In this document: positions 1-64,000 of the stretch, in pieces
Numbering within the stretch: position 1 is the stretch's first letter
Layout of the letters: each line of letters begins with the position of its first letter
Assembly (NCBI GenBank): GCA_030913385.1
Contig: CP133159.1
Coordinates: 640,584-704,583, forward strand
Direction of reading: 5' to 3'
DNA length: 64,000 nt
Origin: Cytophagaceae bacterium ABcell3
GTDB lineage: Bacteria > Bacteroidota > Bacteroidia > Cytophagales > Cytophagaceae
The notes under the pieces: generated by a model
Database searches by the model: none
What the model was told of the DNA's origin: nothing
The model's input: the letters and a program-made list of their open reading frames with translations, nothing else
Program-made: the position numbers and the translations under genes

Positions 1-37
1 TTTTTCATCTTTATGGTGTGATGAGTTATATACAGTA

Positions 38-1642
38 TTGCATTTTACTTCTAAAGGGGCTTTAAATGCTGTTACTGATTATCATGTGCCTAATAATCAT
101 ATTTTTTTTTCCCTTATAAATAGCATAATTCCAGGATATGATTCCGTAGAGCCAGCTAGAGCTAGAATGTTTTCATTTATATCCCTATTAGCTTTTATTT
201 TTTTTGCATATAGCTATTTCTATAATTTGAAACAGTATTTATTAGCCCCTGTCTTTTTGTTCTTTTTATATTCCAATAGTTTGCTTCTAGATTTGGTATT
301 GCAGGCTAGGGGCTACGGGCTACTTTCTTTTTTTATTTTGGTGAGTTGTATTTGTGTTTATAAGTATTTTCGTGATGGGGGAAGGTTGAACTTACTGTTG
401 CTATGTATATCATGTGTATTGGCCGTTTATACCATTCCTACAAGTGTAGTTTTTTATTTCTTTCTGTGGGTTTTGCTGTTAACCTTTGCAGAAAAACGAA
501 AAGGAGTTTTCATATCTGCAGCCATTTCTGGTTTTGTTGTGGCTTTAGTACATATTCCTGTTTTGGGACAGCTGTTGGAAGTCTCATCTACTTATGCAGA
601 TGGCTGGGGAAGGCAGTTTGGAAGTTTGAGCGCTATTAAGGAAACTATTTTTAAGTTTTCATTTTTAAAAAGTTATCTAGATGTATTTATAGTTTTAGTT
701 TGCTGTGTTGTTGCAAGTTTTAGTAAATCTTCAACTTTTTCAAAGCCTGCACTAACTCTATTTTTTTCTGTTCTATTGTCTTTATTAGTTTTCAGGCTTC
801 TTGAGACACCCATACCACGTACGGTTGCTTTTGTTTTGATTGTACTTTTCTTTGTGGCTTTACACGCCATCAATAAATTATCATTATTTCCAAAACTTAG
901 ACTTTTTTCTTTACTTTTAATCTTTGCCTTTTCTTTCATCCATTCTATATACTCTATTAGAGCTTATCAGTATACTCCATATGAGAACTGGAAAGGAGTG
1001 GCCAGCTTTATTGAACAAAACGTCCCAGAGGGAACAGAAGTTTATTGCCCTTTCAGAAGCATTCTTCTTAAAGCTTATTTACCTGAAAGCTATCCTATAG
1101 TTACTGAGCCTAATGATAGCCTAATTTCTATTGGTAAGCAAACTGTAGTTGATGGAGACTTTTTAAGTAAAGATGGTTTAGGTGTTAATCTTTCTAATAG
1201 TTATCCAATTGCCGTACCTCAAATTAGGGGTGATAAACAGGTGATTTATCTTCCTGAAAACTATTTGAGCGAGCCTCTTAATAAGGTTAAGGTTGGAAGC
1301 ATTGATTCTATAAGAATTCTACAGAATCGTTATGAAGGTGTTTCCTATGATATTAGCTGTGATGGCAACTTTATTCTTCAATTCTATTCTAGCTCGGAGA
1401 CTTCTATAAAAGGTCATAAGCATGTGTTATTTTATGATGAAAAAGGTGAACTTCTTTTATACAAAAATATTGATAATTTTTTTAAGTATGTATTTTGGTC
1501 TGAACATCATTCTGAGCTAGATCCCTCTAAAGTTCATAAGGTTGTTTTCAGGGTCAAAGGAAGTGCCCCTTTAGAAGGGATGATAATAGTTGATTCTTGT
1601 TTCATTTATAAGGCGCCCAATCGCACAAGCAACGGTTTTTAG
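38..1642 (+). CDS. Polytopic membrane protein; candidate GT-C-type glycosyltransferase (ArnT/PMT-like)
   Basis: About 10 predicted TM helices in the first ~310 aa, then a ~220-aa soluble C-terminal domain. It sits in a glycosyltransferase locus. The ORF-track start is a TTG, and the frame stays open to position 2, so the gene may begin upstream of the window. Confidence 0.35.
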   Translation: MHFTSKGALNAVTDYHVPNNHIFFSLINSIIPGYDSVEPARARMFSFISLLAFIFFAYSYFYNLKQYLLAPVFLFFLYSNSLLLDLVLQARGYGLLSFFILVSCICVYKYFRDGGRLNLLLLCISCVLAVYTIPTSVVFYFFLWVLLLTFAEKRKGVFISAAISGFVVALVHIPVLGQLLEVSSTYADGWGRQFGSLSAIKETIFKFSFLKSYLDVFIVLVCCVVASFSKSSTFSKPALTLFFSVLLSLLVFRLLETPIPRTVAFVLIVLFFVALHAINKLSLFPKLRLFSLLLIFAFSFIHSIYSIRAYQYTPYENWKGVASFIEQNVPEGTEVYCPFRSILLKAYLPESYPIVTEPNDSLISIGKQTVVDGDFLSKDGLGVNLSNSYPIAVPQIRGDKQVIYLPENYLSEPLNKVKVGSIDSIRILQNRYEGVSYDISCDGNFILQFYSSSETSIKGHKHVLFYDEKGELLLYKNIDNFFKYVFWSEHHSELDPSKVHKVVFRVKGSAPLEGMIIVDSCFIYKAPNRTSNGF

Positions 1643-1662
1643 GAATAGAAAAGTTAGTATTA

Positions 1663-4131
1663 ATGGGCATGTTTCAACATTTACTCCACAAGTATCAACA
1701 CTCTCCGCTGCTTGAGAGGTTAAATCGGCATATTAATAAGTCATGTACTGCAGGAATGGGCAAGCAGTTAAGGTCTTTTCTCCCTAACTTCTTAAAGTCG
1801 GGGATTAAATTTACTGTTATTGTACTTTGGTTTATTCTTAAAAAAGTGACAATATATGTTAGCATTATTAATACTTACTTTTTTACTCTTGTAGCTTTCT
1901 GTATATGGTTTCATCGAATTCGGATGTTTAAACGAGAAATTAGGTCTTATCACTCTAGTGCTGGTGATTTGCAAACGGAACCTTTGAGAGTTAGTATCAT
2001 TGTTTCTTATGATCGTAACATTTTTAAAACAATACGAATTGTAAGGAATATTTTAAACAACACTATTTATCCAAACTATGAGGTGGTAGTAGTTGGGCAC
2101 ATATCTTCAATCTCTAAGAATGTATTGAATTTTTTTTTTACAAGTAGCAAGCTTTTGTTTGTTAAAGGAAAACATCTTTCTGAAGTAGAGGCAAAGAACC
2201 GTGCAGTTAATATGTCTACAGGCTTTTATCTTGTGTTTTGTGAACCATATGTCCAACCATTAAGAGGCTGGCTTATTAATTTAGTCATAGCTCATTCTAA
2301 AATTAATAAGCCTGGTGCTATAGGAGGTAAAACAGTATTTTCCTTTTTTCATCGTTTTGCTAATAGTTTTAAAGTTGAACAGGCCGGTATTGCCTATAGA
2401 CAAGAAGACGGTGCCATAAAGCCATATAAGCTATATGAAGGGGCTGATTATAGTTCAGCATGTGTTTGCGCGTCAGTTGAACGCCCAGCTGTCAATCATG
2501 GATTATTTTTAATTAGCAAGGAGGCTTTTCTAAAGGTCGGAGGTTTTAGTCATAAATACACTCCTTATTTAGCGAGTACAGATCTTTTTTTGAAACTTAT
2601 CAGTACTGGGTATGTAAATTATTATTGTGCTGACAGCGTTAGCCTTAGCTTTAATTTTAATAAAGAAAAGCATTTTGAACGTGGAGAGTTAATATCTTTC
2701 AAACGTGAATGGCAAGGTTTCTTAAAAGAAAAAGTAAATGCTGAAAGGTTTTCTTTTTTACCTGGCTTTTGGACACAGAAAAATTTAACTATTGGAGTTG
2801 TGGTTTCAGAAGAGGCTCCTTATGGATCTTTTAAAATGTTTCTTCAAACACTTTATGATAAAGGAGCAAATGTTAAATACTACAAGAGTGGTTCCGATTG
2901 GTATAATATTTCATATGAAGTTGATGTTCTTATTGTTACCGTTTCCGAATACGACCCAACTTTAATAATAGGGAATGTTTTTGTTTTAAAAATTTTTTGG
3001 GCCATCAGCAAAACAGAGCGTTTTGACATGTCGTATGGAGGGGCTTATGATCTTTTTATTTCTCCATGTTTATCTTCTTCAGCTTTTTCTAAGGTTAGAA
3101 GAAGCGTAGTGGAGTTTTCTTTAGAATATGATAAGTCATACAATATTGAAATCAATGAATTTTTTCACAAGAAAGTATATGCTTTTTTGGATATTATTCA
3201 ATCCTCCGAGAGATCTAAACGTGTTGCTGTTTTAATTGCGGCTCCAGACTTAGAGTTTGCTCATGAATGGGGTGATTACCACTTTGCCTTAGCTTTGAGA
3301 AAAAATATGGAAAGGGTAGGGAATGTTCAAGTACGCATCTATACCCGGGAAAAGTGGTACAGCCATGAGGTTCTTGATAATGATGTTGTGGTTGTTCTTC
3401 GAGGAATACATAAATATCATCCAGCTGCTACCCAAATTAATTTTATGTGGTTAATTTCTCATCCTGCAGATGTTTCTATGGAAGAGCTATACATGTATGA
3501 TCATATATTTGTTGCATCTGAATTGTTCGTACAAAAGTTTTCAGGAAGTCAGGGGTTGTCAATTAGCGTTCTTCATCAGTGTACAGACACTGAAGTCTTT
3601 TTTCCTGTTAAGGATGACAGGGTTAATGTTGAGGTATTGTATGTCGGAAACTCAAGAAACGTTCTTCGTGAAAGCCTGCGCTTACTTTTGCCTACGGATA
3701 AAGAACTACAGGTTTATGGTAGTCGTTGGGAAGGGTTAATACCTACTAGATATATAAAAGGGCGATATATTGATAATGATCAATTAAAGCATTATTATTC
3801 TAATGCAAGGGTGCTTCTTAACGACCATTGGTCTGATATGAAAGAAGAGGGCTTTATTTCTAATAGGGTTTTTGATGCCTTAGCTTGTAAGGCTAATTTA
3901 GTTTCAGACATCGTTTATGGAATGGATAAGCTTTTTGATAATAAGCTAATGGTCTATAGTTCAAGAAAAGAACTTTACAATTGGGTTGATAGATGTGTTG
4001 GTGGTGCTGATGAAATAGAGGAAAAAAGGGAGGCTTTGTATAAACAAGTAATTTCAGAACACACTTTCGAGCGCCGCGCTAAACAAATATTGGCCTATGT
4101 TGAAAAATTTCAAAAGTATGAAAGCAATTAA
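1663..4131 (+). CDS. Two-domain glycosyltransferase (degenerate GT2-like N-terminus, GT4/GT1-like C-terminus)
   Basis: A GT2-like motif VSIIVSYDRN...YEVVVVGH is present, but the DxD position reads FCEPY. The C-terminal EGFISNRVFDALACKANLVSD matches the GT4 EX7E-type motif. The true start is probably internal to the ORF. Confidence 0.5.
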   Translation: MGMFQHLLHKYQHSPLLERLNRHINKSCTAGMGKQLRSFLPNFLKSGIKFTVIVLWFILKKVTIYVSIINTYFFTLVAFCIWFHRIRMFKREIRSYHSSAGDLQTEPLRVSIIVSYDRNIFKTIRIVRNILNNTIYPNYEVVVVGHISSISKNVLNFFFTSSKLLFVKGKHLSEVEAKNRAVNMSTGFYLVFCEPYVQPLRGWLINLVIAHSKINKPGAIGGKTVFSFFHRFANSFKVEQAGIAYRQEDGAIKPYKLYEGADYSSACVCASVERPAVNHGLFLISKEAFLKVGGFSHKYTPYLASTDLFLKLISTGYVNYYCADSVSLSFNFNKEKHFERGELISFKREWQGFLKEKVNAERFSFLPGFWTQKNLTIGVVVSEEAPYGSFKMFLQTLYDKGANVKYYKSGSDWYNISYEVDVLIVTVSEYDPTLIIGNVFVLKIFWAISKTERFDMSYGGAYDLFISPCLSSSAFSKVRRSVVEFSLEYDKSYNIEINEFFHKKVYAFLDIIQSSERSKRVAVLIAAPDLEFAHEWGDYHFALALRKNMERVGNVQVRIYTREKWYSHEVLDNDVVVVLRGIHKYHPAATQINFMWLISHPADVSMEELYMYDHIFVASELFVQKFSGSQGLSISVLHQCTDTEVFFPVKDDRVNVEVLYVGNSRNVLRESLRLLLPTDKELQVYGSRWEGLIPTRYIKGRYIDNDQLKHYYSNARVLLNDHWSDMKEEGFISNRVFDALACKANLVSDIVYGMDKLFDNKLMVYSSRKELYNWVDRCVGGADEIEEKREALYKQVISEHTFERRAKQILAYVEKFQKYESN

Positions 4132-4921
4132 GTATCAAATAAAAAAGTGTCTATATTATTTTTCATTTTTGTTTCCGTGGACGTTAAATTATAAGCTTTT
4201 CCGTAATTCTCTAAAAGAGAATAGAGGAACGGACAGCGTTCTTTTTTTTTCTATTATTATACCTACATACAACCGTGCCAAGCTATTAAAAAAAGCAGTT
4301 GATTCTGTGCTTTCTCAAACTTATCCGCACTATGAAATATTAATAATTGACGATGGTAGCAATGACGGAACTCAAGATATGGTTTATAAGGTTTTTTCTG
4401 AAGATCTGTTAAACAAAAAAATTAGGTATGTAAATCACCCCCATAAGGGTGTAGGTTATGCTAGAAATAAAGGGTTAGAAATCGCTCAGGGTGATTTTAT
4501 TGCCTACCTTGACTCAGATAATATCTGGCATAAAAACTTTTTATCTATAATGTATAATGCACTAAAAACCGGTAGTGTGGATTGTGCTTATTGTGCAATG
4601 AGTGTCTTTAATGAGGTTGATAAAATGGTTTTTACATTATTTAACTCTCCGTTCAATAGGAAGAAGTTGCTAAAAACAAATTTCATTGACCTGAATTGTT
4701 TTGTTCATAAGCGTGAGTTATATCTAATAAAAGGAGGTTTTGATGAAACCCTTACTCGTTTGCTTGACTGGGATCTGATACTTAAATATACGTCAGGAAC
4801 AGGAGTTTTACCTGTTCCTGCGCTATTGGTCAGGTACAAAATCAGAAAATCAATACAACACATCACAACATCAAAACCTCTTGAAGAGAATGAAAAGAAG
4901 ATATTGTCTAAGTGGTCTTAA
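4097..4921 (+). CDS. Family 2 glycosyltransferase
   Basis: Classic GT2 signature FSIIIPTYNRAKLLKKAVDSVLSQTYPHYEILIIDDGSNDGT and a DSDN motif. The start may be the Met at 4118. Confidence 0.8.
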   Translation: MLKNFKSMKAIKYQIKKCLYYFSFLFPWTLNYKLFRNSLKENRGTDSVLFFSIIIPTYNRAKLLKKAVDSVLSQTYPHYEILIIDDGSNDGTQDMVYKVFSEDLLNKKIRYVNHPHKGVGYARNKGLEIAQGDFIAYLDSDNIWHKNFLSIMYNALKTGSVDCAYCAMSVFNEVDKMVFTLFNSPFNRKKLLKTNFIDLNCFVHKRELYLIKGGFDETLTRLLDWDLILKYTSGTGVLPVPALLVRYKIRKSIQHITTSKPLEENEKKILSKWS

Positions 4922-4932
4922 TGTTCTAAATC

Positions 4933-5687
4933 TTAAAACTTTCTAAAAACTGCCTGAAATTCATTGGTCATTGGTTGTGTATCAAACACCTCTTCCAGTT
5001 GGAGTGGTATATAATTCATTTCTGTTAACACACTTACCAATTCTTTAAATGAATCCATGGTGTAAACATGGCAGTGTACATCTGCATATTCTTCTTTTGA
5101 AAGTCTTTGTGCAACTTTTAGGGCTTCCTGAGGGGAAAATCGTTGCTGCTGTATTTTTTGCAGATGTTCGTTTCTCCAAACCATTTTTGCATCAACCGCT
5201 TTATGGTAAAAGAAGTGTTCAAGAATGTTATAGAAGCTCGGTTTTTTAACCTTGTTATTATAGTTGTATAAAAGGTCTATAAAAGTTGTATTTCTTCTTG
5301 TAATGTCAAAAGTATAGCGCTTGTCCGGTACGGACAGGAACAAAATTCCGTTAGTTTCAAGTATCTTTTCAATTTCCTGCAACCAACTTATAGTATCTGG
5401 TATGTGCTCAATGACATGATTTGCTATAACCACATCAAATTTTTCATTTATAACCTCTGAATATGCCGGCGTAGGGGAAATAAAATCAACTTTGACCAGC
5501 CTTTCAAGTGCATAACGTGGATTGTTCTTGCTCTTGGCAGAAAGGATTGTTTCAGAGGTATAATCCAAGTATTTAATATTAGCCTCAGATTTTAAATATG
5601 TCGGATTGTCTAAAGGGCCAATTTCTAGTAGACGTGCTTTTCTTATATCTGTTTTAGCCTCTATAATGTTTCTTTTATGCTTCCCAT
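4933..5687 (-). CDS. Class I SAM-dependent methyltransferase (start region disrupted)
   Basis: Motif DVVIANHVIEHIPD lies in the ORF at 4933..5568. The SAM-binding motif KARLLEIGPLDNP is encoded in frame upstream of the annotated TTG. No ATG/GTG/TTG start exists in that frame; an ATG at 5685-5687 is in the -1 frame across an AAAA run (5673-5676). Confidence 0.6.
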
Positions 5688-5695
5688 TTAATTAA

Positions 5696-8600
5696 TTAAA
5701 ATTTTTCTAAAAATGATAAATAATCTAAAACTGTTGTTTTTGTAGAATAGTTAGTGTTTACATCAAGATATGCATTATATCCAATTTCTTTTTTCTTTTC
5801 TATGTTTTTTTCAAGTTCTGCGATAATCGGTACAATCTCATCAATAGTGTTTACTAGAAAACCGTTTTGATTGTGACAAATCATTTCAGAATAAGCCACC
5901 GGATAAGGTGTAGTTATAAAAACTTTCTTCGCTATTCCGGCATTATAGTATTTTAAACCACTTTTCGCATTAATAAAATTATCTACATCTTCAGGTTTGA
6001 AGTTATATTGCTGAGCCAGAGATTTGATATAGGATACAGGATGATCTCCCCAGTTTATAACATAATCTGCTCCTTTAATGAAACCGAAAAGTTCATCTAA
6101 GTCAACACTGTCATAGATGTTAAGATTGTGATGTACTGGGAATTCATACTTTTCTGAAGAGAAGAAATGTATTTTAACTTTTTGCCCTTCCAGTTTCTCT
6201 GAAAGTTCGTTCATTGCTTCTAATCCGGCAGCGCCTATAGAAAAGCAGATGATATGAACGTATTCTGAGTTTAAGTCTTTTGGCTCTGCCCTTAAAAATC
6301 TGTCTGTGTCTATGCCATTTCTAAGGCAAACTGTATTTGGGTTAAACTTTAAGAGAAGCTTTTGTAAATGATTCGTTGAGGTGGTCACATAGTCACAGTT
6401 CTTAATGAATTTAAGAGGCATATCATTTTGACTATGAATAATGTAATCATCAATATCATAAATGAATGTTTTTTTGTTGCCGCCCTTTTTTTTCTTTTTT
6501 AAAACAGTTTTTAGAAAGCTCGGAGAGATTTTTTCATTTAAAGCTCCTATTCTTTGAAATACAAATATATCGTAATTGTCAAAATGAGTGTCTCTGATTT
6601 TATGCCACTTTTTGGCCTTTACCTTCACATAACGGCTAAGTTCTTTTATAATTTCAAAAGTTCTTTTTCGTGTTGAGCTTGAGTACTTGGCATTATACAC
6701 GAACAGAACTCTTTTGTTTGTAGTATTAACTAAGATTTTTTGGTTTTTATTTTTGAAATATAGCTCTTTGTTCTTTTCCCATAAAAGTTTGCTTTCTTCT
6801 GCATAAGAGTTAAAGGAACGGTGTCCATAATGATGCACATACGCATGTTTTACCCATACCGGCTTTGATCCAGAAAGTCTTATGCGGTCTATAAACTGAA
6901 CCTCCTCCCTTGACCCAAGTCCAAAACTCGTATCAAAAAAGCCTATTTCATTAATTAATTCACGTTTAAAGAATAAGCAAAATCCATTCAAGTACTCTGT
7001 TTCTTGATACTGTTCTTTTTCTCTTTCATAAAGATCTTTTCCGAAATCTTGAATTTGCTCGTAAGTCATATCAAACCTCTGTGTATGAACTTCATCTAGC
7101 TGTTGAACCACCCCATCAAAATTCTTGGCAATGCCATAAGAGGTAGACGGGCCGGTGATTACACAGTTTGCATTTTTACTGATTCCGTCCGCAAGAAATT
7201 TATTCCAGTTTTTGGTAACTATTGTATCCGAGTTGAGGAGGCATATGTAACGGCCACGTGAGTTGGTTATTATTAAGTTGCAATTGTAAGGAAATCCTTT
7301 CCTTTCAGTATTCCTCAGGTATTTCACATTATGATGATTCAACTCTAGCTCTTTTAAATAGCTTTTGGTTTCTTCGTCACTTACATCATCAATGAGGATA
7401 ACCTCATATTCTCCCGAGGTATTTTCCTGAATACTTTTGATACAGTCGCGGACATAGTCCACCTGATTGTGAATCGGGATTCCTATTGTTAATTCTACAT
7501 CAGTGGTGAAGTTGATCTCAGGGTTCTTTATGGAGAATCTTTTTAATAACTCTGTTTCAAGCTTTGTTATTGATTTTTCCCATGTAAAATCATTTATGTC
7601 TTTATATGCTTGATTGGCAATTTTTCTAGCAAGCGCAGGATCAGAGAGGATTTTTTTTACCGCTTCCGCAATAGAGGATGGATTTTTCTTTTCAACAAGT
7701 AAAGAGTTTTTATTTGTGCAGAAATCTCTGGATCCTCCAGTATCGGTTGTAATTAAAGGAGTCTTGCATAACATGGCTTCTACACTACACATACCTACAC
7801 CCTCGTACAAGCTAGCTGTTATCCATGCAGAACAGGAAGAGTATATTTCCCGCAACTCCGATTGGTCTGGGTTATAGTGATACTCTATGCCCTCAGGCAA
7901 CTCAGGGCTCTTTTCCTGGCCGAACATGACCATAGTTAGGTCTTTTATGTCTTTCTTTAGGATCTGAAAAGACTTTATTACATCTCTTGATCTTTTCCAT
8001 TCATCTTTATGATAAAGGGAGCCAATTCTGTTGCTGCGGTCTTGTGGGGTCTCAACAAACTGATCAGCGTGTATTCCGAAAGAAATCGTTTTAGCGTTTC
8101 TTCCGGTATGTTTGTGTATCTGCTCTGCTATCCAGGAGGTAGTGGCAAGAAGGTGAAAGTCTTTAATAGAAGCATTTTTGATATCCAAGTCTAAGTCGTG
8201 AACCCCGAAATGCATAAACAACAAAAATTTTAAACCTTTTGACTCGGGAAGTTTGCTGAAGATCTCTGCTGATTTATTATTGCCGTAAGTGATAAAAATA
8301 TCTGCATCAGGAAGCCTTTCTTCTAGGGAGTCTATAGAGCCAGGCCTTTCAAAATATAAGTCTATCACTGGAACAGAAAAATTGAACCAGTCTGATTTGC
8401 TACCTGAATACTGACGAATAAAGTTTACTACATGTCCTTTCTCTTGCAGTAACTTAGCAATCATCATTAGCCTTTTTGTGCCTCCGTGAATATTTGTAGA
8501 AGGGGTTAGTATACTTATTATAAGCTTTCCTTGTTTAGGCCTTGGTCGTTCGGATAATTTACTTTTTTTCCATATGTTATATTTCTGTATAGTGTTTTCA

Positions 8601-9673
8601 AAGTTTTCAATCCCTACATTTCCTTGGTTGTTTTTCAGTAAAAGATTTTTGTATGCATTAATGAACTTATTGCCGAGTTTCCACCTGTAGGATCTTAGGA
8701 TTTCCTGCTGTGCTTTTTGAAGGTCTTCTATCCAATGTGAAAGTTTTTCCAGCTCTGCTTCGGCTTTTTCTTTCTCAAATTTGATCTTGCTATTGGCTTC
8801 TGAAAATTTAGAGTTTTCAGCATTCTTTTTGTCTGCTAGGCTTTTAAGATCAATAAATTCCTTGTATATACCTTCTGTATTTTTTAATGTTAAGGCAGAT
8901 TTTAAAGAAACATTTTTATTAATTTTTTGAAGGAACTTGTTTTTCAAGTTTTGATATATCTCTTTGATCTCACCTGTCAGATATATTTGCTCTAATTGGC
9001 TGTTGTCACTTAAGTCAGAATCAAGAGTTATAGCCATCTCTTTAGGATTCCTGCTTTTAAATGTAAATCCGTGGGCGCTCAAGAATAAAATTATCTGCTC
9101 ATAAATTAATTCTGGTTCTTTTGTAAGACTATTGTAATCAACGAGTAAGTAAGGTTGGTTATCTATTTGTGTGACGCCGGATTTTACATACTTTTCCCAT
9201 AAAGCAAGTGAGAAATCTAAAGAAAACCTATTTTTTTCCCTCAGTAATTGAGCAACTTCTATTGGGTTCCTATATACAAAAATGTAAGCAGTAAAACTAA
9301 GGTACTTTTCCCAAACTTTTCCAGTTAAACAAAACCTTGGATCGCTCAGGTAAAAATCTGTATGGGTTTCGCTGTAAGTTTTCTTAACAAGGTTTTTAAT
9401 ATAGCCCTTTGTTTTTTCTGATATTTCAGAATCAAATTTTTCTGGACTGTAATTAGAAATCGAAAACCAGTTGCAGTTTATCTCTTCAAGAATGAGATCA
9501 TTAATTTTTCCTATATCATCTCTCTTCTCAAAACTATTTAAAGTATTGTCATTTGATTCTGATATTTGATTCTTTAAGCTAGGATGGATCCCTAGTTTTT
9601 CTAATACAGTTGAAATTGCTAAAGTTCCTGAACGGTGCATGCCAAGAACAATTACCGTTTTTTTATCACTCAT
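5696..9673 (-). CDS. 1325-aa multidomain protein: N-terminal PAPS-type sulfotransferase, then coiled coil, GT4-like, GT2 and a C-terminal GT-like domain
   Basis: VIVLGMHRSGT P-loop-like 5'-PSB motif at the N-terminus. GT4 motif EGVGMCSVEAMLCKTPLITTDTGGSRDF. GT2 motif LTIGIPIHNQVDYV...YEVILIDDVSDEET. Confidence 0.7.
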   Translation of the reverse strand: MSDKKTVIVLGMHRSGTLAISTVLEKLGIHPSLKNQISESNDNTLNSFEKRDDIGKINDLILEEINCNWFSISNYSPEKFDSEISEKTKGYIKNLVKKTYSETHTDFYLSDPRFCLTGKVWEKYLSFTAYIFVYRNPIEVAQLLREKNRFSLDFSLALWEKYVKSGVTQIDNQPYLLVDYNSLTKEPELIYEQIILFLSAHGFTFKSRNPKEMAITLDSDLSDNSQLEQIYLTGEIKEIYQNLKNKFLQKINKNVSLKSALTLKNTEGIYKEFIDLKSLADKKNAENSKFSEANSKIKFEKEKAEAELEKLSHWIEDLQKAQQEILRSYRWKLGNKFINAYKNLLLKNNQGNVGIENFENTIQKYNIWKKSKLSERPRPKQGKLIISILTPSTNIHGGTKRLMMIAKLLQEKGHVVNFIRQYSGSKSDWFNFSVPVIDLYFERPGSIDSLEERLPDADIFITYGNNKSAEIFSKLPESKGLKFLLFMHFGVHDLDLDIKNASIKDFHLLATTSWIAEQIHKHTGRNAKTISFGIHADQFVETPQDRSNRIGSLYHKDEWKRSRDVIKSFQILKKDIKDLTMVMFGQEKSPELPEGIEYHYNPDQSELREIYSSCSAWITASLYEGVGMCSVEAMLCKTPLITTDTGGSRDFCTNKNSLLVEKKNPSSIAEAVKKILSDPALARKIANQAYKDINDFTWEKSITKLETELLKRFSIKNPEINFTTDVELTIGIPIHNQVDYVRDCIKSIQENTSGEYEVILIDDVSDEETKSYLKELELNHHNVKYLRNTERKGFPYNCNLIITNSRGRYICLLNSDTIVTKNWNKFLADGISKNANCVITGPSTSYGIAKNFDGVVQQLDEVHTQRFDMTYEQIQDFGKDLYEREKEQYQETEYLNGFCLFFKRELINEIGFFDTSFGLGSREEVQFIDRIRLSGSKPVWVKHAYVHHYGHRSFNSYAEESKLLWEKNKELYFKNKNQKILVNTTNKRVLFVYNAKYSSSTRKRTFEIIKELSRYVKVKAKKWHKIRDTHFDNYDIFVFQRIGALNEKISPSFLKTVLKKKKKGGNKKTFIYDIDDYIIHSQNDMPLKFIKNCDYVTTSTNHLQKLLLKFNPNTVCLRNGIDTDRFLRAEPKDLNSEYVHIICFSIGAAGLEAMNELSEKLEGQKVKIHFFSSEKYEFPVHHNLNIYDSVDLDELFGFIKGADYVINWGDHPVSYIKSLAQQYNFKPEDVDNFINAKSGLKYYNAGIAKKVFITTPYPVAYSEMICHNQNGFLVNTIDEIVPIIAELEKNIEKKKEIGYNAYLDVNTNYSTKTTVLDYLSFLEKF

Positions 9674-9918
9674 GAATTGCTATTTTCTAATATGGGCTGT
9701 CAAAACCTCTTACCATTATATACTTTTCGATGGAAGTATTGACAAATGACTGCAAAATACAAAAAACAAAATTAAAAAATTGAAAGAGCTGTGCGGTTTT
9801 TCTGATGATAGTGTTCAGAAATATATTTTGTTAAAAGTTTTTTGAGCATTTAGGTTGAGGATTATAAAGTTTTCAGAAGATGTTGGGGGTATAAAAATAA
9901 GTCGTAGACAATATCATA

Positions 9919-9960
9919 TTAGGTAATTTGCTGACTATTGGTATGGAATATTACTTTGCT
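9919..9960 (+). repeat. Direct repeat copy 1 (TTAGGTAATTTGCTGACTATTGGTAT...)
   Basis: About 42 bp, roughly 80% identical to 11579..11620. Together the two copies bracket the cassette containing the GT2 fragment and the sulfotransferase. Confidence 0.6.
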
Positions 9961-10219
9961 TTTTCTCTTTTGTCCCAGCTCCTAAAAGGTGCTAGAACGT
10001 TTACATTGGATTTATTCCGACTAACTAGTGGTAATATTGGATCGCCTTGGTTTAGGTTCTAGAAAGATCGTGGTCTCTGAAGATCGTGGGAGAAAATGGC
10101 TAAGCGAGCTTGAGAGAGAGAACAGATTAATTATGTGCATATTGTGCTATAAAGGGTTACAATAAATGGGAATGGTATTACCATGTTCAATACAAGCTCT
10201 GACTGGATAAGTTATTATA

Positions 10220-10455
10220 AAATTTTTTTTGGATTTAAATCCATTTGTGCATTTAAAAGAGATTCGTGAAAAAAAGGTGGCTTTGATGAAACTTTAAAGC
10301 GTTTGGTTGAATGGGATTTAATTTTAATATTTACGTGTAAAATGATCCTATGTCTGTTCCCGCAGTACTAGTTAGTTACTACCTTAAAAAGGATATAGCC
10401 CATATAACCACAGCTGGATACTTAAACGAGAATTTACGGAAAGACTATTGGAAAA
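10220..10455 (+). pseudogene. GT2 glycosyltransferase 3' fragment (paralog of the 4097..4921 C-terminus), frameshifted
   Basis: KKGGFDETLKRLVEWDLIL and, in a second frame, SVPAVLVSYYLKKDIAHITT...KDYWKNG align with KGGFDETLTRLLDWDLIL...PVPALLVRYKIRKSIQHITT...KILSKWS of the intact gene. The fragment ends overlapping the sulfotransferase start. Confidence 0.6.
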
Positions 10456-11568
10456 ATGGGTAGAATAATAGATAGACTTATGAAAAACATTATTGTACTT
10501 GGTATGCACCGTTCAGGCACCTCTATGGTTACAGGTTTGCTATCTAAACTAGGATATTATGTTGGGGCTCCTGAAGAATTAACTAATACGAGCGAGGAAA
10601 ATCCTAAGGGTTTTTTTGAAAGAAAAGATGTAAGAAATATCAACGACGAATTATTGATAGGTAATGATTTTGACTGGTATAAAGTTGCGGGCTTTACAAC
10701 GGACTCTTTGACTGATTCTTCTGTTCATAAATATAAAGAAGAAATTTCAGGTGTTTTTAACCTTCTTAGAAAAAAGGGGCCTTTTGCAATAAAAGAGCCA
10801 CGGCTATGTCTGTTATATCTAATTTTTAAAGAAATGGTTAGGGATGATATAAAGCTATTGGTCTATCGGGATCCAATAGAGTCAGCAGAATCTTTGCTTA
10901 AGAGGAATAAGTTCCCTTTGCATTTTGGCCTTGCTTTGTGGGAGAAGTACCATAAAGCTTTATTTAACTCCCTCTCTAACGACCATTTGATTCTAGTAAA
11001 CTATAATAAATTGCTTAATGACCCAAAGGCCGAGGTTCAAAATTTGGTCAACAGTATTAATAGTTTGTCAGGGGATGACATTGCGCTTGAACAGGGTGCG
11101 CTAGATTTTATCTGCCCTGAATTGTACAGGAGCAATAAATACAAGAAATATGGTGTAGGTTATTTGACTGATAGTCAAAAGTATATATGGAATCAGTTGA
11201 AAAACTTCGATCAAAGCAAAACTTTGCGTTCACCTGAAAACCCTCTGATGGAAGTCGTTCTCGAGACTCATCAAGAATTGATGGAGGAGTATCTTCAACA
11301 GAAAGCAATTATAAATAGTCAGCGTAAGGATCTTAAAGAATCAAAAGAAGCGTTTGCAAAATTTAGGAAATCACATAGGTTAGAAGTGAAGTTTCTGCTG
11401 GATTCAATAAGAATCTTCCATGGCCGACATTTAAGTTATAAACGTTCATTAATCTTTAGAATCAAAGACATGATCAGAAAAGGACACCTTAAATACATAG
11501 ATGATAGGTATGAAGACGTATTTAGCAAATTTCCAGAGGTTACTGGTGAAAGAAAAGTTAACCAGTAG
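10456..11568 (+). CDS. Sulfotransferase family protein
   Basis: IIVLGMHRSGTS plus YRDPIESAESL and LALWEKY. It is paralogous to the N-terminal domain of the 1325-aa protein. Confidence 0.7.
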   Translation: MGRIIDRLMKNIIVLGMHRSGTSMVTGLLSKLGYYVGAPEELTNTSEENPKGFFERKDVRNINDELLIGNDFDWYKVAGFTTDSLTDSSVHKYKEEISGVFNLLRKKGPFAIKEPRLCLLYLIFKEMVRDDIKLLVYRDPIESAESLLKRNKFPLHFGLALWEKYHKALFNSLSNDHLILVNYNKLLNDPKAEVQNLVNSINSLSGDDIALEQGALDFICPELYRSNKYKKYGVGYLTDSQKYIWNQLKNFDQSKTLRSPENPLMEVVLETHQELMEEYLQQKAIINSQRKDLKESKEAFAKFRKSHRLEVKFLLDSIRIFHGRHLSYKRSLIFRIKDMIRKGHLKYIDDRYEDVFSKFPEVTGERKVNQ

Positions 11569-11620
11569 GCGATTCAATTTAGGTAATTTGCTGCCTACTG
11601 GTATAAAAATATTTTTTACT
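11562..11620. terminator. Hairpin between convergent genes; also direct repeat copy 2
   Basis: CCAGTAGGC...GCCTACTGG forms a 9-bp stem, followed by A/T runs. The stop codon of 10456..11568 lies inside the left arm. Confidence 0.5.
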
Positions 11621-12599
11621 TCTTCCCCTTCTTCCCTGCCAAAAAAGCCACACCTGCGGCGGTGGCTAGCACGGCGGTTCCTGCAAGGGCCAAGTTTTTG
11701 ACAGGTGTTCTCATACCTCTGGTATTTTCATATCCTCCACTGACTGATTTAAAGTTAGGATTGGGCTCGTAAAGGTTGCCTTTTGAGGGTTCTGAGGACT
11801 CTTGGCTAAAGTGCTTCTTATAAACGCCTTTTCTGTATAGTTTTGCAAAAGTCTCTGGCGCAAATGCTTTGACAATGCCGTTCATTACACCCATGCCTCC
11901 TATGATTACTTCGGGTTGCGGTTTTTCTGCTAATTTTACAATGGTTTCAGCTACTTCTTTGGCTTCTAACACCGGGTTCATAGGTTTTACCTCACGCCCC
12001 ATATAGTTGCTTAGCTGTCTGAACAGTGGTGTGTCGATGGTTGCTGGCAGTACAGAGCAAACATGGATGTTTTTTTCGTCAGACAGTTCATGCTGTAGAG
12101 CCAAGCTCATACCGCGAATGCCTGCTTTGCTGGTGGTATAAGCAAATGAATAAGCTTGCCCCGTCATCCCTACGATGGAGGATAGGTTGATAAGCACGCC
12201 ATGTCCTTGCTCTCTGAAGTATTTTATTACGGCTTTTGCTCCATAAATGTATCCAAATAGGTTTACTTTAATGACCCTCTCAATATCTTCTATTGGAGAG
12301 TCGTCAAACTTCCCCATCATGGCTACGGCAGCATTGTTTACCCATACATCAATTCTTCCATAGGTTTCATATGCTTTTCGGGCCAGGTCTTTCACTTGGT
12401 CTTGGTTTGATACGTCTAAAGCATATACCATGGCTTCGCCACCAGCTTCTTTGCATTCTTGGGCCAGCTCGTCCAGAGCTTCTTTTTTTCTTGCAGCTAA
12501 AATTACGGTTTGGCCTTGTTTAGCAAATTCCAGAGCCGTTGCACGTCCTATTCCGCTTGACGCTCCTGTAATTACAATTACTTTTTCCTTTCCTTTCAT
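11616..12599 (-). CDS. SDR family oxidoreductase with C-terminal hydrophobic anchor
   Basis: VIVITGASSGIGRAT Rossmann motif, the YTTSKAG catalytic YxxxK, and a C-terminal LALAGTAVLATAAGVAFLAGKKGKK tail. Confidence 0.85.
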   Translation of the reverse strand: MKGKEKVIVITGASSGIGRATALEFAKQGQTVILAARKKEALDELAQECKEAGGEAMVYALDVSNQDQVKDLARKAYETYGRIDVWVNNAAVAMMGKFDDSPIEDIERVIKVNLFGYIYGAKAVIKYFREQGHGVLINLSSIVGMTGQAYSFAYTTSKAGIRGMSLALQHELSDEKNIHVCSVLPATIDTPLFRQLSNYMGREVKPMNPVLEAKEVAETIVKLAEKPQPEVIIGGMGVMNGIVKAFAPETFAKLYRKGVYKKHFSQESSEPSKGNLYEPNPNFKSVSGGYENTRGMRTPVKNLALAGTAVLATAAGVAFLAGKKGKK

Positions 12600-12775
12600 T
12601 TTTTCCTTTTTTAAAAATGTGGGGTTAAATGAGTTTTATTATCGGCTATTAGTTTTAAGACTATTTTTTTGCTTATATGTTTATCTATTTAAATTACAAA
12701 TACACCAAGTGACACAGTTACCTAATGTATATAAGTTTAGCAGTTTGCCCACATAACTATTTATGGTTTTAGAGG

Positions 12776-14194
12776 TTGGGTTTATCTATGGGTGAAAGTA
12801 GTGGCAATATGCGACTGGTCAGAAAAGAAGTTAAAGAGGCTCCTACAGGCATTAAGTGGGTGAAGTATCTAGCTCCTGGACTGATTTGGATGGTTTCTTC
12901 TATAGGGTCAGGGACAATTTTGTTTACCCCTAGGATTGGAGCTCGCTATGAATATGAATTAGTGTGGATGGCTATTGCGATCAGTGCGCTTATATTTTTT
13001 GTCATTAAAGAGGTGGCGCGCTTTACAGTGGTTACAGGCAAATCTATTATAGAAGGTTTTAGTATGCTTCCCGGCCCTATCAACTGGGGCGTTTGGTTTT
13101 TGTTTCTCCCACACTTATTTGCTGCTATTATTATGGCCAGTGGTCTTGCCTTACTTGCGGGGAGTACGGCTATAACAACATTTGGGGGCAGTCCGGTGGT
13201 CTATGCAGTAGTCTTGATCATTGCTTGTTTGGCTTTGGTGCTTTCTGGAAAATATAAAGGTTTTGAGAAGGCTACATCTGTCCTGGGTGGGCTATTAGTT
13301 GTTATTGCCTTAATTACAGCTATTCGGGTGTTGCCTGGAACAGGGGCGCTGATTCGTGGGACAGTTCCCCAAATCCCTTATGACTTTGATATAACCTTTG
13401 TACTTCCTTGGGTGGGCTTTTTTCTGGCCGGTGCAGCTGGCCTATTGTGGTTTTCTTACTGGGTAGCAAGTAAAGGGTTTGGAGGCTCTCTTTTAGGAGA
13501 GGATGGCATTCAGGTGCTAAACCATGAGGAAGGGTTGCAAAAAAGTGATGAGCGTTTAATTAAGTTTGGCAAATGGATGAAGGTTCTGAATGCAGCATGC
13601 TTACTGGGAATTGTCACCGGTGCTTTGATCAATTTTGCGTTTCTTGTTTTAGGCACAGAATTGCTTGCGCCCGAGGGTGTTATACCTGAAGGTGTAGAGG
13701 TTGCTGAAGATTTAACCCTACTTCTTTCAGGAGTGTGGGGCGAAACAGGAAGGTGGTTTTTGCTCATCAGTGTTTTTATTGCTTTGACTGGTAGCATTAT
13801 GAGTAACCAAGATGGCTATGGTAGAATGTTTTCTGATACAACCTTGTTGTTGTTTGGTCATAAATTAAAGAGAAAGTCAAAAACAGGCTATGGTAAATGG
13901 GTCTCAAAAAAGTCAAACATTGCCGCTGTTTATAGTACCATATTTTCAGCTTTCATTCCTATGATGCTTTATTTTTGGCTGGAAGATCCTGTAACTATTC
14001 TTTCGGCATCAGGAATTATTTCTGCTATTCATATTCCTTTTATCGTTTTTGGGACATTGTATATTAACAATAGGTTCATTCCTGTGAACCTCAGGCCAGG
14101 ACGTTTTTCTGTTGCCTTGCTTTGGCTGGCAGGTATTTTTTTTAGTCTACTAGCTTTTCAGCAGGTTGTTGAACTGTTCGGCATTGAATTTTAG
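12776..14194 (+). CDS. Nramp-related membrane transporter (atypical metal-site motif)
   Basis: APGLIWMVSSIGSGT...YEYELVWM aligns to the Nramp TM1 region GPGxL...DPGN...GYxLLW, but reads GSGT in place of DPGN. No MPH motif was found in TM6. Confidence 0.55.
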   Translation: MGLSMGESSGNMRLVRKEVKEAPTGIKWVKYLAPGLIWMVSSIGSGTILFTPRIGARYEYELVWMAIAISALIFFVIKEVARFTVVTGKSIIEGFSMLPGPINWGVWFLFLPHLFAAIIMASGLALLAGSTAITTFGGSPVVYAVVLIIACLALVLSGKYKGFEKATSVLGGLLVVIALITAIRVLPGTGALIRGTVPQIPYDFDITFVLPWVGFFLAGAAGLLWFSYWVASKGFGGSLLGEDGIQVLNHEEGLQKSDERLIKFGKWMKVLNAACLLGIVTGALINFAFLVLGTELLAPEGVIPEGVEVAEDLTLLLSGVWGETGRWFLLISVFIALTGSIMSNQDGYGRMFSDTTLLLFGHKLKRKSKTGYGKWVSKKSNIAAVYSTIFSAFIPMMLYFWLEDPVTILSASGIISAIHIPFIVFGTLYINNRFIPVNLRPGRFSVALLWLAGIFFSLLAFQQVVELFGIEF

Positions 14195-14242
14195 TAATTT
14201 ATATACGATACATGACCTCTTGGACGATTAAGGGTTAAAACA

Positions 14243-14275
14243 AAAAAGCCGCACAGGGGCGGCTTTTTTGTTTTA
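14243..14275. terminator. Bidirectional Rho-independent terminator
   Basis: AAAAAAGCCGCACAGGGGCGGCTTTTTTGTTTT, positioned between convergent genes. Confidence 0.8.
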
Positions 14276-14288
14276 AGTTGTAAAGAAG

Positions 14289-14789
14289 TCATTCCTCTCC
14301 CGTCTCTATTGCTTCAAACAAAAGGGATTCGCCTGAGTCGCCGTAGTAGACAGTCATGATATTGTAATACATGCTAAACTCCGTTGCTGTCTCAATAGCT
14401 TTTATAAGCCTGCTTTCGTAGCTTAAAAGCTCTGACGGCTCTAATAGAGATGAAGAAACTTCTGCTTCACCTGTGCTGATTTGATCATTGTTGACTGTAT
14501 AGAAGCCTTCGAACCTGTTTAAAACGGCTCCGGTATATACGCCTCCATCAAAAGTTATAATAATTCGGTAGTTAGGATTGTTGTCGTAGGCAATACATGG
14601 GGGGTATTCAAGCTGGTCGCCGCCTTTTGTTTGGAATCCAATGAACTTCCAGCTCCCGTTAAACTCTTTTTCCTCACCTTGCTTCACTGAGTAGCTTACT
14701 CTGCATGGAGGGTCTGCACGCTCTTCTTCTTTTTGGCAAGAAGACATTATTACCAGAAGCAATAATGTAAACGGTAAAATTATTTTCAT
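14289..14789 (-). CDS. Lipoprotein, hypothetical
   Basis: Signal peptide with lipobox: MKIILPFTLLLLVIMSSCQ. Confidence 0.6.
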   Translation of the reverse strand: MKIILPFTLLLLVIMSSCQKEEERADPPCRVSYSVKQGEEKEFNGSWKFIGFQTKGGDQLEYPPCIAYDNNPNYRIIITFDGGVYTGAVLNRFEGFYTVNNDQISTGEAEVSSSLLEPSELLSYESRLIKAIETATEFSMYYNIMTVYYGDSGESLLFEAIETGEE

Positions 14790-14951
14790 GGTAAGATTAA
14801 ATTATTAGAAACTAAGAAACGCAAAATCAACGTAATTTAGTGAATTGTGTTGAAATAAAAATATTCCTAATAAAAAAATACTAATGTACCTAAAAAAGTA
14901 AGTGTGAAAAAGTAAAAAGTAGAGGTATCGCTTTATGGCCCCTCTACTTTT

Positions 14952-15122
14952 TAACCTGGATTATTCGTTAGATTTCGTTATGAGGGGCAAAATAACAAAA
15001 AATCAGCGTATTTGGTTTGCAAAGCATAGTGGTTCTATGGTTAAAAACCAAATGCGAGCGAAGCGTCTGATTTGGAGTTATTTTGCCACGCAATAGAAAG
15101 TTCTAATGCATGTTTCAGGTTT
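14952..15122 (+). repeat. MITE-like repeat copy A (about 170 bp, TTAA-flanked, CCTGGA...TTCAGG termini)
   Basis: About 90% identical to the reverse complement of 33284..33452. It abuts the stop codon of the DHS-like gene. Confidence 0.8.
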
Positions 15123-15126
15123 AAAG

Positions 15127-16104
15127 TTACCACCCTAAAATATGGGCAAACATTAATGGCGCTACTATGGTCGCGTCGCTTTCCACTATAAACTTAGGGG
15201 TATTAATATCAAGTTTTCCCCAAGTAATTTTTTCATTAGGCACAGCACCTGAATAAGAGCCATAGGAAGTGGTAGAGTCAGAAATTTGACAGAAGTAGCT
15301 CCAAAATGGGACGTCATGCCACTCGAGATCCTGATACATCATCGGCACAACACAAATCGGAAAATCTCCGGCTATACCACCACCAATTTGGAAGAAACCA
15401 ACCCCTTTGCCTCCTGAGTTTTCTTTGTACCATTGGGTAAGGTATGTCATGTATTCGATGCCACTTTTCATCGTAGAGGGCTTAAGTTCCCCTTTTATGC
15501 AGTATGATGCAAAAATATTCCCCATGGTGCTATCTTCCCACCCTGGAACTATGATTGGAAGGTTTTTCTCCGCTGCAGCCAACATCCAGCTGTCTTTCGT
15601 GTCTATTTCATAGTGCTCTTTCATTGCACCAGAAAGCAGCAGTTTATACATATATTCATGTGGTAAATACCGCTCGCCTTTTTCTTCTGCCTCTTTCCAA
15701 ATTTTAAAAATATGCTTTTGAATCCTTCTGAAGGCTTCTTCTTCGGGAATGCAGGTGTCGGTAACCCTATTATAGCCATTTTCCAATAACTCCCATTCCT
15801 CTTGAGGGCTAAGGTCTCTATAATGTGGTACGCGCTTATAGTGTGTGTGCGCCACCAGGTTCATGATATCTTCCTCAAGGTTTGCCCCGGTACAGGAAAT
15901 AATTGATACCTTGTCCTGGCGAATCATTTCGGCAAGGGAAAGCCCGAGCTCTGCGGTGCTCATAGCTCCGGCAAGGGTAATCATCATTTTGCCACCTTCG
16001 TTCAGGTGTGTTACATAGCCTTTGGCGGCATCCATCATTGCGGCAGCATTGAAATGGCGGTAGTGGTGCGCCATAAATTGGGAAATGGGTCCTTGTGTTG
16101 TCAT
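15127..16104 (-). CDS. Deoxyhypusine synthase-like protein
   Basis: LAGAMSTAELGL...SCTGANLEEDI and a C-terminal ITWGKLDINTPKFIVESDATIVAPLMFAHIL match the DHS family. Confidence 0.75.
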   Translation of the reverse strand: MTTQGPISQFMAHHYRHFNAAAMMDAAKGYVTHLNEGGKMMITLAGAMSTAELGLSLAEMIRQDKVSIISCTGANLEEDIMNLVAHTHYKRVPHYRDLSPQEEWELLENGYNRVTDTCIPEEEAFRRIQKHIFKIWKEAEEKGERYLPHEYMYKLLLSGAMKEHYEIDTKDSWMLAAAEKNLPIIVPGWEDSTMGNIFASYCIKGELKPSTMKSGIEYMTYLTQWYKENSGGKGVGFFQIGGGIAGDFPICVVPMMYQDLEWHDVPFWSYFCQISDSTTSYGSYSGAVPNEKITWGKLDINTPKFIVESDATIVAPLMFAHILGW

Positions 16105-16414
16105 CTTTTTTAATTTTTATGCTTTTTTAACTGAATTTGGCCTTTTGCTTAAAACTTTCACAAATTTTACTATTTAACTGAATTTTGTAACAAAAAATTA
16201 AAAAATTATTCTAGCATTAATTTCTAAACCTGGAATATGCACGAGAATTTGCTATTGCCCCTATTGACGAAATCTATTGCTTTAATTATCTGCAAAAACA
16301 CATGAGTTAGGTTAGCAGTTCACAAGATTAGAATGATCAGAGTGCTTTCTTAAATCAAACATAGTCATTGGTGGCAGGTTATTTTTTAATGAGAAACCAG
16401 ATGATCGACAGACT

Positions 16415-16792
16415 ATGGAATATATAATGGGAAAAACGCATTGGGCAATTGCAGAAGGGCTTATTCCTGATGAAAGTACAGGGCCGGAGCCAGAAATGGA
16501 AAGTCATGAGACGGCTTGCATCTTAAATACCAGTGACCAAGATGCACATGTAGAAATCATGATATACTTTAAAGGTAAAGACCCTGTAGGGCCATATAAA
16601 TATACGGTCCCGGCAAAAAGGGTTGAGCATATTCGTTTTAACAACTTAAATGATCCGGAGCCAATTCCTCGGGGCGAAGATTATGCAAGCACTATTATTT
16701 CAGATGTTCCAATAGTTGTGCAGCACTCCCGGTTAGATTCACGCCAATCTGAAAATGCATTGATGACAACCATGGCTTATGCCGCTACTTAA
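16415..16792 (+). CDS. Sensory rhodopsin transducer-like protein (ASRT family)
   Basis: 125 aa. WAIAEG, GPEP, SHETxCILN, VGPY and VPIVVQHSRLDSRQSENAL match my recollection of ASRT/TM1070-type proteins. Confidence 0.6.
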   Translation: MEYIMGKTHWAIAEGLIPDESTGPEPEMESHETACILNTSDQDAHVEIMIYFKGKDPVGPYKYTVPAKRVEHIRFNNLNDPEPIPRGEDYASTIISDVPIVVQHSRLDSRQSENALMTTMAYAAT

Positions 16793-16855
16793 ATTCGGTT
16801 GGGCAAGACTAATTAAAGTTAATTTAATTCATGGGTTGCATGTAAAATAGGTTTT

Positions 16856-18511
16856 ATGGTAAATCAATGGTATAAAAGTGCTGTTGTCTATGGCATTGAT
16901 GTAAAGGTTTTCAGTGATTCGGATGGGGATGGAATGGGAGATTTTCAAGGGCTTATCAGTAAACTCGACTATCTTTCTTCCTTAGGGGTAAATTGCTTAT
17001 GGTTGTTGCCATTCCACCCGTCACCTAAAATAGACAATGGATATGATGTAGCAGATTATTATAATGTAGATCCGGCGCTGGGAAACCTTGGGGACTTTGT
17101 TCAGTTTATTCATGAAGCTGACCAAAGAGGCATTAGGGTTATTATGGATTTGGTTATTAACCACACTTCTGTAGAAAATTCGTGGTTTAAAGATGCCAGT
17201 GCCACCAGGGAGTCACGGTATAGAGACTATTATATATGGGAAGACGAGCCGAAGGAAAATAAAGAAAAAGTAATGCTCAAAGGGATACAAGAAAGTATCT
17301 GGGAGTATTCAGAGGCAACGGATTCCTATTACCTACACAGGTATTTTAAAGACCAGGCAGATTTAAATTTGGCCAACCCAAGGGTTCGAAAAGAAGTCCT
17401 TAAGATTATGGATTTTTGGCTTAAGCTAGGCGTTTCTGGTTTCAGGATAGATGCGGCACATGTGGTCACAGACCCCGCTGATGTGGACCATATCGATTTC
17501 GGAAACCTCCACACTTTATTTGATGAGATGCGGGCTTTCCTTGATATCCGTAATCCCAATGCTGTTTTACTTGGTGAAGCGAGTGTGGGACCTGATGAAC
17601 TTCCTAAATACTTTGGCAACAATGAGTCGGGGAAAGAACGAATACACATGCTTTTTAACTTTCTCATTAATAAGCATATCATGTTGTCCTTTGCGAGACA
17701 AGAAGGGGCAACTGTTGCTAAAGGTTTAAAGCTATACAAAGATATAGCACAATCCCATTGGTTAAACTTTGTTCGCCATCATGACGAGCTTAACCTGGAG
17801 CTTCTAAGCGATGATGAACGAATGGAGGTTTGGAATGCTTTTGCCCCGGAAGAAGATATGCGCCTTTTTGGGCATGGTATTAGGAGAAGGTTGCCTCCCA
17901 TGCTAAAAAACAATCATGCGAGGATCCGACAAATTTACAGTCTTATGTTCAGCATGCCTGGTACTCCATTGATAAGTTATGGGGAAGAAATAGGTATGGG
18001 CGACAATCTCAGCCTTGAAGGGCGAGAAAGTGTAAGGACTCCTATGCAGTGGTCTCCTGTAAAAGGTGGCGGCTTCTCAACTGCTGACCCTGAAGACTTG
18101 TACCGGCCAGTGATTGAGTCTGGTGATTATAGTACAGAGAAGATCAACGTCAATGACCAACAGAATGATCCAAGCTCTTTGTTAAACTGGTTCTGTTCCT
18201 TAGTTAAAGTGCGACGGCAGAACCCTGTAATTGGAATGGGTGCGTGGGATATATTAAATGTAAGTGATTCCTGTGCAGTTGCTTTGATCTACGAAATGCC
18301 AGAGGCTACTGTGGTTGTAGCCCATAACCTTTCTCCAGAACCGGTTGAGGTAAGTGTGGATACCGGGTTTCTGCTAAAATCGGCAGTAGAAATTTTTTCT
18401 GATGAAAAATATGACAAGGAAATTCTATTTAACAAGCTAAAGTTAAACGGTTACGGCTATCGCTGGATCCAGGTGCTGGACAAAGAAAAAATAACATTCT
18501 TAAATAATTAG
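16856..18511 (+). CDS. GH13 family alpha-glucan enzyme (trehalose synthase / oligo-1,6-glucosidase-like)
   Basis: WYKSAVVYGIDVKVFSDSDGDGMGDFQGL, the DLVINHTS motif and GFRIDAAHV; 551 aa. Confidence 0.85.
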   Translation: MVNQWYKSAVVYGIDVKVFSDSDGDGMGDFQGLISKLDYLSSLGVNCLWLLPFHPSPKIDNGYDVADYYNVDPALGNLGDFVQFIHEADQRGIRVIMDLVINHTSVENSWFKDASATRESRYRDYYIWEDEPKENKEKVMLKGIQESIWEYSEATDSYYLHRYFKDQADLNLANPRVRKEVLKIMDFWLKLGVSGFRIDAAHVVTDPADVDHIDFGNLHTLFDEMRAFLDIRNPNAVLLGEASVGPDELPKYFGNNESGKERIHMLFNFLINKHIMLSFARQEGATVAKGLKLYKDIAQSHWLNFVRHHDELNLELLSDDERMEVWNAFAPEEDMRLFGHGIRRRLPPMLKNNHARIRQIYSLMFSMPGTPLISYGEEIGMGDNLSLEGRESVRTPMQWSPVKGGGFSTADPEDLYRPVIESGDYSTEKINVNDQQNDPSSLLNWFCSLVKVRRQNPVIGMGAWDILNVSDSCAVALIYEMPEATVVVAHNLSPEPVEVSVDTGFLLKSAVEIFSDEKYDKEILFNKLKLNGYGYRWIQVLDKEKITFLNN

Positions 18512-18514
18512 ACA

Positions 18515-19483
18515 ATGATGAAACTAGGTTACCATATATCACATGAGCAGTTTTCGCCAGCAGACCTTTTAAGGTATGTGAAGAAAGCTGAGGAAGCAGG
18601 TTTTCAATTTGCTTTGTCTTCTGATCATTTTCACCCGTGGAACAATGACCAAGGGCACTCTGGGTTTGCCTGGGCGTGGTTAGGAGCGGCTATGGCACAA
18701 ACGGATTTGAATTTTGGTGTAGTCAATTGCCCAGCGTACAGATACCATCCAGCTATTATTGCTCAGGCTGCAGCCACACTGGACAATATGTTTCCTGATA
18801 GGTTTTGGATGGCCATAGGTAGCGGTCAGGCGTTGAATGAAGCTATTAACGGAGAGCATTGGCCAGCCAGGGAAGAACGTAACAACAGGCTTAAAGAGGC
18901 AGCGGATATAATGGAAACTTTATGGAGAGGCGATTCTGTTACGCGTCATGGAGTGATTAAAGTGGAGGAGGCCAAGCTTTACACACTTCCACAAAGAAAA
19001 ATTCCATTGATTGGGGCAGCCATTACGCCGGACACAGCTGCTTGGCTGGCTACCTGGGCTGATGGCATGATCACCATTTCACAACCTGTCCAGCAATTGC
19101 AAAAAGTGGTAGATGCGTGGAAAAACAATGGCGGAGAAAATAAGCCGATGGTCCTAAAGGTGCAGGTCTCTTATGACAAGTCTGACGAGGAGGCTGTAAA
19201 AGGAGCACATGAACAATGGAAAACAAATGTTTTTGGGAGTGACATGCTTGCGGAACTAAGGACACCTCTTCAATTTGAGCAGGCTGCCATGCATGTGAAG
19301 CCGGAAGAGCTTCATGGACACGTAAATATGTCCAGTGACCCAGGGCGACATATCGATTGGTTAAATCAGTATATGGAGATGGGCTTTTATGAACTTTCTA
19401 TTCATAATGTCAATAAGAAGCAAGAGCAGTTTATTGATGCTTTTGGCGAGAAAATCATCCCAGAGTTGATGGTGACGCACTAA
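18515..19483 (+). CDS. LLM-class flavin/F420-dependent oxidoreductase (Fgd/G6PD-like)
   Basis: MKLGYHISHEQFSP...SSDHFHPW...CPAYRYHPAIIAQAAATLD resembles the F420-dependent G6P dehydrogenase family. Confidence 0.7.
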   Translation: MMKLGYHISHEQFSPADLLRYVKKAEEAGFQFALSSDHFHPWNNDQGHSGFAWAWLGAAMAQTDLNFGVVNCPAYRYHPAIIAQAAATLDNMFPDRFWMAIGSGQALNEAINGEHWPAREERNNRLKEAADIMETLWRGDSVTRHGVIKVEEAKLYTLPQRKIPLIGAAITPDTAAWLATWADGMITISQPVQQLQKVVDAWKNNGGENKPMVLKVQVSYDKSDEEAVKGAHEQWKTNVFGSDMLAELRTPLQFEQAAMHVKPEELHGHVNMSSDPGRHIDWLNQYMEMGFYELSIHNVNKKQEQFIDAFGEKIIPELMVTH

Positions 19484-19515
19484 TGTAGAATTTCAATTAT
19501 GATAAACATATAACT

Positions 19516-19815
19516 ATGGAGAGCTACATGCCAGTGCCTTGGGACTTTAGGGAAATGGTAGAAGAGGCAATTAAGCAGGAAGCCTCGGGAACTATCAATT
19601 ATTTTGGAGAAAACGATGCCATACTTTCGGTAATGGGGGCAGTTGAAGAACAACAGGAAATCCCTGGTGAAGGGGAGTTTTTGGTAATGGATTCGGGAAA
19701 GCTTGTCCGTATGGATTTGGTGATTACCTTGTTTGGCAAGCCGGGGCCTGCTTTTGATAAGTATGATGGGTTTGCCAATGAATGCCTTTCTTGTACAGGA
19801 GGCTATGATTTATAA
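19516..19815 (+). CDS. Hypothetical small protein
   Basis: The ORF sits directly downstream of the LLM gene and is followed by a terminator. Confidence 0.3.
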   Translation: MESYMPVPWDFREMVEEAIKQEASGTINYFGENDAILSVMGAVEEQQEIPGEGEFLVMDSGKLVRMDLVITLFGKPGPAFDKYDGFANECLSCTGGYDL

Positions 19816-19821
19816 ACAACA

Positions 19822-19850
19822 AAAGAGCCGACAAAGGCTCTTTTGTTTAT
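19822..19850 (+). terminator. Rho-independent terminator
   Basis: AAAAGAGCCGACAAAGGCTCTTTTGTTTATTTT. Confidence 0.75.
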
Positions 19851-19873
19851 TTTGCTTTTACTAAGGCAGGCCA

Positions 19874-20422
19874 TTAACTTACATACTGTACTGTCTGTCT
19901 GATAGGAAATCTTTTGAAAATCTTATGAACGGTTTTAGAAATATTTCTTCCTGTAAACGTTCTGCTGTCTACTACATCTGAATAGGTGCCGCTCCAAACA
20001 ATTTTATTTGTTTTCTGGTCTATAGCATTGATAGTGATAGTCGCATGTTGATAATGTATAGGGTATGTGTGATAACCTGCGACTCCCCAATGAGGCCCCC
20101 AGCCCCAACCCCACCATGGAGACATTCCCCATATAGGTTGCATGCCTACGGTTCTTCTTTTGTTGACTTTTACCTTGAAGTCCAACAAAAGATCTGGATT
20201 TATGCTGTCGCCCCTAAATCCGCGGTTATGCATTTCCCTATTAGCGGCATGGTGTATGTTTCCGTGAAGTATCGAACGAGGTTCCCCGTCATCTTCATGT
20301 TTGATCCATGCGTAAGTACGATAGTTTGTAAAATCTGCTCCAGCAACTTTGTCGGAATAGATGTTTCTGTTACATGCTCCTAATATTGGGATCAGTAGCA
20401 GTAAAAAATATAGCTTTTTCAT
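19874..20422 (-). CDS. Trp-rich lipoprotein, hypothetical
   Basis: MKKLYFLLLLIPILGACN lipobox; contains WWGWGWGPHWG. Confidence 0.55.
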   Translation of the reverse strand: MKKLYFLLLLIPILGACNRNIYSDKVAGADFTNYRTYAWIKHEDDGEPRSILHGNIHHAANREMHNRGFRGDSINPDLLLDFKVKVNKRRTVGMQPIWGMSPWWGWGWGPHWGVAGYHTYPIHYQHATITINAIDQKTNKIVWSGTYSDVVDSRTFTGRNISKTVHKIFKRFPIRQTVQYVS

Positions 20423-20475
20423 TTGATGCAGTTGTTGACTTTTGAGAATTAACGTTAATGGGTGTGGGATTGGTT

Positions 20476-20660
20476 CTTTAAGCGCATTAAAAATGCATTA
20501 AAATAAGCGGGTTTAGGGGTTTATGTTCTCTAGGGTATTACTTGTTGGTGAAAAACACCAACAAGGGGGGGGGCTTTATGCTCATTAAAAATGCATTAAA
20601 ATAAGTGGCCGGGGTTTATATTACTTGTTGGTGAAAAACACCAACAAGAGGGGGAGGGGA
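20476..20660 (+). repeat. Two tandem units of a palindromic-hairpin repeat (TTGTTGGTGAAAAACACCAACAA followed by a G-run)
   Basis: Units at 20476..20572 and 20581..20660 share ATTAAAAATGCATTAAAATAAG...TTACTTGTTGGTGAAAAACACCAACAAGRGGGGG. Confidence 0.8.
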
Positions 20661-20775
20661 AAGCGGGGTAAAAAAGAAGTGCCTACGCTGGGGCAAGTTT
20701 TTTTTTAATTGAAATAGCCTTGACATAAAGCATGTCAAGGCTGTGGGTTATGTTCTAAGAGATGATTGTTGTTGT

Positions 20776-21000
20776 TTAATCCCCCTTATTTATCTTCTTG
20801 TCAGAAACAGGGCCTGAACCATATTTATAATGATCACCTCCTCCTTTGTTCTTATTTTTGGCACCGGCTGCGTTTGACACATCTCCTGGGTTGCCAGCTT
20901 CTTCTCTATATTTTTTCTTTTTGACCATGTCTATTTTTTCCATGCCTGCTCCCGGTGCATGTGACGGACGGTTCTGGTTTTCTTTATTTTTAGTTCCCAT
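20776..21000 (-). CDS. Small Lys/Gly-rich hydrophilic protein (possibly a KGG-type stress protein)
   Basis: 74 aa, very basic and hydrophilic, with a GAKNKNKGGGDHYKYGSG segment. Confidence 0.3.
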   Translation of the reverse strand: MGTKNKENQNRPSHAPGAGMEKIDMVKKKKYREEAGNPGDVSNAAGAKNKNKGGGDHYKYGSGPVSDKKINKGD

Positions 21001-21140
21001 AATATATCGGTTTTTTAATCTTTATTTCATAAACATGAATTTTTTGTCTTATTGTTCATAGGCTGCTGTAGGTATGGTTAGGAGGTCGTTAAGAGAACGC
21101 AAAAGCTTCTCTTGTTGTTTTTATTTAAAAGCGGAAGACT

Positions 21141-21755
21141 ATGAAGGTGGATGAAAAGTTGAAAGAAGTTGTAGAAAGGGAAAGCCAGGTTTTACAGGGG
21201 GAAGAAGGGAGAAGCGCTATATATTATAGCAGGAAAGCCTTTGATTATGCAGAAGAGGCGGAAGAAGCCTATAGGCAAGCCGTTGATAAGTTATTTGATG
21301 TTAACGGTTGGAGTGATATAGGTGGACTTACTACGGCCAAATTTTCTTTGTATGACCCAGATGGTAAACCTACAGATCATTTAGAGCTAGGATGTTTTGT
21401 TAAAGTTGAACTGCCTGGCCCTTTTCCTGAAAACTGGGTTAGGGTAAATGAGGTTTACGAAGAGGATTTTGTCGCAGAGTTTAAAGTACACCCTTCGCAC
21501 AGTCCTCTAAATAAAGAGCATCAGGAAGTGGTAGATCATTTTTTTACGAGTGATGCAAGCAGTTCTTTTCGTGTTACATTGAAAGAGAAGCTACTTTCTG
21601 CCTATGAAATTGGAAGGGACGAATATATCAACAACCGTGACGAAGAGTCCGGAGACAGGAAAGTTACCAATACACTTATTTCTGAGGGTGGCTGGATGGC
21701 TTTCCAGAAAATTCAATGGCAGAGCTTAACGGATTATTTGGTAGGAGAATCTTAA
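21141..21755 (+). CDS. Hypothetical protein
   Basis: A 204-aa ORF followed by an intrinsic terminator. Confidence 0.45.
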   Translation: MKVDEKLKEVVERESQVLQGEEGRSAIYYSRKAFDYAEEAEEAYRQAVDKLFDVNGWSDIGGLTTAKFSLYDPDGKPTDHLELGCFVKVELPGPFPENWVRVNEVYEEDFVAEFKVHPSHSPLNKEHQEVVDHFFTSDASSSFRVTLKEKLLSAYEIGRDEYINNRDEESGDRKVTNTLISEGGWMAFQKIQWQSLTDYLVGES

Positions 21756-21783
21756 TAAAACCTTAAACTTGTGTAGCATGAGG

Positions 21784-21806
21784 AGGGGATTTCCCTCTTT
21801 TTTTAA
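21784..21806 (+). terminator. Rho-independent terminator
   Basis: GAGGGGATTTCCCTCTTTTTTT. Confidence 0.7.
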
Positions 21807-22082
21807 TGTGTTTTTGTGTAAAGAGTTGTTTACGCCAATAGAGGTTAATGGACACTTGCTTTTTGGCTTAGGGATAGAAGCGGCACCCCGCAGTCCCGAC
21901 GATAGGAGGGCGAGGAGTATAGCGGATAGCCCGACCGAAGGGAAGCCCCTAAATCTATTCTTTTTATAGTACTTTGGAGAATATTTGTCTTTAATTGCAG
22001 AAATATCCTACTGGGACTATTCTGTTAACAGAAAAACTCATAATTTTGAATATTAAATGCTATTCATCAAAACAAGATAAAA

Positions 22083-23576
22083 ATGGCCCGCTTCTTAAAT
22101 GATATTTCCAGAACGTTTAGCGAATATTTGTTGATACCTGGTTTGACCACAAAGGAATGTATTCCAGATAATGTGTCTCTGAAAACACCTGTAGTGAAGT
22201 ATAAGAAGGGAGAAGAACCTCCGATTCAGTTAAATATTCCATTTGTGTCGGCCATCATGCAATCGGTGTCTGATGACCAAATGGCCATTGCGCTAGCAAG
22301 GAACGGGGGGATGTCGTTTGTGTATGGCTCACAAACCATAGAGCGGCAGGCAGAAATGGTTAGGAGGGTCAAAAAGTTTAAGGCAGGATTTGTAATTAGT
22401 GATGCCAATTTGACCCCTGAGCATACACTAAAGGATGTGGTGGCGCTGAAAGCGAAAACCGGCTACTCTACGGTAGGTATTACGGAAGACGGATCCTCGC
22501 ATGGAAAGCTGCTGGGTATTGTTACGAGCAGAGACTATAGAGAGGGACGGGACAAGCCAGATAAGAAAATCAAAGATTTTATGACGCCTTTTTCACGTCT
22601 GGTTTACGGCAAGTTGGGTATGACGCTTCGTGAAGCAAATGACTTGATCTGGGATAATAAACTGAACAGTATACCTATTATTGATGATAAACAAAATTTA
22701 AGGTACTTGGTGTTCAGAAAGGACTATGAAAATCATAAAGAACACCCTCTTGAGCTTTCTGATAGCAATAAGAAACTGATGGTTGGTGCTGGTATCAATA
22801 CCAGAGATTATGAAGAAAGGGTTGCTGCTTTAATAGAGGCGGGAGCCGATGTGCTGTGTGTTGATTCTTCTGATGGGTTTTCGGAATATCAGAGTGAAAC
22901 CATAAAGTATATTAAAGAAAAATATGGCGAAGAGGTAAAGATAGGCGGTGGTAATGTAGTAGACAAAGAAGGTTTTCTTTATCTGGTAGAAGCTGGTGCG
23001 GATTTTATAAAAGTTGGTATCGGAGGGGGGTCCATATGTATTACAAGGGAACAAAAAGGTATTGGAAGAGGGCAGGCTACGGCTATTGTGGAAGTTGCTC
23101 AAGCAAGGGATGAGTATTTCAAGGAAACAGGTATCTATGTTCCACTTTGTAGTGATGGGGGTATTGTTCAGGACTACCACATGGTGCTTGCCCTTGCTAT
23201 GGGTGCTGATTTCTTAATGATGGGCCGCTATTTTGCGCGTTTTGACGAGAGCCCAACTAAAAAATTAAAAGTCGGTAATAATTATGTAAAAGAATACTGG
23301 GGTGAGGGATCGAACCGTGCCCGTAACTGGCAGCGCTATGATGCAGGGGGAAAAGAAGGTCTTAAATTTGAGGAGGGCGTGGATAGCTACGTACCTTACG
23401 CAGGTAAACTTAAAGATAACCTTGATATTACCTTAGGAAAAATTAAATCTACTATGTGCAGTTGCGGTGCTATCACAATTCCCGAACTGCAGGAAAAAGC
23501 AAAAATAACCTTAGTTTCGTCTACATCTATTATTGAAGGCGGGGCACATGATGTGATTTTGAAGGATAATATTTGA
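22083..23576 (+). CDS. IMP dehydrogenase family protein (IMPDH/GMPR fold with CBS pair)
   Basis: [13 protein letters not shown] catalytic-Cys loop, a CBS region and [24 protein letters not shown]. The N-terminus is divergent. Confidence 0.7.
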
Positions 23577-23740
23577 TAGAGTTTATTACTATAAGTGATT
23601 TAAAAGCCTCTGGAAGTATTCAGGGGCTTTTTTGTTACGATAAAAAATGCGGTGGAGTAACAATTTGATATTGCTTGCGGTATGGTGGAGAGTTTACTTT
23701 TCTTGTAAAGGTATTTTTTTGTAACAATTCATATAGCCAT

Positions 23741-24091
23741 ATGAAGCATTTAATAATTCTATTTTTTGTGTTTGTCCTAGTAAGCTGTAAGAAAGAAGGT
23801 GTAGTGGAAAGGGGCACTGGTGGCCATGCCGTTGTTTATGCAGGAGAAACATATCGTTATGCCACAGGAGTTGTAGGGGAAGGTGATGCTATGCGTATTG
23901 TAGAGCAGGCAGAGCATTATGAGATCAGTGAAGTTAGAATAGAGGACAATGAAGCCGTATATTATTATAAACCGGCTGCGGGATTTTCTGGCGAAGAGAA
24001 AATGGTGTTCGAAGTTATTAGATGGGAAGGCTCTACTAAGATCTATCACAGCTTTTTTATTACCATAGAAGTTAAAGAAGAGGAAGACTAA
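23741..24091 (+). CDS. Lipoprotein, hypothetical
   Basis: MKHLIILFFVFVLVSCKK lipobox; internal Met start of the ORF at 23675. Confidence 0.5.
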   Translation: MKHLIILFFVFVLVSCKKEGVVERGTGGHAVVYAGETYRYATGVVGEGDAMRIVEQAEHYEISEVRIEDNEAVYYYKPAAGFSGEEKMVFEVIRWEGSTKIYHSFFITIEVKEEED

Positions 24092-24228
24092 TGTATATGG
24101 TATATATGGCAATACTGGTTTACTAAAGTTGATTTTGTTTTGAGGCTTTATGTGATCTGGTTTATTGAAAATGTATTAGTAGTAGGTTCTATAAGCCTCT
24201 AGATTAATTCTGGGGCTTAAAAAAAGGC

Positions 24229-24264
24229 TTCTTTAGTATAAGAAGCCTTTTTTTGATAGGTAAA
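24229..24264. terminator. Bidirectional terminator
   Basis: AAAAAAAGGCTTCTTTAGTATAAGAAGCCTTTTTTTG, between convergent genes. Confidence 0.8.
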
Positions 24265-24285
24265 CTGTTGAAAAAATAAACCTTT

Positions 24286-24606
24286 TTACTCTTCCTGTTC
24301 GGCCATAAGCTTAAAGCGCATGCCGTTCAGTTCTGGAGATATGCGGATTTGACAGGACAGGCGGCTATCAGGACTTGCATCAGGCAAAGTGTCCAACATG
24401 TCCAGCTCCTCATCGCCAGGTTCTCCTAAGTCCCCTGCGCCCTGTGCCTCCACATGACAAGTGGCACACAAAGCCATGCCTCCGCAGGTGGCCAAAATAT
24501 TATATTCTGAGGCCTTTAATACTTCCATCAGGCTCAGGTTTATATCTTCTGGGACTTCTACATTCTGGACGTTTCCGTCTCTGTCTTCTACTTCAAAAGT
24601 GATCAT
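24286..24606 (-). CDS. 2Fe-2S ferredoxin (adrenodoxin type)
   Basis: CGGMALCATCHV cluster-binding motif plus a fourth Cys. Confidence 0.85.
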   Translation of the reverse strand: MITFEVEDRDGNVQNVEVPEDINLSLMEVLKASEYNILATCGGMALCATCHVEAQGAGDLGEPGDEELDMLDTLPDASPDSRLSCQIRISPELNGMRFKLMAEQEE

Positions 24607-24617
24607 ATTGCCTGGTT

Positions 24618-25622
24618 TTAGAATGTATTGACACCGTTTACTGTTGTGTATTTAAAACTCAGTTTTTTGTCAGGGTAAACAAATTTAAAGGCACTCTGAG
24701 CCATTAGAGCCGCCTCATGGAAACCACATAGGATCAATTTCAGTTTGCCCGGATAGGTGTTGATGTCACCAATGGCAAACACGCCAGGAATGTTGGTGCT
24801 ATAGTCAAAAGTGTCTACCTCAATGGCGCACTTGTCAATGTTCAGCCCCCAGTCGGCCATAGGGCCTAATTTAGGGCTTAAACCAAACAGCGGGATGAGG
24901 TGGTCTGCCTGCAATTCTTTTATCGCTTTGTCTTTGCCTACCACTGAAACAGAGCTCAAAACACCGTTACCGTCCAACGCTTTTAGGTTGCTGCTTAGCA
25001 GCAGGTCAATTTTTCCTGATTTTGCTAACTCAAATACTTTTTCAGCAGAGTCTGGTGCGCCACGGAAGGTTTCGTTTCTGTGAATAAGCGTTACTTTTTC
25101 TGCCACATCAGAAAGGAAAATTGTCCAGTCTAGTGCAGAGTCGCCGCCTCCTGCGATTACTAGCTTTTTGTTTCTGTACTGCTCCGGATCTTTAACCATG
25201 TACGAAACACCTTTGCCTTCAAACCTGTCCAAGTTTTCAATGGCTGGCTTTCTTGGTTCAAAGCACCCAAGCCCTGCGGCTATTACCACTACTTTTGTAT
25301 GGATAGTGGTATTGTCAGAAGTAGTTAGTATGAAGGAACCATCTTCTTGCTTTTCCAGCGCGTTTACCCTTTCTCCTAGGGTGAAAGTCGGTTTAAATGG
25401 TTCGATCTGTTTCATCAGATTGTCTACTAACTCCTGCGCCTTTACTTCTGGAAAACCAGGGATGTCGTAGATAGGCTTTTTAGGGTATATTTCAGAAAGC
25501 TGACCACCCACTTGTGGAAGGACATCTACCAAATGGCAGCGCATTTTCAGAAGCCCTGCTTCAAACACGGCAAATAAACCAACGGGGCCAGCCCCTATTA
25601 TGCATATATCTGTAGTTATCAT
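24618..25622 (-). CDS. Ferredoxin-NADP+ reductase, thioredoxin-reductase-like (YumC type)
   Basis: DICIIGAGPVGLFA...LPQVGGQLSEIYPKKPIYDIPGFP, and GGGDSALDW. Confidence 0.9.
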   Translation of the reverse strand: MITTDICIIGAGPVGLFAVFEAGLLKMRCHLVDVLPQVGGQLSEIYPKKPIYDIPGFPEVKAQELVDNLMKQIEPFKPTFTLGERVNALEKQEDGSFILTTSDNTTIHTKVVVIAAGLGCFEPRKPAIENLDRFEGKGVSYMVKDPEQYRNKKLVIAGGGDSALDWTIFLSDVAEKVTLIHRNETFRGAPDSAEKVFELAKSGKIDLLLSSNLKALDGNGVLSSVSVVGKDKAIKELQADHLIPLFGLSPKLGPMADWGLNIDKCAIEVDTFDYSTNIPGVFAIGDINTYPGKLKLILCGFHEAALMAQSAFKFVYPDKKLSFKYTTVNGVNTF

Positions 25623-25943
25623 TTTTTATAGGAGTTTGTTCTAAAAAAAGAAAGTGTTTAAAAATTGACGCTATACCTTAGGGTCTCAACATATAGAACA
25701 ACAACAATAGCCGAATAGATTCCTATACTCGTTAATGAATATACCTGCAGGGTAGCGGGATTTGAGGCTCCCTGCTTTTGTTAGTGGCAAATCTTTCATG
25801 TTCGGAATTTTGTTTTGTTGATGTGTAAATTTACAAATAATGTTTTGTATATGCAATAATATTCCACATTGTTCAAAATAAAATTTCGCCTATGAGGTTC
25901 CGGTGATTTTATTTGATCCATTTGTCTTGATTGGGCAATTTTT

Positions 25944-27545
25944 TTGGAGTGGTTTGGAAAAACTATTTGTGGGCGTTGCGGTTATGAAGTTATTGTCTTC
26001 GACAGGAATGAGGAAAAACAGATTTTTATGTATTCTGAAGAAAATTTTAAGCATTTTTTAGAATTTGGCCCTGATGCAATAATAATTATTGACGGTAGTG
26101 GTGAAATAGTATTGGTTAATCAACAAACTGAAAACCTTTTTCAGTACTCGAGAGAAGAGCTGCTTGGGCAAAAAATTGAAACCCTTATTCCCAAAAATGT
26201 CCATGAGAAACACGTAGAAGAGAGAAATGTATACATAAATAACCCAGTAATAAGGCCGATGGGACATCCTGGTCGTAATCTGGTCGGCAGGAAAAAAGAT
26301 GGCTCAGAGGTGAAGGTTGAAATTAGTTTGAGTCCAGTACATGTTAAGGGGGGCGCACTTTTTATAATTTCTACCATTCGGGATGTGTCTGAAAGGTTTA
26401 AGATGGAAAAAAAGCTGGTAGAAGCGCAAAATATGTTTGAAAAGATATTTGAATCTTCTCTTCATGGTATTATAAAACTTAAAAGTGTCCGTGATCAGGA
26501 TGGGAATATAGTTGATTTTACTTATCAGTTGGTTAATAAAGCCTCTGAAGCGCATATAAAGAGGAAAAGAGAAGATGTTTTAGGGAAGAAGATTGGTGAA
26601 CTCTTCCCTTTATTAAAAGAAAATGGGGTTTTTGATGCTTATGTTGAAACCGTTAAGACTGGTGTATCCCGCACTGTCGAGTTTTTGTATGATAAAAATG
26701 AAATCAATGCATGGTTTAAATCAAATATCATTAAAGAAGGTGATGGGGTTATTGCTTCATTTGATGATGTAACAGCAAGAAAGGAGTATCAGCAGAATCT
26801 TGAAAAAATAAACCATGAACTTGAGGAAAGGGTAAAAGATAGGACAAAGGAGCTTTCCAAAACGAACGAAAAACTTATTTATGTGAATCAAAAACTTGAC
26901 AAATATGCCTACCTTATTTCTCACGATCTAAAAGCTCCTTTAAGTAATATAGAAGGTTTGGCAAGTATGGTCAAAGCAGACTATCAAGGAAAAGCACTCG
27001 ACCAAGAAGGGGTAGAGATGCTAGGAATGATGGAAGCTAAGGTTCATGATATGAAAGACATTATAACTAACCTGCTTCAGGCGGCGAAGGATGAGATTAA
27101 GGACAAAGAGCTGGTAGACTTGTATCAAGAAGCGCAAAAGGCTGTACGGACGCTTGACCCTCCACCTCATTTCCATATTTTTATTCAGCATAACTTGCCT
27201 GTTGTAAAGTACCAGAAGAGTTCTATTGTTCAAATTTTTCAGAATCTTATTGGTAATTCTATAAAATACATGGACAAGAAGTCTCCTTTAATTACTGTCT
27301 CTTGTAAAGAAGCTGAAGCTTATTATATGATATGCGTGACTGATAATGGGTCAGGGATTCCCGAGGACAAACTTCCTAAAGTCTTTGAACTTTTTGAGAA
27401 AGCGCATGAAGGTCAGGTGAAGGATAGTCATGGTATTGGCCTGTCGATTGTAAAACAGCTTGTGGAGCAAAATGGGGGAGAAGTTTGGGTAGAAAGTGTT
27501 TATGGGAATGAAACAAAGTTTCATTTTTCAATTCCTAAAAGGTAG
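25944..27545 (+). CDS. PAS-domain sensor histidine kinase
   Basis: Two PAS-like regions, an H-box YAYLISHDLKAPLSNIEG, and an HATPase_c with DNGSGIP and GIGLSIV. Confidence 0.85.
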   Translation: MEWFGKTICGRCGYEVIVFDRNEEKQIFMYSEENFKHFLEFGPDAIIIIDGSGEIVLVNQQTENLFQYSREELLGQKIETLIPKNVHEKHVEERNVYINNPVIRPMGHPGRNLVGRKKDGSEVKVEISLSPVHVKGGALFIISTIRDVSERFKMEKKLVEAQNMFEKIFESSLHGIIKLKSVRDQDGNIVDFTYQLVNKASEAHIKRKREDVLGKKIGELFPLLKENGVFDAYVETVKTGVSRTVEFLYDKNEINAWFKSNIIKEGDGVIASFDDVTARKEYQQNLEKINHELEERVKDRTKELSKTNEKLIYVNQKLDKYAYLISHDLKAPLSNIEGLASMVKADYQGKALDQEGVEMLGMMEAKVHDMKDIITNLLQAAKDEIKDKELVDLYQEAQKAVRTLDPPPHFHIFIQHNLPVVKYQKSSIVQIFQNLIGNSIKYMDKKSPLITVSCKEAEAYYMICVTDNGSGIPEDKLPKVFELFEKAHEGQVKDSHGIGLSIVKQLVEQNGGEVWVESVYGNETKFHFSIPKR

Positions 27546-27554
27546 ATAAGGCTG

Positions 27555-27675
27555 GGTATGTTAACCTGAATAACTTCAAATCAGTCGCGTCTTTCACATT
27601 TTATCTTAACCATAGCGTTGCTATGCTTTGCGACCTCAAAGTGCTGACCTCTTGTTGTTTTGCTCCTAATGATGA
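27555..27675 (-). repeat. MITE-like repeat, degenerate copy D
   Basis: TTAACCTGAATAACTTCAAATCAGTCGCG...CATAGCGTTGCTATGCTTTGC aligns with copy B. Confidence 0.55.
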
Positions 27676-27745
27676 AATTTATCGGCACAACTTAGGCTAA
27701 AGGAATAAAAAAGGAGCCAGTGATTAGCTCCTTTATCTGCTTTGT

Positions 27746-28657
27746 CTACCCATGCTTGATCACCTTGTGATGGCGGTGCTTGTGCCCAGGTTCCCATATT
27801 ATACGGGTAAACATACTCATTCGTTCGTTTTCTCTGAAAGCAGGAATGCCAGCAACGATACCTATTAGGAAGTTGTCCGTAATTCCCAACCTCATTTGTG
27901 GCCTTATGGTCATATCAAAGTCGCCTGGTTGCCAAATCTTATTAAACTCTATACCAATAAAGTTTCTAGTTCCAGGCAACATATAATGTAAGTTCGTATT
28001 TACATGATAATGAGCATGTAGGTGCGGGTCGCCAAAGTGTTGATAGACCATTGGGCCTGTGTACACAAGCGTATGGTAATTCATGCCCCAACGTTTTGCT
28101 GCAATGAAAAACGGGTTATAAACATTGCCGGTGAGCAGTGGATTGCCAAACTCACGAAATGTGTTAAATTCGACCTCGTTAATATACCCTAAAGCCATTG
28201 AGGTCTTCCATTTTTCATTCACTAAAAAAGTCCATTGAACAGCCGTTTTAAGCCCGTTGATTTTGGACCCAGGGGCGTCACTTGCCCTTTGCCCGTTTTT
28301 GTATGAGCCGATAATGGTAAATGGCACTTCTATTTCAAAACCCACTCGGTCAAAAGGCGCCCATTCATATTCTACGAGTGCTTCATATTCGTCGTAAGAA
28401 ACATTATCTGTCATACCAAAGGCCACGTTCCATTCCTTTTCACCTTTGCGTGCGCCCAGGTCACGAATAAGGTCTATGTAAAGAGGCTCGGCATGCAGTA
28501 TTTTGGCCGGTTCTTTTCTTTCTTCTACTTCGTAAATGTATAGACTGTCTACTATTCTACTGTCCAAATAAACAGTATCGGATTGGGCTATAGCTGCTGC
28601 ACTGCATAAGCTTAGCAAAGTGCCTAGGATGCACTTTTTTACATTGTTGCCCCTCAT
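27746..28657 (-). CDS. Secreted / outer-membrane protein, hypothetical
   Basis: N-terminal signal peptide ending ...SAAAIAQS, with Gly/aromatic-rich beta-strand-like content. Confidence 0.45.
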   Translation of the reverse strand: MRGNNVKKCILGTLLSLCSAAAIAQSDTVYLDSRIVDSLYIYEVEERKEPAKILHAEPLYIDLIRDLGARKGEKEWNVAFGMTDNVSYDEYEALVEYEWAPFDRVGFEIEVPFTIIGSYKNGQRASDAPGSKINGLKTAVQWTFLVNEKWKTSMALGYINEVEFNTFREFGNPLLTGNVYNPFFIAAKRWGMNYHTLVYTGPMVYQHFGDPHLHAHYHVNTNLHYMLPGTRNFIGIEFNKIWQPGDFDMTIRPQMRLGITDNFLIGIVAGIPAFRENERMSMFTRIIWEPGHKHRHHKVIKHG

Positions 28658-29100
28658 TGTGTTGGTTGCGTATCTATGGTGCTATGGTTTGTTAAAAATA
28701 CTTTTTTGTAGTAAAGCAGAAAGCTTTTGGGCAAGGAGGCGACTGCCTTTGTATGCCCGCATATACGGTTTCATTTTATTTTGAGATGGTGTTTTTTTTA
28801 AATGCTAACGCCGTTGTTTGATAATTTTGTTAAGCTAGTAAATATTTATTTTTTTATTGAAATTGTATAGTTGGATAGACGGTTTTAATAGAATTTTAAT
28901 TTCTATACTTTGTTTATCGTCAGTGGATTGCAAGGAAGAGCGTTGCTGTTAATGAATGGCTACTTTTAGGATTAATATGGGGTAGTTGTTGCTATAGTTT
29001 TAAAAAAGTAGAGCCCGTTTATATACGGACTCCGATAACATGTTTTTATTAGTTTTATGCGTAAAGTTTGGCTAAAGAGCCCTCTCGTTACCTAGTGGAC

Positions 29101-29340
29101 TTATAGGTCATGGCCGCCTATGGCTATAATGCGTAAGTTTTCAGCTTCGTACCCTGTTTCACGAAATATTTTTATAATCACATCAGGAGTAATTTCTTCT
29201 CCTGATACACTAAGGATGTTTTCTTCACTTTCCAAATCGAGCTTCCACTTGCTTATCAACTCCTCTTTGTCTAGCGCTGTTGATACTTTTGCAAGGTCTT
29301 TTTCATTGTCTATATTGGTCTTGAATTTCAATATATTCAT
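29101..29340 (-). CDS. Small HMA-like domain protein lacking CxxC
   Basis: MNILKFKTNI...GYEA has the ferredoxin-like HMA pattern but no metal-binding cysteines. Confidence 0.3.
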   Translation of the reverse strand: MNILKFKTNIDNEKDLAKVSTALDKEELISKWKLDLESEENILSVSGEEITPDVIIKIFRETGYEAENLRIIAIGGHDL

Positions 29341-29404
29341 AGTGATTAGTCTTTTTATATTAACCCTTTGCGTGAGGCAAATGTTAACGTTATTGTGGTA
29401 TTAT

Positions 29405-29590
29405 TAACAGCCCCCACCCCACCTCTTGTTGGTGTTTTCACCAACAAACCTTCCCGCAAAGGCTGCACCCAACATTTTAGCTATGAAAAGATGGGCAGCA
29501 TATAAAGCCCGAGCAAAAAGAGGGGAATGATTTCTTGCATTTAAAGCCATTAACGCCAACGGTGCAGCCATATATAATATTCCATAACCT
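29405..29590 (-). repeat. Palindromic-hairpin repeat unit (reverse orientation)
   Basis: CCCCCACCCCACCTCTTGTTGGTGTTTTCACCAACAA..., about 80% identical to 29715..29905. Confidence 0.75.
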
Positions 29591-29714
29591 CATTGTATAC
29601 TGTGGCCTTTTTGCCTATCTATTGAGGTGTTTTTGTTCCGCCCCTATCGGGGCTAAATGCTGATTTCAGACTCTTTCTACCGATATTCCGTCCCTATCGG
29701 GACTGGTAAAAGTT

Positions 29715-29905
29715 GTTTAATTTCCCTCCTCCCTCTTGTTGGTGTTTTCACCAACAAACCATCCCGCCTAGGCAGCACCCAACATTTTAGCTAATTAAGA
29801 TGGGCAACATATTAAGCCGAGCAGCAAAAAAAGGAAACATTTTCTGTCATTTAAAATCAATTATAGCGCCAACGGTGCGCAATATATAACAATGGGCAAT
29901 AGACA
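29715..29905 (-). repeat. Palindromic-hairpin repeat unit (reverse orientation)
   Basis: CCCTCCTCCCTCTTGTTGGTGTTTTCACCAACAAACCATCCCGC... Confidence 0.75.
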
Positions 29906-30282
29906 ACAGCCTTTTTAAAACCCCGAAGGGGCGCAATAAGAAAACGGTACCTTATAGGTAAAAATGGGGATATTATTTTCTTTAAGAATTTTCTTGGCAA
30001 CACCTATTTTGTCTATAATTATATTGTCCCTAAAAGGGCATTTAAGCTCCACTCCCCCCTTCAAGTGGTTATCAACCCTTGGAGGGGTTGAAAAAAGTTT
30101 TTTAGCTCAAAAAAATATTTTCTATTCCTGTTAAATTTTTTGAACAAAAGGTTTTGGTTGCCGTATAAATCATCGCTCAAAAGTTCGATTTGCCTTGCGT
30201 TACAGTAGGTCAACAAATAAAAATCCTCGTTCTGTTTGCGCATATTTTGCTTTTTATTAATTTAGGGCTTCTTTATTTAGCG

Positions 30283-30918
30283 ATGTTAGAAATATTCTCA
30301 GAATCACTTAAACCGGTCAATTTGCCGGGTACATTTATACTCATAATCGTCCTCTGCTATTGGATTGTTAATTTTTTAGGACTTTTTGATCTCGAAATGT
30401 TTGATACTGGAGATATCGAATCAGGCAAAGGAGGTACAGATACCGGCTCTGGTGGAATGGTTTCATCTGCCGCTGAATTTTTTCATTTCGGAGATGCTCC
30501 TGTGACAATTGTCATCAGTTTTTTTGCCCTTTTCTTCTGGGCAGGCTCATTGCTGACAAACCATTACTTGCACAATGAATTTATGCTGATCGCACTTTTG
30601 GTATATGTGCCTAATATTATTGTCAGCCTTTTATTAACTAAAATTTTCGTCAAGCCTGTATCAAAGCTTTACAGTAAACTGAAAAGTCAAGAGGCGCAGG
30701 TGGTAGACTTTTCTGGATCTGTTTGTACCGTAATTATTGGTTCGTCAGAGGGGCGCATGGGGCAGGGAGAGATAAACGAAAACGGTAATAGCTTCAGGGT
30801 GAATATCAGGGCTACTGCTGGAAATTCCTTGTCTAGGGGCGATACAGCTTTGCTTATTGAGGTAGGAGAAAACGGGGTTTACTTGGCCGAACCTTATGTT
30901 GAAACAATGCAATCTTAA
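30283..30918 (+). CDS. NfeD-like membrane protein (YuaF-like)
   Basis: N-terminal TM helices and a C-terminal OB-fold-like domain (GSVCTVIIGSSEGRMGQGEINENGNSFRVNIRATAG...ALLIEVGENGVYLAEP). It sits immediately upstream of the flotillin gene. Confidence 0.65.
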   Translation: MLEIFSESLKPVNLPGTFILIIVLCYWIVNFLGLFDLEMFDTGDIESGKGGTDTGSGGMVSSAAEFFHFGDAPVTIVISFFALFFWAGSLLTNHYLHNEFMLIALLVYVPNIIVSLLLTKIFVKPVSKLYSKLKSQEAQVVDFSGSVCTVIIGSSEGRMGQGEINENGNSFRVNIRATAGNSLSRGDTALLIEVGENGVYLAEPYVETMQS

Positions 30919-30953
30919 AACCGCAACATATTTACTAATCAATTACTAAAGTT

Positions 30954-33047
30954 ATGTTTGAAAGTGTAATTCTAACCACCATACTGGCGGTGGTGTTTTT
31001 CTTTTTTATGGCAGTAGCACTTGCCGTAAAATGGTACCACAAAATGCCTCAGGGCAAAGCTATTGTCCGTACTGGGGCTGGTGGTACAAAGGTCAGCTTT
31101 ACGGCCATGTTCGTCATCCCTGTCCTTCATAAGAAGGAAATTATGGATGTTTCGTTGAAAATGCTGGAAATTGGCAGGATGGGCAAAGACGGCCTTATCT
31201 GTAAAGACAACATAAGGGCAGACATTAAAGTGGCCTTTTTTGTAAGGGTAAATAAGGCGGTGGAAGACGTTATTAAAGTAGCGCAAACCATTGGTTGTGA
31301 CAGGGCTTCGCACAGGGAAACGCTAATTGCAATTTTTGATGCTAAGTTTTCTGAGGCACTTAAAACTGTCGGAAGAAGGTTTGATTTTGTGGACCTTTAT
31401 TCTGACCGTGATAGGTTTAAGCAGGAAATACTTGATATCATAGGTACTGAACTTAACGGATATCATCTAGATGATTGCGCCATTGACTATTTGGAGCAGA
31501 CGTCTATGGAGTTCTTGAAAGCAGATAATGTTCTTGACTCTCGCGGTATCAAAAAAATTACAGAGATAACTGCTGAGCAGAAAGTGCTGGCAAACCAGAT
31601 TAAGAGGGACGAAGAGAAGGTTATTAAAAAGCAAGATGTAGAGGCACAGGAAGCTATTCTTGAACTTAACAGACAGCTGACTGAAAGTGAAGAAAGGCAA
31701 CAGCGTGAAATCTCTATCATAAAGTCTCGTGAAAGAGCAGAAGCTGATAAAGTACAGTCTGAAGAAAAGCAAAAATCTGAACTTGCAAGGATCAGGTCTG
31801 AAGAAGAAGTGGCCATTGCCGAGGAGAATAAGAAGAGACAGGTGATTGTGGCAGCTAAGAGCAAAGAAAGAACAGAGGCTATTGAGACCGAAAGGGTAGA
31901 GAAAGATAAGATGTTGGAAGCAACCGAAAGAGAAAAACTGGTGTCTCTAGCTCAGATAGAAAAAGACAAAACGCTGGAAGAAGAGAAGAAAAACATGCAG
32001 GATGTGATCCGCGAGCGTGTTATGCTTGAGAAGACAGTGGTAGAACAAGAAGAGAAAATTAAAGACACTAAAGCGCTTGCTGAAGCAACTAGGCAGAAAG
32101 AAGTTGCCCTTACACTTGCATTGACAGAGGCTGAGGAGCAGAAGTTGAAAGAGATCAAGCAAGCCGAAGCGCACAAGCTATCTGCTGAACTTAAGTCTCA
32201 GCAACAACTGATAGAAGCAGAAGCAGATCAGAAAGCTTCTGAGAAACAAGCTGAAGCTAGAAGACAATTGGCAGAAGCGACTATCGTGGAAGAATCAACT
32301 GCTGGAATGGCAGAAGTGAAAGTAATTGAGGCGAAAGCTAACGCTATTGAGAAACAAGGTGCTGCTGAAGCCAATATTATGGAAAAGAAAGCTTTGGCAG
32401 AAGCAAGGGGCATCGAAGCAAAAGCTACGGCAGAAGAGAAGAAGGGTATGGCAGAAGCAAGTGTGCTAAACAAGAAAATGGTGGCCGAAGCCAAAGGTAT
32501 CGAAGAGAAAGCAAGTGCTATGAAGAAGCTAGACGGTGTTGGCAAAGAGCACGAAGAATTCAGGCTTAACCTTGAAAAACAAAAAGAAATCGAATTGGCT
32601 CAGATCAGTATCAATAAGGATATTGCTGATGCTCAGGCTAAGGTTATCGGAGAGGCGCTTAGGGCTGCCAAAATTGATATCGTTGGTGGTGAGACTATGT
32701 TCTTTGACAAGATCATTGGCTCTATTACTTCTGGTAAATCTGTAGATTCATTTGTTCAAAACAGCATCGTTGCCGGAGATGTGAAGAAGGCATTGTTGGG
32801 CGATGGAAGTAAAGGAAATATCATTCAGAGGATCCAGGAGTTTATGACTTCCAATGCTATTTCCATAGAAGATGTGAAAAACCTGACTATTACCGCATTC
32901 TTCGGAAAGCTGATGGCTCAGACTGTTGACCCTGACTTTAAAGCTTCTCTGTCTGCCTTGCTCGGTGATGCGCAGAAAGCTGGACTGGCCAACAAAACAG
33001 TTTCATCTCTTGGGCTTAACGGAGCTTCTGTTGCCAAAGAAAACTAG
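30954..33047 (+). CDS. Flotillin-like SPFH/band-7 protein with long EA-rich coiled coil
   Basis: N-terminal TM, an SPFH domain (AIVRTGAGGTKVSFTAMFVIPVLHKKEIMDVSLKMLEI) and an extended Ala/Glu/Lys-repeat coiled coil, as in FloT/YqiK. Confidence 0.8.
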   Translation: MFESVILTTILAVVFFFFMAVALAVKWYHKMPQGKAIVRTGAGGTKVSFTAMFVIPVLHKKEIMDVSLKMLEIGRMGKDGLICKDNIRADIKVAFFVRVNKAVEDVIKVAQTIGCDRASHRETLIAIFDAKFSEALKTVGRRFDFVDLYSDRDRFKQEILDIIGTELNGYHLDDCAIDYLEQTSMEFLKADNVLDSRGIKKITEITAEQKVLANQIKRDEEKVIKKQDVEAQEAILELNRQLTESEERQQREISIIKSRERAEADKVQSEEKQKSELARIRSEEEVAIAEENKKRQVIVAAKSKERTEAIETERVEKDKMLEATEREKLVSLAQIEKDKTLEEEKKNMQDVIRERVMLEKTVVEQEEKIKDTKALAEATRQKEVALTLALTEAEEQKLKEIKQAEAHKLSAELKSQQQLIEAEADQKASEKQAEARRQLAEATIVEESTAGMAEVKVIEAKANAIEKQGAAEANIMEKKALAEARGIEAKATAEEKKGMAEASVLNKKMVAEAKGIEEKASAMKKLDGVGKEHEEFRLNLEKQKEIELAQISINKDIADAQAKVIGEALRAAKIDIVGGETMFFDKIIGSITSGKSVDSFVQNSIVAGDVKKALLGDGSKGNIIQRIQEFMTSNAISIEDVKNLTITAFFGKLMAQTVDPDFKASLSALLGDAQKAGLANKTVSSLGLNGASVAKEN

Positions 33048-33055
33048 TAGCTCTA

Positions 33056-33097
33056 ACCTGAAATACCTAATAGAAAGTTCTATTACGTATTTCAGGT
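33056..33097. repeat. 42-bp near-perfect palindrome built from MITE terminal sequence
   Basis: ACCTGAAATACCTAATAGAAA|GTTCTATTACGTATTTCAGGT has arms 19/21 complementary. The right arm matches the MITE 3' terminus AGAAAGTTCTAATGCATGTTTCAGGT. It lies 9 nt after the flotillin stop. Confidence 0.8.
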
Positions 33098-33283
33098 TTG
33101 CATAAAAAATTATTTGGTCCGAATGGTGCGATAAGCCTTACTATGGGGCAAAAACACAGTAATCCAGCGTATTATTGCGGTAATGCTGATGTTTTGATGT
33201 AAAAGCTTTTGTCATTGTAATAGCTTTATTGCTCCTTCCGGATCAAAGACACTCCGGGGCTTTTAGTGCCGGAGTGTATATTA

Positions 33284-33452
33284 ATCCTGAAATATGCATT
33301 AGAACTTTCTGTTTCGTGTCAAAATAACTTCAAATCAGACGCTTAGCTCGTATTTGGTTTTTAACCATAGAACCACTATGCTTTGCAAATAAAATACGCT
33401 GATTTTTTGTTCTTTTGCCCTCATAACGAAATCTAATACATATCCAGGTTAA
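33284..33452 (-). repeat. MITE-like repeat copy B (TTAA-flanked)
   Basis: Reverse complement about 90% identical to 14952..15122; TTAA at both borders. Confidence 0.85.
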
Positions 33453-33499
33453 TTGTCCCTGATCATAAATATTTTCCGGAATTAAACTTTCACCCTTCC

Positions 33500-36400
33500 A
33501 TGGCAGAAGATAAAAACCCTTCAGCAGAAGCAGAAAAGAACAATAACAATATAGACGCCGGAGCTTACCGGATCCTCAGAAACCGATTGGATACGGCTGC
33601 GAACGACTTGAAGTCAAGGCTTGGCAAGCTGAACGAAGAGCGGAAATCTGTTTTCGGTTCAGTCGAAAGCCGTATCATCGGAAATGAAAGAGTTACTACC
33701 GAAAACAACTGCGTTGCCCGCGACATGATTTCTGTGGGGCATCACTTGCTTTTTGGATATAATGTCCACTTGGGACTTAAATCTGAAATGGAGGTAAGCG
33801 ATGTTTTTAATGTGTATGAGTTTAATGACAATTCTTTTCATGATGCAGGGCTTGAACTGATCAATGATAGCACATTTGAAAGCGACTTCAGAGACCTTTA
33901 TAAATATTATAAAAATACCGTTTTTGAGAAGTTTGCTGTCATAGGACCTTTTCTGTACATGGTTTTTCGTGTAGGGAAAAATAAAGGGGACATAAAAACT
34001 TTTAAATGGCTTATTGCTGAAAATGCCTTTCAATACCAGGGCAACCGCAGCGATCATGAGTTTAAATTTCCTCCTCAGTTTGAGTTTGAATGGGTAAGGA
34101 CTACCAGGGACAGCCATAGGAGTGGAAAACATCCGCATGTTTCTGTGTTGGACAAGGTATTTATAGAAACGGTGGGTGGCGATTTGACTATTAAGGTTGA
34201 AGATAATACCGACAATGGCGAAGGTATTCTTTCCGAGCCAGTAGAGGATAGGGACCAGAAACTTGATGATGCTGAAATTTACTATGCTGATCTTGACAAC
34301 ATTATTCTTCTAAAAATTAAACCTTTTAGGGAAAAAGAATTCCGGTATATAGTATATAACCATAGAATCAAGCAGGCAAAAAGGATAGACGCTATAAAGG
34401 ATTCCTGCGTGCTGCTACCGGACAACCATGGTATTATATTTTCTAAGGGATACTATCTCCAGACAGGTGAATATAAGCTGTTCGAGAACGAAGTTCAGGG
34501 GCTTCTTTTCGAAAAAATGATAGCTTCTCCCAATGGAGAGGATTTTATGTATGTGTTTTATAGCATGGATTACGGCGCTTATATTATGCTGCCGTACAAC
34601 CTTATAAATCAGCATGTGGAAAACCTAATTGTATGTCACGGTTATTCATTTTTTCCTGATGGCGAGCTGATTTATTTTACAGACCAAAGCAATGCTACAA
34701 AACATCATACCATTCAAATATGGCAGACACCGTTTGTAAGCCCAGATTATGTTCCTCCTGTTCAGTCGGACTGTTACCTGTTCAAGATTGGCAATAAGGA
34801 TATTGTCCGCGCTATGGCGGAATGTACCGAGCTTCTCAACCTTTTGCAGAAAGATGATGAATCTTATGCAAACTTGTATTATGATATAGTTAAACTGGCG
34901 GGCGATATTACAGATTCTTATTTTTGGATCAGGGAAGAAGCGGCCTTTAATTTGGCAGCAGCTTTAACTGTTGTCCGAAATACTGCCTCCTCTGCTATCG
35001 ATGAATTTCAGAAAGTCCAGCGGATTAAGCAAAACACCCGACAACAGACAGAGAAATATGCTGTAGAGGTTAAAGAAGTGCTGCGGGTTATTAGTAGGGA
35101 ACGTTTTGAAGATATTGATGCATTTGTGGGGGTTCTGTCAAAAATTAGGGGGCTACGGGGAGAGGTTATTTCTTTGAAAGACCTGAGGTATGCCGATACT
35201 AAATTTATAGAAGGGCTGGAAAAAGAGCTGGAGAAAGAAGCTGAAAAGGTTTCTGAAAGGTGCGTACGGTTCTTGCTCGACGAATCATCGCTTACGCCTT
35301 ATCATACCAAGCTGGAAGAGCAGAAGGAAGGCATTGAAAAGGCCACTAGGGTTGCAGAGGTTTCTGAAAGGATTGAAGAACTTAATGATATTTCTGCCGG
35401 GTTGGAAATGCTTATAGATACCGTTTCTAACCTTAAAATTGAGGACGCCACAGAAACAACCCGTATTATTGACAATATTTCCCTTATTTTCTCAGACTTA
35501 AACCAACTCAAATCAAGGGCAGGAAATATTAGGTCTGGTTTTAGGAAAGGGGAAAGCACCGCAGAGTTTCATGCGCAAATACGCTTGGTTGAGCAGGCCA
35601 TCGTAAACTATCTTGATCTGTGCGACACACCCGAAAAATGCGAGGAATACCTTACCCGCTTAATGGTCCAGTTGGAAGAATTAGAAGCAAAGTTTTCTGA
35701 CTTTGATGAATTCATTACTAACATTACTGAAAAGCGGGAAGAAGTATACGAGGCATTTGAAAACCGGAAACTCAACATTGTTGAAGCCCGAAACAATAGG
35801 GCCAACACGTTAATGTCCTCTGCTGACCGGATTTTGAAAGGTATTCAGAACCGGGTGGCCCGTTTTGAGGATACCAAAGATATCAATGGTTACTTTGCCT
35901 CTGATATGATGATCGACAAAGTGCGAGATATCATAAAAGAGCTTCAGCAACTGAATGACTCTGTAAAAGCGGATGAACTTCAGGGTAAGCTGAAAAATTT
36001 AAGAGAAGAAGCCTTAAGGCAACTGCGGGATAAGCAGGATATTTTTGTGGCAGGGGCCAACTTGGTTAAGTTTGGAGATCATCATTTCTCTGTTAATACC
36101 CAAGCACTCGATTTAACCATTGTCAACCGTAACCAGGAATTGTTTTATCACTTAACCGGAACGGGCTTTTTTGAAAAAGTGGAAGATGAAAGACTGGCTG
36201 GTACCAGAGAAGTTTGGGAGCAAACCGTTGTTTCAGAGAATCAACAAGTTTATAGAGGAGAGTATCTTGCCTATAAAATCTATACAGACGCAGTGGCTGG
36301 AAGAGGGGAAAGTAAAGATCATTTATATATGCTGACCATTCCTGACCTACAGGCTTATGTGCAGCAGTATATGGCACCAAGATATGCAGAAGCGTATGTA

Positions 36401-38416
36401 AAAGGGGTGCATGACAAAGATGCTGCCCTTCTGCTAAAGTCACTTCTTGAGCTGGACCACAATTCTGACTTGCTTCGCTATGATCCACTTACCAGGGCTT
36501 GTGGATATTTCTGTTGGAATTATGCCTTTGGTGTAGAGAGGCGTGCAATTTTGGATAAACGACTTAAAGGAACAGGTATCATATTGAAAGTCTTCCCTGA
36601 CCCTGGTTCTTTCAGCGAGGTCCGTGCAGACCTTGAAGCGGAGGTGAAAGCTGTACTTGCTAAAAACGAGCTTTTTGCAGAAGTTTCATGTGCTCAGGTG
36701 GCGGCTTATCTTTTTGATGAATTGGTACGAAGCAATACCTTTATACTTAGCCATGAGGCCGAGGTACTTTATAAAAACTTTACCCAGTATCTCGAAAAAA
36801 GCCGGACCAAAGAATTGCTGGAGTCGTCTTTGGAAATGCTGAAAGACAATTGTGAAGAGCAGTTCATACTAGCCCGTAACTGGTTACATGCTTTTATAAA
36901 GAACAAAGAAGGTCAGGAGCAGCTTAAAGAATTTGCGGACGAAGCTACTTTGTTGTTGCTAAATAAAGATGAGCAATGGAATATTGTTAAGGCTTCTCTA
37001 CAGGTAACCCTTGAAGGTTTCTCCGGTAACCACGCTGTAGTGGAAGACGGAAAATACCACTTACATTATAACAAGTTCCTTAATAAAATGCGGCATTATG
37101 AATCTCATACTGTGCCGCTTTTCGAAAGGTATATTAAGGCCAAGAACAAGGCGGTTGATGAAAAGAAAGCCAGCCTAAGGTTGCAGGAGTTCCTGCCAAA
37201 AGTCATGAGTTCTTTTGTGCGTAACAGACTTATTGATGAAGTATACCTTCCTTTAATAGGGGCTAATTTTGCTAAACAATTGGGTGCCGCCGGCGATAAC
37301 AAACGTACAGACAATTCCGGTATGCTTTTGCTGGTATCGCCTCCGGGTTATGGAAAGACCACGCTTATGGAGTACATTGCCAGTCGATTGGGTATTATTT
37401 TCATGAAAATAAACGGACCGGCTCTTGGCAATAGGGTTACCTCCCTCGATCCAGTCGAAGCTCCAAATGCAGGAGCACGTGAGGAAATAGAAAAGCTTAA
37501 TTTAGCTTTTGAAATGGGCGATAATGTCATGATTTATGTTGATGACATTCAGCATTGTAGTGCTGAGTTCCTGCAAAAGTTCATTTCCCTTTGCGATGCC
37601 CAACGTAGGATTGAAGGCGTGTACAAAGGTAGGTCAAAAACTTATGATTTTAGGGGTAAGAAGGTCTGTGTGGTAATGGCGGGTAACCCATATACTGAAA
37701 CGGGTGAGAAGTTCCGTATCCCTGACATGCTTGCCAACAGGGCTGATACATATAACCTTGGTGATATTATTGGCGATAAAGCTGAAGCATTCAGGTTGAG
37801 TTATATTGAAAATAGTATGACCTCTAACACTACGCTGAATAAACTGTCAAATCGTAGTGCGAAGGATATTTATACCTTTATGCAACTAGCCGAAAACGGT
37901 GACCGGGACGACCTAAGCTTTGAAGGAAACTATTCTCCAGAAGAAATTAGTGAAATTGTTTCTGTCCTTAAAAAGCTGTTTGCTGTAAGGGAGGCTGTGT
38001 TGAAAGTAAACCTTCAATATATTTATTCTGCCTCTCAGTCTGACGATTACCGTGAGGAGCCAGCCTTTAAGATGCAAGGTTCATACCGGAACATGAATAA
38101 AATGGCAGAACAGGTAGTTCCGGTTATGAATGACGAGGAGCTAGTAACTTTGATCCGGACGCACTATAACAACGAGTCGCAAACCCTTACCACTGACGCT
38201 GAAGCCAACCTTCTTAAGTTTAAGGCTATTAATAATTGGTTAACGGAAGAAGAAGAGGCGCGGTGGAATGTCATAAAACAAACGTTCCAGAAAAACCAGA
38301 AGTTTAGAGGCGCAGGAGACAATCAGGTAGGCCTGCTTGTTTCGCAGCTTAGTGTTCTCGGCGACGGTGTGGACGGTATTCGAAAGGCGATTGAATATAG
38401 AGGAAAGGGTGAATAA
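33500..38416 (+). CDS. Giant (1638 aa) protein with C-terminal MoxR/McrB-like (helix-2-insert clade) AAA+ ATPase domain
   Basis: Walker A LLLVSPPGYGKTTL, Walker B VMIYVDDIQHCSAEFLQ, sensor-1 VVMAGNP, and an Arg in RIPDMLANRAD. About 1250 aa of upstream sequence has no motif I recognise, plus coiled-coil segments. Confidence 0.7.
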   Translation: MAEDKNPSAEAEKNNNNIDAGAYRILRNRLDTAANDLKSRLGKLNEERKSVFGSVESRIIGNERVTTENNCVARDMISVGHHLLFGYNVHLGLKSEMEVSDVFNVYEFNDNSFHDAGLELINDSTFESDFRDLYKYYKNTVFEKFAVIGPFLYMVFRVGKNKGDIKTFKWLIAENAFQYQGNRSDHEFKFPPQFEFEWVRTTRDSHRSGKHPHVSVLDKVFIETVGGDLTIKVEDNTDNGEGILSEPVEDRDQKLDDAEIYYADLDNIILLKIKPFREKEFRYIVYNHRIKQAKRIDAIKDSCVLLPDNHGIIFSKGYYLQTGEYKLFENEVQGLLFEKMIASPNGEDFMYVFYSMDYGAYIMLPYNLINQHVENLIVCHGYSFFPDGELIYFTDQSNATKHHTIQIWQTPFVSPDYVPPVQSDCYLFKIGNKDIVRAMAECTELLNLLQKDDESYANLYYDIVKLAGDITDSYFWIREEAAFNLAAALTVVRNTASSAIDEFQKVQRIKQNTRQQTEKYAVEVKEVLRVISRERFEDIDAFVGVLSKIRGLRGEVISLKDLRYADTKFIEGLEKELEKEAEKVSERCVRFLLDESSLTPYHTKLEEQKEGIEKATRVAEVSERIEELNDISAGLEMLIDTVSNLKIEDATETTRIIDNISLIFSDLNQLKSRAGNIRSGFRKGESTAEFHAQIRLVEQAIVNYLDLCDTPEKCEEYLTRLMVQLEELEAKFSDFDEFITNITEKREEVYEAFENRKLNIVEARNNRANTLMSSADRILKGIQNRVARFEDTKDINGYFASDMMIDKVRDIIKELQQLNDSVKADELQGKLKNLREEALRQLRDKQDIFVAGANLVKFGDHHFSVNTQALDLTIVNRNQELFYHLTGTGFFEKVEDERLAGTREVWEQTVVSENQQVYRGEYLAYKIYTDAVAGRGESKDHLYMLTIPDLQAYVQQYMAPRYAEAYVKGVHDKDAALLLKSLLELDHNSDLLRYDPLTRACGYFCWNYAFGVERRAILDKRLKGTGIILKVFPDPGSFSEVRADLEAEVKAVLAKNELFAEVSCAQVAAYLFDELVRSNTFILSHEAEVLYKNFTQYLEKSRTKELLESSLEMLKDNCEEQFILARNWLHAFIKNKEGQEQLKEFADEATLLLLNKDEQWNIVKASLQVTLEGFSGNHAVVEDGKYHLHYNKFLNKMRHYESHTVPLFERYIKAKNKAVDEKKASLRLQEFLPKVMSSFVRNRLIDEVYLPLIGANFAKQLGAAGDNKRTDNSGMLLLVSPPGYGKTTLMEYIASRLGIIFMKINGPALGNRVTSLDPVEAPNAGAREEIEKLNLAFEMGDNVMIYVDDIQHCSAEFLQKFISLCDAQRRIEGVYKGRSKTYDFRGKKVCVVMAGNPYTETGEKFRIPDMLANRADTYNLGDIIGDKAEAFRLSYIENSMTSNTTLNKLSNRSAKDIYTFMQLAENGDRDDLSFEGNYSPEEISEIVSVLKKLFAVREAVLKVNLQYIYSASQSDDYREEPAFKMQGSYRNMNKMAEQVVPVMNDEELVTLIRTHYNNESQTLTTDAEANLLKFKAINNWLTEEEEARWNVIKQTFQKNQKFRGAGDNQVGLLVSQLSVLGDGVDGIRKAIEYRGKGE

Positions 38417-38463
38417 TACTGATGTGTTAGGAGAGAGACTGAGGTGGTATCCTGTTCCGGTTA

Positions 38464-38883
38464 TTGTTTTTTATAAACTGGAACTATTTATTATATTCAG
38501 ATAGTCAGGAACAAAAAACACATTTGGACATGCCTATTAAAAGGTTTTTCAAAATATTGCAGGCCAACCTCAACCAAGGAAAGGAAGGGTATACCTACAT
38601 TCCTCCAGAGGAGCCTCCTAAGGAAAAGAGCTTTTATGAGCCCAAAACCGTGAGCAATGAAAATCCTGTGGATGTGAAGGAGGCGGGCTATTATTCCAAT
38701 CTTGAGTTGCCTTATGGAGCGGGATTTGATGAAATTAGGAAAAACTATAGGCGTTTAATGAAGCAATATCATCCTGACAAGTTTCATAATGATTCGGGAA
38801 GGAAAGCTTATGCAGAAGAGGTAAGCAGGTTGTTAATCGAGGCATACACTTATTTTGAGGATAAATTCTCAAAAAAAACTTGA
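38464..38883 (+). CDS. Small J-domain protein (DnaJ-like co-chaperone)
   Basis: C-terminal J-domain FDEIRKNYRRLMKQYHPDKF... The start may be the Met at 38531. Confidence 0.75.
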   Translation: MFFINWNYLLYSDSQEQKTHLDMPIKRFFKILQANLNQGKEGYTYIPPEEPPKEKSFYEPKTVSNENPVDVKEAGYYSNLELPYGAGFDEIRKNYRRLMKQYHPDKFHNDSGRKAYAEEVSRLLIEAYTYFEDKFSKKT

Positions 38884-38933
38884 TATTTTAAAGGAAAAGA
38901 GGAAATTTACTAAGTATTTAAATTTGAGCAAAT

Positions 38934-39659
38934 ATGTTTAATTGGTTAAAAAGGCTTTTTATGATAGGTGGAGCCGAAGCACATAAAGCACTGGACAAAC
39001 TTGAAGACCCTGTCAATATGATAGAGCAAGGCATTCGTGATCTGAAAGAAGACCTGAACAAAGGACTTAAGAGCCTTGCGGAAGTGAAAGCCCTTGCTAT
39101 TAAAGCTCAAAATGACCAAAAGTCTCAAACCAATTCTGCCAGGGAATATGAAGAGAAAGCGGTTTTGTTGTTGAAGAAAGCCCAAACCGGTGGACTAGAC
39201 CCTACAGAAGCTGACAGGTTGGCGAGCGAAGCCCTTATGAAGCAGCAGGCTATTGCCAAACAGGTTGAGGCGCAAAATGCGACCATTAAGCAGTACCAGG
39301 AGATGGCTGCACAAATAGAAAGTAACAATAACCTTCTCAAAAAGAAGATTGACAACTATGAATCCGAACTGGGGTCTTTAAAAGCACGTGTTAAAGTGGC
39401 TAAAAGTACAAAAGACTTTAACAAATCCATGGCCGGCCTTGACTCTAATGAAACCCTTCGGATGTTAGAGAGAATGAAGGACAAAATATCTCACGAAGAA
39501 GCCCTTGCCCAATCCTATGGCGCTATTGCCGAAAGCAAAACTTCTATAGACGATCAGATAAACCGTGCTTTAGAAGGAGCTACCGTAAACCCTGAGGTGA
39601 AGGATTCTTTAGCTGAACTAAAAGCAAAACTGGGTATGGATAAAAAGCTTGAGGAGTAG
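38934..39659 (+). CDS. pspA: PspA/IM30 (Vipp1) family protein
   Basis: MFNWLKRLF...LDKLEDPVNMIEQGIRDLKEDLNKG is the canonical PspA N-terminus; 241 aa, all coiled coil. Confidence 0.85.
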   Translation: MFNWLKRLFMIGGAEAHKALDKLEDPVNMIEQGIRDLKEDLNKGLKSLAEVKALAIKAQNDQKSQTNSAREYEEKAVLLLKKAQTGGLDPTEADRLASEALMKQQAIAKQVEAQNATIKQYQEMAAQIESNNNLLKKKIDNYESELGSLKARVKVAKSTKDFNKSMAGLDSNETLRMLERMKDKISHEEALAQSYGAIAESKTSIDDQINRALEGATVNPEVKDSLAELKAKLGMDKKLEE

Positions 39660-39687
39660 AGACGTAACTTTATAATAGTGTAGTTTA

Positions 39688-39722
39688 ACGCAGGGAGGCT
39701 GTTGGTTTTCCTGCGTTTTTTG
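39688..39722 (+). terminator. Rho-independent terminator of the pspA operon
   Basis: ACGCAGGGAGGCTGTTGGTTTTCCTGCGTTTTTTG. Confidence 0.8.
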
Positions 39723-40499
39723 ATTATTCTGTAGTATGCAATAGAACTTTCCCCTGTCCTTTTTTTCAGCACTTCTACTTGTAAGAATTGATGAATTTGC
39801 CACACCTAACGAGGTTTTAGATAATCGAATAAACTCTTTGAAACTAAGTTATTTTTAGATAATTTAATATCTGTATTTAAACGTTTACAAACGTTTGATA
39901 AAAGTTTGCAAACGGTTTTGTTGTTGGAAATCAACGTATTGCTGTTTTGGACAATAAGAAATTATAAAGGAGATATATCCTGAATTTTGGGGATATACAA
40001 TCGTTATGGCCAATTTATGAAATACAGACTTTTACATATTATCTTTCTGTTGCTGATATTAATTGGATGTGATTTTAAAACATCCAGCGAATATTTTAAT
40101 GATGGAAATATGAAGTCAAATAATGGAGATTATGAAGGTGCTATAAAAGATTTTACTTTGGCAATTAATAAAAATCCTAATGACTATGAATCATATACTA
40201 ATAGAGGAGCTGATTATGCAGCAATTGGAAGGTATAAAGAAGCAATAAGTGATTATAATAAAGCTGTAGAATTAAATCCCAGCAACATAATGGCATACTT
40301 CAATAGAGGTAATTTAAAATCAAAATTAAATGATTTTAATGGTGCAATTGAAGATTATAATCAGGCAATTAAACTTAAGGGGGGAGAAAACCTTTATGTG
40401 GAAATTCATGATAATGATTTCTTAGGTATTCGCTCAACTGACGTAAGAATGGAAAATATCAGATTACAAAGTAAGCCTTCGGGCAAGTGCATGTTGATT

Positions 40500-41954
40500 T
40501 TATAATTTTACCCACTTCCCGGGTAGCAGTTCTTCCAGCCTGTTTACCGGGTGATTGTCTATTCTTTCCAGAACATCTTTCATCCATTCCAATGGGTTTA
40601 CACCGTTGATTTTGCAGCTTGCCACAAGCGAGTATATTTGGGCGGCTCTCTGGGCAGCATCATGTGAACCGGCAAACAGATAATTTTTCCTTCCTATGGC
40701 TACTGGCCTTATTGAGTTTTCCACCAGATTGTTATCTATCTCCAGCTTGCCATCCTCAAGATATATGGAGAGCCTTTCCCATCTGCTCAAGGAGTATTCG
40801 AGCGCCTTTCCAATAGGACTCCTAGGGGCAATATTAGGGTACAGGTTTTTCATCCATTCTTCCAGGTCGTCCAATGTTGTTTTTGCATCAAGCCTTGATT
40901 CCTTTCTTTCTTCAAAAGACATCCCGGCCTCCCTTGCTTTACGCTCAATATCATATAACTTCTGAAATTCTTTCAAGGCATGTTCTGCATTTTCTTTGTC
41001 ATTGTCCAATGCTTTCTCAAACATCCTTCTGGCATGTGCCATACAATGGAACAATGTTATGCCCTTGATGTTGGCAAACATATCATATACGTTATACCCG
41101 TCACATTGCAGGTATCCCTGAAAACCCTTCAGTATATCTGATGGCCCTTCGCTCCCGCGCCCGGGACGATAGTCGAACAGCACCTGTTTCCCGACAGGGT
41201 CATAATATACCCAGTAATACCCCCGGTGGATTTTACTTTTTTTATCCTTGTCGAGAACTTTTATGGGTGTCTCGTCTGCCATCAGGTAACCGGCTTGCAG
41301 TGTCCTCTTTTTATGCAGTTCGTATAAGATTTTAAGCTTGTTTACCCCTTGTTTTACCCAGTCTGACATTGTGGAAGAAGGAAAATTAAGGCCTTCTCTC
41401 TTAAATATCTGTATCTGGCGGTATAAAGGAAGGTGGTCAACATACTTGCTGACAACAAGGAAAGCGACAAGGCTTGCTCCGGCTATCCCTTTCTCTATCG
41501 CCCTGTATGGCAATTCTCCAATGGCAACACCCTCCCCTTCAGGTTTTGCGTATTTCGGGCGTACAATTTTGCGCACATGAAACTTTCCGGTGGTATATTC
41601 AAGAACCTCTGTCACCTCTTCCCCAATTTTTTTCATGCCTGAGGTATCTTCTTCAGGCTCAACAACCTCTTCCACCCTTGGTACATGTGCCGGTATAGGG
41701 AGGCGGCCCGGGTGCTTGCGGGCTGTTTCTTTTTTGACACGCTTAAACCTGACGACCTCCTCTTTTTCAGGGGCAGTTGCCTGCTCTTCACCAAGTCCCA
41801 GGTTTAACTGTTCCGGTGCGGACGAAGGCACAAAACGCTCGCTTTTGGTGCCATATATGAGGCGCTTCAGCTCTTTGAGCTCAAACTTCAAAAGTGCGAT
41901 CTCGGACATCGCCTCCTCATATTTTTCTTTATAGTCTATACCTTCGGCAAGCAT
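40500..41954 (-). CDS. IS66 family transposase (TnpC)
   Basis: 484 aa; LQCDGYNVYDMF and AHARRMF are typical of the IS66 DDE transposase. Confidence 0.85.
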   Translation of the reverse strand: MLAEGIDYKEKYEEAMSEIALLKFELKELKRLIYGTKSERFVPSSAPEQLNLGLGEEQATAPEKEEVVRFKRVKKETARKHPGRLPIPAHVPRVEEVVEPEEDTSGMKKIGEEVTEVLEYTTGKFHVRKIVRPKYAKPEGEGVAIGELPYRAIEKGIAGASLVAFLVVSKYVDHLPLYRQIQIFKREGLNFPSSTMSDWVKQGVNKLKILYELHKKRTLQAGYLMADETPIKVLDKDKKSKIHRGYYWVYYDPVGKQVLFDYRPGRGSEGPSDILKGFQGYLQCDGYNVYDMFANIKGITLFHCMAHARRMFEKALDNDKENAEHALKEFQKLYDIERKAREAGMSFEERKESRLDAKTTLDDLEEWMKNLYPNIAPRSPIGKALEYSLSRWERLSIYLEDGKLEIDNNLVENSIRPVAIGRKNYLFAGSHDAAQRAAQIYSLVASCKINGVNPLEWMKDVLERIDNHPVNRLEELLPGKWVKL

Positions 41955-42010
41955 GTTGCAAAGATAAATAATATACCTATGTAGGTGGTATTAGGAAAAA
42001 AAGAATAAGT

Positions 42011-42370
42011 TTAAAGATTTCCAGGACTTTTATATCTTTTGCGGTGCCTGACCGACTCAAGGGAAATCCCTTGTAAGACCAGTTGCAATACCGAGGCGGA
42101 TATTTCAGATTTGGTCACATTTTTGCAATGGACAGGTATTTCATAAGTCCCTCTTTCAAGGCGTTTGTGATACATACTGAAACCGTCGCCTTCCCATAAA
42201 AGGAGCTTGACATGGTTTCGGTTTCGGTTCAGGAAAATAAAAATGTCCCCGTTCATGGGGTTTTCGTTAAGTTTGCTCCTTACAATACCTGATAGGCTGT
42301 CAAACCCTTTCCGCATGTCGGTTTTGCCCGAATAGAGAAAGTACCTGCACTGGTGAGACAATGAAAGCAT
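42011..42370 (-). CDS. IS66 accessory protein TnpB (Orf2)
   Basis: GKTDMRKGFDSLSGIV...FIFLNRNRNHVKLL. Confidence 0.8.
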   Translation of the reverse strand: MLSLSHQCRYFLYSGKTDMRKGFDSLSGIVRSKLNENPMNGDIFIFLNRNRNHVKLLLWEGDGFSMYHKRLERGTYEIPVHCKNVTKSEISASVLQLVLQGISLESVRHRKRYKSPGNL

Positions 42371-42372
42371 GG

Positions 42373-42672
42373 CTAGCTGACTAATTGTTTAACAAATGAT
42401 GGATCTGCCATGCCGTGGAATATGACCTTGGCACCGGAAGGAAAGACAACTTCCATGTTGCCGGCCGCAGGGTTAATTTCATCAGGGCTGCTTACTTTCA
42501 GAGGGACAAATCCGGTACCGGGCTCCTCTGTTCTATATTTGCCGCACCAATAGATGAATTTTTGATAATTGATGTTCTGCCGAAGGCTAAATTCTTTTTT
42601 ACTGATACCGCTTTGTTGCCAGAGCTGATAAAGCTCACGCATCTGGTCAGATACTTTTGTGTTTGTTGCCAT
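42373..42672 (-). CDS. IS66 Orf1 (TnpA, HTH)
   Basis: 99-aa protein upstream of tnpB inside the IS boundaries. Confidence 0.7.
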   Translation of the reverse strand: MATNTKVSDQMRELYQLWQQSGISKKEFSLRQNINYQKFIYWCGKYRTEEPGTGFVPLKVSSPDEINPAAGNMEVVFPSGAKVIFHGMADPSFVKQLVS

Positions 42673-43125
42673 TATTTTGCTGTTATAGTTTGTAATGCAA
42701 ACTTATGGCGTTATTTTTTGGGAATAAAGATGTACTTGGCCGTAGGTATACATTACAAAGGGGATTTGCCTATGGAGAATTAAATAATTATGAAATGGCA
42801 TTTCACGACTTTGACTTCTGCGTAGCAAATAAATTTGACATAGATATAGCTTTGTTATGGAGAGGTGTATGTTATTATAATACAGGATTTAAAAAAGATG
42901 CTTGCAAGGATTGGCTTATATCAAACCATGAAGAAGCTAAAGAATATTTTAAAATAAATTGTCAGGGAATTTAATACAAACTGGCCATAACAGCATATAT
43001 ACCTCAGAGGGGGTGGGCGTTGTAAGTCAGGCTGTTTCTAATTATCTTACTTCGGCTTCGGAGGATACTGGACTGCTATAAAATCCCCCACTGCTTCAAG
43101 CTTAACGTTATAGGGCATTATAAAA

Positions 43126-43764
43126 ATGAAAACCTTCCATCTAATACTTTTATTTTCAATTATTTTTACTTCCTGTGACTGTAATCAAAGGGTTTTAGGA
43201 ACTGTAATAGATAAAAAAACAAGAAAACCTCTTGAGGGAATTAGTGTGTATAATAAAAATAAAAGATGGAATGTGACCAATACTGATTCTACTGGAAAAT
43301 TTATATTATCAAATGTTTCTGGCGGATTTCGTTGTCCACCAATGACAGTGATAATTGAAGACTCTAGTTACAATTATTTTGAAACTAAAATTCCATCAGG
43401 TAAAGGCAAAATTATTGAATTGACTAAAAAAGATTCCTTAAATCAATTTGTAAAACAAATAATGGATTCAGGGAAATATGGAGTGTATGCAGATTGGTCA
43501 AATTTTATTGAGATTAAATTTATTAATAATGAACAATTTGAACTTGTGAATCAACAAACCATAGGAAGTCAAGGTGTATTCATAATGGAAGGCAAGTGGA
43601 AAGTTAAGGAGGGGGATATTGTTTTGTATAAAATAAAAATCATAGAAAAGTCTTTGAAAGTTGATATACCCAAACAATGGAGAATAATTAATGACGAATT
43701 GTGCCCCATAGATACGACTAATTCCGACTTAAACTATTGCCTAAAACCCGTAAGAAATGATTAA
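43126..43764 (+). CDS. Lipoprotein with carboxypeptidase-regulatory-like domain
   Basis: MKTFHLILLFSIIFTSCDCN lipobox; GTVIDKKTRKPLEGISVY...TDSTGKF. Confidence 0.55.
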   Translation: MKTFHLILLFSIIFTSCDCNQRVLGTVIDKKTRKPLEGISVYNKNKRWNVTNTDSTGKFILSNVSGGFRCPPMTVIIEDSSYNYFETKIPSGKGKIIELTKKDSLNQFVKQIMDSGKYGVYADWSNFIEIKFINNEQFELVNQQTIGSQGVFIMEGKWKVKEGDIVLYKIKIIEKSLKVDIPKQWRIINDELCPIDTTNSDLNYCLKPVRND

Positions 43765-43828
43765 CGCCCTATAACAACTATGGCTTCGTTAGGTATGTAA
43801 TGCCCACAATGAAGCCAGTGTTGTACGA

Positions 43829-44108
43829 AACCGGGGGTAACGCTATGGGGGGTGCTATTCTGGGTTGGGGTTTTCTGTAGGTTAGAATTGGGAACTAATG
43901 CAGCTTTTTGCAAAGTATAACAAGTCAGAACAGGGTCTATGGTTGGCTTAAAAGGATAAGGAGGCAGTTCTCACTCCTGTTCTAACATTGGTAATTAGGA
44001 TTTGAATAGGCTAACGCTTAAGATTGTATAACAAGAGCCGTATGATGGGAGACTATCAAGTACGGTTCTGTGAGAGGCTTGGGGTGAAATTCCCCTTGCC
44101 TACTCGAC
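43829..44108 (+). mobile_element. Group II intron remnant (domains V and VI intact, ORF-less; 5' boundary uncertain)
   Basis: Domain V GAGCCGTATGATGGGAGACTATCAAGTACGGTTC (44035-44068) matches the group II DV consensus GAGCCGUAUG...ACGUACGGUUC. DVI AGGCTTGGGGTGAAATTCCCCTTGCCT-A-CTC carries a bulged A 6 nt before an ...AC 3' end at 44108. Confidence 0.6.
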
Positions 44109-44221
44109 TATCAACGGTAATATTTATGTAAAAAGGAGCCCAGAAATTCTCTCACAGGTGTTATAGAAAATATTATCTTTGAAATCTATAACAATTGCGA
44201 TAGAATTTCATTGTATTGTAA

Positions 44222-45271
44222 ATGAGCGAAATAGTAGCCTATAAAGATTTTTATAAAGAAATAATTGATACGATTAATGCCAGAAGATATAAGGCATATA
44301 AATCGTTGAACAGGCATCACATAGAACACAATTTTGAACTTGGTGAAATAATTGTAAAACATCAGGAAAAACAAAAGTGGGGACAATCAATAGTTGAGAA
44401 ACTTTCTAAAGATATTACCAAGCAAATTGATGGACTAACAGGTTATTCGCCTCAGAATCTATGGAAAATGCGTCAATTTTATCTTGAATATAGAGAGAAA
44501 ACTGTACTGTATGAATTAGCCAAACAAATTCCGTGGGGACAAAATATGCTAGTTCTCCATCAGGTAAAAGACGACAATGAACGAAGGTACTATTTAGAAG
44601 CAACAGCAAGGTTGGGGTGGAGTCGAGCTGTTTTGTTAAATCAAATTAAAGCAGATGCTTATAAGCATCATGTGTTAGATAAGAAGTTAAGCAATTTTGA
44701 AGCTGCGTTACCGTCACATCTATCAGAACAAGCAAATGAAGCTTTAAAAAGTGAATATAATCTTGATTTTCTCGGAATTACCAAACCTGTCCATGAACGA
44801 GAAATTGAAAATAGACTAATTGAAAATATTCGCGATTTATTACTTGAGTTAGGATATGGATTTAGTTTTATAGGAAATCAGTATCGGTTAACATTGAACA
44901 ACAAAGAGTATTTTATTGACTTGCTTTTTTATCACCGGTTTTTGAAATGCTTGGTTGCAATTGAATTAAAAACTGTTGAATTTGAGCCTGAATTTGCAGG
45001 AAAAATGAATTTTTATCTTGAACTTCTCGACAGTAAGGAAAAGCAAGCAGATGACAATCCTTCAATTGGGATTATTCTATGCCCGACAAAAGACGATATT
45101 GAGGTTGAATTTGCTCTGAGGTCTAGTAATAAACCCATTGGTGTATCTGAATATAAATTAACTCATGAACTTCCTGAAAATCTAAAAGGAAAAGTTCCTA
45201 CTTCGAAAGAATTAAAACAAATGCTAACAATAGCTATTAGTAATGCAGGCGGTTCAGCTAAAGGAATATAA
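44222..45271 (+). CDS. YhcG/DUF1016-family PD-(D/E)xK nuclease-like protein
   Basis: The C-terminal YFIDLLFYHRFLKCLVAIELK core matches how I remember the DUF1016 family. Confidence 0.6.
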   Translation: MSEIVAYKDFYKEIIDTINARRYKAYKSLNRHHIEHNFELGEIIVKHQEKQKWGQSIVEKLSKDITKQIDGLTGYSPQNLWKMRQFYLEYREKTVLYELAKQIPWGQNMLVLHQVKDDNERRYYLEATARLGWSRAVLLNQIKADAYKHHVLDKKLSNFEAALPSHLSEQANEALKSEYNLDFLGITKPVHEREIENRLIENIRDLLLELGYGFSFIGNQYRLTLNNKEYFIDLLFYHRFLKCLVAIELKTVEFEPEFAGKMNFYLELLDSKEKQADDNPSIGIILCPTKDDIEVEFALRSSNKPIGVSEYKLTHELPENLKGKVPTSKELKQMLTIAISNAGGSAKGI

Positions 45272-45330
45272 TACTCCCCAATTTTCAGACCACTACTTTA
45301 ATTGATTTATAATCGTTAAATTAGTGAAAT

Positions 45331-45624
45331 ATGAAAGGAAAAAGAAGAAAGTTTACTGCCGCATTTAAAGCACAAGTTGCTGTTGAAGCTTTAAAAGAAA
45401 GAGATAGTTTGGCAGATTTGGCAAGTCGTTTTGAGGTTCACCCTAATATGATCAGTAAGTGGAAGCAAGAGTTTCTTGAAAGGTCCTCAGCAGTCTTTGA
45501 GAAAGACAGTTCAGAGCAAAATCAGGAGCCTTCTATTGATCCTGAAAAGCTTTATGCAAAAATTGGCAAGCTTGAACTGGAGAATGACTTTTTAAAAAAA
45601 AGCTTAGGAAAGTTGGGGAAGTAA
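45331..45624 (+). CDS. IS3 family transposase OrfA (HTH)
   Basis: MKGKRRKFTAAFKAQVAVEAL...; leucine-zipper end. Confidence 0.85.
   Translation: MKGKRRKFTAAFKAQVAVEALKERDSLADLASRFEVHPNMISKWKQEFLERSSAVFEKDSSEQNQEPSIDPEKLYAKIGKLELENDFLKKSLGKLGK
45592..45599 (+). other. A7G -1 programmed frameshift motif joining orfA to orfB
   Basis: TTTTAAAAAAAAGC. The -1 frame reads ...KKLRKVGEVKSLCSMVDTDHK, continuous with OrfB. Confidence 0.7.
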
Positions 45625-45638
45625 AATCTCTTTGTTCT

Positions 45639-46445
45639 ATGGTAGATACTGATCACAAGCTAAGTATTCGCTCCCAATGTGAGATTTTAAATATAAACCG
45701 TAGCAGGTTTTACTACTCTCCTGTTGGAGAAACTGAAGAAAACCTTAAAATAATGAGGGTTTTAGATGAACGGTACCTTCATAAACCTACACATGGTGTT
45801 TTGCAAATGCAGGACCACCTGAGAGATCTTGGTTTTACAGTAAACCATAAGCGAGTTCGTCGCCTATTGAGGCTTATGGGACTTATGGCCATTTACCCTA
45901 AAAAAAACCTCAGCAAGTTAGGCAAAGCTAAGTATATTTATCCCTATTTACTGAGAAACCTGGATGTTGAACGTACAAATCAGGTTTGGGAGATTGATAT
46001 AACATATATCCCGATGAAAAAAGGTTTTATGTACTTGACAGCCATTATCGATGTCCATAGCAGATATGTAGTTGGCTGGGGAGTATCAAACACACTCAGC
46101 GCTCAGTCGAGCCTATCGGTGCTGAAAGAAGCAGTAAGCAGGTATGGGAAGCCAGAGATAATAAACTCTGACCAAGGCAGCCAGTTTACCTGTGGAGAAT
46201 GGGTAAACCTGTTACAAGAAATGAGAATTAAAATCAGCATGGACGGCAAGGGAAGAGCCATTGACAATATTTATATAGAAAGGCTCTGGCGAACTGTAAA
46301 GCAAGACTATGTATACCTACATCCTGCTAAAGACGGTTTGGAACTTTACCAAGGGCTTGCTATATTCTTTGAGTTTTACAATTATGAAAAACACCATCAG
46401 GGAATAGAGCGACAGGTGCCATCAGATGTTTATTTAGCAGCATGA
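45639..46445 (+). CDS. IS3 family transposase OrfB (DDE integrase core)
   Basis: DDE motifs; HTH_21-like N-terminal region. Confidence 0.85.
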   Translation: MVDTDHKLSIRSQCEILNINRSRFYYSPVGETEENLKIMRVLDERYLHKPTHGVLQMQDHLRDLGFTVNHKRVRRLLRLMGLMAIYPKKNLSKLGKAKYIYPYLLRNLDVERTNQVWEIDITYIPMKKGFMYLTAIIDVHSRYVVGWGVSNTLSAQSSLSVLKEAVSRYGKPEIINSDQGSQFTCGEWVNLLQEMRIKISMDGKGRAIDNIYIERLWRTVKQDYVYLHPAKDGLELYQGLAIFFEFYNYEKHHQGIERQVPSDVYLAA

Positions 46446-46639
46446 GATACTGTTTTTCCTTACAATAGCAAAGGTAGCATGGTTATTTAACCTGTCAAGG
46501 CCAAGTGAATTCCTCCCTCCGGTCGGAAGCCTTGACAGATTAAATCTCCATTGCTAATATGCAATTGAAAGGAAAAAAAATATTAACTTAGAAATGAAGT
46601 GTAGTGGTCCTATGGATAGGTAGTATTATACTGTTCATA

Positions 46640-46867
46640 GGAGAAGAATACAAATTACAAGTTGGAAATAGCGATTTTTACATAGACTTGCTATTTTACC
46701 ATCGTGGTTTACAATGCTTAGTGGCTTTTGAACTTAAGGCAGATAAGTTTAAACCTGACCATTTAGGACAACTAAACTTTTATTTGGAAGCTTTAGACCG
46801 AGATGTAAACAAAATGAAAATCCAAGTATGGGGGTATTGTTGTGCAAAGACAAAGACAGTGAAGTAG
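46640..46867 (+). pseudogene. 5'-truncated DUF1016/YhcG paralog (C-terminal PD-(D/E)xK core only)
   Basis: YKLQVGNSDFYIDLLFYHRGLQCLVAFELKADKFKPDHLGQLNFYLE aligns to the C-terminus of 44222..45271 at about 55% identity. It begins at the IS3 right end. Confidence 0.65.
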
Positions 46868-47265
46868 TTGAGTATGCATTAAGTAGAAGCCTATCTCCTA
46901 CAATGGTATCAGAATAAAAAACACAGTTACCTGATAAAAAGCTTTTACAGAAAAAACTACACGAACTATTTAATAATCAATCAAACCTATGAATAAAAGA
47001 GTCGCAGCTGCCAACAAGCTATGGTTTTTGCGAGGGTGCAGTTGAAGCTTTACAAATCAAGTAATTAAGCTGTAATAAATCTTTATTATTTTCCTCCTTG
47101 GCTGGTAAAAATTAACCTCACCCTGGTCGTGTCTCTTTACCGACCAGCCACTGCTGTTGCTGTTTATTTGAATGGCAAATCTATGGTAGCGCAAAAGCTG
47201 AGATACATCCAGAGAGACTGAGGGTTATTACAAGCCAAAGAATAGTAAAGTGTTTCCTTAGTTCA

Positions 47266-49413
47266 TTAACAAAGATGTGTGTTTTTTGGTACTTTCAGTG
47301 ATAGCATATAATTCAGCAGCACCTGTTTTTTAGAAAAGTGGACTTGGTTTGCTACAAAAATAAAATTGCCGAGCGCAGAAAACAAGGTGTGGAGGGCCAG
47401 TTCATTATATTCTGTTTCATAAAAGTAAGTCAGGTTTCGAGACAAGTATTCCTCAAAGGCTTTGCGGGCGTCTTCATTTACCTCTGGTGAATATGATTCG
47501 TTGTTAAGTATGTCCGATATATGGTTTTTTAATTCCACCTCAAGCAAAGCCAGTGCCTTGAGGTTTTTCTGAATGACCTCAAAAGGAGTTGTAAAGTTAA
47601 TGAATTCCGTTGCTTCTGTTATTTTATTATATAGTTCTGTTTTTCGTAAATAATCTTCGTCTCTTTCTTTAAATGATCTGAACAGCTCTGTATATGTTGT
47701 TGCTGAGCCTGCTTGTCTGGCAAGATTAAGGAAATGGCAATAAATGGCTTTGTCATTTTCGGCAATATTGGCTTGCAGTTTCATCAGGTTTTCTGTGAGT
47801 TTCGGGATTAGCTTTGGGGCTTCCTGGGACTTGTATTTTTGTCCGTCATAGGCAAAACTCTTTATCTTGATTTTTTTGGAGGCAATTTGTTTGATAACAG
47901 CTAGGTCATTCTCAAGGGCAATGGAGACGTATACCATATCTGTTCTGGCCGGACTGAAAAACTTTTCCGAATCTTCTTGGAATGGTTCATTGCAGACGGA
48001 TGGCTCATAGTAAACAGGGTTTTTATTGTCATAATACCCGTTAAATGTCTTGTCGAAACTTAAGGCTAGAACCTCTTGATGGTACGCTTTAAAGAAGTCC
48101 TCGGTGCTATAACTTTCAGGCTCTTTTTCATATTCTACATTAGCGAATATTTTTTCGGTTTGCAGTACCTGAACTTTTTCAGGATTTGTCAAAAGGTTGT
48201 TAGCAGGAGAGTTGCTGCCTTTTTTCTGAATGTTCAGCTTGTCCAGCGCTAAAGCTCGTTCCTCCACAGGAGGGTGTGAAGCCCACTGGTCTTTTATTGA
48301 AAGCTTGGATTTGTTGTACCTACTTAGGTCTTCAGGTTTTACAGTGGGGAAGCCCACATTGAACTTTAGATTGCTTTCTTTTGCTTGGAAGTTCATTACC
48401 AGTGTTTGCTCTTTGAAGATATTTTGGCTTCTGATACATGAAGGTACTTTTTGATCATAAAAGGATAAGACAGCGCTGTAAGAATAATCTGCAAGGTCTA
48501 ATCTTAGTAAAGCTGTTTTCAATGCTTCTGAACCTGCAACATTGGCTGCAACTTCATCTGCATGAAACTCCATTTCCCTCGATAGCCCCATATAACTCAA
48601 GTTAATGAAGTCGTATAGTTTTTTCAGTATCCACTGAATACCCTTAATGATTTGAACCGAGATGTAAACAAAAATTGCAAAGTATCCGATGAAGTTGGCC
48701 CATTTCTCAATCATTTTTTCAAACGATTCATTTTCATAGAGCATGTTATAAATTACCTGATTCACATTATATACATAGCTTCCTACCTTCATGCTTTTCT
48801 GCGAAAAATGCCCCAACTCATGGGCGATGATTGCTTTAAGCTCATTTTCAGATACCGTATTAACAAGACCCATCCCGATTTGCAGGTTCTTTTTGACGGG
48901 AAGAAACATACTCCAGAAACCAGAGTCGTAGAAAACACTTGCATTTACTTCAGGTGATAGATATACTTTTTTAGGGAAGGTTGTATTGGTTTCGCGAACT
49001 ATTTCCTCTATAAAAGAAAAAAGGCGGGGTTCCTCTTCCCGTGTAATTTCTGTCAGATGCGTGCGGTCGGTTTTGTGTTTTTTGAAAATGAACTTTATTA
49101 GAAATATAAGTATCAGAAAGCCCAGGCTTATTAGTCCGGCACCGACGCCAACGGTAAGGAAATTGGGTTTTGCTGCTATTATAACTATTCCAGCCGCCGC
49201 ACAAGCTAGTGTCAGGGCAACAGCAAGTCCTGCCATAATAATATAGGTGACGGTAAAAATCAAAATTGCTGCAATTGCCTGAGTTGCCTTTTTCTTAAAG
49301 GTATTAGATACTTTTATATTCATGTGATGTTTTGTTTCTAGTGAAGATAAAATACGTAAGAATTGTGATAAAGATATTGGGTTTTTCAATAACTTGATGC
49401 CATGTTTAGTCAT
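47266..49413 (-). CDS. M48/M56-family zinc metallopeptidase with TM N-terminus and large C-terminal extension
   Basis: HExxH in IIAHELGHFSQKSM; N-terminal TM helices. The start may be the internal Met near 49320. Confidence 0.65.
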   Translation of the reverse strand: MTKHGIKLLKNPISLSQFLRILSSLETKHHMNIKVSNTFKKKATQAIAAILIFTVTYIIMAGLAVALTLACAAAGIVIIAAKPNFLTVGVGAGLISLGFLILIFLIKFIFKKHKTDRTHLTEITREEEPRLFSFIEEIVRETNTTFPKKVYLSPEVNASVFYDSGFWSMFLPVKKNLQIGMGLVNTVSENELKAIIAHELGHFSQKSMKVGSYVYNVNQVIYNMLYENESFEKMIEKWANFIGYFAIFVYISVQIIKGIQWILKKLYDFINLSYMGLSREMEFHADEVAANVAGSEALKTALLRLDLADYSYSAVLSFYDQKVPSCIRSQNIFKEQTLVMNFQAKESNLKFNVGFPTVKPEDLSRYNKSKLSIKDQWASHPPVEERALALDKLNIQKKGSNSPANNLLTNPEKVQVLQTEKIFANVEYEKEPESYSTEDFFKAYHQEVLALSFDKTFNGYYDNKNPVYYEPSVCNEPFQEDSEKFFSPARTDMVYVSIALENDLAVIKQIASKKIKIKSFAYDGQKYKSQEAPKLIPKLTENLMKLQANIAENDKAIYCHFLNLARQAGSATTYTELFRSFKERDEDYLRKTELYNKITEATEFINFTTPFEVIQKNLKALALLEVELKNHISDILNNESYSPEVNEDARKAFEEYLSRNLTYFYETEYNELALHTLFSALGNFIFVANQVHFSKKQVLLNYMLSLKVPKNTHLC

Positions 49414-49432
49414 GCTTTAGTAAATTAATGTT

Positions 49433-49867
49433 ATGAAAGCCTTTTTCGCTTCCCTTCTTATACTTTTAATCATACCCTGCTCCCTCGGCTATGCACAGAA
49501 TGGTCAGTTACCTTTTGTTAAACCTACCAGAGATGCTCCCTATCGTGTCCGAAAAGAAGATGCTTATAAGCTTCAGGTTTCCCTTAAGGAAAAATATGAC
49601 AGCGGAAGGATTTCGGAGGATTCTGTTGGAAGAGTTTTTTCAGATTACCTTGTCAATAAACTCATTCCTTACTGGTACGGCACAAAGTGGGATTTTGAAG
49701 GACATACAGATGTACCTGGAAAAGGAGAAATAGCCTGTGGCTATTTTGTAAGTACGACCTTAAACCTGGATTATGGATTAGAATTTGTTATGAGGGGTAA
49801 AAGAACAAAAAATCATCGTATTTGGTTTGCAAAGCATAGTGGTTCTATGGTTAAAAACAGGCCTTGA
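49433..49867 (+). CDS. Secreted protein whose 3' end is replaced by MITE sequence
   Basis: Signal peptide MKAFFASLLILLIIPCSLGYAQ. The last ~35 codons (LNLDYGLEFVMRGKRTKNHRIWFAKHSGSMVKN) are encoded by MITE copy C. Confidence 0.5.
   Translation: MKAFFASLLILLIIPCSLGYAQNGQLPFVKPTRDAPYRVRKEDAYKLQVSLKEKYDSGRISEDSVGRVFSDYLVNKLIPYWYGTKWDFEGHTDVPGKGEIACGYFVSTTLNLDYGLEFVMRGKRTKNHRIWFAKHSGSMVKNRP
49762..49856 (+). repeat. MITE-like repeat, partial copy C (5' half)
   Basis: TTAAACCTGGATTATGGATTAGAATTTGTTATGAGGGGTAAAAGAACAAAAAATCATCGTATTTGGTTTGCAAAGCATAGTGGTTCTATGGTTAAAAAC. Confidence 0.8.
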
Positions 49868-49869
49868 CT

Positions 49870-49906
49870 TTTTTGCTTACTTTTTTTGTCCAAGAAAAAA
49901 AGTAAG
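49870..49906. terminator. A/T-rich 12-bp-stem hairpin
   Basis: CTTACTTTTTTTGTCCAAGAAAAAAAGTAAG. Confidence 0.4.
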
Positions 49907-49976
49907 GCCCTGCCGGCGAGGCAAAAAATAACTAAGCGAGCCTATGTAAGCTATTATAACATTGGGTAACCTTATT

Positions 49977-50678
49977 TCATTTTCCCCCTGTCCTTTTTTC
50001 CAGCACTTCTATTTTTCTGGTAAAGTGTTTTCTCAGTTCATCAACAAAGGAAAGCGGGTTTTTATAGGTAGCCATGACCGTATATAAATAAGAACTTTTC
50101 AGTTCTTTTATGCCTGAGGCTATAACCTGTTTTTTCTTTTCAAGGAACCCTCGTCTAAGTTCAGGGTCAATGTCAACTTTTGCCGAAGTGCCGCCTATGA
50201 AGGTAGAAGCAATTACCCTTTCATAAAACTTTATGAGCTCTTCAAGGTCTTCGTGCTTATAGATTCGGTTGAGTTCTGCGGTTAACTTTGTTGCAGTTTT
50301 TTCTGCATCCTGGCAACCCGTTTGAATCAGCTTATCTGGGTGTACCTGTCTTATTGCTTCTTTATAAATCCTTTTGAGCACCTTTTTCTCCTCCTCATTG
50401 AGAATGAATGTTGCCTTTTTGCTTGCTTTTTTATCGTTGGGCTGTGGGTTGTTTTGTTCTTGTTCAGGCTGTTCTGTTTTGGTTTGTTCTTGCTGTTTCT
50501 TGTAGATATTGGTAAGCTCCTGTACCCGTTCTATTTCTTTGTGCAAACGGTTATGGACTTCGTTTTCCAACGGGGCAAGTTGCTTTTGCACTTTTTTCAA
50601 CTCTTGTGTTAGCAGTGCTATTTCTTTTTGTAATGCTTGTATATGTTCGGGCGTGTTTGAGTTATGGGAGTGTTCCAT
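49977..50678 (-). CDS. J-domain protein with N-terminal coiled coil
   Basis: KKVLKRIYKEAIRQVHPDKL (HPD motif); 233 aa. Confidence 0.7.
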   Translation of the reverse strand: MEHSHNSNTPEHIQALQKEIALLTQELKKVQKQLAPLENEVHNRLHKEIERVQELTNIYKKQQEQTKTEQPEQEQNNPQPNDKKASKKATFILNEEEKKVLKRIYKEAIRQVHPDKLIQTGCQDAEKTATKLTAELNRIYKHEDLEELIKFYERVIASTFIGGTSAKVDIDPELRRGFLEKKKQVIASGIKELKSSYLYTVMATYKNPLSFVDELRKHFTRKIEVLEKRTGGK

Positions 50679-50681
50679 AGT

Positions 50682-51158
50682 TTAAATTTTTAGCGCATCC
50701 ACTTCACTTTCATAATCATATTGCAAATCTTCATGCAAGCCCGCTAAGGCTTTTTCAATGTTTTCAACCTGCCGTTGGTATAAGTTGAGCAGCACCTTAG
50801 AGTCTTGGAAGGGGAGATTCGTTTCCTGAAGCTTCTTGCAAAAGAATATCAGCAATTCCACTTCCGTTTCTTTTTTCCCGGAATATCGGATATATTTTTT
50901 GGTCATTTTCAGAACCTTTCTGATGGTTTTTTTCGCCAGGTAAAGTGAAGATTTGTTTACCTTGCTTAGTTCTGCCTCTATCTGCTCACTAACTGACTGA
51001 ATGAAAGCATGCTCATCGCCAGATTCAAATAAAAGGTAGCTGAGCAGTTCTTTATTTTCCTGCTTATAGCGGGCAAGCCTGATCAGTATTTTTTGCAGCT
51101 CTTCGGTAGGCAGTCCTGCCAATTCTTTTTTTATGGTAGTTAAAGTTGCGGTTTTCAA
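50682..51158 (-). CDS. Hypothetical protein, co-oriented with and adjacent to the J-domain gene
   Basis: 158-aa ORF ending 3 nt before the next gene. Confidence 0.4.
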   Translation of the reverse strand: MKTATLTTIKKELAGLPTEELQKILIRLARYKQENKELLSYLLFESGDEHAFIQSVSEQIEAELSKVNKSSLYLAKKTIRKVLKMTKKYIRYSGKKETEVELLIFFCKKLQETNLPFQDSKVLLNLYQRQVENIEKALAGLHEDLQYDYESEVDALKI

Positions 51159-51224
51159 ATTTTCTGCAATTTACCTTAAAGATAAGCCTTTCATGATTAA
51201 ATACCGGAATTGACATAGTTAACT

Positions 51225-51755
51225 TTAAGTATGGCTGCAGCAGGGTTTTTGGAAGTAATCTATGGGGTTGAGGTAGAAAGCCTTTTTCCAGCCTTGCCTG
51301 TCACTGTCTATCCGCCATGGGTAAGGAATAGGTGTAACTATAGAATAGTGTAGATGTGGAGCTTTCCCTCTAGCGTTTCCCGTAGTGCCGACAGTTCCTA
51401 GCAATGCCTTATGGCTTACAAAAGTGAACGGAGAAGTGCTTATTTCTTTCAGGTGTGCATAATAGTGCAGTCGCCATTTAGGACCAATGACAAACACTAC
51501 TTTTCCGCCCATTGGCACATCTCCGGCAAAGAGCACTAAGCCAGTGGTGGCAGAAAAAATTTCAGTGCCTTCTCTGGCAAAAATATCTACCCCCTTGTGC
51601 GTTACCGACTTTCCCCATGGGTAGTACCAGAATGATTGTGGATGATAGTCTGCTTTGGTTGCACCGGCTACGGGCATATGTAAGTGCTGGGGTATGGCCA
51701 GCCCTGCTATAATGATAATGAGCAGCGTTATTACAGCTTTTTTCTTTTTAGTCAT
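51225..51755 (-). CDS. M23 family (LytM-like) peptidase
   Basis: HKGVDIFAREGTEIFSATTG...GNARGKAPHLHYSIV; N-terminal TM MTKKKKAVITLLIIIIAGLAI. Confidence 0.75.
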   Translation of the reverse strand: MTKKKKAVITLLIIIIAGLAIPQHLHMPVAGATKADYHPQSFWYYPWGKSVTHKGVDIFAREGTEIFSATTGLVLFAGDVPMGGKVVFVIGPKWRLHYYAHLKEISTSPFTFVSHKALLGTVGTTGNARGKAPHLHYSIVTPIPYPWRIDSDRQGWKKAFYLNPIDYFQKPCCSHT

Positions 51756-52146
51756 TTTGTTATTAGTGCTGGCAGGTTTTATTTCGTCCGGATCATTTCT
51801 GTTTCCCCCGGTTTCTAAAATAAATGTTCGTTCCACTTGTATTCCGATCCTCTGCCTAAAGTTGTTTTGAATATAAGCATGATCCAGAGTAAAGAAAATA
51901 CTACAGGGAGAAAAACTAGTTTTAATCTAGGTCAGCAGCAGGTGTATGAAAAAGGTAGTGTTTTAAAAGGGCGTCATGATTTTTGTGATATATGGGCGTT
52001 AAACAGGGGGGATGAAGATCTTGTTCTTTGGTAGGGAGTAAATGCAGGCTTGAATAAAGGAGTGTCTACTGTGTAACATACGGTGTTTGGGAAAAACCAG
52101 CCCTGTATTACCAGGGCGGTTTTTGATGTATGTTCATATCTTGTGC

Positions 52147-52455
52147 TTATACAGTTTGGGGCACTTTCAGAATATACTCTTTGATCCTTTGTGCGTCTGA
52201 AGGCTTGAAGTTTACCAGTTTTACCTTTTGTCTTACCACATTATGTCCGAATACCGTCAGCAGCTCTCCGAAGGAAGAGTTAAGAAAAGATGAAGACATA
52301 GGTGTGCATCCACTTAAAGATAATCTGACGTCACTTCCTTGCCTTAATTCTTTTTCTATAGCTAAATAAAGCAAATGGCCATCAGCGTTAGTAGATGTGC
52401 CTTTGACTATATCGTAAAGGTTTATCTTTTTCATATGAATGGGCTTTATATTCAA
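52147..52455 (-). CDS. STAS-like small protein (DUF4325-like)
   Basis: About 100 aa; ...VRLSLSGCTPMSSSFLNSSFGEL... resembles my recollection of STAS-like DUF4325. Confidence 0.35.
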   Translation of the reverse strand: MNIKPIHMKKINLYDIVKGTSTNADGHLLYLAIEKELRQGSDVRLSLSGCTPMSSSFLNSSFGELLTVFGHNVVRQKVKLVNFKPSDAQRIKEYILKVPQTV

Positions 52456-52790
52456 ATTTACGAAAATTATAAATTAAATTCTATATCTGCTTATATTTCA
52501 GAAATATAGTAGGCCTTCAAGTACTCTGTTGTTGCGTATTCAATATGCTTTAAAACACTGGCTGAAATATTTTGGGTCAGAGTAACCAGTGTTATCTATT
52601 GCAAAGGTGCTTTATTTCTTATTGATTTATTGAGTTTTAGATTATATTTATGGTTAATTATATAAAGGCAGCTAGTATGAGAGATATGGTAAAACTGCCT
52701 GCTTTTGCAATGCATCTGAGTGCTGGTGTTTTGTCACGGGACAGGAGCCTTTTGCAAGCCGGATTTGATATTTACTTTAGAACAGTGATT

Positions 52791-53765
52791 ATGAAAGCTC
52801 AATTTTTAATATTATCAGCTATTTTTTTTGTGCTCCTTTCTTGTAAGAAGGAGCCAGAGGAAGAAGTGTCTCTGGAAGGGGATAAGGGTGTTTCTTTGTT
52901 TTTTTCTTCTAATAGGACAGGAAACTATGAGATTTATGTAAAAAAAGATGGTTCGTTAGTACAGGTAACAGATGATAAAAACCTGGACAGTTGGTGGCTC
53001 CGGGTTTCGCCGGATGGGAAAACCTTAATATGCTATCGTTCCCGTGCAATCAATAAAAACAATAACTATGAAGATGCAACCCTTTGGTCCATGAACCTCG
53101 ATGGCTCAGACGCTAAAAAACTAATTGCTTTGGACGACAATCAGTGGAAAGCCCAAGGAGTTGCCGACTGGTCTCCCGACGGCACCCAACTGGTAATGGC
53201 AGCAATAGAAGGCGCTTCCAATAGGTGGCATTTGTTTATAACAGATAGTAATGGTAAAAATGCTAAGAAAGTATCATCCAGAACAAGTATTTATCTTGAC
53301 CCGTCCTTTTCGCCTGATGGGTCAAAAATAGTGTTCTCCTCTTTTCCTCTCGGTTATAATGGTACAGACCTGGCAAAGCTTGAGATTTATACGATGAACA
53401 CAGATGGCTCTGAAGAGACAAGACTTACCTTTGACGACATAAGAGACCACGACCCTTATTGGGCCCCAGATGGAAAGGAAATTGCTTTTGAATCTGCGAT
53501 GGAGCCAGAATATCTTGATGTTGGCAAATGGGCATTGAGAAGCGTGGAGCCGGATGGTAGCAACTTAAGGGTTATTTTGCATGATGGACATATCAATACC
53601 GTTCCTCGCTGGAATAAAAGTTCAGAAGTCTTATATTTCCATAAATTAAATTTTGGGGCTCCAGGTTTCAGGATTTATAAAGTTAGTAAAGATGGCTCTG
53701 GCCTAAAGCAGCTTACATCAGGACCCGGTCACTATGATGATACAGATGTGGAAGTAGTGGATTGA
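52791..53765 (+). CDS. TolB-like PD40 beta-propeller lipoprotein
   Basis: MKAQFLILSAIFFVLLSCKK lipobox; repeated SPDGxxL/VF PD40 motifs. Confidence 0.7.
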   Translation: MKAQFLILSAIFFVLLSCKKEPEEEVSLEGDKGVSLFFSSNRTGNYEIYVKKDGSLVQVTDDKNLDSWWLRVSPDGKTLICYRSRAINKNNNYEDATLWSMNLDGSDAKKLIALDDNQWKAQGVADWSPDGTQLVMAAIEGASNRWHLFITDSNGKNAKKVSSRTSIYLDPSFSPDGSKIVFSSFPLGYNGTDLAKLEIYTMNTDGSEETRLTFDDIRDHDPYWAPDGKEIAFESAMEPEYLDVGKWALRSVEPDGSNLRVILHDGHINTVPRWNKSSEVLYFHKLNFGAPGFRIYKVSKDGSGLKQLTSGPGHYDDTDVEVVD

Positions 53766-53935
53766 AAGCCTGGGAAGTTTAAGGTCAAAATTGCAAAAGG
53801 GGGTTATGCCAGTTGCCTTGCGTATGCTTGCCCACGCTTTGCTTACAATTAAACACATAAAAATAACTTTATAGGCTATGGCAATATCATTATCTTTATG
53901 CGCTATGCATCGTTAGCAAATAATATATAATTGGC

Positions 53936-55045
53936 ATGATTACTTCTTTGGAAATAAAAGGTTATAAGTCGATAAAGGAAATGCGCTTGGAATTAAAACC
54001 AGTAAATGTTCTTATTGGCAGTAATGGATCTGGCAAAAGCAACTTTATTTCCTTTTTTAAGTTCCTTTCTGCAGTCTTCAAAGGCCAGTTGCAGAGGTTT
54101 ATTATAGAACACAAGACCGACAATATTTTATATTTTGGGAGAAAGACTACTGAAAGCCTTTTTGGCAGATTGGAGTTTTGCTACGGTAAGGTAAATACAT
54201 TTTCTTACTCATTTAGGCTTGACCAAGACAAGGAAGGTGGTTTGGTTATTCAAGAAGAGGGGGTCGGTTATAACCCTAGTGAAAGTCCCAAGAAGTGGTT
54301 TTATCACAGTCAAGCAGGATATGAAAGCAAAATTCAGAACGCGACATCTGTTAAAGATAGAACCCTCGTTTTTGACTATGTAAAGAATGTCCTCGTTTAT
54401 CATTTTCATGACACCTCTTCTACCTCCTATTTAAGAAGGAGTTGTGATATTACAGATAATAAAGTTTTAAAGCCAGATGGCAGAAACCTTCCAGCTTTTC
54501 TATACGACCTTAAGATAAAGCATCCTGTTATTTATAAGAGGATTATTAAAACTGTTCAATCTGTAGCGCCTTATATATATGATTTGATTCTTGAACCTGG
54601 TAGCGTCCCTGGGAAGGAGTCTGAAATTGAGTTGCGGTGGATTGATGCAAGCGATTTGGAGTCAAATTTTTCAGCGTATCAATTTTCCGATGGGACTTTG
54701 CGCTTTATTGCTTTAGCGACACTTTTGCTACAGCCGGATCCGCCTTCTGTAATCATTGTTGATGAGCCGGAACTTGGGCTGCATCCAATGGCTATTTCCA
54801 AACTTGCAGGTATGGTGCAATCTGCATCGGCCAAAGCGCAGGTAATCGTATCGACACAGTCTGTTAACTTGGTGGACTGTTTTGCTCCTGAAGACATTAT
54901 TACGGTAGATCGAGATGGAAAGGGCAAGCAGTCAATTTTTAATAGGTTAGATCCCCATGAGCTGGAAGACTGGCTTAAAGGACATTCTCTTGGCGAACTT
55001 TGGAGTAGGAACATTATTAACTCAGCCCAGCCTTTTACCAAATGA
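53936..55045 (+). CDS. AAA_21/ABC-type ATPase (OLD/RecF-like)
   Basis: Walker A LIGSNGSGKSNF, Q-loop, Walker B VIIVDEPELGLHP, and signature-like LAGMVQSASAKAQVIVSTQS. Confidence 0.8.
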   Translation: MITSLEIKGYKSIKEMRLELKPVNVLIGSNGSGKSNFISFFKFLSAVFKGQLQRFIIEHKTDNILYFGRKTTESLFGRLEFCYGKVNTFSYSFRLDQDKEGGLVIQEEGVGYNPSESPKKWFYHSQAGYESKIQNATSVKDRTLVFDYVKNVLVYHFHDTSSTSYLRRSCDITDNKVLKPDGRNLPAFLYDLKIKHPVIYKRIIKTVQSVAPYIYDLILEPGSVPGKESEIELRWIDASDLESNFSAYQFSDGTLRFIALATLLLQPDPPSVIIVDEPELGLHPMAISKLAGMVQSASAKAQVIVSTQSVNLVDCFAPEDIITVDRDGKGKQSIFNRLDPHELEDWLKGHSLGELWSRNIINSAQPFTK

Positions 55046-55698
55046 AACGTTTGATCATTATCGGAGAGGGGGCTACTGAGCAAGAATTTTGCAAGGGCGT
55101 GCTGGCGCCTTATTTTTATAGTAAGGGCATACGGATAGAAAATCCGAAAATAAGGGCTTCCCGAGGAGGAATAGTGCCTTGGCCAAAGTTAAAAGATGAG
55201 ATTGAGATTTATTTAAAAAACGACACTAATGCCTATGTTACTTTGCTCATAGATTATTATGGGCTTTATGACAAACACTATTTTCCTTGTTGGGAAGAAG
55301 CGCATAAGGAAGCAACGAAGGCAGAATGCGTGTCTGTCATAGAATTAGGCATGAAAGAGGAGGTGAACAAGAAGCTTAGCGATCGTTTTATACCATATAT
55401 TCAACTACACGAGCTAGAAGCGCTAATTTTTAGTGACCCTTCAGTGGTTTTAAGTAATTTTGAGGAAAGCGAGTTTAAAAATATTGAATATTTAGACGCG
55501 ACACTAAAGGAGTTCCCCAACCCCGAGGATATCAACAACAATAAACAAACTGCACCTTCCAAACGTCTAGAAAGGATTTTTAGGAATTATAGGAAAGTAG
55601 TTTTCGGTAGCTTGCTGCTTGAAGAAATAGGCCTTCCAAAGATTAGGAAGAAATGCCCACGTTTTAATGCTTGGATTCAGGAGTTGGAAAGTATTTGA
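55042..55698 (+). CDS. DUF4276-like protein with TOPRIM-like N-terminal motif
   Basis: MKRLIIIGEGATEQEF resembles the TOPRIM EG..E loop. It overlaps the ATPase gene by ATGA. Confidence 0.6.
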   Translation: MKRLIIIGEGATEQEFCKGVLAPYFYSKGIRIENPKIRASRGGIVPWPKLKDEIEIYLKNDTNAYVTLLIDYYGLYDKHYFPCWEEAHKEATKAECVSVIELGMKEEVNKKLSDRFIPYIQLHELEALIFSDPSVVLSNFEESEFKNIEYLDATLKEFPNPEDINNNKQTAPSKRLERIFRNYRKVVFGSLLLEEIGLPKIRKKCPRFNAWIQELESI

Positions 55699-55741
55699 AG
55701 ATGCCTTAAGTGTTATTAGCCGACAGACAGGTGGTAAGCGG

Positions 55742-56011
55742 CTACGCTGTATAACTACCATTAATCATATCCCATATAAACTGTCTTCCTTGGGCAGTTT
55801 TAAGCTGTTTTTCTCTTTCCAAGGCTTCTTGCTTGGTTTGAAAAGCTTCTTTGTAAAATAAAATCCATGGACGATATCTGATTGTCCAGCCTTTAGTGGC
55901 ATGTTCATTATGTGAATTTACAATTTCTTTAAGGTTGGATGTGCTGCCAATGTATATTTTTTGGTATTGCGGAGAATATAAGACGTAGGTGTGGTACATG
56001 ATAGCAAGCAA
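55742..56011 (-). CDS. GIY-YIG domain protein
   Basis: YVLYSPQYQKIYIGSTSNLKEIVNSHN. Confidence 0.75.
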   Translation of the reverse strand: MLAIMYHTYVLYSPQYQKIYIGSTSNLKEIVNSHNEHATKGWTIRYRPWILFYKEAFQTKQEALEREKQLKTAQGRQFIWDMINGSYTA

Positions 56012-56185
56012 GTTATGGTTTTTTTAAAAAAATAGAACCAAAATCATTGACTTCTGTTACATATATACTACCTTTGTAATCCCAAACGCAAAGAGAGAGA
56101 AAGAAAAAAGAAGTTGAAAGGTTTGGGAAAAGCTTATCCGGAGTTATGACCGAACTCTTGACAGAGAAAAAGCAAAATACCACAT

Positions 56186-56258
<73 letters not shown>

Positions 56259-56266
56259 CTAGAGAG

Positions 56267-56298
56267 AAGCCTCAGAGAAATCTGAGGCTTTTGTATTT
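56267..56298 (+). terminator. Rho-independent terminator after the tRNA
   Basis: AAGCCTCAGAGAAATCTGAGGCTTTTGTATTTT. Confidence 0.8.
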
Positions 56299-56467
56299 TA
56301 AAGGGCTCTATCTTTGGCTATAAGGCTTAATTTTTTGTTGCCGGCTATATTGTGCCTATTTTTCGTTTTAATTGAGAAAAATAATTATCAGGGATTTGAA
56401 AATAAAGATATAGTTTTGTTCTTTAGAGTTAAATTTTATAATATTGTTTTCGTTCAACAGCTATTGA

Positions 56468-57010
56468 ATGAAAAGGGAAATAATAAACGGAAAGACTAGT
56501 ATTCAGGGTTTTCATACTCAAGAAAATAGGCCTTACGCATTAACAGCTCCAGTAAAATGTGTAGATAGTAAAGCATGGTTAGGGTCAGGCTATTATTTTT
56601 GGACAGACGAAACCTTTGCAAGATATTGGGGTATAGATTATAAAATGAAAACTGGCAGCTATGATATTTATACTGGCTATATTGAAGAAAACAACTTGCT
56701 TAATACCACCTTTTGTGAAGAAGATTATTTTTTTCTAAAAAATAACATTGAAAAGGCTATTAAAAGAATTAAAAAAATCCCAAAAGAAGTAAACTTAAAA
56801 CAAGTACATCGTTTTCTGCAAAAAGAAGTCTGGGGGAAACTTGGAATTAAAGGTATAATTTATGATGACCTCCCTCACAATAGTTATAAAAAAAATAGAA
56901 CATATTCACTGCTAGATCCCTTATATTATAATAAGCGTATACAGATAGTAGTTTTTACTCTTGATTGTGTTAACAATTTTGAAGAATATTTAATTGAACA
57001 AACCTCCTGA
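56468..57010 (+). CDS. Hypothetical 180-aa protein (first gene of the SecB-like trio; toxin candidate)
   Basis: No motif I recognise; overlaps the next gene. Confidence 0.4.
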   Translation: MKREIINGKTSIQGFHTQENRPYALTAPVKCVDSKAWLGSGYYFWTDETFARYWGIDYKMKTGSYDIYTGYIEENNLLNTTFCEEDYFFLKNNIEKAIKRIKKIPKEVNLKQVHRFLQKEVWGKLGIKGIIYDDLPHNSYKKNRTYSLLDPLYYNKRIQIVVFTLDCVNNFEEYLIEQTS

Positions 57011-57251
57011 TAATATGAAAACAAAATCAAAATTTGACCTAAATGAGATGCAAAGGAAGTTTGACAAAATTCTTGATTCTTTTAGTGATGAGGATTTGGT
57101 TGAGTGGTTTGAATTAGATGAAGAAGAGCAGTTGGAGAATTTATTAAAAGGAAAAACTATAACTTTGTCTTCTTGTAAAAGATGCGGTGGCTCTTTCGCT
57201 GAAGAAATTGAGCACACCATAGGCAATGATCATTCTCCTTTAGCAGCATGA
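56994..57251 (+). CDS. Small acidic protein with CxxC...HxxxxxH (antitoxin candidate)
   Basis: An 85-aa ORF; SSCKRCGGSFAEEIEHTIGNDH. Overlaps both neighbours. Confidence 0.4.
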   Translation: MNKPPDNMKTKSKFDLNEMQRKFDKILDSFSDEDLVEWFELDEEEQLENLLKGKTITLSSCKRCGGSFAEEIEHTIGNDHSPLAA

Positions 57252-57670
57252 CAAAGTATACAGCAGAAGAACAGCCTAAGATTCGCTTAAAGCGGTTCAA
57301 TGTTATTAATATAAAATTTAACATTGAAGAAGCCGAATGGGGCAACAGGGATGTTTTTAATAGTTCTGAATACTCGGTAAGCTTTAAATTGCTTGATAGA
57401 GAAAAAGATTTTTTTGATATTGTTTTTGACATAACTCTTAAAGGCGAAAATAGAGCTTTTCTTCTTGAAACATCATTTTTAGCATCCTTTGAGAGCAAAG
57501 GAGTAGAAGTTAACGACAAATATTTAGAAAGCCCACTTATAAAACATAATGCCCCTGCAATTGTTTTTCCTTTTATAAGGGCATTTCTTTCTACTATTAT
57601 GTTGAATGCTGGTTATAATCCGATAATTTTGCCTTCATTTAATTTTCATAGTCAGAAAGAAATAAAGTGA
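57248..57670 (+). CDS. SecB-like chaperone
   Basis: HNAPAIVFPFIRAFLSTIMLNAGYNPIILPSFNF parallels E. coli SecB [34 protein letters not shown]. Confidence 0.6.
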   Translation: MTKYTAEEQPKIRLKRFNVINIKFNIEEAEWGNRDVFNSSEYSVSFKLLDREKDFFDIVFDITLKGENRAFLLETSFLASFESKGVEVNDKYLESPLIKHNAPAIVFPFIRAFLSTIMLNAGYNPIILPSFNFHSQKEIK

Positions 57671-57741
57671 GTTTTTAGTATGCGCAGTTTCGTGGAATAT
57701 CCGGAGAGTCTGATATGCCAGAAGGGAAAGTATTTATAAAA

Positions 57742-58592
57742 TCAAACCTTCCTCTTTGGCATACAAAACTCTACTCCTTCCTTGAGTCCCTGATCAGAAA
57801 CCTGTTCTCTTACCATATTCCATAATTTCCTCATCCCGTTAGTATCAAGTGCTTTATCTTTATTCATGGTCACTCCCTGAGATTTGGCTTCACTAGTAAA
57901 CCCTTCCAGCCTAATTGCAGGTCTTTTAAACCCAACGGAGTTGTACTCATCATATGTTTTACAGGGGGCAAAACTGTACATACCTTCATAAGGGCTGGAG
58001 TAAGTGGCACCTAAATAAAGTTTAAAAACAGTTTCCGGTTTTGCTTGAGTACATACTGGCTCTAAACCTACTTTGTAAAACACCTGTGGCACTTTATCTT
58101 TTAAGGATCTCACCTTGTCTAATTTATATGGGATTGAATCTTTAATGACAAAAACGGTATCAAGGCAGAATGCCCCGTTGACAGATGAGCCAAACAGTAT
58201 AACAGAACCTGGCGGAAGCTCTGTTAGTCCTTGTCCAGGTTTTGTACCTTGTTGGCAAATACTATAATAAAAGGTACTGCCGAATACGAATGGGTCGGTA
58301 TTGTGTAAGTCCTTATAATTGGGTAGCAGTTGGTAATATGGCTCAAACAGATAAGATGGTAGGCCTCCTGAATTAATTGAGTAGGTCTTTAGCAAACTTG
58401 CCGGCGCCTCCCACTCTCCCCAAAAAACCAGTTCAGTTTCGACTGTACGATCTTTTTGTAAATCTACATACTTGCCTTACGACTTCAAAAAAGTTCTTTT
58501 ATGTTCACTAGGTAAAGTGTTCCAAGGCTTGGACTCTCCATCCGGTTTTGATTCGGGGCCAGGATGTAAAAATTGTATCAACTGTTTCATAG
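57742..58592 (-). pseudogene. Hypothetical gene whose 283-codon frame is interrupted by one in-frame TAA
   Basis: ATG at 58590-58592, then MKQLIQFLHPGPE...KRTFLKS, a TAA, then the same frame continues GKYVDLQ...LLKTYSINSGG... to the stop at 57742. The ORF track lists only the TTG-initiated part 57742..58395. Confidence 0.45.
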
Positions 58593-58705
58593 TAAATTTA
58601 CTTAAGGAACAAAAGATTTTATAAACACGTAAAAATGTAAAAATTTAGTCAATATTACACTTTTTTCAATGAGCCTAATTTGATTTAGGTTAAATTTGCC
58701 CTCAA

Positions 58706-61099
58706 ATGGATAAAAAAGCTCTTTCAGAACGAGACATCTGCACAAAGTTCATTACCCCTGCTATTGAAAAGGCTGGCTGGGACAAACAAACCCAACTTTT
58801 AGAGGAAGTTACCTTTACAGATGGAAAGATTCATGTAAGGGGAAAGTTGACCGGAAGAGGGGCAAGAAAAAGAGCGGACTATATTCTCTATTATAAACCT
58901 AATATTCCCATAGCCATCATTGAGGCAAAAGATAATAAACATTCGGTTCGTGCCGGCATTCAACAAGCTTTGGATTATGCTGCCATTCTGGACATACCCT
59001 GTGTTTTCAGCAGTAATGGGGATGGATTTCTTTTCCACGACCGCACTTCGGAGGGTGAGGATATAGAAAAAGAAATTGACCTGGAAAGCTTCCCTTCTCC
59101 AAAAGAGCTATGGGAAAAATATAAAAAGTATAAGGGCATCATAACACCTGAAGCAGAAAAAATGGCTGCGCAGGAATACTATTTTGACGGAAGCGGCAGG
59201 AGTCCAAGGTATTATCAGCAAGTTGCGGTAAACCGTGCCGTAGAGGCTATCGCCAAGGGGCAGGATCGGATTTTGCTGGTGATGGCCACCGGTACTGGTA
59301 AAACCTATACGGCTTTCCAGATTATACACAGGCTATGGAAAAGCGGTGCAAAAAAGCGGATTTTGTTCCTCGCTGACCGGAATGCACTTATTGACCAGAC
59401 AAAGCGGGGCGACTTTAAGCACTTCAAGGATAAAATGACGGTGATTAAGCACCGCATGATTGACAAAAGCTATGAGGTTTATCTGGCCTTGTACCAGGGT
59501 CTGAGCGGAGCAGATGAAGATGCCAATGCCTATAAACAGTTTTCAAGGGAATTCTTTGATCTTATAGTAATAGATGAGTGCCACCGGGGAAGCGCAAAAG
59601 AAGACAGTGCCTGGAGAGAGATTTTAAATTATTTTGATAAGGCTACGCATATAGGCCTCACAGCTACGCCAAAAGAAACCAAAGAGGTTTCCAATTCTGA
59701 TTATTTTGGTGAACCGGTTTACACGTATTCTTTAAAACAAGGTATCGATGATGGGTTTCTTGCTCCTTACAGGGTTATTCGGGTTAGTTTAAATGTTGAT
59801 GCCGAAGGCTGGAGGCCGGAACAAGGCAAAAAAGACAAGTCCGGTAATGAAGTGGAAGACAGGGTATACAACCGCAGAGACTTTGACCGTAACCTGATAA
59901 TTGATGAAAGGACAGAAGCCGTTGCCCGTAAACTTACTGAGTTCCTGCATGGTTATGACAGATTTGCGAAAACCATTGTTTTTTGTAACGATATTGACCA
60001 TGCAGAGCGGATGCGTTCGGCATTATCAAACCTGAATGCGGATTTGGTGGCCAAAAACCATAAGTATATCATACAGATTACAGGGGACAATGAGGAAGGT
60101 AAACGTGAGCTGGACAATTTTATAAATCCTGAGGAAATTTATCCTGTAATTGCAACCACTTCTGAATTAATGACAACCGGCGTGGACGCGCAGACTTGCA
60201 AGGTCATTGTGCTGGATGCAGAAATTAAGTCTATGACCAAATTTAAGCAGATAGTAGGACGGGGTACACGTATAAATGAGGAGTATGATAAACTTTACTT
60301 TACCATCCTGGATTTCCGGAACGTAACTGACCTGTTCGCAGATAAAGATTTTGACGGCGATCCTGTCAGGATTAAAGAAACACGTGAGGAGGATAATCTT
60401 CAAGGAGTAGTTGACGAAGAGACTTGTAGTGGCACTGAAGTTGTCGATGAACTTACCGGAGAACCAATAGATCTGACAGAAGGAAAAAACTTTTATTCAA
60501 AACCTGACCTTGCATCTAAAGCAAGTGAACCAAGGCCTAAGGTTTATGTTAACGGCGTGGATGTTTCTGTTTTAATATCCCGGGAGATGCATTTTGACAA
60601 CAATGGCAAGCCTATAACCACAAGCCTGAAAGACCATACCCGGGAAATTATTAAAGAAAAGTTTTCCTCTCTGGATGATTTCCTGAACACCTGGAGCAAT
60701 GCTGAAAAGAAAGAAGTTATAATAAAGGAGCTGGAAGAGCAGGGTGTGTTGGTAGAAGCCCTAAGAGATGCGGTAAACCGTGAGGTTGATTTGTTTGACC
60801 TGATTTGCCATGTGGCCTTTGACCAGCCACCGCTTACGCGCAAAGAAAGGGCAAACAATGTGAAAAAGAGAAATTATTTTACAAAATACGGCCCTGCGGC
60901 GAGAAAAGTACTGGAGGCGCTTCTGGATAAATATGCCGATGAAGGCGTTACCAATATTGAAAGCATGGAGGTGCTGAAGGTTAAGCCGCTTACAGAATTT
61001 GGTTCGGCCATAGAGATTCTGGGCAATTTCGGAGGCAAGAAGCAGTACCTGGAGGCTATTAAGGAACTGGAAAAAGAATTATATAAAACAGGTGCATAG
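58706..61099 (+). CDS. hsdR: Type I restriction enzyme R subunit
   Basis: N-terminal HsdR nuclease region (ADYILYY...IAIIEAKD), helicase motifs LLVMATGTGKT and DECHRG, and a C-terminal HsdR domain. Confidence 0.85.
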   Translation: MDKKALSERDICTKFITPAIEKAGWDKQTQLLEEVTFTDGKIHVRGKLTGRGARKRADYILYYKPNIPIAIIEAKDNKHSVRAGIQQALDYAAILDIPCVFSSNGDGFLFHDRTSEGEDIEKEIDLESFPSPKELWEKYKKYKGIITPEAEKMAAQEYYFDGSGRSPRYYQQVAVNRAVEAIAKGQDRILLVMATGTGKTYTAFQIIHRLWKSGAKKRILFLADRNALIDQTKRGDFKHFKDKMTVIKHRMIDKSYEVYLALYQGLSGADEDANAYKQFSREFFDLIVIDECHRGSAKEDSAWREILNYFDKATHIGLTATPKETKEVSNSDYFGEPVYTYSLKQGIDDGFLAPYRVIRVSLNVDAEGWRPEQGKKDKSGNEVEDRVYNRRDFDRNLIIDERTEAVARKLTEFLHGYDRFAKTIVFCNDIDHAERMRSALSNLNADLVAKNHKYIIQITGDNEEGKRELDNFINPEEIYPVIATTSELMTTGVDAQTCKVIVLDAEIKSMTKFKQIVGRGTRINEEYDKLYFTILDFRNVTDLFADKDFDGDPVRIKETREEDNLQGVVDEETCSGTEVVDELTGEPIDLTEGKNFYSKPDLASKASEPRPKVYVNGVDVSVLISREMHFDNNGKPITTSLKDHTREIIKEKFSSLDDFLNTWSNAEKKEVIIKELEEQGVLVEALRDAVNREVDLFDLICHVAFDQPPLTRKERANNVKKRNYFTKYGPAARKVLEALLDKYADEGVTNIESMEVLKVKPLTEFGSAIEILGNFGGKKQYLEAIKELEKELYKTGA

Positions 61100-61155
61100 A
61101 CTTCGTTTCCTTAAACGATTACAAAAAAAAAAATTAAAGTCGCTTAAATAACACA

Positions 61156-62802
61156 ATGGCAAATTTAAAAGGAATTATTGACAGCATCCGCAAAATCATG
61201 TGGCAGGATACAGGTTTGAATGGCGATGCGCAGCGGGTGGAACAATTGGGCTGGATGCTGTTCCTGAAAATATTTTCTGATAAAGATAAAGAACTCGAAG
61301 TACTCAATGATGCCTATGTAAGCCCTATACCTGAAGCGCTGCACTGGGATGCCTGGGCGGGAGATGATGAAGGTATTACCGGTGATGAGCTGATTGAATT
61401 TGTGGACCGTAGGTTGTTCCCTGAGTTAAGAAACCTTGCGATTGGCTACACGGATGACCTTGCAAACAAGCGTGCTAAAATTGTGAAGGAGGTTTTTGAA
61501 GGGAACAACAATTACATGAAGAGCGGTATCAACATCCGAAAGGTGTTGAACAAACTGAATGAGATTGATTTTAATATTGCCAAAGATCGCCACGCTTTTG
61601 GGGAACTGTACGAAACCATACTGAAAGAATTGCAAAGTGCCGGGAAAAGCGGCGAGTTCTATACCCCAAGAGCCATTACGGAGTTTATCTGTGAAATGAT
61701 AAACCCTCAGCTGGACGAAAAAATCCTGGATCCCAGTTGTGGTACAGGGGGTTACCTGACCGCAGCCATTGAACACCTAAAGGATCAGGCCAATAGTGTT
61801 GAGGAAAGGGAAAGTATTGCGCAGAATGTCATAGGCTGGGAGTATAAACCCCTGCCATACCTGTTGGCAACCACCAACCTTATCCTGCATGACATGGAGG
61901 TTCCGAACATTACCTTCCGTGACTCGCTGGACCAGCCTTTGAGCAACTATACCGAAAAAAACAGGGTAGATGCCATTCTTGCCAACCCGCCTTTTGGAGG
62001 CATTGTTGCCAACAACAACGAAAACAATTTTCCGCAGAGCTACCGTACCAAAGAAAGTGCGGACCTGTTTCTGGTGCTGATGATTCACCTGCTGAAAAAG
62101 GGCGGACGTGCAGGTATCGTATTACCAGATGGCTCCCTTACGGGCGATGGCGTTAAACAAAGGGTTAGGCAGCGATTGCTTGAAGAGTGCAACCTGCACA
62201 CCATCATTCGTCTGCCGAATTCGGTATTTCAGCCCTATGCAACTGTAGCCACCAATCTGCTTTTCTTTACCAAAGGTGAGCCTACTTCTGAAATCTGGTA
62301 CTATGAGCACCGCCTACCGGAAGGACAAAAGGCCTACAGCAAAACCAGACCCATTAACATCAGCGAGTTTGAACCGATAAAGGACTGGTGGAACAAGCGT
62401 GAAGAGTCTGAAATTTGCTGGAAGGTAAACATTAAAGAAAGAATAGCGGAGGCGAAGCAAAAGGCAGAAACTTATTGGGACAAAGCAGAAGAGGCAAACA
62501 AAACTATAAGCAGACTGAAGGCGGAACTGGCTGGAATAAACCAGAAGATAAAAGATGATGCCACGCTGGAAAAAAGAAAAAAGTCTAAACTAAAGGACAT
62601 CCAGGAGCAAGAGGTATTGGCCAAAAACAACCAGCAGACCGGAGACAATATTTACTATCAGGCTTTTGACCTTGACATAAAAAATCCGCATAAAAAAGAA
62701 GAAGCCGTAGAATACAGCAGCAGTGAACTGATGCTAATGCTCGAAAACTCCTTTGCCCAAAGTGCTAAATTGCTGAACCAGTTAAAGGAGGTGGTGAAAT
62801 GA
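61156..62802 (+). CDS. hsdM: Type I RM N6-adenine methyltransferase M subunit
   Basis: FYTPRAI, LDPSCGTGG and the NPPFGG catalytic motif. Confidence 0.9.
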   Translation: MANLKGIIDSIRKIMWQDTGLNGDAQRVEQLGWMLFLKIFSDKDKELEVLNDAYVSPIPEALHWDAWAGDDEGITGDELIEFVDRRLFPELRNLAIGYTDDLANKRAKIVKEVFEGNNNYMKSGINIRKVLNKLNEIDFNIAKDRHAFGELYETILKELQSAGKSGEFYTPRAITEFICEMINPQLDEKILDPSCGTGGYLTAAIEHLKDQANSVEERESIAQNVIGWEYKPLPYLLATTNLILHDMEVPNITFRDSLDQPLSNYTEKNRVDAILANPPFGGIVANNNENNFPQSYRTKESADLFLVLMIHLLKKGGRAGIVLPDGSLTGDGVKQRVRQRLLEECNLHTIIRLPNSVFQPYATVATNLLFFTKGEPTSEIWYYEHRLPEGQKAYSKTRPINISEFEPIKDWWNKREESEICWKVNIKERIAEAKQKAETYWDKAEEANKTISRLKAELAGINQKIKDDATLEKRKKSKLKDIQEQEVLAKNNQQTGDNIYYQAFDLDIKNPHKKEEAVEYSSSELMLMLENSFAQSAKLLNQLKEVVK

Positions 62803-64000
62803 GTTGGAAAATTGAAACGTTTGGAAGTCTATTACAAGAAAGTCGAATACCTGCTGAAAACCCTGATGCTAATAAAAGGATAAGGGTAAAATTAAATGTT
62901 CTGGGAGTTGAAAAACGGCCTGTAGGGGTAGAAAAAGAAGGTGCAACAAATCAGTACATTAGAAAAGCAGGACAGTTTATTTATGGCAAACAGAACTTTC
63001 ATAAAGGCGCTTTCGGAATAGTGCCAGAATCTTTAGATGGATTTGAAACCAGCGCAGATATCCCTTCTTTTGATGTAAGAGAAGACTGCTTGCCAGAATG
63101 GATATTCTATTTTTTTAAAGTTGGAAATAAATTTTTGGAACTTGAAAAGTTCGCAAGAGGAGTTGGTTCAAAAAGAATTCATCCAAAACAAATTGAAGAG
63201 CTGGAAATTCCGCTTCCTCCAATCAGGATACAAGAAAAAGTTATAGGTAAAGTAAAAAAACTTGAATCATCAGGACAGGAGCTTTCCACAGAACTCACCC
63301 ACCAGCTTGACCTGGTAAAACAGCTTCGGCAGGCTTTTCTAAGGGAGGCCATTCAGGGAAAACTTGTTCCGCAAGACCCGAATGATGAACCGGCAAGCGT
63401 GCTTCTGAAAAAAATAAAAGCTGAAAAAGAGCAGTTAATAAAAGAGAAAAAAATTAAAAAAGGGAAACCGCTGCCACCAGTCAGTGAAGAGGAGGTTCCT
63501 TTTGATATTCCGGACAATTGGGTTTGGTGTAGGTTGGGGGAGGTAGTTGAACTTATTTCTGGACAGGATTTAAATCCAAGTCAATATTCCGACCAAAAAA
63601 CAGATGGCCTACCCTATCTTACTGGCGCAAGTAATTTTAATAACGGCAACGTTATTCTAAATAGATGGACAAAATCTCCTAGATCAGTAGCATATAAGGG
63701 AGATTTGTTGGTCACCTGCAAAGGCTCAGGGATTGGGAAAATGGCAACTTTGGAGGCTAAAAAGGTTCATATTGCCAGGCAAATAATGGCGATAAGGAAT
63801 TTTGCTTCGCTGCCTTCTTATTTTATACAAAAAATTGTTGAATTTAATGTGACTGATTACAAATCAAAATCTAAGAGTTCTATCCCTGGGATTGGTAGAG
63901 ATATTGTATTAAATACTTTATCCCCTCTTCCACCTCTTGCCGAACAACTTCGCATTGTTGCTAAACTTGAAGAGCTAATGAACTACTGCGACCAACTGGA
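62799..64000 (+). CDS. hsdS: Type I RM specificity subunit (3' end beyond window)
   Basis: ATG overlaps the hsdM stop (ATGA). Two TRDs are separated by a conserved LREAIQGKL helix; the C-terminal LAEQLRIVAKLEELMNYCDQL lies at the window edge. Confidence 0.8.
   Translation, partial: MSWKIETFGSLLQESRIPAENPDANKRIRVKLNVLGVEKRPVGVEKEGATNQYIRKAGQFIYGKQNFHKGAFGIVPESLDGFETSADIPSFDVREDCLPEWIFYFFKVGNKFLELEKFARGVGSKRIHPKQIEELEIPLPPIRIQEKVIGKVKKLESSGQELSTELTHQLDLVKQLRQAFLREAIQGKLVPQDPNDEPASVLLKKIKAEKEQLIKEKKIKKGKPLPPVSEEEVPFDIPDNWVWCRLGEVVELISGQDLNPSQYSDQKTDGLPYLTGASNFNNGNVILNRWTKSPRSVAYKGDLLVTCKGSGIGKMATLEAKKVHIARQIMAIRNFASLPSYFIQKIVEFNVTDYKSKSKSSIPGIGRDIVLNTLSPLPPLAEQLRIVAKLEELMNYCDQL

What the first reader, a model, noticed from the sequence alone, without database searches (positions are those of the whole stretch)
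43790..44108. ORF-less group II intron remnant with intact domains V-VI in a 450-bp intergenic gap
Positions 44035-44068 read GAGCCGTATGATGGGAGACTATCAAGTACGGTTC, a textbook domain V (GAGCCGUAUG...ACGUACGGUUC with a GNRA loop). The following hairpin (AGGC-TT-GGGG/CCCC-TT-GCCT) has a bulged A 6 nt before an ...AC 3' end at 44108, as in domain VI. A stem-loop (43791-43827) sits immediately upstream of a GTGTTG at 43829. This is the target preference of bacterial class IIC introns, which insert after terminator-like hairpins. The candidate intron is only ~280 nt and has no IEP/RT ORF. It is most likely a decayed, 5'-deleted copy, perhaps mobilised in trans.
Basis: partly seen in the sequence, partly recalled or inferred. 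Interest (0 to 1): 0.6.

Follow-up and report, generated by a model that had tools for sequence, protein, structure and literature searches.

The report
Dead 3' stump of a group II intron
This is the last ~190 bases of a class C group II intron: two intact RNA hairpins and a broken scrap of its reverse-transcriptase gene, next to the hairpin end of an IS91-type transposon. It is an ordinary, non-functional mobile-element remnant.

Summary
The domain V/VI observation is real. Rfam RF00029 hits 44033-44108 (+) at 66.5 bits against a gathering score of 40, E 7e-11. There is no ~280-nt intron.

A profile of 11 full-length relatives (~1.87 kb, mostly Bacteroidota) matches the window only over its last 190 positions, at 43920-44108 (E 1e-42). 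No D1-D4 model or 5'-end profile hits anywhere.

Bases 43920-44003 are the last 28 codons of the intron-encoded RT/maturase, with two in-frame stops. The copy therefore derives from an ORF-carrying intron. It does not derive from the ~630-nt ORF-less form that is common in this lineage.

That hairpin (43774-43824) belongs to a conserved two-hairpin module (43767-43880). In 19 of 47 metagenome loci this module lies 195-430 nt past the 3' end of an IS91-family transposase gene. In other genomes it is recurrently followed by group II intron pieces.

Best reading: a 5'-truncated, dead class C intron copy at a hairpin-type target. It was probably made by incomplete reverse transcription. This is ordinary, since most bacterial group II intron copies are truncated.

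The parts
43767..43880 (+). Conserved two-hairpin module, starting 3 nt after the stop codon of ORF 43126-43764. Hairpin 1 is 43774-43824 (AAC..GGCTTC..GAAGCC..GTTG). A second hairpin is about 43826-43875. It ends with the T-run motif TTTTCTGTAG (43871-43880). It resembles the oriIS-type end of IS91-family elements and is the probable intron target.
   Evidence: A profile of 6 copies from other genomes hits the window once, at 43767-43855, E 2.2e-6. A profile of 43 metagenome copies hits 43769-43832, E 1.1e-8. Hairpins. Some compensatory pairs in a 35-sequence alignment. In 19 of 47 metagenome loci a Y2_Tnp/Zn_Tnp_IS91 transposase gene ends 195-430 nt beyond the hairpin, in convergent orientation.
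43881..43919 (+). 39 nt unassigned, lying between the module's T-run and the detectable start of intron homology.
   Evidence: No significant match to the intron DNA profile: the alignment starts at 43920 and the envelope at 43900. No match to the IEP C-terminal profile in any frame. No match to other loci.
43920..44009 (+). Remnant of the 3' end of the intron-encoded RT/maturase gene. It reads TSQNRVYGWLKRIRRQFSLLF*HW*LGFE* with in-frame stops at 43983-43985 and 43992-43994.
   Evidence: tblastn with the IEP of L054 (residues 404-431 of 432): 64% identity, E 6.9e-6 against the whole window. A profile of 16 IEP C-termini against the six-frame translation of the window gives a single hit, 43920-44006, E 9.5e-6.
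44010..44034 (+). Linker between the ORF end and domain V (3' side of domain IV / J4-5).
   Evidence: Aligned to full-length relatives within the nhmmer hit. Many relatives are 93-100% identical from 44024 onward.
44035..44068 (+). Domain V: 34 nt, AGC triad at 44036-44038, GAGA loop.
   Evidence: RF00029, 66.5 bits. Sequence read.
44071..44108 (+). Domain VI, with the unpaired (branch-point position) A at 44102 and the intron 3' end ...CCUACUCGAC at 44108.
   Evidence: RF00029 alignment. The 3' end fits the class C consensus CCUACYCGAU (PMC4028801). In L029 a second intron starts directly after ...CTACTCGAC, which fixes the 3' boundary.

Best explanation
Bases 43920-44108 are the 3'-terminal ~190 nt of a ~1.87-kb class C (IIC) group II intron of a lineage common in Bacteroidota. 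Three things survive: the last 28 codons of the RT/maturase gene (now with two stop codons), the linker, and intact domains V and VI. Domains I-III, the 5' splice site and about 94% of the protein gene are absent. The piece therefore cannot splice, cannot reverse-splice and encodes nothing; it is an inert remnant.

It lies immediately downstream of a conserved double-hairpin module (43767-43880), in the same orientation. Elsewhere this module forms the end of IS91-family rolling-circle transposons next to the 3' end of their transposase gene. The module ends in a T-run motif (TTTTCTGTAG) that resembles the 5'-exon motif of full-length relatives (..TTTCATA|GUGUGCC).

Inferred mechanism: an intron RNP reverse-spliced after this hairpin/T-run target, as class C introns do. 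cDNA synthesis began at the intron's 3' end and stopped after roughly 190-230 nt. The stub was then joined to the upstream DNA, leaving a 5'-truncated copy.

Shown: identity, extent, class and deadness of the fragment; identity and recurrence of the module. Inferred: the truncation mechanism, and that the module was the target.
For: Identity and extent:
- RF00029 at 44033-44108, 66.5 bits.
- A whole-intron nhmmer profile (11 full-length relatives, 1867 positions) matches only positions 1678-1867, at 43920-44108, E 1e-42. It has no other hit in 64 kb. A profile of the last 700 nt of 16 relatives gives the same span, E 2e-47.
- A profile of the 5' 620 nt run with --max gives nothing below E 3, and nothing near the site.
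- No D1-D4 Rfam model hits 42500-44600 even at E<=10. RF01999 scores 95-107 bits on most full-length relatives tested.
- IEP remnant.

Class C:
- 3' boundary consensus.
- Relatives start GUGUGCCGAG.
- The L054 IEP has RVT_1 + GIIM only, and scores 412 bits on TIGR04416.

Not derived from the ORF-less form:
- ORF-less copies lack profile positions ~523-1780. The window retains 1678-1780.

Truncated copies are routine:
- Among 78 assessable copies of this lineage, about 20 are full-length, 39 ORF-less and 19 apparently 5'-truncated (automatic calls, a few borderline). Truncation points vary: 1014, 1463, 1557, 1642, 1655, 1657, 1709.

Module and target:
- Profiles built without the window hit 43767-43855 and 43769-43832.
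- The same module is followed by 5'-truncated intron pieces in L067, L014 (three times) and L071.
- It is followed by intron 5' parts of two different classes in L164 and L154.
- IS91 link. IS91-family oriIS ends carry subterminal palindromes (PMC13181058).
Against: - The 39 nt between the module's T-run and the first detectable intron homology (43881-43919) are unexplained. The junction is therefore not cleanly 'target motif | truncated intron'.
- The 3' flank (44109 onward) does not continue any IS91-type sequence I could recognise. The window holds no IS91 transposase. The module here is thus a solo end, and its history relative to the intron is unknown.
- Truncation at integration cannot be told from later deletion without the parent copy or an empty site.
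- The window copy and the L067/L014 copies share both the module and a similar truncation point (profile ~1655-1678). That could mean common descent of a composite unit rather than independent abortive events.
- I could not search the rest of the source genome.
Confidence: 0.85

Rival explanations
1. A full-length intron was inserted here and later lost its 5' ~1.68 kb through deletion or rearrangement. The neighbourhood is rich in insertion sequences (IS66 upstream, IS3 downstream, a solo IS91-type end).
For: The region is a mobile-element junkyard. The IS91-type module lacks its transposase, so DNA has been lost or rearranged here. The 39-nt unassigned stretch 43881-43919 could be a deletion scar.
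Against: The fragment starts within about 40 nt of the T-run motif where full-length relatives have their 5' junction. A random deletion would have to end almost exactly at the original 5' splice site. In other genomes truncated copies follow the same module with different truncation points. That is the pattern expected of abortive target-primed reverse transcription.
Confidence: 0.3
2. One reading: a compact ORF-less intron of ~280 nt (43818/43829-44108) that still splices, or is mobilised in trans by an IEP encoded elsewhere.
For: Domains V and VI are intact. Genuine ORF-less introns are very common in this lineage, at 39 of 78 assessable copies.
Against: The genuine ORF-less copies are ~630 nt. 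They carry a complete domain I-III that matches the intron 5' profile (positions 1-523); those scanned in L028 score 99-105 bits on RF01999. The window has none of this. GTGTTG sits inside a hairpin arm and fails the class C 5' consensus. 43767-43855 is homologous to an IS91-associated module, not to intron sequence.
Confidence: 0.02
3. The 3' half of a split, trans-splicing group II intron whose 3' exon is the downstream gene.
For: Domains V-VI followed by a gene on the same strand.
Against: The downstream ORF (44222-45271) is a complete YhcG/DUF1016 protein with both Pfam domains matched end to end. It has its own ATG, and a TAA lies immediately upstream in frame. It starts 113 nt after the intron end. 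No 5' half is present in the window.
Confidence: 0.01
4. The composite [IS91-type hairpin module + intron 3' stump] is itself a propagated or selected unit. It could spread with IS91-type one-ended transposition, or be kept as a structured 3' UTR or terminator.
For: A similar composite, with a similar truncation point, occurs twice in an uncultured Flavobacteriaceae genome (L067 1042-1376; L014 7459-7133). Each copy follows a different gene. Domains V-VI differ at only 4 of 79 positions between the window and L067, two of them a compensatory pair in domain VI.
Against: The IEP remnants are only about 46% identical to each other by hand count, and the window's is closer to the active IEP of L054 at 64%. 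This points to separate insertions. Domains V-VI are equally conserved among active introns, so their conservation here is uninformative. The L014 copy has a decayed domain VI. Only one copy exists in the 64-kb window.
Confidence: 0.07

Closest known systems
5'-truncated bacterial group II intron fragments (as catalogued by the Zimmerly group; e.g. H.ha.F1/F2 in Halorhodospira halochloris, PMC7923331)
   Same: Only domains V and VI plus part of the IEP ORF remain. The ORF remnant is disrupted. The fragment lies just downstream of a hairpin structure, in the same orientation as the neighbouring genes. Incomplete reverse transcription has been proposed as the origin.
   Different: H.ha.F1/F2 are class IIB/E fragments in a cluster of integron attC sites. 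This one is class C and sits next to an IS91-type end module.
Class C (IIC) group II introns that insert after intrinsic terminators or palindromes (Robart et al. 2007, as cited in PMC4028801 and PMC3001079)
   Same: 3' boundary CCUACUCGAC. Relatives have a small ribozyme (~570-630 nt), a 5' GUGUGCCGAG start, an IEP without an endonuclease domain, and insertion after hairpin + T-run motifs or directly after domain VI of another intron.
   Different: The window copy lacks everything upstream of the last 28 IEP codons. It is a relic of such an intron, not a working member.
Group IIC-attC introns (S.ma.I2 and relatives)
   Same: Class C introns associated with a conserved recombination-type hairpin that directly follows the stop codon of diverse genes.
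   Different: IIC-attC introns lie in the bottom strand of attC, opposite to the cassette genes, at TTGT/T (PMC3001079, PMC7923331). Here the fragment has the same orientation as the upstream gene. The hairpin module is linked to IS91-family transposases, not shown to be an attC.
ORF-less group II introns of the same lineage (e.g. three ~630-nt copies in Maribacter sp. IgM3_T14_3, L028)
   Same: Nearly identical domains V-VI (96-97%). No intact IEP gene.
   Different: Those retain complete domains I-III and both splice sites, and have lost the whole ORF. The window copy has lost domains I-III and keeps an ORF scrap.
oriIS end of IS91-family insertion sequences (for the upstream module)
   Same: It lies beyond the 3' end of a Y2_Tnp/Zn_Tnp_IS91 transposase gene, 195-293 nt away in all but one locus, and carries two imperfect subterminal palindromes (PMC13181058).
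   Different: No transposase is present in the window. The exact terminus and target tetranucleotide were not defined. The module also occurs in gene-module-gene arrays without transposases (L071, L014).

Membership tests
Group II intron (complete ribozyme) | Domain V: 34-nt hairpin with AGC triad, 2-nt bulge and GNRA loop | tested here: met
   RF00029, 66.5 bits over model 1-77. Sequence 44035-44068.
Group II intron (complete ribozyme) | Domain VI with a bulged A 7-8 nt from an AY 3' end | tested here: met
   Unpaired A at 44102, 3' end GAC at 44108.
Group II intron (complete ribozyme) | 5' GUGYG and domains I-III | tested here: not met
   No D1-D4 model at E<=10 in 42500-44600. The 5' 620-nt family profile and the whole-intron profile find nothing upstream of 43920. 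GTGTTG at 43818 lies inside a hairpin arm.
Group II intron (complete ribozyme) | Intron-encoded RT/maturase ORF in domain IV (bacterial retroelement form) | tested here: not met
   Only residues ~404-431 of a ~432-aa IEP are represented, with two in-frame stops. There is no other IEP similarity in the window.
Class C (IIC) group II introns | 3' boundary consensus CCUACYCGAU | tested here: met
   The window reads CCUACUCGAC at 44099-44108, matching 9 of 10 positions, with the last being Y (consensus from PMC4028801).
Class C (IIC) group II introns | 5' boundary consensus GUNYGCCNRG.. and a small domain I | tested here: not met
   Met in relatives (GUGUGCCGAG; RF01999 at 95-107 bits for most). 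Absent from the window.
Class C (IIC) group II introns | IEP without a DNA endonuclease domain | tested here: inconclusive
   The closest full-length relative (L054) has RVT_1 + GIIM only. The window's own IEP is gone apart from 28 codons.
Class C (IIC) group II introns | Insertion directly after a stem-loop / terminator-like motif | tested here: inconclusive
   The fragment follows a double hairpin ending in TTTTCTGTAG. However, the true 5' junction is missing, and 39 nt are unassigned.
Group IIC-attC introns | [quoted passage not shown] | tested here: not met
   The fragment is on the same strand as the upstream ORF 43126-43764. Definition from PMC3001079 and PMC7923331.
ORF-less group II introns | All six domains and both splice sites present; domain IV without an ORF | tested here: not met
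   The alignment with three ORF-less Maribacter copies shows homology only from about 44020 onward. Domains I-III are absent.
IS91-family insertion sequence (for 43767-43880) | HUH Y2 transposase gene (Y2_Tnp + Zn_Tnp_IS91) | tested here: not met
   tblastn of the L142 transposase against the window gives no hit at E<=1. The transposase is present next to the module in 19 of 47 metagenome loci.
IS91-family insertion sequence (for 43767-43880) | oriIS-type end with subterminal imperfect palindromes beyond the 3' end of tnpA | tested here: inconclusive
   The module is homologous to the sequence at that position in the metagenome elements and has two hairpins. The cleavage site and target tetranucleotide were not determined.

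The most novel reading that the evidence does not exclude
The unit [IS91-type terminal hairpin module + ~200-nt intron stump with intact domains V-VI] may be more than debris. It may be a recurrent composite that is copied or retained as such. It could spread through IS91-type rolling-circle or one-ended transposition, or be kept because the intron hairpins act as a 3' UTR or terminator structure. The clustering of truncation points about 190-225 nt from the intron's 3' end would then reflect a defined product, not random abortion.
Probability: 0.07. Interest if true: 0.5.

Novelty: new member of a known kind. Interest (0 to 1): 0.17.

Why it matters
In itself it matters little. It is one more truncated group II intron copy, useful mainly for annotating this intergenic gap correctly as a pseudo-element rather than a candidate ribozyme or regulatory RNA.

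The comparative work around it gives three modest leads:
- This class C lineage is dominated by ~630-nt ORF-less copies in many Bacteroidota, Alphaproteobacteria and Acidobacteriota MAGs.
- A strongly conserved hairpin module tied to IS91-family transposases begins within a few bases of the stop codons of many unrelated genes.
- That module appears to be a repeated landing site for group II introns of more than one class.

These leads would be worth a systematic survey. They do not change the verdict on the finding.

Tried and rejected
- Exact-protein look-ups of both flanking genes found no contigs. No empty-site comparison was therefore possible, and the nearest homologue of the upstream ORF outside the source genome is only 42% identical.
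- BLAST against plasmids and phages matched only 44019-44118, i.e. generic domains V-VI.
- A 50-aa reconstructed IEP C-terminus, used to look for a parent copy in the source genome, returned only four short maturase fragments from other organisms.
- I tested whether 43818-43919 is the intron's 5' end (an internal-deletion model). It does not align with the relatives' 5' ends, and the 5' profile gives no hit.
- I tested whether the IEP remnant extends to about 43886 in another frame (NWELMQLFAKYNK against KLVMWARKRYKRYK). This is not significant in the profile search, so I dropped it.
- Weak minus-strand tblastn matches to IEPs at 43724-43886 are non-colinear, overlap each other, and have E 0.2-5 in a 1.6-kb search space. 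I rejected them as chance.
- I considered the module as an integron attC site. It has AAC...GTT flanks and starts right after stop codons, but it does not fit RYYYAAC/GTTRRRY well, long contigs usually hold only one or two copies, and it is tied to IS91-type transposases. I left this as unproven.
- I considered the module as a generic terminator of this genome. It occurs only once in the 64-kb window, and the consensus terminator scan found none in 43600-44400.
- The 3' flank 44109-44225 has no homologue among the 170 fetched loci.
- The Rfam mir-BHRF1-2 near-hit at 44139-44213 (23.8 bits against a gathering score of 87) only reflects a local inverted repeat.

Full report
**1. The observation**

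It is followed by a second hairpin with an unpaired A at 44102 and a ...CGAC end at 44108. A gathering-threshold scan of the whole window against Rfam gives two hits only. One is a tRNA at 56186-56258. The other is RF00029 (group II intron domains V-VI) at 44033-44108 on the + strand: 66.5 bits against a gathering score of 40, E 6.9e-11, model positions 1-77 of 77. The core observation is therefore real and far beyond chance.

The upstream details are less accurate.
- The stem-loop lies at 43774-43824, with arms 43774-43790 and 43808-43824 (fold), not at 43791-43827.
- GTGTTG is at 43818-43823, inside the 3' arm of that hairpin, not after it.

**2. How much intron is there?**

A permissive Rfam scan (E<=10) of 42500-44600 finds no D1-D4 model. 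BLAST against plasmids and phages matches only 44019-44118.

I scanned one genome per species for a signature in the domain VI loop. This gave 120 loci, mostly Bacteroidota plus Alphaproteobacteria and Acidobacteriota MAGs. Full-length relatives there are ~1.87-1.90 kb. In most of those scanned RF01999 scores 95-107 bits near the 5' end, and RF00029 marks the 3' end.

Profile results against the window:
- An nhmmer profile of 11 full-length relatives (1867 positions) matches the window once, at positions 1678-1867 = 43920-44108, E 1e-42.
- A profile of the last 700 nt of 16 relatives gives the same span, E 2.2e-47.
- A profile of the first 620 nt, run without filters, gives nothing better than E 3 anywhere, and nothing near the site.
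- The relatives begin GTGTGCCGAGAAGCAG.... The window's GTGTTGTACGAAACC does not align with this.

Only the last ~190 nt of the intron are present.

**3. The stretch before domain V is a dead scrap of the RT/maturase gene**

The intron-encoded proteins of the closest relatives hit 43920-44003 in frame +3. The window reads TSQNRVYGWLKRIRRQFSLLF\*HW\*LGF against TSINRAYDWLKRVKEQFPGLFYHWRLGF in L054 (residues 404-431 of 432). Identity is 64%, with E 6.9e-6 against the whole window.

A profile of 16 IEP C-termini, run against a six-frame stop-tolerant translation of all 64 kb, gives one significant hit, 43920-44006, E 9.5e-6. There are two in-frame TAA codons, at 43983 and 43992.

The L054 protein has RVT_1 plus the maturase domain and no endonuclease domain. 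It scores 412 bits on TIGR04416.

In this lineage ~630-nt ORF-less introns are very common. They lack profile positions ~523-1780. The window retains 1678-1780, so it descends from an ORF-carrying copy, not from the ORF-less form.

**4. Class**

The 3' end CCUACUCGAC fits the class C consensus CCUACYCGAU. The relatives' 5' ends fit GUNYGCCNRG (PMC4028801).

**5. What lies upstream**

While checking the flanks of other 5'-truncated copies, I found that 43767-43880 is homologous to the sequence preceding truncated intron pieces elsewhere. These are in an uncultured Flavobacteriaceae genome (L067, L014) and a Bacteroidota MAG (L071).

Statistical support, from profiles built without the window sequence:
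- A profile of six such copies hits the window once, at 43767-43855, E 2.2e-6.
- A metagenome scan with a hairpin pattern returned 47 loci. A profile of 43 of those copies hits 43769-43832, E 1.1e-8.

Features of the module:
- Hairpin 1 has the consensus AATAACTAAGGCTTCGTGTGG-[variable stem-loop]-CCCAACATGAAGCC-N-TGTTGCACGAAATCC.
- A second hairpin follows, then a T-rich motif.
- A few stem pairs show compensatory changes.
- The module starts within about 10 nt of the stop codon of most of the diverse ORFs that precede it. In the window it starts 3 nt after ORF 43126-43764.

In 19 of the 47 metagenome loci, a gene with Y2_Tnp and Zn_Tnp_IS91 domains ends 195-430 nt beyond the hairpin (195-293 nt in all but one locus), in convergent orientation. 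This is where IS91-family elements have their oriIS end, which carries subterminal palindromes (PMC13181058). The window has no such transposase, so here the module is a solo end. I could not decide whether it is strictly the IS terminus or a fixed target of that IS.

**6. Link between the module and introns**

- In the intron-selected loci, the module is followed by 5'-truncated intron pieces with several different truncation points (profile 1463, 1655, 1657, 1709) and by a stump of another intron subfamily.
- Of the 20 module-selected metagenome loci scanned with Rfam, two carry the 5' part of an intron about 45-120 nt after the hairpin, in the same orientation. These are RF01999 in L164, and RF02001/RF01998 in L154.
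- The module's end (TTTATAG in L067, L014 and L071; TTTTCTGTAG at 43871-43880 in the window) resembles the 5'-exon end of full-length relatives..C(A/T)AC(G/T)TTTC(A/T)TA|GUGUGCC.

The module's second hairpin plus T-run therefore looks like a landing site for these introns, as expected for class C. In the window, 39 nt (43881-43919) between this motif and the first detectable intron homology remain unassigned.

**7. Mechanism**

Shown:
- The fragment has no 5' splice site, no domains I-III and no intact ORF, so it is inert.
- No other intron piece or IEP similarity exists in the 64 kb.

Inferred:
- Target-primed reverse transcription starts at the intron's 3' end.
- The stump lies at, or within 40 nt of, the expected target motif.
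- The same target carries stumps of different lengths elsewhere.
- Incomplete cDNA synthesis at integration is therefore the most economical origin.

Later deletion in this IS-rich region (IS66 at 40500-42672; IS3 at 45331-46445) cannot be excluded. I give it about 0.3.

The same idea was proposed for the domain V-VI-only fragments H.ha.F1/F2, which follow an attC-like hairpin (PMC7923331).

**8. Rivals**

- A working mini-intron is excluded by sections 2 and 5.
- A trans-splicing 3' half is excluded. The downstream YhcG/DUF1016 gene is complete, has its own ATG preceded by an in-frame TAA, and starts 113 nt after the intron end.
- IIC-attC membership fails on orientation. Those introns lie opposite to the cassette genes (PMC3001079, PMC7923331). 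This one is co-oriented with the upstream ORF.
- The one non-trivial possibility left open is that [module + stump] is a propagated composite.
  - For: the window and the L067/L014 copies share both the module and a similar truncation point.
  - Against: their IEP remnants are only about 46% identical to each other by hand count, whereas the window's is 64% identical to an active IEP.
  - Against: one of the copies has a decayed domain VI.

**9. Verdict**

The source is Cytophagaceae bacterium ABcell3: the upstream ORF is 100% identical to RCC89_02895.

The finding is a correctly spotted but ordinary 5'-truncated class C group II intron remnant. Published surveys state that most bacterial group II intron copies are truncated (PMC4028801). 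In this lineage about 19 of 78 assessable copies are.

Interest is low. The by-products listed under 'noticed in passing' are the more interesting outputs.

Noticed in passing
L028 (Maribacter sp. IgM3_T14_3 chromosome NZ_CP187138.1) 2255-2886, 4379-5026, 6356-6987; also L001 3024-3572 and about 35 other loci: Complete ORF-less class C introns of ~630 nt (5' ~523 nt joined to 3' ~80 nt) outnumber ORF-carrying copies in this lineage. There are about 39 ORF-less against 20 full-length among 78 assessable copies. Three sit 0.7-1.5 kb apart in one 8-kb stretch of a Maribacter chromosome.
   Followed up: partly
window 43767-43880; L124-L170; L014, L067, L071: A strongly conserved hairpin module (AATAACTAAGGCTTCGTGTGG...CCCAACATGAAGCC.TGTTGCACGAAATCC) begins within about 10 nt of the stop codon of most of the many unrelated ORFs it follows. 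In 19 of 47 metagenome loci it lies 195-430 nt from the 3' end of an IS91-family transposase gene. It also forms gene-module-gene arrays without a transposase in L071 and L014. It is unexplained why it abuts stop codons, and whether it is an IS end, an IS target or an attC-like site.
   Followed up: partly
3' flanks of intron copies in L001-L123; window 44109-44121: Many Bacteroidota copies share a 3'-exon motif N4-8 AAC(C)GTT(A/G) just after the intron end. The window's TATCAACGGTAAT is similar. Their 5' exons share ..C(A/T)AC(G/T)TTTC(A/T)TA. This is more target conservation than the 'little sequence specificity' usually ascribed to class C introns.
   Followed up: partly
L029 1787-1909; L095/L122; L076; L003; L080: Introns of this lineage are repeatedly inserted directly after domain VI (or domain V) of another intron, giving head-to-tail tandems. 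An example is ...CTACTCGAC|GTGTGCTG in L029.
   Followed up: no
window 43920; L067 1166; L014 7333; L105 4763: Four of the longer 5'-truncated copies start within profile positions 1642-1678, about 190-225 nt from the 3' end. This hints at a preferred stop for reverse transcription or a shared origin.
   Followed up: partly
window 44143-44167 / 44185-44209: A 25-nt imperfect inverted repeat (84% complementary, 17 nt apart) lies immediately upstream of the yhcG-like ATG at 44222. It overlaps a promoter-like TTGAAA-16-TAGAAT at 44179-44206. It also caused a spurious sub-threshold miRNA-family hit.
   Followed up: no
window 40500-42672 (- strand) and 39987-40505: There is a three-ORF IS66-family element (orf1 42373-42672, TnpB_IS66 42011-42370, DDE_Tnp_IS66 40500-41954). 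Its transposase end abuts or overlaps the 3' end of a TPR-repeat ORF, which it may have truncated. An IS3-type pair (45331-45624, 45639-46445) follows directly after yhcG.
   Followed up: no
window 43001-46000: G+C is 0.34-0.36 here, against 0.39-0.46 in the neighbouring kilobases. This is consistent with the segment from the CarboxypepD_reg ORF to yhcG being imported DNA.
   Followed up: no
P0037-P0040: Short annotated 'maturase-specific domain' proteins of 53-85 aa in other genomes (for example Cyclobacterium xiamenense) match the same IEP C-terminus. They may be ORF calls on similar 5'-truncated intron stumps or partial contigs.
   Followed up: no

Follow-up and report, generated by a model that had tools for sequence, protein, structure and literature searches.

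According to its description, HEC-01 (Hma-embedded candidate 1) resides in Hma systems and combines an ABC ATPase with a protein that has a TOPRIM domain. When HEC-01B was aligned to Bp OLD, a conserved metal-binding site was apparent, and E. coli MG1655 deltaRM carrying a HEC-01 representative was not protected from any phage in the test (Payne et al., bioRxiv 10.1101/2024.01.29.577857). A later study reports protection of E. coli B from one or more of T4/T5/T7 by a HEC-01 cluster that came from a cold-seep metagenome. HEC-01 is still a candidate family: of its two defence tests, both of members other than the one considered here, one was negative and the other positive. Its immune function is only half-established, and the remaining value of work on this family lies in the mechanism and in the ambiguous experimental status.

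Several related systems provide a framework for comparison. In PARIS, AriA sequesters AriB, and ATP-dependent recognition of a phage protein frees AriB, which forms a dimer and cleaves tRNA-Lys. The catalytic set of Bp OLD comprises E400, E404, D455, D457, T506, E508 and K562; the second Asp of its DxD motif contacts the metal only via waters, and single substitutions are tolerated. One paper assigns DUF4276 (Mad4 included) to the TOPRIM superfamily, and another places 'MADS3-4' and AbiL alongside PARIS, Gabija and OLD as systems in which an ABC ATPase is paired with a TOPRIM protein.

We analyzed a stretch of 64,000 nucleotides (hereafter, the window) from Cytophagaceae bacterium ABcell3 (contig CP133159.1, positions 640,584 to 704,583; coordinates below are those of the window). 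A first-pass annotation, made from the letters alone, had reported two overlapping genes on the same strand and read them as an ATPase plus TOPRIM-like defence pair. Both genes are present as described. Gene A (53936-55045, + strand) encodes a 369-aa ABC ATPase. Gene B (55042-55698, + strand) encodes a 218-aa protein with the N-terminus quoted in that annotation, MKRLIIIGEGATEQEF. The start of B and the stop of A overlap in the tetranucleotide ATGA (55042-55045, + strand), which implies that translation of the two genes is probably coupled. The ABcell3 proteins that are identical to these (100%) are annotated as 'AAA family ATPase' (A) and 'DUF4276 family protein' (B).

Profile searches place both proteins in named families. 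A matches Pfam AAA_21 over the entire profile (2.5e-32, profile 1-304/304) and B matches DUF4276 (2.7e-55, profile 2-192/192). PADLOC had been proposed as a check on the defence reading. In PADLOC-DB v2, A matches the HEC-01A model PDLC04175 (3.1e-130, residues 2-363 on profile 6-360/363) and B matches the HEC-01B model PDLC04188 (4.7e-75, residues 1-217 on profile 12-225/230). Scores of A with the PDC-M07A, AriA, AbiLi, mad3, GajA and Old models of this database are far lower than with HEC-01A, and HEC-01B models are the only ones matched by B. No NCBIfam family was matched by B. The reading of the locus as an ATPase plus TOPRIM-like defence pair is supported, and both genes match HEC-01 models end to end. 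A protein that matches HEC-01B is adjacent to, and on the same strand as, an ATPase that matches HEC-01A, and the pair almost certainly belongs to HEC-01, with which it agrees in all features open to these analyses. It is a fresh member of an already catalogued candidate anti-phage family and constitutes no new category, and the finding leaves the understanding of such systems unchanged. It does add a clean case of this widespread two-gene family standing on its own, in a Cytophagaceae host that has been little studied. The B family comprises >3,000 clusters at 90% identity, and the nearest relatives of the window pair are only 65-67% identical.

The window pair has the same architecture as HEC-01: both genes are on one strand, that for the ABC ATPase first and that for the small TOPRIM-like protein second. 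HEC-01 was described as embedded in Hma, whereas the window copy lies outside any Hma or R-M operon and stands alone, with a PD40 gene on one side and a GIY-YIG gene on the other. The pair also resembles PARIS, AbiL, OLD/Gabija and MADS in architecture, without being a member of any of them; membership was rejected in each case on at least one defining feature. Compared with PARIS, an AriB-type effector is lacking: B has no DUF4435 or AriB match (Pfam, PADLOC) and, at 218 aa, is shorter than AriB (~305 aa). PARIS is often carried by phages or their satellites, whereas 50,697 phage records contain no member of the present family. In OLD and GajA, the ATPase and TOPRIM domains are fused in one polypeptide, whereas the window pair consists of two separate ORFs. 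Class 2 OLD and Gabija have a UvrD-like helicase partner, and no helicase gene is adjacent to the window pair, which is flanked by the PD40 and GIY-YIG genes. B further differs from the OLD family in having neither a Toprim_Old Pfam match nor the second Asp of the DxD motif.

AbiL and MADS likewise contain a two-gene combination in which an ABC ATPase has a TOPRIM-superfamily partner. A matches the AbiLi model (2.1e-29) and the mad3 model (5.1e-28) of PADLOC, but B matches neither RloB nor AbiLii. For MADS, the score of A with the MAD3 equivalog (NCBIfam NF047739) is 127.3 bits, below the cutoff of 420, and B matches no mad4 model. Mad4 is reportedly homologous to DUF4276 proteins. None of the other mad genes lies around the pair; the flanking genes are PD40 and GIY-YIG. 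The sole mad2-like match is a type I HsdM protein encoded 5.5 kb away, for which MTase_I is a far better fit (3.8e-202 versus 7.7e-60).

The first-pass annotation credited A with all of the ABC/OLD-type motifs, and most of these are indeed present. Walker A, the signature, Walker B and the D-loop occur in this order, and each is at least 90% conserved. The Walker A motif or P-loop is GSNGSGKSN (A residues 28-36; 54017-54043, + strand), in which conservation across 43 syntenic A homologs is at least 90% at G28, N30, G31, G33, K34, S35 and N36. The ABC signature is the variant SDGT (residues 251-254; 54686-54697, + strand). Its S251, D252 and G253 reach at least 90% in the 43 syntenic homologs and are invariant among 41 close A homologs. 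Walker B and the start of the D-loop, VIIVDEPELGLHP, include VIIVDEPE (residues 272-279; 54749-54772, + strand), with D276, E277, P278 and E279 conserved at 90% or above in the same 43 syntenic proteins. The H-loop His is the exception. ABC ATPases usually have His at the H-loop, and in A Gln308 stands there. The tripeptide T307-Q308-S309 (TQS; 54854-54862, + strand), which follows strand 302-307 of the structure model, probably represents the H-loop. All three residues are at least 90% conserved in the 43 syntenic homologs and invariant in the 41 close ones. A conserved Gln at this position may make ATP hydrolysis slow, altered or absent. Thus, we infer that A could be a slow ATPase that serves as a nucleotide-bound switch. 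The fold is that of a head of the SMC/Rad50 type, not that of a transporter nucleotide-binding domain, and a long coiled coil is lacking.

The confident AF2 model of B (pLDDT 91.7, pTM 0.88) has a putative TOPRIM-like core (residues ~1-131) and a helical C-terminal half. The strands are at residues 2-8, 30-33, 64-71 and ~117-121, with a helix (11-26) after the first of these, and the C-terminal half is all-helical. A Foldseek search with the model yielded no significant PDB match and no TOPRIM match. Searches of PDB sequences with a profile of the B family returned only chance-level matches, so no solved relative exists. In Pfam, DUF4276 was the only family matched by B at E <= 1 (none of Toprim, Toprim_Old, DUF4435 or RloB), and HMM searches revealed no link of B to any TOPRIM, DUF4435 or RloB family.

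Several acidic residues are conserved at positions that fit a metal site. The first-pass annotation had likened the start of B to the TOPRIM acidic loop. B retains E9, E13 and D71 and lacks the second DxD Asp and a match to a TOPRIM-clan profile. E9-G-A-T-E13 (55066-55080, + strand) is at the end of strand beta1, the position of the conserved TOPRIM Glu, with the second Glu at +4. E9 is present in 41 of 42 divergent B homologs and E13 in all 42. D71 (55252-55254, + strand), at the end of strand beta3, corresponds to the first Asp of the TOPRIM DxD motif and is also found in 42/42 homologs, whereas Asp never occurs at position 73, where the residue is Y/F/H. Here the sequence is D-Y-Y-G, and the motif of the family is D-[LFY]-[YF] (42 homologs). 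Just after strand beta4 is H123-E124-L-E126 (55408-55419, + strand), an invariant acidic pair that provides candidate ligands for a second metal; E124 and E126 each occur in 42/42 homologs, in the form [H/Y]-E-x-E. The motif DRFIPYIQ, immediately upstream, served as a search pattern for B loci, and its invariance among the recovered loci is by construction. In the helical half, E162 (55525-55527, + strand; in the motif P-E-x-I-N...P-S-K-R) and K185 are each conserved in 42/42 homologs, and N165, S173 and R175 in 39/42.

Comparison with Bp OLD suggests how these residues may be used. The E-x-x-x-E spacing at the end of beta1 is the same in both proteins, and E9/E13 probably correspond to E400/E404. 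The first Asp at the end of beta3 is present in B (D71), whereas the second Asp of DxD is absent from the whole family. The [H/Y]-E-x-E motif and K185 of B are plausible counterparts of T506/E508 and K562 of Bp OLD. Assignment of B to the TOPRIM proteins agrees with two published analyses and is supported but not overwhelming, because Foldseek and the PDB profile search gave no significant match. B is predicted to be a metal-dependent nuclease effector.

We scanned 185,579 species genomes (one genome per species) with patterns derived from the window B protein and identified 47 loci encoding relatives of B (30-54% identity). The host organisms belong to at least nine phyla, including Bacteroidota, Pseudomonadota, Cyanobacteriota, Planctomycetota, Chlamydiota, Bacillota, Actinomycetota, Campylobacterota and Chloroflexota. 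Co-occurrence of the two genes in other genomes, as the first-pass annotation had anticipated, is confirmed: a homolog of A (35-63% identity) is directly upstream of B on the same strand at 46/47 loci, and the one locus without it encodes a truncated B fragment. This pairing, across independent genome loci, is far beyond chance and is obligate. The 4-nt overlap is seen again at 28 of the 45 junctions that could be scored, and no junction lies outside the range from -8 to +18 nt. Pairwise distances among A proteins track those among B proteins (r = 0.805; a value as high in 0/2000 permutations); the genes therefore co-evolve and are inherited as one unit.

No conserved third gene was found in Pfam scans of 150 neighbour ORFs (up to two per side, 46 loci). 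Neighbours of the pair in other genomes are mostly unrelated housekeeping genes, so the family shows no general enrichment in defence islands. A few encode defence or mobility functions (further AAA_21 ATPases, dynamin-like GTPases, Schlafen/AlbA_2 proteins, recombinases, one type I HsdR and one PstI-type enzyme). Thirteen records have the pair on a plasmid. On the Acinetobacter sp. TR11 plasmid pTR11_2 (10,958 bp, mobilizable, MOBQ), for example, the ATPase and DUF4276 genes are at 4883-6639, between vapBC and tetR/tet(39), which shows that the cassette travels with resistance and toxin-antitoxin genes on small plasmids. No B homolog was detected in 50,697 phage records or in PHROGs. A phage-borne module comparable to PARIS or P2 Old was rejected for this reason.

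The closest relative of the window pair is on a Bacteroidota MAG (GCA_039819065.1, 1366-7372). This pair (65% identical) is flanked by the gene of a 533-aa N6_N4 methyltransferase and that of an 880-aa ResIII protein. The junctions are 0-4 nt, which places the pair within an R-M operon of type III-like organization, and a RhuM-family gene follows. At another locus, the pair and a related ResIII gene downstream of it are separated by a second AAA_21 ATPase gene.

The neighbours listed by the first-pass annotation (a TolB-like gene, a GIY-YIG gene, a tRNA and a type I R-M system) were all located in the window. Upstream of the pair is the PD40/TolB-like gene (52650-53765), preceded by a gene for a 102-aa DUF4325 (STAS-like) protein (52147-52455, - strand; Pfam 3.9e-11) without a PADLOC match. 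Downstream are a convergent gene for an 89-aa GIY-YIG protein (55742-56011, - strand) and tRNA-Met (56186-56259), which is followed by a strong terminator hairpin. Three tightly packed genes directly downstream of tRNA-Met (56468-57670) encode a 180-aa PD-T4-9_A-like protein (56468-57010, + strand; PADLOC 3.4e-10), an 85-aa protein without a match at the PD-T4-9_B position (56994-57251, + strand) and a 140-aa SecB-like protein (57248-57670, + strand; Pfam SecB 2.7e-10, PADLOC PD-T4-9_C 3.7e-25). Based on these matches, this looks like a PD-T4-9-like defence cassette (toxin/antitoxin/SecB-chaperone type). A 217-aa ORF without Pfam, PADLOC or PHROG match (57742-58395, - strand) separates it from a complete-looking type I R-M operon (58706-64000, + strand). 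The latter consists of an EcoEI-type hsdR (58706-61099, + strand; PADLOC REase_I, E = 0), hsdM (61156-62802, + strand; MTase_I, 3.8e-202) and hsdS, which begins with an ATGA overlap at 62799 (+ strand) and continues past the end of the window. A defence-island location, as claimed in the first-pass annotation, is apt for the ABcell3 window and is not typical of the family. GC composition does not distinguish the pair from its surroundings. A sigma-70 promoter scan found 7 sites versus 7.5 expected, with a model that is unsuited to Bacteroidota promoters. There is no att-like repeat of the 3' end of tRNA-Met in the window, and the boundaries of the island could therefore not be set.

A two-gene mobile operon that combines an SMC/Rad50-class head with an OLD-like TOPRIM protein whose acidic site appears intact fits the anti-phage nucleases that are controlled by ABC ATPases. 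With moderate confidence, we favour the interpretation that A and B form a self-contained, horizontally mobile operon of HEC-01 type that acts as an anti-phage or anti-plasmid immune module, with the ATPase as sensor or switch, the nuclease as effector and PARIS-like control. PARIS is the closest working model because A and B are separate, translationally coupled polypeptides. A would be a compact ABC ATPase of the SMC/Rad50 class, probably dimerizing on ATP, and B a small metal-dependent nuclease of TOPRIM-like type whose helical half resembles that of OLD. A may hold B inactive in a complex until an invader provides a cue. This cue, coupled to ATP binding or hydrolysis, would free or activate B, which could then cut nucleic acid (nicking DNA, as do OLD and Gabija, or cleaving tRNA, as does AriB) and so stop the infection. 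Several points argue against this interpretation: the negative phage test of HEC-01, the lack of a PDB or TOPRIM match for B, the missing second Asp, the Gln in the H-loop, the housekeeping neighbours and the absence of the family from phage records.

Some of these features might instead mark HEC-01 as a mechanistically distinct branch of split OLD-like systems. The Gln-H-loop ATPase would then be a slowly hydrolyzing ATP-binding switch, and the one-Asp TOPRIM protein with its H/Y-E-x-E pair would have a substrate or metal chemistry unlike that of OLD (DNA) and AriB (tRNA-Lys). The ABcell3 copy would be an active, stand-alone immunity system against Bacteroidota phages. We regard this as speculative and somewhat doubtful. 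If true, immunity directed against Bacteroidota phages could explain why the first HEC-01 test, in E. coli, failed.

Other functions were considered for the pair, and we favour none of them. A selfish addiction or stabilization module of toxin-antitoxin type, in which A restrains a toxic nuclease B without any dedicated anti-phage role, would account for the patchy spread across phyla, for carriage on plasmids (including the small plasmid with vapBC alongside), for the tight translational coupling of A and B and for the HEC-01 member that gave no defence. However, a 369-aa ABC ATPase is an unusual antitoxin, related pairs of ABC ATPase and nuclease (PARIS, Septu, Gabija) are defence systems, and one HEC-01 member did protect. 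Such a module, which we consider unlikely, would share its mechanism in part with abortive-infection defence, and the two are difficult to tell apart. Another conceivable function is housekeeping DNA repair or maintenance by an SbcCD-, RecF- or Rad50-like ATPase and a partner nuclease. Against this, the pair has no conserved genomic position, its neighbours differ in every genome, it is on plasmids in 13 records, and only 47 loci were recovered from the 185,579 species genomes with patterns from the window protein. A has no coiled coil, B is unlike Mre11/SbcD, and the top profile matches are defence-system models. A housekeeping role is highly improbable.

The proximity of type I enzymes raises the question of whether the pair is an R-M accessory, comparable to Mad3/Mad4 in MADS or to Rlo proteins in type I loci. 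HsdR/M/S are encoded 3 kb downstream on the same strand, the pair of the closest relative is embedded between a methylase gene and a ResIII gene, and one other pair (L033) is inside a type I locus. The weak matches of A to mad3 models and the published classification of 'MADS3-4' with ABC plus TOPRIM systems are also consistent with this function. However, between the pair and hsdR are the GIY-YIG gene on the opposite strand, the tRNA with its own terminator, the three-gene PD-T4-9-like cassette and a further ORF on the opposite strand. Searches with four R-M query proteins detected R-M-like genes within 6 kb of the pair at only 2/47 loci, so most copies are without an R-M partner and an obligatory R-M link was rejected. 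The score of A with MAD3 (127 bits versus a cutoff of 420) and the lack of any match of B to a mad4 model (PADLOC) or an NCBIfam family also argue against this, and an accessory role is quite improbable. Finally, B may be a catalytically inactive, TOPRIM-derived binding or adaptor protein, such that the pair acts without cleavage (e.g., by binding or blocking its target). Reduction of DxD to one Asp in 42/42 homologs and the lack of a TOPRIM match by Foldseek would fit such a protein. On the other side, six acidic residues and a Lys are conserved (E9 in 41/42, the others in 42/42 homologs) at positions that fit a two-metal site, the Asp that B lacks is the one that in Bp OLD reaches the metal through water and can be substituted, and a metal-binding site is conserved in HEC-01B according to Payne et al. 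We consider an inactive B very unlikely. For the favoured interpretation of B as nuclease effector under the control of A, the comparative data (the pairing, the co-evolution, the E/E/D/E/E/E/K set, the missing Asp and the Gln H-loop) provide targets for mutation and a PARIS-like hypothesis.

One further PADLOC-DB v2 model, PDLC04144, bears the label HEC-01B, but it was A (residues 172-366, 3.2e-27) that matched it, whereas B did not; the model may be mislabelled or represent a fused variant.

Follow-up and report, generated by a model that had tools for sequence, protein, structure and literature searches.

A probable CmdTAC-family toxin-antitoxin-chaperone cassette in a defence island of Cytophagaceae bacterium ABcell3

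What do three small genes on one strand encode when the last of them is SecB-like and it stands in a Bacteroidota genome? We addressed this question for Cytophagaceae bacterium ABcell3, using a window of 64,000 nt (the whole stretch of DNA analysed here, positions 640,584 to 704,583 of contig CP133159.1). A sequence-only reading of the window had proposed a tripartite toxin-antitoxin-chaperone (TAC) module with a stand-alone SecB-like chaperone, and this proposal was borne out: the trio is homologous to a TAC system validated by experiment, and its genes stay together across loci. In window coordinates, the features of the locus are as follows.

56265-56292: terminator-like hairpin at the end of the upstream tRNA-Met gene
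56293-56467, (+) strand: intergenic leader, presumably carrying the trio's own promoter
56468-57010, (+) strand: ORF1, cmdT-like toxin gene (180 aa, ATG start, RCC89_02975)
57015-57251, (+) strand: ORF2, putative cmdA-like antitoxin gene (78 aa, acidic, C-terminus ...HSPLAA, RCC89_02980)
57248-57670, (+) strand: ORF3, cmdC-like SecB-family chaperone gene (140 aa, ATG start)

The open frame of ORF2 extends from 56994 to 57251 and would encode 85 aa if a TTG start were taken. The most likely start is the ATG at 57015, since the source-genome record gives a product of 78 aa and homologues begin at this position. With this start, ORF1 and ORF2 are separated by 4 nt; thus, of the three overlapping genes described earlier, only ORF2 and ORF3 do overlap (by 4 nt, ATGA). 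The end of ORF1 and the start of ORF3 lie 238 nt apart. Because the hairpin at 56265-56292 terminates the tRNA-Met gene, the trio requires a promoter of its own. The Bacteroidota -7 promoter consensus is TAnnTTTG, and TAGTTTTG at 56411-56418 fits it, although this match, read by eye, is weak evidence. Inspection of the sequence upstream of the three start codons revealed no Shine-Dalgarno-like motif ahead of any of them. The three ORFs are genuine genes and not chance frames, as homologues of ORF1 are numerous and the gene order is kept in 72 of 73 loci (see below).

The earlier reading had assigned the 180-aa product of ORF1 to no known family while setting it apart from HigB, MqsR and HicA toxins. 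The latter holds, but the protein does have a family, namely CmdT, as ORF1 matched the PADLOC PD-T4-9_A (i.e., CmdT) models PDLC04068 (E-value of 3.4e-10) and PDLC04069 (5.1e-08). In profile comparisons by hhalign, the ORF1 family aligned with E. coli CmdT at a probability of 95.2% (E-value of 2.5e-8) and with a bridging clade, also from Bacteroidota, at 99.8% (1.9e-27); members of this bridging clade score up to an E-value of 9e-57 on PD-T4-9_A. ORF1 is ~21% identical to E. coli CmdT in the family alignment, and the WLxxGYYFWTD motif was the sole part aligned by pairwise BLASTP. Structure prediction for ORF1 was confident (pLDDT of 93) and returned an ADP-ribosyltransferase (ART) fold of the diphtheria-toxin/exotoxin A type. 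Residues H16, Y43 and Q159 are invariant within the clade of ORF1; across clades, E. coli CmdT included, the family alignment shows no change at Y43 or Q159. Y43 aligns with Y41 of E. coli CmdT, which has been found essential by experiment (the equivalents being H9, Y41 and Q164 in that paper's numbering; PMC11618068). The putative catalytic H-Y-Q triad of ORF1 is therefore intact.

Relatives of ORF1 are common, with 68 close homologues, 562 cluster representatives matched by the family profile at an E-value of ≤0.001, and 172 relatives in one-genome-per-species contigs. These numbers reveal a large, divergent Bacteroidota branch of the CmdT family. All named members that we encountered are annotated as "hypothetical". 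The family profile found no sequence relative among solved structures. A tblastn search of a phage collection with ORF1 gave no match, and a bridging homologue gave a single one, in a Vibrio phage-like element (28% identity). A 2,694-aa protein matching part of the ORF1 profile was set aside as spurious, since it is a surface protein that is rich in repeats and carries a T9SS sorting domain.

ORF2 lies between the toxin and chaperone genes, as does CmdA in E. coli, and the two products are similar in length and ending (78 aa with a C-terminal LAA in ABcell3; 77 aa with DLAA in E. coli). Their sequences gave no BLASTP alignment and an hhalign probability of only 8.3%. For the middle protein, we found no family in Pfam, PADLOC (PD-T4-9_B included), NCBIfam or PHROGs; a weak DBD_HTH hit (E-value of 0.018), under the cut-off, was dismissed. 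Lacking a family is the known state of CmdA, whose sequence is, according to its authors, too variable to be used for calling the system. Relatives of ORF2 were sought with phmmer and jackhmmer among ORFs extracted from homologous loci; phmmer related 18 middle ORFs to ORF2 at an E-value of <1e-3, and a word-indexed search for homologues of ORF2 found nothing but the query itself. In the family alignment, ~45 aa at the N-terminus and the tail are conserved, and the linker that joins them is variable. An Ala-Ala ending is present in 57 of the 64 extracted middle ORFs, compared with 4.6% of all ORFs from the same loci, and a Tyr or Phe at position -5 in 48 of the 64. ORF2 itself has the tail GNDHSPLAA, without an aromatic residue at -5, and only ~35 residues beyond the conserved N-terminal part, with one Phe (GGSF). 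Its Cys residues (CKRC) are not kept in homologues and, therefore, do not mark a metal site. The earlier picture of an acidic, Cys/His-containing protein of 85 aa is thus right as to acidity, while the length is likely 78 aa and the Cys are not a family trait. In E. coli CmdA, the terminal LAA or Ala-Ala is a ClpXP degron, and changing AA to DD inactivates the system (PMC11618068; bioRxiv 10.1101/2024.02.24.581848); the terminal LAA of ORF2 may likewise be a ClpXP degron.

The assignment of the third gene as SecB-like was confirmed. ORF3 matched the Pfam SecB family PF02556 over residues 7-134 (E-value of 2.7e-10; 40.8 bits, where the cut-off is 26), and its family profile matched the SecB structures 1fx3, 1qyn and 5jtl over the full length. 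The match to PADLOC PD-T4-9_C was much stronger (3.7e-25), and ORF3 and E. coli CmdC share 39% identity over 98 aa (3e-18). Conservation within the ORF3 family is highest in the segment NAPAIVFPFIRAF...ILPSFNF, to which the earlier reading had pointed. Structure prediction from the single sequence was uninformative (pLDDT of 45.6).

The order toxin, small ORF, SecB-like gene was found in 72 of the 73 homologous loci that had enough downstream sequence to be tested, nearly all of them from Bacteroidota; the trio, whose co-occurrence in other genomes the earlier reading had wished to see checked, is thus not dissociated. The flanks, on the other hand, vary from locus to locus, with no gene family common to more than 4 of 79 related loci, and the trio is therefore a self-contained cassette. 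In ABcell3, PADLOC placed HEC-01 upstream of it and a type I restriction-modification (R-M) system lies downstream; the cassette adjoins a tRNA-Met gene and is lower in G+C than its flanks. As judged by these assignments, the trio sits in a defence island composed of HEC-01, CmdTAC and type I R-M beside tRNA-Met. The 3′ end of tRNA-Met has no direct repeat within positions 50000-64000. The convergent neighbour at 57742-58395 (217 aa) was considered as a fourth component and rejected, as it has no family, no relative in the PDB and no homologue beside the 79 related cassettes.

The PD-T4-9 system, of which CmdT is a part, was discovered in 2022 (PMC9519451); two studies of 2024 solved its mechanism (PMC11618068; bioRxiv 10.1101/2024.02.24.581848). 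By the operational rule, a CmdTAC system is called if CmdT and CmdC lie within two genes of each other, CmdA not being required (PD-T4-9; Vassallo 2022, 2024; Mets 2024). Because its homologues of CmdT and CmdC lie within two genes of each other on the same strand, the rule calls the ABcell3 locus as CmdTAC. As a reference for these comparisons, we used the locus of E. coli N2250, which was found via a primer junction given in a supplement and is near-identical to the CmdTAC of ECOR22; the PD-T4-9_A and PD-T4-9_C models match it at E-values of 4e-97 and 7e-61, respectively. On sequence grounds, ORF1-ORF3 are a divergent Bacteroidota member of the already characterised CmdTAC. The system itself is not new, and the suggestion of unfamiliar toxin and antitoxin partners was accordingly not upheld, CmdTAC having been known since 2022. 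We consider it highly probable that the trio is a CmdTAC-family (PADLOC PD-T4-9) cassette acting as an abortive-infection anti-phage system in the defence island. Three "hypothetical" genes of ABcell3 would thereby gain a functional annotation.

In E. coli, toxin, antitoxin and chaperone form a 1:1:4 complex from which a phage structural protein displaces the chaperone, and the system protects against phages (PMC11618068). Once active, CmdT attaches ADP-ribose to the adenine N6 at GA dinucleotides in single-stranded RNA or mRNA and blocks translation (PMC11618068; bioRxiv 10.1101/2024.02.24.581848). If the ABcell3 cassette works in the same way, a SecB-like tetramer of ORF3 would hold the C-terminal part of ORF2 and mask its terminal LAA degron, and the ORF2 antitoxin would keep the ORF1 ADP-ribosyltransferase folded yet inactive. 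Upon infection, a newly made phage structural protein would compete for the ORF3 chaperone, the released antitoxin would be degraded by ClpXP, and the ORF1 toxin would use NAD+ to ADP-ribosylate single-stranded RNA or mRNA, halting translation and phage production. To our knowledge, no phage of Cytophagaceae bacterium ABcell3 has been described. ORF1 is distant from the characterised CmdT, and its substrate specificity could therefore differ. Two features of ORF2 also count against the assignment, namely its lack of significant similarity to E. coli CmdA and its tail without the aromatic residue at -5.

Such a difference could go further, and the same TAC architecture might house a divergent toxin whose chemistry or target is not that of E. 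coli CmdT, e.g., one that degrades NAD+ as MbcT/RES toxins do or whose ADP-ribosylation is directed at protein, DNA, tRNA or rRNA and not at GA sites in mRNA. We regard this as unlikely. ORF1 has no Pfam match at an E-value of ≤1 and nothing in NCBIfam or PHROGs, yet it matches the PD-T4-9_A models, so that the signal is that of CmdT and not of RES; moreover, it shares both the H-Y-Q triad and the GYYFW motif with E. coli CmdT. It is less probable still that the cassette serves mainly as an addiction or stabilisation module of the tRNA-Met island, or is a silent remnant, with no part in phage defence here. TA and TAC modules can stabilise mobile DNA, and the tRNA gene next door and the lower G+C would suit that role, but all three ORFs are intact and retain the putative catalytic and degron residues, defence systems (HEC-01 and type I R-M) are found next to the cassette, and the two CmdTAC systems examined from E. 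coli both protect against phages.

ORF3 could also be viewed as a housekeeping protein-export SecB to which the two upstream genes are unrelated, given its match to Pfam SecB and the RefSeq label "protein-export chaperone SecB" on the E. coli homologue. Its best score on the NCBIfam SecB equivalog models was, however, 37 bits against a cut-off of 143, and it fell under every equivalog cut-off while lying far closer to PD-T4-9_C. The scarcity of SecB in Bacteroidota, pointed out by the earlier reading, fits a survey in which the phylum contributed 9 of the 3,813 SecBs analysed (PMC4361572) and likewise speaks against a housekeeping role. Above all, 72 of 73 loci have an ORF3-type gene along with the toxin gene, and this conserved linkage effectively refutes the idea. 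Compared with housekeeping SecB of E. coli and H. influenzae (PDB 1qyn and 1fx3), ORF3 shares the Pfam family and aligns at full length by profile, but it differs in its equivalog scores and its genomic context (a defence island) and is probably dedicated to a TA pair.

Assigned to CmdTAC, the ABcell3 cassette shares with that of E. coli ECOR22 (PMC9519451, PMC11618068) the order toxin, small antitoxin, SecB-like chaperone, with products of similar size (190-192/77/129 aa in ECOR22 and 180/78/140 aa in ABcell3). Both have an ART-fold toxin with GYYFW and H-Y-Q, an antitoxin ending in LAA and related chaperones (39% identical), and both lie where the genome is variable or carries defence genes. 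The differences lie in the toxin, as ORF1 has only ~21% identity and falls in a separate clade made up mainly of Bacteroidota proteins; in the antitoxins, which have no detectable sequence similarity; in the setting, which is a P2-like prophage in ECOR22 and a chromosomal island beside tRNA-Met in ABcell3; and in the absence of Shine-Dalgarno sequences from the ABcell3 genes. The CmdTAC of E. coli O112ab:H26 (bioRxiv 10.1101/2024.02.24.581848), compared by description only, is also a TAC system with an mRNA-modifying ART toxin; its CmdA ends in Ala-Ala, its activation is ClpXP dependent, and this CmdA is ~121 aa long (from the notation 120AA121) against 78 aa for ORF2.

Other TAC systems are more remote. 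HigBAC (M. tuberculosis Rv1955-57; E. coli NT1F31) and MqsRAC also employ a SecB-like chaperone, which stabilises the antitoxin via a C-terminal chaperone-addiction region (ChAD); the M. tuberculosis HigBAC antitoxin has an ssrA-like terminal degron, and anti-phage roles are shared as well. Their toxins, in contrast to the ART of ORF1, are RNases with RelE/HigB or MqsR folds, and their antitoxins bind DNA through an HTH and have long ChAD tails. In these operons, the toxin gene is usually not the first. MbcT-MbcA and the RES-Xre pairs (ParT-ParS, NatRT) have no sequence relation to ORF1, with similarity at the level of the fold only; they consist of two genes without a chaperone and act by NAD+ phosphorolysis or protein ADP-ribosylation.

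A separate observation concerns the tails of the Bacteroidota CmdA-like antitoxins, many of which end in an exact nine-residue tmRNA (SsrA) tag, either GENNYALAA or GNTQYAMAA. The former ends antitoxins in Flavobacteriales and Bacteroidales loci and is encoded by tmRNA genes adjoining Flavobacterium, Parabacteroides and Dysgonomonas genes. The latter ends antitoxins in Sediminibacterium and Chitinophagaceae loci, and a metagenome scan found it encoded by tmRNA genes adjoining Sediminibacterium, Flavitalea and Chitinophagaceae genes; a scan of viral contigs for GNTQYAMAA found no tmRNA. Among the loci from these tag-pattern scans, none held both a CmdTAC cassette and a tmRNA gene. ORF2, with its tail GNDHSPLAA, keeps the minimal LAA only. 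Our tentative conclusion, which we hold to be somewhat favoured by these data, is that many Bacteroidota antitoxins, in CmdTAC and at least one other TAC-like trio, end in an exact copy of the tmRNA tag that tracks the host lineage. Whole-tag tails in Bacteroidota CmdTAC may be a new observation. If they are confirmed, antitoxin turnover would be wired into the host's full trans-translation tag-disposal pathway, adaptor and protease included, and the tail would need re-tuning after horizontal transfer.

Bacteroidota largely lack Shine-Dalgarno-led initiation. The abundance of CmdTAC in this phylum, together with the lack of Shine-Dalgarno motifs ahead of the three ABcell3 genes, argues that the translation block would be independent of modified GA sites in Shine-Dalgarno sequences. 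The frequency of CmdTAC in a low-Shine-Dalgarno phylum thus bears on how mRNA ADP-ribosylation stops translation.

We found that the three-gene module at 56468-57670 is a new and divergent version of CmdTAC, a family already known. A sequence-only reading had placed here a trio ending in a SecB-like chaperone gene, and that observation was borne out, with the ORFs present and the SecB family matched. The trio (ORF1, cmdT-like toxin; ORF2, cmdA-like antitoxin; ORF3, cmdC-like chaperone) and its surroundings are as follows.

Features in and around the trio
53936-55698, + strand: HEC-01-like two-gene system upstream of the cassette, a candidate defence system
55742-56011, − strand: GIY-YIG nuclease-domain protein, small (89 aa) and stand-alone (Pfam E 1e-15), with HEC-01 on one side and the tRNA gene on the other
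56186-56259, + strand: tRNA-Met (CAT) gene upstream of the trio, a possible island integration site
56265-56292, + strand: terminator-like 12-bp hairpin closing the tRNA-Met gene
56468-57010, + strand: ORF1, 180 aa (RCC89_02975, hypothetical protein in the source-genome record)
57015 (ATG) to 57251, + strand: ORF2, 78 aa (RCC89_02980, hypothetical protein in the same record)
56994 (TTG) to 57251, + strand: ORF2 from an alternative start, 85 aa
57248-57670, + strand: ORF3, 140 aa
56990-57226 and 57157-57519, − strand: two ORFs antisense to the cassette and overlapping it, 78 and 120 aa
57742-58395, − strand: orphan ORF of 217 aa, convergent with the cassette, its end 71 nt downstream of ORF3
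58706-62802, + strand: type I restriction-modification genes (HsdR and HsdM) downstream of the cassette

In the homologue alignment, ORF2 homologues begin at the position matching ATG 57015, as does the 78-aa protein on record; ORF1 and ORF2 are therefore 4 nt apart, and the ATGA shared by ORF2 and ORF3 is the sole overlap. Because the hairpin closes the tRNA-Met gene, the trio needs its own promoter, presumably within 56293-56467. Shine-Dalgarno initiation is mostly unused in Bacteroidota, and no such motif precedes any of the three start codons (window 56445-57250). The antisense ORFs are most likely non-genes: they would encode low-complexity sequence rich in Ser and Leu, and conservation lies with the + strand genes.

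CmdTAC, discovered as PD-T4-9 in E. coli ECOR22 and since renamed, is a toxin-antitoxin-chaperone (TAC) system (PMC9519451). In the mechanism solved in 2024, CmdT is a diphtheria-toxin-like ADP-ribosyltransferase (ART) with an H-Y-[E/D/Q] triad, inactivated by Y41A, that modifies the N6 of adenine at GA dinucleotides in single-stranded RNA and thereby blocks translation; CmdA, whose two N-terminal helices are followed by a disordered tail with an LAA end, is degraded by ClpXP unless shielded by the SecB-like tetramer CmdC, which is titrated away by the T4 major capsid protein (PMC11618068; bioRxiv 10.1101/2024.02.24.581848). It has been suggested that CmdT may work through Shine-Dalgarno GA sites (PMC11618068), and the paper's primer-derived junction has AAGGAGG just ahead of E. 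coli cmdA; modification of such sites would not account for CmdT function in Bacteroidota. The published calling rule takes CmdT and CmdC no more than two genes apart and disregards CmdA (PMC9519451), which is too variable and often unannotated.

ORF1 belongs to no family in Pfam, NCBIfam or PHROGs, and PARP4, PARP1 and PARP15 are among the entries listed under it. The PADLOC toxin model PD-T4-9_A matches it with E 3.4e-10, its residues 13-168 aligning to positions 8-168 of the 187 in the model. For a direct comparison, the cmdT-cmdA junction was rebuilt using primer CD22, given in the supplement to the paper, and a search with it led to the corresponding locus of E. coli N2250, which matches at 96.7% identity across 60 nt and is located in a P2-like prophage between replication endonuclease/DinI-like genes and the portal gene. 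Its products are 192, 77 and 129 aa long and match PD-T4-9_A (4e-97), PD-T4-9_B (3e-38) and PD-T4-9_C (7e-61), in that order. Pairwise alignment of ORF1 with this CmdT is limited to WLxxGYYFWTD (E 7e-6); in profile comparison, the ORF1 family matches E. coli CmdT with a probability of 95.2% (E 2.5e-8) and a bridging clade with 99.8% (E 1.9e-27), members of the latter reaching 9e-57 on PD-T4-9_A. The profiles thus support homology between ORF1 and E. coli CmdT. Invariant in the joint toxin alignment are P28, W37, G41, Y43, F44, W45, A51, W54 and Q159. The paper's CmdT numbering begins two codons inside the RefSeq ORF, and on that numbering the second Tyr of GYYFW is Y41, equivalent to Y43 of the window, while H9 and Q164 correspond to H16 and Q159.

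The ORF1-family profile matched 562 representatives of 50%-identity clusters (E <= 0.001), and every named member encountered is annotated as a hypothetical protein. A further clade of CmdT homologues from Bacteroidota, nearer PADLOC PDLC04068 (P0207, P0184, P0159, P0175, P0254 and P0267 in CmdT-family alignment A4), has Gln rather than His at the first triad position (xQT versus xHT), the Tyr and C-terminal Gln being invariant there too. Separately, nine stretches of P0174, a giant 2694-aa protein of the cell surface bearing a T9SS sorting domain, match profile positions 39-93 (E 1.3e-12); this protein carries fn3, PPC and Laminin_G repeats, and we regard the match as probably a repeat or compositional artefact, not an ART domain.

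Pfam SecB (PF02556) covers nearly the whole length of ORF3 (E 2.7e-10; 40.8 bits against a curated cut-off of 26), and a profile of ORF3 with 25 relatives matches solved structures of SecB (1fx3, 1qyn and 5jtl) over their full length. The segment earlier singled out as SecB-like, NAPAIVFPFIRAF...ILPSFNF, is the block with the highest conservation in the family. The SecB assignment is based on sequence evidence because the single-sequence AlphaFold model was uninformative (pLDDT 45.6). A housekeeping SecB was rejected: all NCBIfam SecB equivalogs score far under cut-off (best 37 bits versus 143), and PD-T4-9_C fits far better (E 3.7e-25). Over a 98-aa alignment, ORF3 shares 39% identity with E. 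coli CmdC (E 3e-18). ORF2 has no significant similarity to E. coli CmdA in pairwise or profile comparison; the two are alike in position, length (78 versus 77 aa), N-terminal helix-like pattern and terminal LAA.

With each species represented by one genome, a scan yielded 172 ORF1 relatives, of which the 79 best loci are nearly all from Bacteroidota, with some from Ignavibacteria/Melioribacteraceae and Balneolales. The toxin ORF is intact at 78, and 73 of these have at least 750 nt of downstream sequence; at 72 of the 73, a same-strand SecB-like ORF follows an antitoxin-sized gap or ORF. Among the small middle ORFs, 18 are matched by ORF2 in phmmer (E < 1e-3). Not one family of flanking genes recurs at more than 4 of the 79 loci, indicating that the trio travels as a self-contained cassette without a conserved fourth component. 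None of these loci carries a homologue of the 217-aa neighbour, for which Pfam, PADLOC, NCBIfam, PHROGs and PDB sequences also gave no match.

Upstream, the 369-aa AAA_21 ATPase matches PADLOC HEC-01A (E 3e-130), and the overlapping gene encodes a 218-aa DUF4276 protein matching HEC-01B (E 5e-75). Downstream, HsdR (ResIII, EcoEI_R_C, HSDR_N) and the N6 methylase HsdM (N6_Mtase, HsdM_N) complete a defence-island context around the cassette. The G+C content of the cassette (33-35%, window 56000-57999) is lower than that of its flanks (mostly 36-44%), consistent with horizontal acquisition; no repeat of the tRNA-Met 3′ end was found in window 50000-64000.

Judged at the sequence level, the locus has all the features that define CmdTAC. 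Of the earlier proposal of a TAC system with unfamiliar partners, the TAC part holds, while the partners prove to be those of a divergent CmdTAC, given the PD-T4-9_A and _C matches and the conserved gene order. The evidence here extends to homology, the fold, the catalytic residues, the degron, the order of the genes and their behaviour as a cassette. By homology, the cassette most likely works like CmdTAC, and would share its complex formation, ClpXP dependence, phage trigger, RNA target and defence phenotype. The chief reservation concerns functional drift: in the family alignment, the toxin is only ~21% identical to the CmdT that has been studied. The closest solved folds to ORF1 are NAD+ phosphorylase and RES toxins, so it might act on a different substrate, which we consider improbable for a protein with the triad equivalents of CmdT.

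The antitoxin tails were also compared. An Ala-Ala end occurs in 57 of 64 extracted middle ORFs (LAA 29, MAA 13, IAA 6); for the whole set of ORFs of 60 aa or longer in those loci, the share is 4.6%. Six antitoxins end exactly in GENNYALAA (L006, L011, L015, L016, L064 and L071; Flavobacterium macacae, Bizionia echini, and Flavobacteriales, Bacteroidia, Bacteroidales and Prolixibacteraceae MAGs), four in GNTQYAMAA (L008, L040, L050 and L055; Sediminibacterium, Chitinophagaceae, a Bacteroidetes MAG and Arcicella), and one further, from Chitinophagaceae, in GNTQFAMAA. Both exact tails are real tmRNA tags (tmRNA loci L081-L113 and L115-L156): among 33 viral-contig loci encoding GENNYALAA plus stop, 32 are tmRNA genes by ARAGORN and carry that tag, and among 40 metagenome loci encoding GNTQYAMAA plus stop, 35 are tmRNA genes too. 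These genes were assigned to lineages through the proteins encoded beside them, which for GENNYALAA are exact matches to Parabacteroides pacaensis, Flavobacterium aquidurense and Dysgonomonas proteins, and for GNTQYAMAA fall in clusters named Chitinophagales/Chitinophagaceae, Flavitalea and Sediminibacterium. Together with the tail sources (GENNYALAA with Flavobacteriales and Bacteroidales, GNTQYAMAA with Chitinophagaceae and Sediminibacterium), this indicates that tails follow the lineage's own tag, across genomes and down to the genus for Flavobacterium and Sediminibacterium. The window tail, GNDHSPLAA, is the minimal LAA version only, agreeing with GENNYALAA at 4 of 9 positions and, by inspection, with GNTQYAMAA at as many. 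As a general concept, the ssrA-like Ala-Ala degron of TAC antitoxins has appeared in the literature before (PMC11618068; bioRxiv 10.1101/2024.02.24.581848); a full-text literature search for GENNYALAA found no paper.

A different TAC-like trio, with no CmdT homologue, lies on a viral contig (L114, IMGVR_UViG_2890318599_000001, 1439-2829) and encodes a 135-aa protein, a 177-aa protein ending in the tmRNA-tag-like ...GSTQYAMAA and a SecB-like protein (hmmsearch E 5.9e-17), so tag-like tails may be common to the TAC antitoxins of Bacteroidota in general.
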